64,000 nucleotides of DNA, from assembly GCA_039621445.1 (NCBI GenBank), contig CP154954.1:9819849-9883848 (forward strand), written 5' to 3'. The DNA is from Euglena gracilis. Its lineage: Eukaryota. The position numbers and the translations under genes are program-made. Shown here in pieces: positions 1-64,000 of this stretch (position 1 is the first letter of the stretch; every line of letters starts with the position of its first letter). The notes beneath the pieces are model-generated. The model was not told the DNA's origin, made no database searches, and saw only the letters and a program-made list of their open reading frames with translations.

Positions 1-3000
1 GTCGGCAAAAGTGCAAAAATGAATGCAGGCAGCAATCCCTCGCTGACTGTTTCGACACGGGCCCTCGTGATCGTCCATGATGACGAGGGTCGGTTGGTCG
101 TCAGCCAGGAGGTCTTTCAGCTGGAATGGCAAATGCGGAAATTAGAAGAAAACTTTGGGAACAAATCCAGCTGCGGTAAGAACGGGGGTGGGACAAAACA
201 AAGAGAGACATAAGCAAACGCGGCAGACCTGCTCGTTGTACACCTCCAAAAATGACACTCGCAAAAGAGAGACACGATCAACGGAGGCCATTCTCGTCCG
301 CCAACCAAAGTTCTCATTGGCGCGCACTATGGACTAAAAGCGGCTGCCAGACAAATGCACACAGCCGGGCCACACTTTCCACCCGGGGGAGGGGGGGGGG
401 GGGCGAAGAGGATGGCCCCTCGGGCGTGTTGCGGATGTGGTCGAAGAAATCATTCACGGCCATCGTGATGAACCCGGGGGAGGCACCATGGCCGCTGATG
501 GTGAACGTCTTCCTGACGAGCAGAAGAAATGTGGTTAATGAACTGCGGCACCCTCCGTTGCGCTATTGCTGCAGCAAAACAATTTTGCTATCCCCAGTGG
601 ATCTCCCAGCTTTTTGCCAGTCAGAGCTTCGTCAACCCCCCCCCTGTTTCCACAGTTGGTAGTTGGGTTGGTACTTGATAGGCAGTTTCAGAATCACTGG
701 ATGAAGCCGACGTGTTCTTCGGCCGAGACACCGCTTTGGAAATGAGTGAAATATGCGACGCGATAATAGCTTCGGAGGTTTGCTTTTTTGTGTTCTGTTC
801 AATTTGGCAAATTTAACAACGACATTGTCGTTCCAGACAGGTGCCAGTTTTCCTCCTGAATTAAAGGTTCACAGCCACTGCGAGAGAAGGTATTCCTTAT
901 TGCCAACCTACCCGTTGTTTGGCCGTTGTATACTCAAAAGGCCCTGTTGCATTAGTTGGGGGTGGGGGGAGATGACCTCCATGACCCCATGACCCCTTGG
1001 AAAGATTATGAGACACAAGCACAGACACATACATGCATGCAGCCCTGTCAACACTGTTTTTTCCCTCTGGATTTGTTTGGGATGCGGCAGCCTCTGGCAT
1101 CAGATTGCTGCCAGGGGGACAGCACACCCACTGTTGGTCTGTCCATAGGCCATGATGCACCCGTTGTATCCCTCAAAGACTTGCTGGACGATCCTTCTCA
1201 GGCCCACAAGACCGGAAGGATGAGAAGGAAATGGAAATGGGTAAAGACTTCAGCAGGTGAATGGCCAGCTGCTACACGCTCACATTCATACACGTGCAAT
1301 CAAACGCACGTTGTGTGCCACAACACAAACACACATATCACACATCACACATCACACACACCCACACATCACCCGCATCACACACATCGCACACACAGTG
1401 AAATTCATTCTGCAGAACAAAAGCACAGACAAGTCACACCATGATATCAATCACATCCGCCACAGCGGAACTTTGCCCCCACCGCAGTGTCATGTTGCGG
1501 GGGGAAATTGCTTCAGGAAAGAAAAAAGAAACCGGTCCTCTGTTGCAGGGGTGGTCCTCCTCTGGCTCCTTCACCCAGACCACTATGCCCTAAGCAACTA
1601 CCCCAGAGAACCCAATCAACAACCCACCGGGGGGGAGGGGGGGGGCAACGTGGGGTAAGGTAATGGTGGCAATTTGCTTGGTGTCGTTCTCAGGTGCAGG
1701 GAAGATGCTGTCGAACACTGCTAGGAGCAGGGTTGGCTCACGCTGTGGAAAGGCCCCGTCGGTGAGAGACCGTCACGCCGACATTAGAAAAAGGGAGGGA
1801 GGTGGGCAACGCTAGACGACATTAGAAAGAGGCGGTCAGGGCACGCTCGAGGGGGGGAGGGCAGCCCAGTGACCCGAAGAGGCCCGGAATGGGTTCCGAG
1901 ATTCCCGTCCAACTCTGCGGGCCTGTGCGGCAGCCCCACTTCCCGGTACAGCTCCGTGGTGGGCACGTGCATCCCCCACAGGTGGCTGAACGTGAACTGC
2001 TGGGCGGTCCGCACCGAGCCGTACTCCACCTTCGTCGGGTTGAGGGTGATGCTGCGGTCATCCCACTTCCACGCCAGCGATGAGGAGAGAGGAGGGCTTG
2101 ATGGGAGAGTCACTTCAGGAATCCATTCCTGCGTGCTGATAATGCTGATGCTGATGTGGGTGAAAAGTCACTTAACAAAAGGCATAAGAAAGTCAAATTT
2201 TGCCTAAATAAAAAACTGCAACACACAACACACAACACACAACACACACAAAAAAAACCTGCAAAGAAGAAATGCTTTGAGTTCCCCTCCCTGCTGCACC
2301 TCCATCCCCGGGTTTCTGGGGATTGGTCCCGCCTTCCAAGCCCAAGGGCCCAGCCCTCCCCTCGGCCCGTCGTTGCGGAAGATCTCCCGGCCGCGGGTGA
2401 TGCGCTGCACTTTGTTGGAGTTGGCGAGGCACCAGCCCTCCGCCTCCGTCGGCGGCGGCCGCATCCGGACGCACACCCGCACCGCCTCCGCCCGGTCCCC
2501 CGGCACCGGCGACGTGCCTGCGGGCAGGCCGGTTCGGCGCCGCTGCAAAAATTATGATAAAATCAATTATCAAATTCAAATTCTTTTTTAAAAAAAATAT
2601 CAAACGGTAACGTTACCAACATTATGAAAGAAATAATAATGTTATCAAGAATTGGCATTGGTAGTATTCAAAAATATGGTATTGGAATTATTTATTATTG
2701 TTATCAACTGTGAAATAATGCGAGATTATTATGTTAAATTGCTGTACTGGTTAGTAAAATGGATTTCATGAAACTTCATAAAAATTACTATAAAATTCAT
2801 TGACGCAGTGGGATTTCAGTTTAGGTTTGGCACACATGGACCATCAAGTTTGGGGGGGGCTCTGCGGGGTTTTTAGGGGGTACCCACTCCTTGGGGGGTA
2901 TTTAAGGTCAATTTTCCCCAAACCTTTCATCCACCAATCCGCCACATAGGCTCCCAAAGTTTCGAAAATTTGGGAAATACTCCACAGCATTTGCTTAGCA

Positions 3001-3729
3001 TTACAGGGGGGAAGGGGTGGCCATTTTTCATATTCAAAAAAACAGGCAATTCTTTGGGAAAGCAGAAAAGGCAAACACAGGCCTTAAACCTCTTTGTGGC
3101 TGCACACGAGAGGCATCTGACTCAAAACCCCGCCTTCGAACGTCCTCTGGGGTGGTGGCTGCCAAGCACCCCGGCAGGGGAGCGGCCTGGTGCTGACGCT
3201 GGCACTACCGCGTGGCACGGGGCTCTCAGACCGGACGGACGGGGCGCGGGCGGGCACCGGGGAGGTTGGCTCACAATGCCAGGGTATTAACCGAGTGAGG
3301 AGGGATGGTCTGGACCCCCCTTCCCACCCCCTGGTGGGGGGTCCAACCCCCTGTACAAAAAATATCCAGCCCAAAATGCCAGAAAAAAATTTTTTTGGAA
3401 ATTTTTGGAAAATGCCAGAAAAAAAATTTTTGGAATGCCCAAAAATAACATTTTATTTTCTTTGAAAAATGGGCCAAAATATACACCAAAATTTTCATGT
3501 TCCCCAACGCGAAGCGCCGGAGAAAATGTTTTGCATCCCGGGGGAGGGGGGGGTCTGACGCCCCTGCTCCGCCCTGTGCGGAGCCGGCCTTCGCTCGGCC
3601 TTCGCTTCGCTTCCTTCCAAAACCAAACCTTCGCTCAGTACCCTGCGTGGGGCGGCTCGCTGCAGATGGACGCGGTGCGGGCGGGAAAGGGGGCGGGCGG
3701 GGACAGGGCGCCGCCGGCCCGACATCCAT
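1..3729 (-). CDS. Kinesin motor protein (kinesin-7/CENP-E-like), 5' portion; continues beyond the window start
   Basis: Hand-spliced exons (minus): 3729-3649, 3274-3170, 2542-2367, 2081-1929, 1193-1128, 512-422, 279-229, 120-~58. All joins are in frame and give a Pro-rich N-terminus, then AVRVCVRMRP...FTFSHLWG...ELYREVGLPIVQQVFEGYNGCIMAYGQTNSGKTFTISG...NTPDRVSLLRVSFLEVYNEQLKDLL (kinesin beta1, P-loop and LEIYNE-type motifs). The subfamily call is from recalled motif similarity. Confidence 0.92.
280..421 (-). other. Nonconventional intron (kinesin)
   Basis: No GT/AG. GGGCCATCCTC at +4 pairs with GAGAATGGCCT ending at -6. Removal gives in-frame NTP|DRVSLLRVS. Confidence 0.8.
1194..1928 (-). 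other. Nonconventional/intermediate intron (kinesin)
   Basis: Starts GCA-CAGGCCCGC and ends GTGGGCCTG-AGAAG (9-bp stem with one G:U; +4 CAG / -8 CTG). In-frame join VGLP|IVQQVFEGYNG. Confidence 0.85.
2082..2366 (-). other. Nonconventional intron (kinesin)
   Basis: GAGGGGAGGGCT at +4 pairs with AGCCCTCCTCTC ending at -6. In-frame join RNDG|SLAWKW. Confidence 0.8.
3275..3648 (-). other. Nonconventional intron (kinesin) with MITE-like ends
   Basis: ACG-CAGGGTACTGAGCGA ... TCGGTTAATACCCTG-GCATT. In-frame join SRP|VSQ. No TSD remains. Confidence 0.75.
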
Positions 3730-4050
3730 GCGGGTTTTGGAACAGCGAGTACGGGGGGCCTTGCGTTTGGGTTTGATGATGCGGAATGGACTGTGCGCCA
3801 AAAAGACGGATCTTCCTCAAAGGCATGAAGGGATGCTTGCATGCAGCCTTTTCTTGAAGGTCCCCCCATTCACACACATGTTACAATTATTATATCATAA
3901 TAATAATTATAATACATATAAGATACAAGAATAATTAATTACTATAATACATGTAAGGTGCTGGATATGGGACAATAAAAAACGTTGGATGATTCAAAAA
4001 GTCCTCGGGCCACCTATGCACACCGTGCGATTTCTTCAGGAGGCATGGTG

Positions 4051-5342
4051 TCACTCAAATGCGCGTTGCTGCTGGACAGGAAACAAAGAAAGGCGCCCAG
4101 TGCCATGTGGCGGCGGTTTCCTGATCTGCAGTACCGTCATTTCCGGCCAGGGGCTGGTGGTGACGTACGGCAGGCTTTTTGACATGGCGGGCGATTCGGG
4201 GCGGGACGGGGGCCGGGAGGTTTGGTGGGGGCGTTCCCCTGGCCGCTGTGAGGGGAAGGGGGGTGTGCTCATCGCCACAAACCCAAACGCCCTGAGGCTT
4301 TCAGGCCTTTTTTTCTCGCAAACACTCACTATGGGTCTGTCTGGTTGTTGTCCGGCGTTTTCGTCCGAATCAGCGTGGTTGTTCTGTGGGTGGTTGGTTG
4401 GACCCCACCCACCACAGGGCTTTTTCCCGGGTTCAGACCCGGGGTTACTACCTACCCGCCCCCCCCCCCCCCCCGGGAAACTGTCACCTCAGGTTGGCCA
4501 GTACCGTGGACCCTGACAGTTTCCCGGGCAGGACCCTGACAGGTTCTCGGGATGACAGTTTCCCGGGGGGGGGGGGTAGGTAAGTGAATCTATGGGGCCA
4601 ACGTTCGCCGCTGAATCCCGTGCTCCTTCCCCTCGCTGCACCGCACCGTTCATCCAATGGTTTCCTCCCGTCCACCATGGCCCATCACAGTACAGACTCA
4701 TCCAGAGAACCCAATTGCTCATATCCAGCAATTCTTTTGAGAAACTTTTTCGTGCCAGGGGACTCCAACGAATGCAGCCTACACATTCAGCAGCTGTGCT
4801 GCGTCAAAGACCGGCACAGACCTCCAGAAAAGGTTACTGGGCAGCCAAGGACTCCATGTGCCCACAGGACAGCCCCTTTGAAAGTTGCCATTGTGGCTGG
4901 TTTTGACTGCTCCTTGCGTTTTTCGCTGTCTTGTGCCGCTAATATGTGACCATCGCCAAGGAAAAATGGTCCGCAACGGCAAGTTGGCGACGGTGCGCGG
5001 CGAGGGGGCATAACGTTTCATTTTCATAAGAAAATATGTGTTTTTGAGCCACTTACCATTGTTTGCATCCAGGAAGAATCTGCCAGAAGCAATTTTGTAC
5101 ATTTTTTGGTGGTATTTTGTTGCGAATTTTAGTTCAAATCATAAAGTTTGCCGCTCCGCTGGTGACGCAACCCGCATCGAGGCAGCCAGGCGGGGCGTGC
5201 GGAAGAAGAGCGGGGCGGGCTGCGGAGGCGGTTGGGGCGGGAGGGTCGGGGTGGACCGACTGCGCAGGTACCTGGCAGTTGGAGGCCCGCTTCCGTTTGG
5301 AGCCCCCGAGTGATGGCGCCACCCCGAGGGGCCGCCTTTCAT
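4051..5342 (-). CDS. Possible exons of a small hypothetical gene
   Basis: GC-rich, exon-like islands at ~5150-5340 and ~4051-4250. The latter has a pyrimidine-rich CAG acceptor and ends in a stop (RPGERPHQ...QQQRAFE*). Could not be assembled with confidence. Confidence 0.25.
4451..4580. mobile_element. Palindromic MITE with CCTACCC...GGGTAGG ends, TA-flanked; related copies at ~6385-6495, ~43895-43985, ~54420-54543
   Basis: Shared internal GGGAAACTGTCACC-T(GA)CAGGTTGGCC(A/G)GTACCG...GACCCTGACAGTTTCCCGGG in several copies; inverted termini. Confidence 0.7.
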
Positions 5343-7272
5343 TTTGAGGGGGGGGGAGAAAATTTTGGGGTCAGCAAAAAAGGTTCAGTAGGCCCCCAGT
5401 GCTTTCTTCCCAGCGGAGCTACCCCACTGCGATGAATCTGAATAACCCCCCCTCCAGGCTCTTGCTCAAAAACCATGGGGGGGTGCTGGACTGGGAAAAA
5501 GTGACTACCTTGACCCCCCCCCCTGGAGGGGTACAGGGGTCCCCCCATCTGGAAAAAAATTCCTCTGGCGCTACGGGCCGAGGTGAAAAATGAGGTTTTA
5601 AATGGGGTTTGGGCTGATTTTTTTGATTTTTTTAATTTTTATTTTTAAACCTCCGAAATGCCAAAAATGGGCACTTTTGGTGAGTTTTGGGGTCCAAAAT
5701 TTTTTTTCTACGTTTTGCGCCAGTCACCAGAAGAAATTTTCCACTAAGATTTCCACTTGCCAAAATTGGACCAGCCCTCAAATAACCTGGCGGGGCCCGT
5801 GTTCTTGGCAGTGGCCTACTTGGCAGGGGCAAGGGCAAAAAAAGATGGCTCCAGTAACTTGGCGCCCGCCTTTTAAGGCAAAATTCCTTACGCTGAAAAA
5901 AGGGCCCAAATAACCTGACAGGGGGACAGGGCCAAAAGTTGGTTCCAATAACCTGGCACCCAGTCAGGTTATTCGGGGGGGGGGGGGTCAGTCCAGCCCC
6001 TCCCCCCCCAGGGTTATTGCGAACCCTTAAGCAATTGCCCGCCCTCCCAAAAAACCTGTCAGGGGGCAGGCTATCGGAACCATCTTTTTGGACCTTGCAC
6101 ACCTGCCAGGCAATTTGGGTGGTACTTTCAGTAGTGCTTCTGAGAACCTGTGCCGAAAGAAGGGGGTATCAGGTCACTGGAACCATCTTTTTTTGCCTTG
6201 TCCCCCCACCAAGCTATTCAGGCACTGCCAGTGCATGGGCCCCGTCAGGTTTCCTGGGGGGAAGGGAGTTTAATGAGTTGTGTGGAAATTGAATCCTGAA
6301 ACCCCAAAATTGAACTGAAAGCCCAAAATTGAACCATTTCCAATCTATCCTGGCAGGTTTTAGACACCTTGGGACTGTTCCCCCAGGAAAACTGTTACCT
6401 GACAGGTCGGTCGGTACCGGGCACCCTGACAGTTTCCCAGGCAGGACCTTGACAGGTTTTCGGGCATGACAGTTTACCAGGGGGGGGGGGTAGGGATTGA
6501 ATATTAAGAATACCTTGCAAATTACAACTGCCTTGGAGCCCAAATACCCAAAAGTGCAAAGCTTTCAATTTTGCATTCCGGACCACTGGACGTCACTGGA
6601 CGACCTTCACGGGGGGGGGGTCCAGATCAAAGGCTGGAAGATTTGGGTTGCTGGAAAAGCTGCTGGCTGACTCCCGCGATGAGGGTTCCCTGGCTGGAAC
6701 TGGGCCCGACTGGGGATCAAATCAGGGGCCGAAACTTCAACACTTCGAAAATGACTTAAAATGCCAATTACGTTAAAAAAAATTCACCGAGAATTCACCC
6801 TGGCCAGGATTTTCCAGGCCATTTTTTTTTGCTGACTCTCGGCCATTTTTTTGAACTTCCACAAACAAAAATTTGTTGCCGTCCAGCAACGGAAGGCAAA
6901 TGAACTCGTCGATGGAGGAGGGAGTCCAGGCCTAGAAATAGGAAGATGGCTGGCAGAACCACCCCCCAGGGGGTGGGGGTGCCAACAACTGAGGGCCATC
7001 TCACAATGCACTGTTTGAGTGCGGCCGAAACCCTTTCAAGTACCCCTGCAGCAGAGGGCAACAAAGAAAGGAAGCGTGGTTGAATGCATGACCATGGGGG
7101 TCTGAGAAAACCCAGAGGCTGCAGAGCGGAGAGCAGCACAATAAGGCAAACACCGGCACAGTCAACTTCTAACTGACTTAGAAATGGCGCAGGCTGGTCC
7201 TCAGAAAGCACAGCCACAATTCCACGTTGCCCGTCCTCGAAATGGAATGTGGCTCGACACAGAAACGAACTC

Positions 7273-7308
<36 letters not shown>

Positions 7309-8656
7309 CAGAAAAGCATGATGAACATCACTCATTACCAACACAAAGGGTATTACCATGGAAAGGCAGTTCTGGGCCATTTGAACCACCATATGGATCA
7401 AACCATTCGGCAATTGCACTTGCAAAGTGGTGCAAATCAAACACAAGCAGGGGTCGTTCTTCAAAAAGGTCGAAAATGAGTGCACAATCCTGCATTTTTC
7501 AAGGAAGTGCGACATATTAAAAACAAAAAAAACAAAGCTAAAAAACATAAAAAAGATATATAATAAAAAAAAATTATCTAATAAATAATATAACACCCCA
7601 CTTATAAACCCCCCGGGGTTTATAGGATCCGGATTAGTTGGTCGGCCGAAGGGGGGGGGGTATAAGTGGGGGGGGTTATAGGCTCCGGAATTGTTGGTGA
7701 AAATACGACCCCCCAAAACGACCCGAAACCCCCCCCAAATTGGCAATTTTCGGCAAACTTGGTCAAAAATGGCATTCTTGACGATGGTCGGTCTCAAAAA
7801 AAAAGCCAAAAAATCAGTTTTTTGGTGGTTTGTGGCGAAAAAAATCGTCCCTGCGTTTCCATTTTCTTTCCCCCGGGGGGCGGGGGGGGGGTTTTGTGAT
7901 CCGGTTTGGTTGGTCGGCCCGAGGGGGGGGTGGGGGTTATAGGCAGGGGGGGGGGGGTTATAAGTGGGAGGGGTTTACAAGTGGGGGGTGGGGTTTATAA
8001 TATAATAAATATTTAGAATAAATTAGGCGGCCAAGTAGTTTAACTACTGGGCCCCCCCCCGGGGGGGAGGGGCCCAGTAGTTAAATGTTGGGGCAGTCGG
8101 ACCCCCAGCGCGTTTCCGGACTGTGGTTTTGCGCTCCCCGCTAGAGATGTCCGGACAAATGCATAGGATGGAAGGCCTAGTGTTGGTATGTGTTTAAGAA
8201 AATGGGCCGCCCCCCCCCTCCGTCTAACTGCTTGGCCCTCTCCCCCGGGGGGCCAATAGTTAGAGGACACTTAAAATTATTAAAAAAAATAAAAATGAGG
8301 TGCTTTCCTCCGTCGTTCATTTTCTCCCCCTCCGAAAAAGAGCAATATTCTCTCCCTGCGAACAAAAGCAGTGAGGATCTAGATGGGTTCAAGCCTCAAC
8401 ATATGTGTGTGTGTGTGTGTGTGTTATGTGTGTGTGTGTGTGCGTAATTTGTGTGTGTGTAATTTGTGTGTGTGTAATTTGTGTAGGTGAAATTTGCCCA
8501 ATTTCAATCAAACGGTCCAATTTGAGCGGGCGCAAGAAATAATCCTGAGGACTGGGGCACAATCGCCCTGCTCACACGGAGGGGCAAACAGGTGGGGGAA
8601 AGCTTCGTTGTTGTGGTGGACAGCGAGGGGTGCCGGGCCAAAGCAGAAGGGTTCGC

Positions 8657-11600
8657 TCAAACGGCGGCCGAAGCTTTCGTTGCGGCCGGCACTGCTTCTG
8701 GAGGGGCCTGCGACGAAAACAGCAGCCAGACGTTTGTTGTGCGAGGGAGGGGAGGGGCTTTTTAGGTGGGCTTTGCCATCATTGGCGTCCCATACCCACT
8801 GCTTTCGGTTTGTGTGGTATACCAACCTTTCCGGTTCAGTGCTGGGAATGGAGGGATTGCTTCTGTTCCACTCGCTACGTTCCATTGTGGGAGACTGGGA
8901 GCGTACTTCTGTGGCCGCCCCTTGGTCCACGATATTCCAGACCCCTGGGTTCTGGACGTAGAGGTGGTTCATGTCGCGGACCACCTTGGTGCGAATGGCT
9001 GCGAGGGAGAATAGAAGTTCGTTTTTTTTGCACCGCATTTGTTATTAAATAATAAAGTTAAGATATATACATTATTTCTACATATTATGTGACATATTTA
9101 TAATATTATAATATTCCGTTATTATCACATTATTATGATATTATAGTACTATAATGTTGTAAATTGTGTATTATCATAAAAAGTGTGCACTATAAAAGTA
9201 TACACATACTAATACATCACTAAAAGTATACACATACATACATTGTACAGTATACATTAGATTATATATTATGTATTATATCTTACACATTGCACAACTA
9301 ACACGACATATTAATAATTCTTCAATATAATATATGGTACATACATGTACATAAATTACATATTATTTTTATTTGGCAGCAAAGTTCTTGACACCCCCCG
9401 CGGGCCTGGGTCACCAGAGGGGGGGGGGAGTATGGCGGCACCCAGGTCCGACGTTCAGGATCTTTCAGTCGATTCCACCCCCCAACCAGGGCAGACACAG
9501 ACATTTTTAACAAAAAAATTTGGGGGTCGAAAATTGGTGCTTCCGGAAATACGGGAGGAGGTGGTGGGGGGGGTCGACCCCCCCCCCACCCACCACCCTG
9601 GCTGTTTGGCCGATTCGCGTTCTGCCCTGCCCCCCACTGCAGCCCCAACTGTGCCGGATCCGGGCGAAATCCATCGGATTTCCGGAGGATGGGCATTCAT
9701 TTTTTAGGAACATGGTCAGGCTCGGTCAGTTCAGATCGGCGCGCCAAAAAATTGGTCCTGTTTAGGGAAAAAAGTCAGGCTGGAAGCTGGGTCCCTGTTT
9801 CGGAAGACGTTTGCGTCGCATTTTCATTGGAATGTTACCAAAATTCAGCCCAAATTCTGCCTAACTGCACCAGAACGGGGCCTGACTTCTCTGAAAATTC
9901 TGAAAAGGGGGCACCGGTCCGAACCCTAACACTATCTCCAATTAATAACCCCAACTTTCCCTCGAAGTCGGACCCGGGTGTCGCCATACCCCCCCCCTGG
10001 AGATTGTAAATGCCCCCCCAGGGAACGTCAAGAATATTGTATATAATATTATATATACAATATCATATGCAATATCATGCAAAGCGTGTTGACGGACACA
10101 CAAACAGGGGTGGGCGTATATAATGTGCGTAATAAATGTAACACACGCAGCATGTAAAACATATGTTTTACAACATAATGCATACATTTGCCCGGATTTT
10201 TAATTTTACATGAAATTCTATTGTATTAGTGACTCTTCTGAAACCAAGAAGGGGGAAAAAAACAGCACAATCAGATATTCTTCAAGTATTCTTCATAACT
10301 TGCCACAGGAATTCATATTCTCTGGAGAAACAGGGATCGGAAACAGGGAATATCTTAAGGACCCCCCAGGGCAGAACAGGAAGGCCTGGTGGGGGGTCGA
10401 CCCCCCCCCCCAGGAGGTGGGGGTTGACCCCCCCACCCACCACAGCATTTTCACCATTTCTGGGAAAACGGGGAATTTGACCGGGGAAAATCTTTGAGAA
10501 TTTTTTGAGAAATGATAAATAAAAAATACATGATTTTTTGATGGAAAACAAATTTTCTTCACAAAAAAAATCTCAAAAATTGAGGTTAAAAATTGGTAGT
10601 TTTTAGGAGGGGGGTGAAAAAAAACGAAGGTCAAAAAAATTTTCGACCAAAATTTGGCACAGTCAAATTTTAATGACAGTTTTTCCCTTGGATTTTCAAT
10701 AGAATTTTTTGCTTCAAAAACCTCTCAAATTTCGAAATTTTTGAAAGTGTGAAAAAATGGGGGTTTGGGGGTCTTTGGGGGGACTTCCTACATGGGTCCC
10801 AAAATGGGTGCAAAATACACCCAGCACGGAAGGCGCCGGGAAAAATTTGGGAGTCCAAAAACTGGTGCCACCAGAACAACGGGAAGAGGTGGTGGGGGGT
10901 CGACCCCACCACCCTGGCTGTCCGGCCGATTCCGTTCAGCCCTGACCCCTTCCCCGGGTTCCAGCCGTCCGGCTGGAAAAAGGTGCCATCTGGAAAAAAG
11001 GTGCTGGCTGGACGCTTGCTGGGACCCTCCACCCCTGGGAGGTCCCAGCTTCTGGGGTGGAGCCGGCTGGGACCCAAAAAAAAACCAGCTGAACCGCCAA
11101 AATCAGCTGGGATGCATTTTTCAGCTAATTTTTGAGGTGAAAACCCTCAAAAATACAAAAAAAAATCCAGCCAATGCTTTCTCTCTCATACAAGAAGGGT
11201 TGTGGAGGGGGATGGGATAAGCCGCGAGGAAGGGGTGCAAATGGAAGGCATCGCCCCATACCCTCGTGCATGCCGGCGTAGTCCGTCTGGCGGGAGGCCT
11301 GGGTGCTGCGCTGCACCCAGCCGGCGACCCGCAGCATGCCCTGGGCCTCGCGAATGGTCCACCGCAGGGCTCAGAGAGGGGGAAAGGGGGCGTTCCGTCA
11401 TGAACATCGGAAATCTCAGCGACCACTCCCCAATGCCACCACTTTCAATCCAGACTATTTTTGCCTTCGCTGACAGGTTCCCCTCTGTTCCCACCTGTCA
11501 TTTCTCTGATTTCCCACCTTCATTTATGGTACAAAAACAAATACATGAGTTGAATGAAACAGGGGAAAATGAAAACTGAATACAACGTGCAGTATGGGGT

Positions 11601-14600
11601 GGGCTGTAAAACGCACAAGGCAAAAAAAAATGTCGCATTTATTCAAAAACGGCCAATTCATGTGATGTTCGAGAGATACGGCCATACAAAGCACGCAAAT
11701 GAAAAAAAAGTTCCTGGGGTAATACCAAACAGCTCAGGCCAGTCGCCTCTGCAGCCCTATCCATCGATGTCCCATCCACTTTGGCCTGCAACGAGAATTT
11801 CAAAGAAAGACGAGGCCAACCGTGCTCCACCCCCCCCCGATCTTGTCCCAACCTTCCAGCCCGGGAATGGGGCAAAATCCGGGGGAGGGTCAATAAATCC
11901 ATCCCAATAAATCAAATCTCAATAAATCTCCGCCCACCACACCCCACGTTTGGGAAAAGGTGGGGGGGTACGTTGGGCCCGCAGACCGAAACTTTCTGGT
12001 GTATATTTGCCTTTTTCCACACAAAAAATGTGTGCCAAGAGCAGGGGATGCAGCCGAGAGCCGAGAGCACAGTGAGTCTAGCAAGCCGGGCACTAGCCGG
12101 GGAGGCTAGTGCACGTTGGTGTCAAATGCCCAGCAGGACGGCCAGGGATGTGTGGGGGTGGAGGGTGGCAAATGACTCCAAGAGAAAGAACACATCCGTG
12201 TCATCTCCCTCCGTTCCTTTCCTATGCTGTTAAAATGCTGTTGTTCCTATGCAGGAACAAATGCAGGATGCCACAAGGCAGCCAGAGGGGCATCATGGGT
12301 TGGGGGTTAGCGCCACAGGTCAAATGCCTCTGTGTCAGGGCCATAGATAAACTAAGTGGGGCACTTTTTCCCAGGCCCAAACTCACCCACCCACTTCTTT
12401 GAAAACCCACCCAACAACCCCCCCAGGGGTCAACCACCCACCCGCCCGCCCGCCCACCCGCCCACGCAAAATACTGCCAAAATCGGCCGAAAACGCTGAA
12501 AAAAATTCTGCCCCGGCCTTTGGCTGGATAGAAAAACTTGTTTTGTTTGTTGTTTTTTTTTGTGGTGCAACCCTGGGGGGGGGGGCAGACAGAGGCCCCA
12601 ACCCACCCACCCACTCTCGAAAAATCCACCCCCCCAGGGGGTGGGGTCACACAGCTGTTACGTTAATCTATGGTCCGGGCTTGATGGCCAGGCCGGGCGG
12701 CCACCCACCTGGTGGGCCATGATGGACTGCTGCCGCCGGATGACGTTCACCGTCCGGGCGCACTCATCGCTCACCTTGGCATACGCCTCCTGGGCGGAGA
12801 GCCCCTCCGAGCGCAGCACCTCGTACTGCCGGACAAGCCGTTCCACTGCGAGGGGGGAGAGGGGGGGAGACCGCATCCACCGAGACACGCCAAGGGAAGA
12901 TGACCCAGGTCCAACGGAGGCACAGTTCAGGGGGTTTGATCGTTACCAATGGTTTCCCCCCATTGAACTACCATGCTTCCAGAAAAAAAATTTACATTAT
13001 TGAATCCGGCCCACCAGTGAAAAAATTGTGTTAAAAATGCCGTTCAGATATTTTGTGTTGGTGGGGTGTTGGAAAAAGGCTGAATACTCCCTCTGGCCTT
13101 CAATCTATTTAGTTGGACATTCCTCCCACCCTGACGAAAACAGTACTCTTAAGAGGCCAACTTCCACAACAGGTAACTCTGTGTTCATTGATTTGGTTTC
13201 CATCATCAAAAGGACTTGTTGCGTGGCAACTCACCCATCTGAGACAAGTTTACAACTGCTCCAGGAGGAGGCGGGGGAGAGCAGACCGGGCTTCTCCATC
13301 CAGAAGTTGTTGAAGATGCTGGACCCCAGGGTGTGGAGGTGCGGGTGTTCCTGCAACACAAACCCCGGCCAAAAGAGGCAGGGCCCTGCACTGCTGGGTG
13401 GCAATTGCCTGACCCATCAGGCTCTGAACGCAGGAATATGTGTGAACGCGAAACGTTCCATGACCGGCGCATGAGCCAAAATGCAGCAGAGGACACCGGC
13501 CCAGATGAGAAGCTGAACTGGGGCATGGCAAGCCAATGAGGACTTCGCCGAGACCCGGGTCCAACAAAGACTGGACTGAAAGAGGGACGAAAGTTTCACA
13601 GGTACCCCCCCCTTGCCCACCAACCGGGTTCCCACAACCCCCGACCAGTGGGGGGTGGTCATACGCACTCCCTGACATACAACCCCTGACCAGGGGGTGG
13701 CCAGTATACAGGGGTCCAATTTGTGGTGGGCAAAGGGGGGGCAATGAGACAGGTGAGACCCCACACCTTCATCAGCTGTTTGGCGATCGGAGATCGCTTG
13801 GCCTGAACCACCCGGGTCGGGTCCTTGTATGACCGGGGAGGCGGAGGCGACACGCGCATGGCATAATACCTATGTCAAGGGTGCAGTGTGTCGGGTTCAT
13901 AGGTGGTTCAAGCGCGGCTCCCAAAGAAAAATGCGATTAAAAAAAATCCGACCTCACTGCACACAACTTTGCAATTCACAAAACTCAACAAATGTGCACT
14001 TTGTCCACTTATCACGAATCCAATTTAGAATTATGAGAATCCAGGGTTCTTGATTAATGTATCTAATAATATTTTTTCTAATAATATTTTTCTGATTCTC
14101 ATTCCATGGAGAGGATTGATATCGGAGGCTTTCGAGAAAAAAAAATTGCGGAAAATTGCAGAAAAATTGCGGGAATTGCAGGAAAAGTGCGGAAAAATTG
14201 TGGAAAGTGCGATTTTGGGTACTACTACACTTCTACTGGAGGGGACTTCAAAAATTTCATAAATTTGGTCAATTTTGTGAAAATTTTGAAGTCCCCTCGA
14301 GCAGAAGTGCAGTAGTTCCCAAAATCGCACTTTCCACAATTTTTCCGCGCTTTTCCTGCAAATCCCGCAATTTTTCTGCAACTTTCCGCATTTGTAACGT
14401 AGGTGTAAATTTTGAGACATTTTTCACCAACAAAAACGTTCAAAAACATTTTGGGGGCATGCTGATTCTGGAATAATGTAATTTCTTGGGTGAAAAACCA
14501 AACCCAGAAAAAAATTGCCGGAATTTTTGTTCTCAGGCAAAATCTGGCACAGGATGCAGAATTTTTATCAGTCAAAATTATTTCCAGCAGAAATTGAGGG

Positions 14601-15704
14601 AAAACCTAAAAATTGCTATATTTTGTCAAAATTTGTGAAATATGGCAATTTTTGGCAAATTTGAAACAAAATAACAAAAAAACCACCCGGGTGGCCTGGT
14701 GAAACGCTCGAAGAATGGCCAGAACTCACTTCGCGTTCCATTTCAGGTTCATGCGAAAAATTGCGAAGAAAAAGGAGGGAAATTGCGGGGAAATTGCGGA
14801 AAATTGTGGAAATTGCGAAGAATTGCGGAAATTGCGGGAAAATTGTAGAGATCAATTCTCTCCCTGCTTCCAGAGCTTCAGAGGGGGGTGCGACCATACC
14901 ATTGCTTAGCGACCCCTGGGGGGGGAGGGGGGGGCACTGTCCATTCTGATAAAACCAATCAGTCACTTTTCCCAAAAATCCAGTCAGTCACTTTACCCCC
15001 CCCCCGGGGGGATCGGCCACTCTTGAATGATGAGGAGGAGGCAATTTTTGCCAAATTTTTGTCAAAGGGAAAATTTGCCAAAAAGTCTCAAAAAATTTCC
15101 GGTGCCATCGTCGCCAGGCCAGCCACTTTTCCATTTTCGGGCCTACCCCACCCCGGGGGGGGGGGTTCTTGGCCAGAAAACCAGTCAGTCACTATGAAAA
15201 AACCAGTCAGTCACCCCCCCGGGGGTGGGGGGGTGGGACAGGTGTTAACAATGGTATGGGTGCGACCATCCCGGGAAAAAAAGCTCGGCCTGGCCGCCGA
15301 GCATTTCCATGGGTGGGTTCATCGGGCAGAGATGGGGTGGCGTAGGGGAGACACACCATTCTGGGGGCCGGTAGGACCCGGTGGCGACCAGCTTCTTGAG
15401 CTTCCGGTAGTTCTCCCACTGCGACCAGGGCCAGGCCTCTTTTTAAGACCCCCGGGAGGGGGGGGTCCCCCCACCCACCCAGGGTGGCGCGGGACCCCCA
15501 GGGGGGGGACCCCCCCAAAATCAGGCCCGTTAAAGGCAATTATCAAAAATTCGCGCAGAAAAGGTATACCCAGCGCCTCCGGCGCGAGACCCCCCCCCCC
15601 GGCGGGGGGTCCGGACCCACCCATCCCCCGGGGGGGGGGGGGGTCAGGTGACTTAAAAAGAAGCCTGACCAGGGCTTGGCGGGGACCGCCGGGGTGAGCG
15701 GCAT
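8657..15704 (-). CDS. mS23: Mitochondrial small-subunit ribosomal protein mS23 (MRPS23/Rsm25)-like, 9 exons
   Basis: Exons (minus): 15704-15671, 15426-15357, 13869-13767, 13350-13287, 12845-12709, 11785-11763, 11359-11262, 8998-8907, 8707-8657 (TGA), all in frame. Protein: MPLTPAVPAKPWSQWENYRKLKKLVATGSYRPPEWYYAMRVSPPPP...EKPVERLVRQYEVLRSEGLSAQEAYAKV...ASAAV*. It matches the mS23 pattern (LxxxG...PxWYxxxxxxPP; later L...GLSxxEAY). Confidence 0.8.
9487..9629. mobile_element. hAT-like MITE, CAGGGCAGA family
   Basis: TIR CAGGGCAGA/TCTGCCCTG; flanks CCCCCAAC/CCCCCCAC (7/8). Internal sequence shared with 10367-10944 and 30706-31167. Confidence 0.75.
10367..10944. mobile_element. hAT-like MITE, CAGGGCAGA family, apparently nested in another MITE
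   Basis: Ends CAGGGCAGAAC...GTTCAGCCCTG, with the same left and right subterminal sequence as 30706-31167. TSD not clean. Confidence 0.6.
12342..12672. mobile_element. hAT-like MITE, CATAG family, inside mS23 intron 5
   Basis: TIR CATAGATAAAC/GTTAATCTATG; flanks GTCAGGGC/GTCCGGGC (7/8). Homologous to 49911-50239 and ~24810-25326. Confidence 0.8.
14895..15258. mobile_element. hAT-like MITE, CATACCATTG family, inside mS23 GT-AG intron 2
   Basis: TIR CATACCATTG/CAATGGTATG; perfect 8-bp TSD GGTGCGAC; internal CCAGTCAGTCAC subterminal repeats. Confidence 0.88.
15432..15667. mobile_element. hAT-like MITE that forms mS23 intron 1 (intron 15427-15670)
   Basis: 16-bp TIR CAGGCCTCTTTTTAAG/CTTAAAAAGAAGCCTG (one mismatch); perfect TSD ACCAGGGC (15424-15431, 15668-15675); homologous copy at 50598-50865. 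Confidence 0.92.
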
Positions 15705-15849
15705 CGGAGGGGCGGGGGCGCCGGCGCGGGCTGAGCACGGGAGACAAAATCCAAGCAGGGCGGGGCCTCTCAATTTGGCCGCTTGGGACAATCAGGGATC
15801 AGCGCTCGGCTCAAAGATCCCCCGGGGGTCCCCTGGCTGAGATCGGCCT

Positions 15850-16399
15850 CAAGCACCTATAGCTGACCCCCAGATTTTCGGCCATTTTCGGCCATTTTTG
15901 GCCATTATCGGCCATTTTCGGCCATTTTTGGCCATTTTTTTCCTATAGGTGGGGGGTAAAACTGCCTGAAAATTCTTTCACACCAACAATGCATTTTGAT
16001 CATTCAGTCAGAGAAACTGGGAGAAAATGCACTCAGCTTGAGCGGCAGAACAAAAGCAAAACAAAAGCAAGCAAGCATGTGATCGGCCCATAATGTTGAA
16101 ATATTGACATCAAACGTGCTCACCCAATTGTCCAATGTCTGCATCTTGTCCAACATCGCATTTTGTCCAGCATCTACATCTTGTCCAATATCTACATCCA
16201 TTGCATCAGCAACCACTGCATCTTGTCTGGTGTGTGCATCTTGTCCAATACCTGCATCTTGCCATTTTCGGCCATTTTCGGCCATTTTCGGCCATTTTCG
16301 GGACCCCCACCTATAGAGCCCAAAATTTCATTTTCGGCCATTTTCGGTCATTTTCGGCCATTTTCGGCCATTTTCGGCCATTTTTACTATAGGTGCTTG
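15850..16399. mobile_element. hAT-like element with CAAGCACCTATAG TIRs and (GGCCATTTTC)n subterminal arrays
   Basis: 13-bp perfect TIR; flanks ATCGGCCT/ATCAGCCT (7/8). Confidence 0.8.
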
Positions 16400-17937
16400 A
16401 TCAGCCTTCTTTTACCAAATCCGGGGGGGGGGGTGGAGGCGGTAACATGTGCTATGGGGTGCCCGCCCCAGCGGGCTACCCCTTCCCAGGGGGAGGTCAG
16501 TTTTGGGCCCCAGCCCCGGCACACCCACGCCACTTTCCCTTTAAAACGGCTGGGGGGGTACCAACACCCGACCCCCCACCTGGGGTCGAAAATGCCCTAC
16601 GCCCTTTGCCTGTCCACACACCCACCCCCTGCAGGGGAGCGACCTTCCCTAAAAGAGGTTGTCGGGGATTCCACAAGCTGCATCCAGAAAGCTACTAGCA
16701 AGGCCCCCTGAGGGGGGGGAGTCTTGAGCGTTCCTCCTCCAGCTGTGGAAATGTTTTTGACGTGCCTTTTTTGTGTAGAAAATTTAAATTGTTCCTAAAA
16801 AAAAGCCAAAAAATGCTTTAAAAATGCAAAAAAAGGTCAATTTGGGCAGGTTATTTGGGGGGGTCAAAATTCCACACACGCACACACGCACACGCACACG
16901 TACACGCACACGCACGCACACACGCACACGCACGCACGCACACACACACAACCCAAGGGGGGGTTAGTTTTGCTGGAAGAAATGAGCCAGCTTTTTCCAA
17001 CCTCCAAAAGGCTCACAAGGAGTCAAAGTCAACCAAAATGTACCTCCCCTTGTTGAAAAGGGAAAGATGGATAAGAACTGGGGGTTGGTGCTCATTTGGC
17101 CAAACCATGCACAAGAACCAGGGGTGGTGCTTGGATAAGGGAGGAGCAACCGGACACAAAAATGTGCTTGCACAAGAAAAAGGAAAATTACCTTTGAGTT
17201 TGTGTGTCTGTTGAAGGACGCAGAGGTTCCTGTAGTATCACAATTTTCGAAATTTCTATCACAAACTACAATTGAATCACAGGAAGAAAACCTTTGAAAA
17301 GAGGGGTGGGAAACAAGGGGAATGGTTCTTGGACAAGGCAGGCATTTTGGAAACATATTCTGGAAGCATTCTTTGTTATGTAGTGTGCACTCTTTGGCAC
17401 AGAAAAATCCCATCGGAGGGATGTGTTAAAAAGAATTGTGTAGAACGGGAGACAGACCGGCAGAGCTGGTTGTGGGAGCCCTTCATTTCTGTGCAATCCC
17501 GAGCTGTAAGGGAAAACAGGGGCACTTTCAAAGCAGAACTGTTGTGATGAGAGGATTGTGGCTTGCCTCTCGGGCCTCGGAGCTGATCCCCCCTGGCCAG
17601 AAATCACAACGAACAGAACGGTACGCACTGTGTCGCAACAGACCACTCCATACACTCCGAAACTGAAAGCCAAATCCTTGAACCACTGTTAAGGGGGTCG
17701 GGTCAAGAAGGGGGTCAAAGGTCAGGCAGCAGAGAGCTGTGGGATGGCCAACACTGCGGGGGGACCGCATTCTGCTGTGGCTTCGGCGGGGGGTCCACAG
17801 GTCAGCGGGCTAATCAGCAGCGCGGGGGAGGGGGGGGGGGGGAAAAGAAGGGAGTCTGAGCCGAACGATTTAGAGGAAAAAAAACAATCCACCGGCCACC
17901 GGAAAACTGGAAAATGTGGGGGAAATGGAAAGAGGTA

Positions 17938-18082
17938 CCCCCCCGGGCAATTGTCACGCGACATTTGGGCAGCACGGAGGGGGGTGACAATTTCCCGGGG
18001 TGACAAATTGGCCGGCACAGCCAGGGGTGACAATTGCCTGGGGGCGTCAATTGCCCGGGCGTCAATTGCCCGGGGGGGGGGG
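17938..18082. mobile_element. TA-flanked MITE (Tc1/mariner-like geometry); related copies at 37072-37551
   Basis: TA|CCCCCCCGGGCAATTG...CAATTGCCCGGGGGGG|TA; internal GGGGTGACAA(A/T)T repeats. Confidence 0.75.
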
Positions 18083-20355
18083 TAAAAAAAACAGAATAAA
18101 AGCCATTTCAGGATGCCAGCAAGGGGTTGGCCAGGAAAACATTTCCCTCACACAACACTTCTGCGTTTGCAGCAATTTCCACAGCAAAGCACTGCTAAAG
18201 GGAGTCAGTTTTGCATACCTACCTCCCCAACCCTGCGAAGAGACAGGTCGGCAGGCACAAGGGTGGGAGACAGGTCCCTGTGAAAGACAGTTTCCTGGGG
18301 ACGACAGATTCCCTGGGGGTACACCCTCAAAAAAAAAACACGACACAACAAAACACAGAATGTTCCAAAATCGAAAAAAAAAACGAAACATAAGAGCATA
18401 AAGCCATGCAGTCTCCACCACACTCGCCACCCACAGGGCTTCAGGAAGTCCTATTCTGCCCTGAGGGTGTTGCAGGATCTCGTTCCGTTCGGCCCCAGGG
18501 AGGAGAGTGGCCAGGGGTTGTGCCTCAAGAAGGCAGCGCAGCGACAGGCCCGGTGAGCCTCACCGGCTGACCCATCCCGGACTTGCAAGCGTAGCAAAGT
18601 GCAGCCCAGCGCGTATCGCCCAGATCCGGAGGACAGGCACGCACAGGGCTCACGGGTGGATTCAAATTCTGCAGCTGGGCCGGGGCTGTGCAAGAACTCA
18701 CCCACCCAGGGGGGAGTCCACCCACCATGGCACCACACCACCCAAGGAAAAATTACTTGGGCGGGGAAAAATTCGTTCTGCGTCTGAAATACCGAAGTAA
18801 AAAGTTGACCTAAAAAATTGGCGCCCCCGGAACTGCAGGAAGGGGTGGGGGGGGGGGAGGCAGGACCCCCCACCCACCACCCATGGGGGTTCAGGAATTC
18901 CCGTGCACCGCTCTTGTATCATCGGCCGGGTAGTTTATATTATTTGGGCATCCAAAATCCAGGGAGGAGGGTATCATTTAAGGGGGATTATTATTTGGAC
19001 ATATCTATCAAACTGAAAAATACCCCCTGAAATGCACATTTTTTCATAATTTCTGAGTTTTGCATATTTCTTTACCTTTATTTCAGGTTGATACGGCCTC
19101 AATTTTTTGGTACCTTTCATATTCGCCAAAATATGCTTTTCAAATCTGCTTCATTGAGGTATTCAAATAAATTTCAACAAATAAATTAAATTGGTTAATT
19201 ATTCAAGTTGAGGATCTTCACATCCCCCACCCCGGCTCCTTGGCCCGAGAGACGTTGGCCCCAACAGGAGGGGGGGGGGGCAACTTCGGGGGGGGGGGGC
19301 ATATTTAACTCAACAGCCAAGGCGAGCCAATGAGCCGCCAAGCCAAAATGCCTCAAAATGGGTGATAGGCCAACTTTGGGGGGGGGGGGGCATGAAGCCG
19401 GGGCATATTGGCTCCAACAGCCCGGGGGTGGGGGGGAAAGAGCCAGGGGGGCAAAGCCGGGGTGCATTGTTTCGGTGAATATTTGGGGGGGGGGGTATAT
19501 TATTCAGGGGGTCAATCATTTGAAGGGTTAATGGAGGACAGGCCTTTTGCATGAGGGGGCAGCTTGAATGTAAGGGGAATGGGCGGGAGAAAGAAGTTCT
19601 TGAAAGGAAAAAGAGGGCCACGACACGTCCTTGTTTGAGAGGCTACCATCACGATTTCAAAACAAATGTCACTTGATGCAGCACAAAGCGAACCTTGAAA
19701 AGTGGTGAAAAAAATGTCATATCAATGTATCAATCATATATGTATCAATCAATATCAATGGCGGCCTTATGGTGGATGAAATGCCTGCCCAAATATGGAT
19801 GCAGAGTTTCTTTCTTTGACAATTTTTGTTTAAAAAGAGCAAAGAAAATTGCATCGCTTTGAGCCAAAAAAAAAACCCAAATCATGTTTCTTCAGATCGT
19901 TCTTCAGCATCCCATGGCTGCTACATGCAACTGAAAGCAATAAGCATCCCAGCTTCCTCCTGGAGAGGATATAGCTTTCAGGATATTTTTAGTTTAAAAA
20001 TCTAGTTAAGTCTTTTTGTCTGATAAATGGCTTGAAAAATACCCTTGGCCAATGTTCACTGCCAGATCAGAGCACACAGTAAGCATCCACCCCAGGGATT
20101 TTCTAAAAGACCCCGGGGGGGGGGGGGGTCCCGCGGTCCTGGACCTGGCTGGTACCCCAAAACACAGGCAAAAAAATCCAAAACTGGCCGGGTTGGCATT
20201 ATTCAGCCAATATTGGGAGGTGAAACCCCAAACACCACTCAAAAATGCCGTTTTGGGCCATTTTCCCCCAATACTGTCGGCGTGTTGCACCAAATTGTTT
20301 TGGTCCGGCCCGGCTTCGGCGGGCTGCCCAAACTTTATTTCGGCGGACCGCTGGG

Positions 20356-20720
20356 CAGGGTTCGATATAAGGACAGGTGGGGGGGGGGTGGTCCGGAACC
20401 CCCCCCCCTGCGGGCCAGGAGGGGGGGGGGCCGGGGGCGGACACACCCCCCCCACCTAAACAGTGGCGCGGTCCGGGTGACCGTAAATTTTTGACCCCCA
20501 AAACGACCAAAAGTGCCATTTTGGGCACTTTTTGGGCAAAAATTGGCCAAAAATGCAAAAAAAATTCGGCGCAAAGCGCCGGAGGAAAAAAATTGACCCT
20601 TTTTTGGGGGGGGGTCCCGGGTACCCCCCCAGGGTCGGTCCGGACCCCCCCTGCGGGCCAGGAGGGGGGGGGGACACCCCCCCACCTAAACCATGTACGC
20701 CCTCCTTATATCAAACCCTG
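20356..20720. mobile_element. hAT-like MITE nested in an older MITE (~20092-20795)
   Basis: 18-bp TIR CAGGGTTCGATATAAGGA/TCCTTATATCAAACCCTG (one mismatch); perfect TSD CCGCTGGG; shorter relative at ~32050-32165. Confidence 0.9.
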
Positions 20721-22549
20721 CCGCTGGGAGCTGCTGGCTGGAAAAAAGCTGGACTCCTCCGGGGGGGGGGGGCAGGATGTCCTCCAGCTTAGCTCCTAAT
20801 CCACCCCATCAGAGGAGAAATCCACACCAAGAACGGTATTTTGTATGAACATAAACTAAAAAAAAAAATCAAATTTTTAGTGAGCCGCCTCAGCATTTTT
20901 TCACCTTTGCCTTTGGATATGAATGGATACTTGAGGCTCTGCGAAGGCCCTGCTGGGCGCATACAAAGACTACATATGGTGTTTTGTCCCCCTCAATTTT
21001 GTTGGTTTCTTTTTAAGTATGCCGAACCATCCATCGCATTGTAGCCATAGTCGCCAGTTAACATAGCAAAGGTTAGGTATATTTGGGGTGCGGTATTTCA
21101 CAAAGCTGGCTTCTGTCAAGACAAAAATGTACTCCAAAAAGTTCAGTTTTTCTTGGGGGGGTTGGTCGATAAAAACACAGGGGAGGAGGGTTATTAACTG
21201 ATTCTCCTGAACTTTGAACGAGAGTCATTGTTTGGGTATTTTTTTGGGAGGGTGCACAATAATGCCTGTGAGCTCTGCGGCAAAGCGATACCAATAATAA
21301 GTATCGCCTGGGTTAAATGGCATGACGAGGAGGACAGAAATCACAAGAATGATGTGGTAATTCCAAACAGCAACAAATGCTTGAGTCATTGCCATGATCA
21401 CAGATATCTCAAGAGTATTGAGGTGGTTATCCATTTGGCCACGCTCTGAATTGCAATTCACGTATTTAATTGAATATAATTCACGTATGGCGTGCGGTGA
21501 ACGGAATGGCATGTGTATGCTGTCATGCTTTGGAGCTTCGGTTCAGATCATTAGAAAATTCGAAAGATTATCCGCGGAGTCTTTTACAAATGACTGTGGG
21601 AACGCTGAATCGTTGCTGGGTAGCATTCGGTGCCCTCTAGGGAAGTCAAACCGAGCGATACCAGAAAGAAAACACTGCAATTGAGAGCACAATAATCGAT
21701 ACCAATGGGGGTGGGCAGAAGGGTGCGCAAGAAGGCACGAGTCCCCTCCTGGAAAAAAAAAGTGCTATGGACGTTTTCTCGCACAACCCCCCCCCCCCCG
21801 GAGTCGACTTACTCACCAACCCAAAACCAGCCAAAAACCATTGAAATTTTTTCAAGAGTTTGGCCTTTGGTCAGGCAAAACTCATCCCACCCCCCCCAGG
21901 TGGGTGGGATGTTGCGGGAACGATTTCAGGCAAGTGACAACGAACCAAACACGATGCCATACACTTTGACCGTATCAAAAAATCTTTGGCTCCTGGGCGC
22001 ATTTGGGTGTTTGTGCCCACTTTCACAAACAAAGCATTTGTGCAAATGTGCAAATGGTCTGTTTGCGCAGTTGCTCAAATGGTATGTTAATGCAATTGTC
22101 TGCACAAATGCGCACAGGAATGATGTGAAAGTGGTTGGTTCAGGTGGTGGATTTGCCGCACTTATGCAAATAATTCAATGTGTTAAATTCCGTGAAATGA
22201 AATGTGACAAAAGCACCCTCCTCACCGAATTTGCACCCGCCGTTGAGCCCGTGAAAAACCAATTTCTTTCACCCCTGAATTGGCAACTCAAGGCCTAATC
22301 CTTGAGGTGAAAAAAGGAGGGAAAAAATGACCTTGAACCCTGGTCGTTTGCCACACCTTCCTTGACCAGTTAAATTATACTATATACTACAACTCGACTT
22401 TGTGGACGCTGTTCCGAATCACCTCCGTTTGACCCCCAACTCCCCGCCAGGCCCGAGTTATTCACGCGCGAAGGGGTCTAAACTGGGTAGGATCGGCCCG
22501 CCTCCCTTTTTAAGCCTCCCCCTTTGGACTCTGACATTTCGGCCAAAAA

Positions 22550-23405
22550 AAATGTCAATTTTCAAAATATCTCCAAAATGAATCAAAATCAAAGGAAATG
22601 TCCGGAGACCTAATTTGAAGCCCTTGGAACGCCCCATCTACTGGTATTTTGATTTCCACGCAACTGTTCGCGTAGCCCGAGATACGGCCGTTTTTCGGCC
22701 GATTTTGGCCATTTTGTACACTTTTTCCACTGGTGGACTTAGCCATTTGGCCGTTTTCGGCCAAAAAAGTCGAAAAAATCGAAAAAATTTTGCCCAAATC
22801 CATGCTGTTTGGCCTCCCGGACCCGGAAAAAGTGTTTTCGAGACGATGATGGCCATCATGACCATGATGGCCATCATGAGCCATGATGGCTATCATGACC
22901 CATGATGGCCATCGTGACCCATGATGGTCATCATGACCCATCATGGCCATCATGACCCTTGATGCGCATCATGACCCATGATGGCCATGATGACCCCTGA
23001 TGGCCATCATGACCAGTGATGCCCATCATGACCCTTGATGCCCATCATGACCTGACGTCATGATAGGGAGTGATAGGGGATAGACTTATTAAGAAAAAGT
23101 CGAAAAATTCAATATTTATAAAAGATATCCAAAATGACGCAAAATCAAAGGAAATGTCCACAGACCTAATTTGAAGTCCTTGGAAGGCCCCATCTACCGT
23201 ATTTTGATTTCCCCGCAACTCCCCGCCTGGCCAGAGATACGGCCGCTTTTTTTTTTGGCCAATTTGGGCCATTTTGTGCACTTTTTCCATTGGTTCAGAC
23301 TTCTGACTTAGCCGTTTTCGGGCAAAAACATCGAGAAAACAATTAAAAAATTTTGCCCAAAACCAGTTTTTTTTGGGCCTCCCGGACCCGAAAAAAGTGT
23401 TTTCG
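22550..23405. repeat. Two ~300-bp direct repeats separated by a (CATGACCCATGATGGCCAT)-like tandem array (~22845-23060); third partial copy ~51400-51570
   Basis: Shared block TCCAAAATGA..CAAAATCAAAGGAAATGTCC..AGACCTAATTTGAAG in both arms. Confidence 0.75.
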
Positions 23406-25930
23406 AGCCGAAAGTGACCGTTTTTTCGACCCCCCCCGGCCCCCCGTTTTGGGACCTGAACCAATGCAATTTGGGTCATTTTCAGGTCAAAAAAAAGTCA
23501 GAAAAAAAACGAAAAACCCTGCCCAAGACCATGTTTTTTGGCCTTCCGGAGCCAAAAAAACCAGTTCATATAGGGCATCAAAAATGCGCGTTTGCGCGCA
23601 TAGTAAGAGCTCAGCACTTGGCCCCAATGGGCCGGGGGACAACTTTGGAGGAGGGGGGGGGCATGTTGGGCCCAACAGCCGGGGGGGGGGGAGCCGTGGG
23701 GCAGGGGGGGGGGGGGCATAACGTTGATGTGGCCAACTTGCCACAGAACTCAACCCGTACTGGCGGGTCCTCCTGTACTCTTTATCCCCAACATCACCAC
23801 AATTTGCAGAGTTCCCTCACAGTCTGCTTCAACTTATATTTTGTTGTGTTGCAAAATCTATTCCTTCTGTGACTATTCAAAAACCTTCCCATGGCTGTTG
23901 CAGGGCTTCAAAAAGCAGTCTAGCCCCCCCCCCCCACCCACCGACCAGGTTCCAACAACCCCATCCAGGGAGGGGGGTCATTCACACCTCCTGACCTGCA
24001 ACCCCCGACCAGCGGGTGGTTGCATGACCAGGTACAAATCCCCTGTATGCATAAAAAATTCGGTCACCCTGGTCGATGATCAATGGGGTGGTCATATGCA
24101 CCCCGTTACCTGCAACAACCCAACCAGGGTATTGGGGGGGGGGGCATCACGGACCTCGATTCACTGTCGTTCCCATTATCCCCCCGGGCCACAGTTGGTA
24201 TTTCAAAGACTGCTTCGGCTGCCGCTTTTTCGTGCTCCTGTGCACAATTGCGCGCATTTTCAAAATTTTATTTCTCGGCATCTGGGTCCAGGTTTTTGAA
24301 CTGCTGGTTACATCCCAGTCTTTGGTATGTGAATTTTCATCATTTTCAAGGGCCAAAAGGGCAAGATTTGGTGCTTTTGGCCTCCGAAACATGACGCCGT
24401 GTTACAAATCTCCCCAGGATGACCCCCCAGGAAATAAGAAATATATATTTCCTGAGTGGCAACTGCCAGCGCCAGGTGGTGTTCAGGAAATAAGATAACA
24501 GGTCCACCCCTTTGCCAGGAAAATGAAAAACTGCTCAAGTTGAACCCCACGTGCATAAAGTTCTGTGCACTCCAGATTATTACTGCTCTCCGTGGGTCAG
24601 CCGCATTCAGAAATGGTATTGCCATCGGTCTTGACACCCTCCATTGACTTATTGTTGCGAGCCACTGCAACGAGGGGGGGGGGGGCACAAAGCACAAGCA
24701 CACAGGGTGGGGCCCCCAGGCGGCCGCACGAGGTCGGTCCCACACCATTGCTCACCAACCCCAGAAGAGGATGGATAACCAGTCTTTCAACTTTTTGAAA
24801 CCCAGTCACCCAGAACACTTAGGGGGTGGGCACTTTTTCCCAGGCCCAAACCCACCCACCCACTTTTGTCGGGCAGGGGGGGGGGGTTGGTGATTCTGGG
24901 GCCGGACCCCCCCCCCTCCAGGGGGTTGGATTTCGGCGCGAATCGCCCAAAATTCTTTGGAGAAATGGTCTTAGACGGTCCGATTTCGGGGGGGGGGGTC
25001 TGCAGATAACACCACATTTAATCTGCACTGTTCCGAATGCAGTGACATTCTGAAACCCACCCCCCCCCCCAGAGGTGGGTGGTCACCCCCCCCCCCCGGG
25101 GTTGACCACCCACCCACCCACCCACCCACCCAAAAACCAGCCAAAATCGGCCAAAAACACTGAAAAAGATTTTCCAGCCCAGCCTTCAGCCGGACAAAAA
25201 CCTGACCCATGGCGCACCGAACCCCCCCAGGGAGGGGGGGCCCCGGGGCCCCAACACACCCACCTACTCTCGAAACCCACCCACCCTCCAGGCGGAGGGG
25301 TCGCACGGGTGTTATTTGAATCTATGATCCAGACCATGGGTTTCTTAAGGACCCCCGGCAGGGTCCTTGGGTCGGCTGGGAAAAAAGGGGCTGCCGGGAA
25401 AAATGCTGCCTGCCCACCCCCCCCGCAGGGGTGGGGTTCCGATCCGCCGGCAGCAGGACCCAGCAGGTGCCCGAAAAATGGCACAAAAAAAATCCAAATC
25501 CAAACAAACAAACAATCCAAACAAACCAAATTTACCTGGGGTGGATTTTTTAGCCAAAACTTTAAGGTGAAGCCCCCCAAAACTCAAAAAGTGCCATTTT
25601 GGGCGGCATTCTTGACCCTTTTCAACAATTTTTCGGCGCTTTGTGCCGAAAATGGTTTTGGTCTAACCTCCCTTTGCCCAACTTCATTTCAACAAGGCCA
25701 GGGGGGGGGGGAAGCTGGGCTGGCTGAAACAGTGGCTGGCTGGACCTCCCTCTCCGAAGGAAGGGTCCTCGCAGCTGTCAGCAACTCTGGCCACTTGGGC
25801 CAAAATTTTTAGAAAACTGTCAGTGCATTGTGATGAGACTCTTTTTTCAGTCCAATCGTGGGTCGGTCAGTAAGCAATGGGATGGCCCGGCCTCCTGCAT
25901 CGAGTGCCTCTGTGGCTGGGATGAGGGGGG

Positions 25931-28900
25931 TCAGGGGAGGACCTTCAGGCCCTCGGGGTCGTCCTCGTCGGAGAAGCCTGGCTTGAACGACGGAACCAAA
26001 CCCCTCTGCCGCCAGTCCTGTCCTGTTCTCGGACAAACCTCTGCTACCAGCGGGTCTCCAGCAGTGAAAAAAGGCAGGAAATGCGCCAGCCCCCTCCAAA
26101 ATGCACAAAAAAAAACCACAAAAAATGTTCAAAGTTTGAGAGAAAAAATCGTCAAAACCACGAAGGTGCAGAAACGGCACCAAATTTGCAAGATTTCGAT
26201 GGAAATATGAGGGAATCTGTCAGCTTCAAAAAAATGAAATTTTCAAGGTGCAAAAAAGAATTGCAAAAATGGTCGAAAATGCGAAACATTGGGTAAATCA
26301 CAAAAAAAAATCTGCAAAGAGCAAAAAAATAAATGTGCTAAAAAAAATCAAAAAATGCGCAAAAAGCGAAAAGTGAGCAAAAAAATGCGTATTTGTGGAA
26401 AAATTGGGGGGAAGATGCGCAAAAAGGCGAAGCATATTCCCCCTCCCGGCCAGCAGTGAGCCATTACAATGGACAGACTCGACTGGCAGGGGAAAACGCA
26501 CCTGCAAACGCAAATGCATTGCAACAGTTTGATTTCTGGAGTAATTTGGTGGGATTGGGGACAGGCTGCACTGCTTCCAAAATACATCTGTCCCGTTACC
26601 ACCATATGCTAAGGGCTTATTGCAAATGAACAAACACGGACTGTTTGACGGACCCTCAAACACTCCGTGTTTGTTCATTTGCAAAATTCCGATGGAAATT
26701 CAAATTTCCGATGGAAATTCAAGTTTCCGAGGTCAAAATTCCGATGGAAAAGCGAAAAAAAAAATATTACGACAGAAATGATTCCGAGTGAACGCAAGTT
26801 CCAAGTTTATCGCACGACGTGGCTGAAAAGCACCTCAAAATACCCTTAGAAGGAAGGGAACATTCCTCCGCCAAAGTGCCCACCTCAGCTTGTGGAATAA
26901 ACAACATTTATCCGCTGTTTTGTTTTAAAATGCTCTCATTTGTGTTTTCTTCCCGCCAGCGCAGGGCAGGAAGACTTGTGCACCACCCGATGAAGCGCGA
27001 TGCGCCAGCCAAGCCACTGCCTCAACACCGTATTTGTACAAACAGAGTGGTTGGTCACAACAACGGAGGTCAAAAGCAGGGGCACATCCAACCATACAAT
27101 CTTTTACCGACCCCCGGGGGGGGCACTCAACTTTTCGAAAACCCAGTCAGTCAATTTTTTTGGGGAAACCAGTCAGTCGCCCCCCCCCCCGGGGGGGGGG
27201 GGGGGTCGGTCACTCTGGAATAGGAAATTTGACCAGAAACACGAAAGGCCAAAAAATTTTTCCGGCGCCTTCGGCGTCGGGTCACTTTAATGGTTTTTTG
27301 TCGCCCGGGGGGGAGGGGGTCCGGGCCAAAAACCAGTCAGTCACCCCGAAAAAAAACAGTCACCCACCCCCCCGGGGGGGGGGGGGGGAGGGAAGGGGTC
27401 GGCCAGTGCTTAAGCAATTGTCTGCATCCAACCCGCGTGCAGCTGCCAATCACACGCCTGGGGTTCAGGTGGGAGTTGTCCGCCCCATGTCCAGATCACT
27501 TCTCATCCCCACCCGTCCCATAGTTCAATGGCTTTTCCCGCCAATTTGCCGTGCAATCTTGCTGCAAAACTGTCACCTGGCTGTGAACCCTGCTTGCATC
27601 AAACCCTGGGACTCAGTACAGTCCGGGGGGGGGGGGGGGGGGAATTTAAGAAAAGAAAGAGCACAAATAAAACTGGGAAACTACAGCGCAGGGAAAATGA
27701 AAAGGTGCGGTGGGGGGTCGAACTCGCTCAGACATCTCTGGGCCATATCCCAGGTAATTATTTATGTACACTTTCCATGAACAAACAAAAAAAACAGGCA
27801 AGGGGGAAGATGGGGGGGGGGGTGGCAGTGCCTGGGGCAGGTCAGCACCGTGCTGAGTAAAGCGTACCAGACGGAAAAGGTCAACACGCAGGCTCCGGCG
27901 GTGTCAAACACAACAAATCCACATATGCCGTGCCAAAAAAAGCCCCATCGCAACGGGTGACACGAGTTTCTGGCACATTGCCGGCCTTCAAAAAAAGTTA
28001 GCATCCCGGAACTGTCACTTGACTGGTCGGCCAGCAATGGGGACCGTGACAACTTCCTGTTGTGACTGAGGGGCCAGTGCCAGAGACCCTGACAAACCCC
28101 CAGAGAGGCCATTGCAGGGAAAATGAATGACCTTTGACCTTGACACGTCCGCCAGCCCCAGGTCCGTGACACCTTTCCACGACGACAGGTTTGGCGGTAC
28201 CAGCAACCTCGACAGCGTGATGTTGCCAAGCAGGGTATTTTCAACACCCACACCCCCGGGGGAGGAGGGTCGGGTCCCCTCCCCCACCTGGAACGGGGAA
28301 CCTCCCTCTGCCAACTCCCCCAATTTGGGCCATGTCGGGGCATTTCCCAACAATTTTCCGCACTTTTCGCCGAAACCCATACCCAGGCCTCTGGCCCGGG
28401 ATCCCCCCCCCCCAGGGGTCTGGGCCGGACCTCCCCCACCCCTCCCCCGTGGTGGGGGCGGGTGTTCCGAGTTAAAAAGAAACGCTGACAACTTCTCAGC
28501 TGTGGTCCTTTGGGGGGGGGGGGGGCATGAACATTCGTACAGCACTGCGTGGGAAAGGCACGGGAGCCTGGCCTCGAAGAACCAGCCCCAGGTGTAGCCG
28601 CCGAGGGGGAAGAGGGTGGAGCCGTGCTGGCACGGCTCCTCCGCGTAGCCCACCCACACCAGCAGCGCCGCCAGCCGGCAGACGAACGAAGCAAAGGGGG
28701 CCACCGAGGCGCAGGAGGCCGGGGGCGGGTACTGATAGGGGGGTGATGGGGGGAGGGGGTCGAAAGTCTGCGATGGCCCCGACAGCAAGCCGGGGGCTTT
28801 TTTCTGGGGGGAAAATGGACAGGGGAAAAAATATTAAAAAAGCAAACAAACAATTAATTTTTTTTGTAAATTTATGTATTGGTTGTAAGAAAGGAATTCA

Positions 28901-31265
28901 AATCGAAGACAAAGTTGAGGACTCAGGCAGGCCCTCCAAAAATAGGAAGCAAAGAAAAGGTACAGCATGCAGGTCTGGTCTCTTTTTGAACCTTCCGAGT
29001 TTTCCAAAATTCTAAACCTTCCGAAATTTTCAAAAAAAATCACATTGGCAGTCGTCCTAAAATTACCGGTGTCTTCCGCCACACCGTCAGGGGGCCAGGC
29101 GGTACCCGGGCAGCACGACAGGCCGGGCCCACAGCTGGTAGAGCACCAGCAGAAGCAGTGCCACGGAGGGCAGCCCCGAAACGCAGCCCGCCACAGCGAG
29201 CCCCCGGCTGGCGGTGAACAGCGCGTGGCACGTCGGGTTGCCGCCGGAGACCGCCGCCCCTGTCACAGCCCCGCCGGGGGAGGGAGTCGCGATCGGGCAA
29301 TTCTTCTGGACATCACTTCCACTCTTCCAAAAACCAGTCACTCGGCTTTTCCAGAAAATAAGTCAGTCGCTACCCCCTGTGTGCACTACGGCTGTTTTTT
29401 CGGTGCCTTTTATCCCTTCTTCTGGCCTGGCGCTGTTGTTCGCCTCTGGCCTTTTTGTCTGTGTTTGTGGAGGCGGCCGGAGTCGAAGAAACAGCGAAAC
29501 CCATAAAAAACGGATGGATGGAAAGAACAAAGAAACGAGTCTCCGGGAAACAGAGTTTGCGCAAGACAACTAAAAAATCGAAGAAAAAAAAGCTGACGAA
29601 AGTTCAAGGGTTCCCATAAACGGAAACAAACAATAAAAAAATTGGGCAGACAATGCGGGCTAAACTAAGCAGCTCAGTTTTGGGTCCAAATTTGTTTGGT
29701 GCTTCGTGCCAAAACTTGGCCTGACCCCTGACCCCTGTGGAGGGGGCGGATCCGCCCACCCGCTTGGATGACCAGCCTTAAAAAAATCTCTGGATGCAAA
29801 AGGAATGACAATGACAATGAAAAGGAAAACAATAATAATTAAGTACAGTGTAAATGAAACTTACACTGGAAATAAAAGCAGGGGATTCTGACCCATGACC
29901 GACGATTTCAAAGACAGTTTGAGTTCGTTGTCAGCCATCAAACAAACAACTAACCCGCAACGAAAACCAACTCTACAGCTTTGTTTGACTTACAAACACA
30001 ATTCTGAGATGAGGTGCCTCCGGCACAGCGGTCGGTGTCAAACGATCAATGTGTGCAAGTGGGGCCCTGGCCGCGACGTCATGGGACTCGCAGTACGTCG
30101 GCCCATTGGCGTGCTCGATGCACTTCTCCCGCACGCACCGCCGCTCGGGCTCCTGACCAGGGTGTCGAGTGAGCGTTGGTTTTTTGCACGGGTGGTCCGA
30201 CCCCCCGCCCCGCTCACTCTATGCCTGGCTCATGGCCGCCGTGTGTCGACTTCGGGGCCTCGGTCAACTTCTCTTGCAAACGCAATTGTCCCCCCACTGC
30301 AAGCGGTTTTTTTCCGTCTCACATTGATTTTCGAACTGTTGGGAACATTCTGGTTTCAGAAAATGGGTATTTGTTTATTTTGTTTTATTGGTGAAAAAAA
30401 AAACAATTTATTCGTGAAAAATACAAAAGAAGCAAAAAAAAGTGAAATTTCGGGTGACATATTTTTGGATTCATTCCCAGCAGAGCGAAATCAGTTGCCG
30501 GGGACCCAAAAAACCCGTCTGTTCCTGCCCAATATCCAACATGCCGTGACTTTTTTGAAAGTCTCGATTGCCCCCCCCCAAATGGTGGTGCCTCCACGTG
30601 AGTCCACATGAGAGGCCCATTGAACCCCGAGGGCAGCGCTGGGCAGAGGTACACGTACGTCCGCTCAAAGACCGCGGTGTCCTTCCACGACCAGGGGACC
30701 TCCAGCAGGACAGTATGGGAAGGCCTGGTAGGGGGGGTCGACCCCCCCCCACCCAGCACAGCATTCTAGAAAATTTGAAAATCTTTGTACAAAAACAAAA
30801 CGTGAATCATGTTTGTCACAACCTTTGCAGCGACATACGCGATTTACGTGTTCTTCACCACATTCGCGATTGAGATTGTTGTGTGCAATACTGCATTTGA
30901 ATCGCGAATTGTGACATTGTTGTAGACAGTTGTTGATTCACAAAAATCTTGATTTTTATTGCCAAAACAGAAATGTTTTTGAAAACCTAAATGCCTTTGC
31001 ACAGGTATCTTTTTTTAAACAAATCCACCCGGCGCCGAAGGCACCGGGAAAGATTTTTGGGGTCGAAAATTGGTGCTCCCGGAAATACGGGAGGTGGTGG
31101 GGGGTCGTGTGGTCGACCCCTCCCCCACCACCACCCTGGCTGGTTGCCCGATTCCCGGACTGCCCTAGCCACCAGGGTGGCGCCCGCCAGGCCCAGGCCG
31201 AGGACGGCGATGGCAGTCGCCAGGATGTAGAGGTTCCGGGCGGGGTGGGTCATGAACCGACCCAT
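25931..31265 (-). CDS. Claudin/PMP-22/amastin-like tetraspan membrane protein
   Basis: Approximate exons: 31265-31171 (TM1 LYILATAIAVLGLGLAGATLV), 30700-30645 (VPWSWKD...YVYL), 30130-30073 (WEKCIEHANGPTYCESHD), 29260-29093 (NPTCHALFTASRGLAVAGCVSGLPSVALLLLVLY), 28726-28574 (FVCRLAALLVWVGY...YTWGWFF), ~27882-27840 (TFSVWYALLSTVLT), ~27005-26980, ~26010-25931 (FKPGFSDEDDPEGLKVLP*). Four hydrophobic helices and a W...LW..C...C first loop. The 3' junctions are less certain. Confidence 0.7.
27093..27424. mobile_element. hAT-like MITE, CATAC family
   Basis: Ends CATACAAT/ATTGTCTG; perfect TSD CATCCAAC; CCAGTCAGTC repeats as in 14895-15258. Confidence 0.85.
30706..31167. mobile_element. hAT-like MITE forming intron 1 (30701-31170) of the claudin-like gene
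   Basis: Ends CAGGACAGT/ACTGCCCTA; flanks ACCTCCAG/GCCACCAG (6/8); in-frame join ATLV|VPWSW. Confidence 0.8.
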
Positions 31266-33538
31266 GCGGCGGCCCAGCCCTGCACAGGGAACGGGTTGGT
31301 GGATGGGGGCACTCTGTGGCTCTGGTAACCCCCTCCCAATGGCAGAGTCGAAATTGGGGGGAGGGGGTTGACTCGTGCGACCCAGTTTGGGCTCCTTGTT
31401 GGCTGAACACCTCTGGCCTGGCGGGGAATTGGGGGGGGGGGGTCAGCCGGAGGTGATTTGGAAAGCCGGGATCCGGTTGATCGCAGCTAAAAAAAAAATA
31501 TCACAAAACTGACTATCACGGCCCATTCCAGGAACGGGTCATGATAATCCGCGGTTTTCATCCCCACCGAGATGATTTTTCTTCCCCAGCCCCCCCCCCC
31601 AGGACCGAGTTCAGTTGCCCAAATAATCTTCCCATTTTATTTTTGCCCATACTGCACTAAAAATTTCTCGAGATAAAAGAAATTGTAGCACGAAAGACGT
31701 TTTCTGGATTCATAAATACTTCGCTGAAATAATTGGCATATGTCTATTCTGGAAACTTATGACAAGTGGATAATAAGGCATTTCAAGAAGAAGAAATAAT
31801 CAAACAAAGTACATTTCAGGTCTCACAATTGGCCAACGACAATCTGCCCCAAAATAATGCACCTCCCTTTGCGGGTGGACTTCTTCCAACTTAAATAGAA
31901 ATTACACTCTGGAGGATGTATATGAGGTTTTTGCACAGAAAAAAATGAATGTAATTTGAAATTATTTGAAATCCCCCAAAAAAAGAAAACTGATAACCAC
32001 CCACCTGGTTCCGGGCCGGTTGCAGGCTTTTTCCAGCCAAGGGCATATTCAGGGTTCGATATAAGGATAGGGGTGTGCGGGGTTTAGGTAGAGGGTGTCC
32101 CCCCCTTGCTGGACCAGGGGTGACTCCTGGTCCGACCCAACCACCTGCCCTTATGTCGAAGCCTGGGAAGCCAATTCATCAATACATTATCTGCGCATTT
32201 TCGGTCCTTTCTGGGCCTTTTATATTTATTTTATTTATTTTTTATAATATATTTTCCCATTTTTATTTCAGCATATGAACAAACAATGTGGTACATAGAA
32301 TGTGCTGTCTGTCCTGCTTTACCCTCATTTTAGTATTAGTTAGAAACTGTTTCACCAACCCTTGGAGAATGCTGTTTCTGCTTCTGTTTACCCCAGAGCC
32401 TGTATTTCAAACGAACGCAGCCTATCCGTGTGAAGGGGTTCACCAAAACATGGCACAGGATGAAAAGAACAAGCTCGCAATGCATTTAGCCTGAAGAATT
32501 GAGAGCAAAAAAAGAAACATGTTCTGGAAAACACTTCTGTTTTTTTCAACTATCAACACCAAGAGAAAAAAGACAAATACAAAAGAGAGACGGAGGGGGG
32601 GGGGAGAACTGCAAAGGACTTATAACTGGTACTCCGTGCCCCATGGTGGGCACACAATGCTTCTCTTTGAGGGGGATGGCGCAAGATGTGGCATTGACTG
32701 GTCAGAGAGACCGGCGTGAGTAAGAGCCAACGTGATTTTGGATTTGGTTAAAAAGGCATGAGTGGTAACCATGCCATGCCGATGGTGCCACCAGCCAGTG
32801 AGAAGCAGAAACATACAAAGCAATTCAATCCTTTTGCAGCTCTGCATTGCTTGGCAGTCATCAGGTGGGAAAGAACTGTTTTAAAAGCAATAAATGGTCT
32901 GCCGGTGTGATCCTCCACAGGAAGGAAATTGCGTGCAGCTGTGGGCTTCTCGCACAATCCTTGAGACAATTCCTCAATGCAATATATCATGCTACCTGCA
33001 TTTGCAAGAGTAACCAGACAGGCACCACCGGTGGCCAAACAGCATACTACAGGCAAGAGGGGGGAAGGAACGGTGCGACGGAGGCATGCAACAACAAAAT
33101 CACAGGTGACGCACTGAGGGCACTTTCCATGGGAAAAACCAAGGGTTTGGCACTGGGTGCCCTCCGATGGTGGGGGGATGAGGTGAAATGAGGAAGATAC
33201 GGTGGGTAATTGTCTTGGACGTGGCTGGTTTGGGGGGGGGGAGTGAATGACTGGGGTTTGGAAAAAATAGGTTTTGACCTCCCAGGGGATTGGCAAAGTA
33301 AGGGTTATCTGAAAACCCAAAAAAAAAACCAATGGCACTGCATTAAGTGCGCCGCGGGGCACCGATCGCAGGACAAGGAAAACTTTTGCCTCCATGGACG
33401 TGGCACAAAAACGCGGCGTTGCTGGTTTCCATTTTTTTGCAGTTGTCGTGGCACAAAGAAACCTCCCTTTTTTTTCTCCGCTCGCCTACAGACATCGTGA
33501 GGATACACACGTTATTACAACATCCCACTGGCAACGCG

Positions 33539-33616
33539 CAGGGCTGTACGGGAAGGCCTGGTCGACCCCCCCCAACCCACCATCCACAGATTTTCGGGTA
33601 TTCCTGTATAGTCCTG
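33539..33616. mobile_element. Short CAGGGCTG-family MITE
   Basis: Ends CAGGGCTGTAC/GTATAGTCCTG; flanks GCAACGCG/GCCACACG (6/8). Confidence 0.6.
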
Positions 33617-33851
33617 GCCACACGCTCACCTTTGAACTCCCCAGAAGCATAAGGTGGCCCCCAAGGGGGACAGCAGCGTGGAACGCGGCTTTCCAGCTGC
33701 CTCATGATGAGGTTTGGTGGGCCGGAACACGACCCCGATTCCGGCACTGCCTATGAAAGGGCCCCGGAACAACGGGGGGGGGGGGCTGCACATCAAACAA
33801 CGGACCGGTGAAGTGCAGGGAGGCGAGAGGTAGGGGGTTTGGGGGGCGGGC

Positions 33852-63570
<29,719 letters not shown>

Positions 63571-64000
63571 CACATACCCTTGTGGTTTAGCCGCGTGAAT
63601 GTTTTGGCAATGCTGATTTGAACTATTGAATACAAAAACTGGTGGCTGCGATCTGCCTGTTGGGGCTACAAATGCAAAAACAAAGCAATCAGGAAGGAGG
63701 ATTAATGTCAATAATGTCAAGTAAATATGCCTTCGTCTGTTTCGGCAAAGTGGGAAAGCGGCCTGGAAAAAAAACGCACGGAGAAGAGTTAGAGTTGGAA
63801 AAAAAAGTTGTTTTGGAGCAATGCTTTGAGGGGGAAATTATCTTCACATACAAACAAAAGCATGGAAAGAACCACATGTAAAAAAAAAAGCATCGAACTT
63901 CAAAACAATGAATGACAAATGATGGATGTTTTGCCCCATGCCGTGGAGGTCGTATTTGAGGCCGAACACCACCGATGGTAACGGTATTCCTGCCCTGTGG

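Follow-up and report, generated by a model that had tools for sequence, protein, structure and literature searches.

Work by Guminska in 2021 is said to have found that the nonconventional introns of euglenids, the closest described counterparts of the locus analysed here, are released as circular RNAs with joined ends. A MITE origin of these introns was hypothesised in 2014 (Milanowski et al., 2014), an 8-nt direct repeat was reported in 2016 at a newly gained intron of E. agilis (PMC4770533), and a 2024 review labelled the intron ends as TIR and TSD-like (PMC11282704). The code 5'-N3CDG-/-CH'GN5-6|R, with 3/5 spacers, was genetically defined in 2025 (Nomura et al., 2025; PMC12501133), and the same source puts the nonconventional share of E. 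agilis introns at 71.8% and describes the enzyme removing them as unknown. The sequence-only reading of the present locus had stated that a transposon origin was proposed in general terms, which understates the 2016 repeat and the 2024 labels. The greater part of the idea has been published already, and what we infer in addition is that the spacers, 3 + 5, would amount to one 8-bp duplication. This equation was not found stated in the accessible text of the literature, and the supplementary junction and sliding data of PMC12501133 may show an 8-nt mode. A literature search yielded no paper combining euglenid, hAT, transposase and intron, and for nonconventional introns together with TSD only the 2024 review (PMC11282704) was on point.

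The locus lies on the minus strand of a 64,000-nucleotide stretch of Euglena gracilis DNA, hereafter the window, where an element interrupts codons 10-13 of mS23, a gene for a mitochondrial ribosomal protein (Table 1). It is quite probable that this element is a MITE that inserted there, duplicated the 8-bp GCCCTGGT and is removed as a nonconventional intron with the reading frame restored. Introners of Micromonas and Aureococcus, reportedly described by Huff and colleagues in 2016 as transposon-derived spliceosomal introns, are said to be alike in that a DNA transposon insertion becomes an instant intron and the target duplication falls within the splice geometry. They are said to use GT-AG borders and the spliceosome, whereas the signal at mS23 consists of paired inverted ends and fixed spacers, and removal at GT-AG sites supplied by the element and its duplication was not found for mS23, where no register is GT-AG.

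With the euglenid nonconventional introns, the mS23 intron shares the lack of GT-AG borders, a CAG at positions +4..+6 and a CTG at -8..-6 in the register of the code, base-paired ends, a downstream exon that opens with a purine, a slidable junction repeat, and precise removal; we see no difference in kind. Unlike the introns of the euglenid papers (Milanowski et al., 2014; 2016; Nomura et al., 2025), which in their accessible text only hypothesise an origin from elements, it belongs to a repeated family and carries a full 8-bp duplication. Intron 4 of E. agilis gapC in strain ACOI 323 is also nonconventional, has eight-nucleotide junction repeats and is missing from other strains (PMC4770533), but it concerns another species and gene and was read as a trace of double-strand-break repair, with no element family reported. 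The introns of Amoebophrya, Polarella and Fritillaria are likewise reported as MITE-like, with inverted ends, short duplications and non-canonical borders; these lineages are unrelated, and the Amoebophrya duplications measure 3-5 nt, in contrast to 8 nt at mS23 (PMC11282704).

Table 1. Features of the mS23 locus, related elements and a second candidate insertion in the window
Feature	Position	Strand	Basis
MITE-like element, core of the nonconventional intron	15432..15667, 236 bp	-	sequence, family alignment
5' terminal inverted repeat CAGGCTTCTTTTTAAG	15652..15667	-	15/16 versus other arm; stem in fold
3' terminal inverted repeat CTTAAAAAGAGGCCTG	15432..15447	-	15/16 versus other arm; stem in fold
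Upstream copy of 8-bp repeat GCCCTGGT	15668..15675	-	direct repeat
Downstream copy of 8-bp repeat GCCCTGGT	15424..15431	-	direct repeat
Intron predicted by the published code, GGT-CAG...CTG-GCCCT|G, 244 nt	15427..15670	-	PMC12501133
mS23 coding exon 1 (MPLTPAVPAKP and first base of W)	15671..15704	-	ATG at 15704-15702; P0001 match
mS23 coding exon 2 (rest of W, then SQWENYRKLKKLVATGSYRPPEW)	15357..15426	-	RNA-read joint 13867>15355; conserved in mS23
Full-length relative, flanks GTGGGTGG on both sides, non-coding DNA	50598..50865	-	78% identity
Third family member, TIR CAGGCGTTTTTTTAAG, perfect 8-bp repeat GTTGGAAC	55294..55598	.	flank scan, family alignment
CAGGG...CCCTG element, perfect 8-bp repeat CCGCTGGG, within a larger nonconventional intron	20356..20720	.	
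CAGGGCGG...CCGCCCTG element, 8-bp repeat GTGGTGGT	57335..57634	.	flank scan
Candidate second case, perfect 8-bp repeat (CATCCAGG on the minus strand), splits an IQ-motif-like ORF	59346..59713	-	

On its minus strand the locus reads ...GCCAA GCCCTGGT CAGGCTTCTTTTTAAG ... CTTAAAAAGAGGCCTG GCCCTGGT CGCAGTGG..., the element beginning with CAGGC and ending with GCCTG. The size of 236 bp given by the sequence-only reading stands, and the 16-bp terminal inverted repeats hold with complementarity at 15 of 16 positions. A repeat search at the element returned 24-nt inverted arms (83%) and a direct repeat at a spacing of 244 nt. The flanking repeat is perfect over 8/8 positions, as had been claimed; the apparent ninth position arises only from the next exon base, which by chance is the same as the first C of the element. 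The element itself is non-coding, with abundant runs of G and of C and stops in the reading frames, and an in-frame TAA lies within its 3' arm. In the predicted RNA fold the ends pair in a 19-bp terminal stem in both the MFE and the centroid structures, and the predicted fold of the element (-167.7 kcal/mol, z -3.45) was matched in stability by none of 200 shuffles.

The window contains, besides the mS23 element, two full-length relatives and partial copies. The homologous copy noticed earlier at 50598-50865 was recovered as a full-length match with 78% identity over 268 aligned columns. This copy, the mS23 element and 55294-55598 have internal sequence in common, and each possesses its own perfect 8-bp repeat, although the GTGGGTGG flank of 50598-50865 falls in a GTGG repeat and carries less weight. 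A different 8-bp repeat for each copy, constant in length, is the signature of a transposase, and the multi-copy MITE anatomy (inverted repeats, a duplication specifically of 8 bp and further family members within the window) is borne out. The two best-matching copies are only 78% identical, and the family is not obviously young. Both full-length relatives sit in non-coding DNA; therefore, MITE status alone does not make an intron.

The specificity of the 8-bp duplication was assessed on CAG...CTG pairs filtered by an inverted-repeat match of at least 12/14 or at least 11/14. Four of the 22 pairs passing the stricter filter have flanking 8-mers identical at 8/8 positions, the remaining 18 reach at most 4/8, and seven offset controls gave 0 or 1. 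Under the looser filter (254 pairs), five pairs had perfect flanks at k=8 and none had them at k=6, 7, 9, 10 or 11; 20 block-shuffled windows yielded 0. Perfect 8-mers around CAG..CTG pairs taken with no inverted-repeat filter give a weak signal (9 of 32,842 versus 1-7 in 18 offset controls). At the element 20356-20720, the joint 20349>20723 of a DNA run skips 373 letters, which equals 365 + 8, one side of this joint being only 23 letters long. It was not counted as an empty site, and neither was 11013>20723, since the same 23-letter side is common to both; their flanks have no paralogue within the window. A search of metagenome contigs for family copies returned no locus with the two-TIR pattern and two loci with the one-TIR pattern, both unrelated on inspection.

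MITEs of the hAT superfamily generate an 8-bp target duplication and have short inverted ends starting with CAG, and the mS23 element shares these features. Superfamilies other than hAT also produce 8-bp duplications. The hAT terminal consensus is YARNG and the target preference is nTnnnnAn; the CAGGC ends of the mS23 element's family agree with the former at 4/5 positions and the ends of the CAGGG families at 5/5, and the latter fits one of six repeats (GTTGGAAC/GTTCCAAC). The assignment to hAT, into which only the 8-bp duplication and the CAG ends fit, is putative. The window has 44 ORFs of 170 aa or longer, and a Pfam scan of 10 of them detected no transposase.

The identification of the gene as mS23 holds by homology to kinetoplastid mS23 chains (7aor_p, E 1.9e-18; PDB sequences). 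Two raw-read RNA runs labelled as the same species, together with one contig run, contain seven downstream joints of this minus-strand gene; exon 2 terminates at a GT donor used by RNA reads, and the neighbouring conventional introns are all GT..AG. The X1 transcript contig ends about 20 nt short of the repeat.

The element is absent from the mature mRNA, the evidence being a transcriptome-derived protein and read depth. When the element and one copy of the repeat are deleted and the downstream exons are joined, a 223-aa ORF results that starts at the ATG at 15704 and is identical at 223/223 residues to the E. gracilis transcriptome protein P0001 (EG_transcript_26412 in EukProt naming; the EG_transcript names denote transcripts in PMC6366073). 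A Pfam scan of P0001 returned no mS23 family, only weak GntR and PSP matches. The expected restoration of AKPW|SQW thus agrees with the transcriptome-derived protein. The exon following the element encodes the conserved core of mS23 (W-x-x-x-+-+-+-LV-TG-Y-PPEWY). This exon contains no ATG in frame and is preceded, at a distance of 6 codons, by a TAA within the element, so that it can be translated only if joined to the upstream ATG. Kinetoplastid mS23 and two euglenid orthologues align without gaps over W12|S13, with W, S and Q invariant; compared with the ancestral gene, removal thus leaves no scar. Addition of a spliced leader at cgcag|tggg, with the element left in the outron, was considered and rejected, since the conserved mS23 exon would have no start codon and the transcriptome protein begins upstream of the element.

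With respect to depth, run X21 has a mean of about 10x in the bin 14938-15604, approximately what the 75-nt exon part alone would supply (79 reads on its joint; a rough estimate). By the same rough estimate, little of this depth is therefore left for the 173 nt of the element in the bin. A joint spanning the element is not among the joints listed (15, with 842 further), and the read joints listed include neither a back-joint at the mS23 element nor a loose end at 15431.

Ten cut registers yield the same mRNA. None of them is GT-AG, GC-AG or AT-AC, and one is GT..TG. Register 5, GGT-CAG...CTG-GCCCT|G, fits the published code (PMC12501133), and the first exon base is a purine; the splice signal N3-CAG...CTG-N5 proposed by the sequence-only reading is supported in the form of the code, N3-CAG...CTG-N5|R, and there is no GT-AG option. 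In this register, the upstream GCCCTGGT is divided into 5 nt of exon and 3 nt of intron, and the downstream GCCCTGGT into 5 nt of intron and 3 nt of exon. The exact 5|3 split had been called visible in the DNA. It is in fact imported from the published code, the ten registers being equivalent in the mRNA, and the cut positions given here are the ones that the code would predict.

These observations suggest the following course of events. A non-autonomous DNA transposon (MITE) with inverted ends CAGGC...GCCTG would have inserted into mS23, duplicating 8 bp of its target; the inverted ends would pair in the pre-mRNA, and the Euglena nonconventional (non-GT-AG) system, judging from the published code, would place its cuts 3 nt ahead of CAG and 5 nt beyond CTG. 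Since 3 + 5 matches the 8 bp of the duplication, splicing would take out the element together with exactly one copy of the repeat and restore the ancestral frame. The predicted spliced junction is ...GCCAAGCCCTGGTCGCAGTGG..., and the intron circle under 3/5 cuts should show ...CCTGGCCCT joined to GGTCAGG.... The agreement of 3 + 5 with 8 may also be the reason why such insertions are tolerated in exons.

The agreement might instead be coincidental: the intron would still be a spliced MITE, but its spacers would be a property of the cutting enzyme, with no causal or selective link to the length of the duplication. We regard this as possible, if unlikely. Other nonconventional introns bear directly on it, four of which are defined nearby by RNA reads. 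Three of the four fit N3-YAG..CTG-N5/6, one of these with spacers of 3+6, and the fourth falls outside the code; none of the four keeps an 8-bp repeat. The three older local introns with a settable register show no in-register repeat, with junction identities of 2/8, 2/8 and 1/8. The introns 11359-11761 and 21362-21620 have no relatives within the window. The general claim that duplication geometry explains the splice signal is not supported by these four introns, and the confirmed case within the window is a single one. An acceptor-side spacer of 5-6 nt is also reported to be tolerated in knock-in tests (PMC12501133). Against a mere coincidence speak the five perfect flanking repeats of the window, all of exactly 8 bp, and the 8-nt direct repeats of the newly gained E. 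agilis gapC intron (PMC4770533). If the spacers summed to any other number, an exon insertion would give an mRNA with an indel. Moreover, the pyrimidine|purine junction is the same at both intron ends in the published consensus (PMC11282704), a pattern that two cuts at one position of a duplicated 8-mer would yield.

It is improbable that the element stays unspliced and that the clean mRNA comes from an insert-free allele or a second gene copy. Such an allele would encode the same protein, and the transcriptome protein may derive from another strain; nonconventional introns are reported to be present or absent among E. agilis strains (PMC4770533), and the joints listed contain no junction-spanning read. 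Nevertheless, the element fits all of the code that a knock-in reportedly showed to be sufficient at a foreign site (PMC12501133), the RNA depth over it looks low beside the well-covered exon by our rough estimate, and the protein agrees with the mS23 locus itself at every residue. Removal through RNA splicing by the nonconventional system, and not the use of an insert-free allele, is what we infer. That the flanking repeat stems from double-strand-break repair in the course of intron gain, the reading offered in 2016 for the 8-nt repeat of the new gapC intron (PMC4770533), is highly improbable next to transposition, since related inverted-end copies occupy unrelated non-genic sites and each has a different repeat, always of 8 bp. 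Least probable of all is removal by the ordinary spliceosome via non-canonical sites, as proposed for MITE-derived non-canonical introns of Fritillaria (PMC11282704), because the one register that begins with GT ends with TG, the 3' end has no polypyrimidine tract or AG, and the conventional introns beside the element in mS23 are all GT..AG.

The sequence-only reading is confirmed in its observation and partly supported in its interpretation. The 236-bp transposon copy in the mS23 coding region offers a concrete example for the older idea of a transposon origin of non-GT-AG introns, and a multi-copy element that is both a transposon and a working intron makes the 2014 MITE hypothesis testable. 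Scar-free removal would explain how the genome tolerates transposon insertions in coding exons. Only tentatively, and with more doubt than confidence, do we extend this reading to most euglenid nonconventional introns, which constitute more than half of Euglena introns. They would descend from CAG...CTG MITEs with 8-bp duplications, the 3-nt and 5-nt spacers would be the halves of the duplication, and the two cuts would hit one and the same position in the repeated 8-mer; each new exon insertion would be eliminated from the mRNA immediately and scar-free by a cutting system shaped by, or derived from, the transposon family. Given an 8-bp duplication, the slidable junction repeats, which genome papers set aside, are expected to show a mode of 8, identical sequence context at both cuts constrains nuclease models, and the family ends provide a handle for seeking the autonomous transposon.

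The candidate second insertion at 59346-59713 has an ORF for which a homologue search with 40 aa gave 34 candidates, none significant, and a search of protein representatives gave no matches; the Pfam IQ match of this ORF (E 0.046) is below the cutoff. One of the 11 cut registers of the candidate is GC..AG. The neighbouring spliced transcript 17658-24735, whose strand follows solely from its fit to the code, has stop codons in each of the six frames when its exons are joined.

The minus-strand gene for the mitochondrial ribosomal protein mS23 contains at least seven joints (8706>8906, 8998>11262, 11358>11762, 11784>12708, 12845>13287, 13349>13766, and 13867>15355), which were taken from RNA reads (two raw-read runs and one contig run). 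On the minus strand, six of the seven listed have GT..AG borders; the other is nonconventional. Joining the exons by script, with removal of a CAGGC...GCCTG element (see table) and one copy of its flanking repeat, as the sequence-only reading had proposed, gave a 223-aa ORF starting at the ATG at 15704. A protein search with a single internal exon (45 aa) returned one match, P0001 (223 aa; EukProt name EG_transcript_26412), and this protein agrees with the predicted ORF at 223/223 residues; in the available text of PMC6366073, such names denote transcripts of the E. gracilis Z1 transcriptome. Kinetoplastid mitoribosomal mS23 chains match P0001 (7aor_p, E 1.9e-18) in an alignment that starts at residue 11 and crosses W12|S13 without a gap; the mS23 domain was not found in a Pfam search of P0001. 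The euglenid orthologues P0002 and P0003, the latter from a Ploeotia vitrea transcriptome, retain W-S-Q at the element site, gap-free. Called from genomic sequence (ENA, contig of 523,671 bp), P0002 (63% identity) follows the spliced E. gracilis mRNA colinearly over ~130 aa, so that its organism may lack all these mS23 introns, the element-site intron included.

Coordinates of the element, its third family member and nearby nonconventional introns
Feature	Position	Strand	Description
mS23 element	15432-15667	minus	236 bp
Third family member	55294-55598		internal sequence in common with the element
Intron	11358>11762		fits N3-TAG..CTG-N5
Intron	21361>21621	minus	fits N3-CAG..CTG-N5|A
Intron	18635>21279		fits N3-CAG..CTG-N6
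Intron	21711>24645		does not fit the code

The mRNA without the element might, though improbably, derive from an allele lacking the insert; a read joint across the element is not among the 15 joints listed, beyond which there are 842 more. Bin depths suggest, as a rough estimate, that RNA over the element is scarce. A position of the element 5' of a spliced-leader acceptor was rejected: the following exon, which encodes the conserved mS23 core, has no in-frame ATG and lies six codons 3' of an in-frame TAA within the element, so its translation requires a join to the upstream ATG, the arrangement seen in P0001. The element is a MITE and, very probably, a nonconventional intron at once. Ten pairs of cut positions yield the same mRNA, none of them with GT-AG, GC-AG, or AT-AC borders, and one register, GGT-CAG...CTG-GCCCT|G, matches the code 5'-N3CDG-/-CH'GN5-6|R, established by knock-in experiments in E. 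gracilis according to the available text (PMC12501133). The X1 transcript contig ends ~20 nt short of the 8-bp repeat (15411-15431), which may reflect a branch in the graph or the use of gggag|aac as an alternative AG acceptor; raw RNA reads of run X21 extend to at least 15427.

The minus-strand order is ...GCCAA-GCCCTGGT-CAGGCTTCTTTTTAAG...(204 nt)...CTTAAAAAGAGGCCTG-GCCCTGGT-CGCAGTGG..., and the inverted ends and perfect 8-bp repeat reported earlier are real: the terminal 16 nt are complementary at 15/16 positions and the flanking 8-mers are identical (8/8). The repeat reads as 9 only because the first C of the element recurs as the base 3' of the downstream copy. The repeat search found arms of 24 nt at 83% (I3) and a direct repeat at 244-nt spacing (D7). 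The interior is non-coding and rich in G and C runs, and its two ends form a 19-bp stem in the predicted RNA fold (-167.7 kcal/mol, z -3.45), a stability reached by 0/200 shuffles.

BLAST against the window recovered partial copies and the homologous copy noted previously (50598-50865), a full-length relative with 78% identity over 268 columns; as for its supposed place in another intron, the relatives lie in non-coding DNA or within larger introns. Long GTC/GCT/GGT triplet and GTGG repeats (50440-50600) adjoin this copy, which weakens its flanking-repeat evidence. Four more CAGG...CCTG elements of 268-365 bp (20356-20720, 55294-55598, 57335-57634, and 50598-50865) each have perfect 8-bp flanks and form at least three end-sequence families (CAGGC-T-rich-TAAG, CAGGGTTCGATATAAG, and CAGGGCGGTCCTT). 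Contigs of DNA run X20 join 20349 to 20723, skipping 373 bp (the 365-bp element plus 8), possibly an empty-site form, with a shorter side of 23 letters and repeat-like depth. No transposase was found among the 10 of 44 long window ORFs searched.

The flanking repeat is specific in length. Among 22 CAG...CTG pairs in the window spaced 40-3000 bp with an inverted-repeat match of at least 12/14, the flanking 8-mers agree at 8/8 in four and at 4/8 or fewer in the other 18; in seven offset controls the number was 0 or 1. A looser scan (at least 11/14, spacing up to 5000 bp; 254 pairs) gave five perfect flanks at k=8, none at k=6, 7, 9, 10, or 11, and one at k=12, the copy inside the GTGG repeat; 20 block-shuffled windows gave none. 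Still looser thresholds added a perfect 8-mer at 59346-59713 and 7/8 matches in seven more pairs, including three short elements (9487-9629, 23364-23521, and 40458-40535). Given these perfect 8-mer flanks, several CAGG...CCTG families in this genome make 8-bp duplications, the mS23 element among them.

Elements of the kind found in mS23 are already known, and most of the idea has been published. In the available text of these sources, inverted repeats led in 2014 to the proposal that nonconventional introns stem from MITEs (PMC3935182); eight-nucleotide direct repeats at a gapC intron newly acquired in E. agilis were interpreted in 2016 as double-strand-break repair (PMC4770533); a 2024 review labelled CAG/CTG as TIR and called the repeats at the junctions TSD-like (PMC11282704); and in 2025 the spacers were fixed at 3 and 5-6 nt, with the 84.4% of introns that have junction repeats set aside as "slidable" (PMC12501133). 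Border-variable nonconventional introns account for 11,656 of 28,337 E. gracilis introns, as given there (PMC11170887). In the text passages available from the euglenid nonconventional-intron literature, we found neither a statement that 3+5 equals one 8-bp duplication nor a named element family or hAT.

With the published spacers, the intron would take in 3 nt from the end of the upstream repeat and 5 nt from the start of the downstream one, so that the mRNA would retain exactly one 8-mer and both cuts would share one position (5|6) of the duplicated 8-mer. This shared cut would account for the pyrimidine|purine junction that the two intron ends have in common (PMC11282704, available text) and for the purine at the intron start and downstream exon start (PMC4770533, likewise). 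The inference of a scar-free geometry is sound and useful; the register, earlier described as visible in the mS23 intron, is unreadable there because all 10 registers are equivalent.

Four other nonconventional introns nearby were taken from the RNA-read joints listed (see table). In the three that fit the code, the in-register repeat matches at 2/8, 2/8, and 1/8, the 8-bp repeat being retained in none, which is expected if intron-side halves drift, yet gives no support. A possible second exon insertion, judged from sequence, is the minus-strand 368-bp element at 59346-59713, which has a perfect 8-bp repeat and splits an IQ-motif-like ORF; one of its registers fits the nonconventional code and another GC..AG. 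Two large protein searches found no matching protein for it, and transcript evidence was not found.

A spliced transcript at 17658-24735, probably on the minus strand, has four non-GT-AG joints, and in the one at 17833>18502 the two sides are separated by 10 extra letters. Once its exons are joined, stops occur in each of the six frames, and it may therefore be UTR or non-coding RNA. A separate small repeat family (9487-9629, 10841-10944, and 31049-31166) has a conserved 3' end in common, ...CTGCCCTG; its 9487-9629 copy, with a 7/8 flanking repeat, lies within a conventional mS23 intron. A 40-bp CAG...CTG stretch at 39163-39202, with the perfect 8-bp flanking repeat tgcccagg, could be an intron-like element of very small size, or else a duplication that arose by chance.
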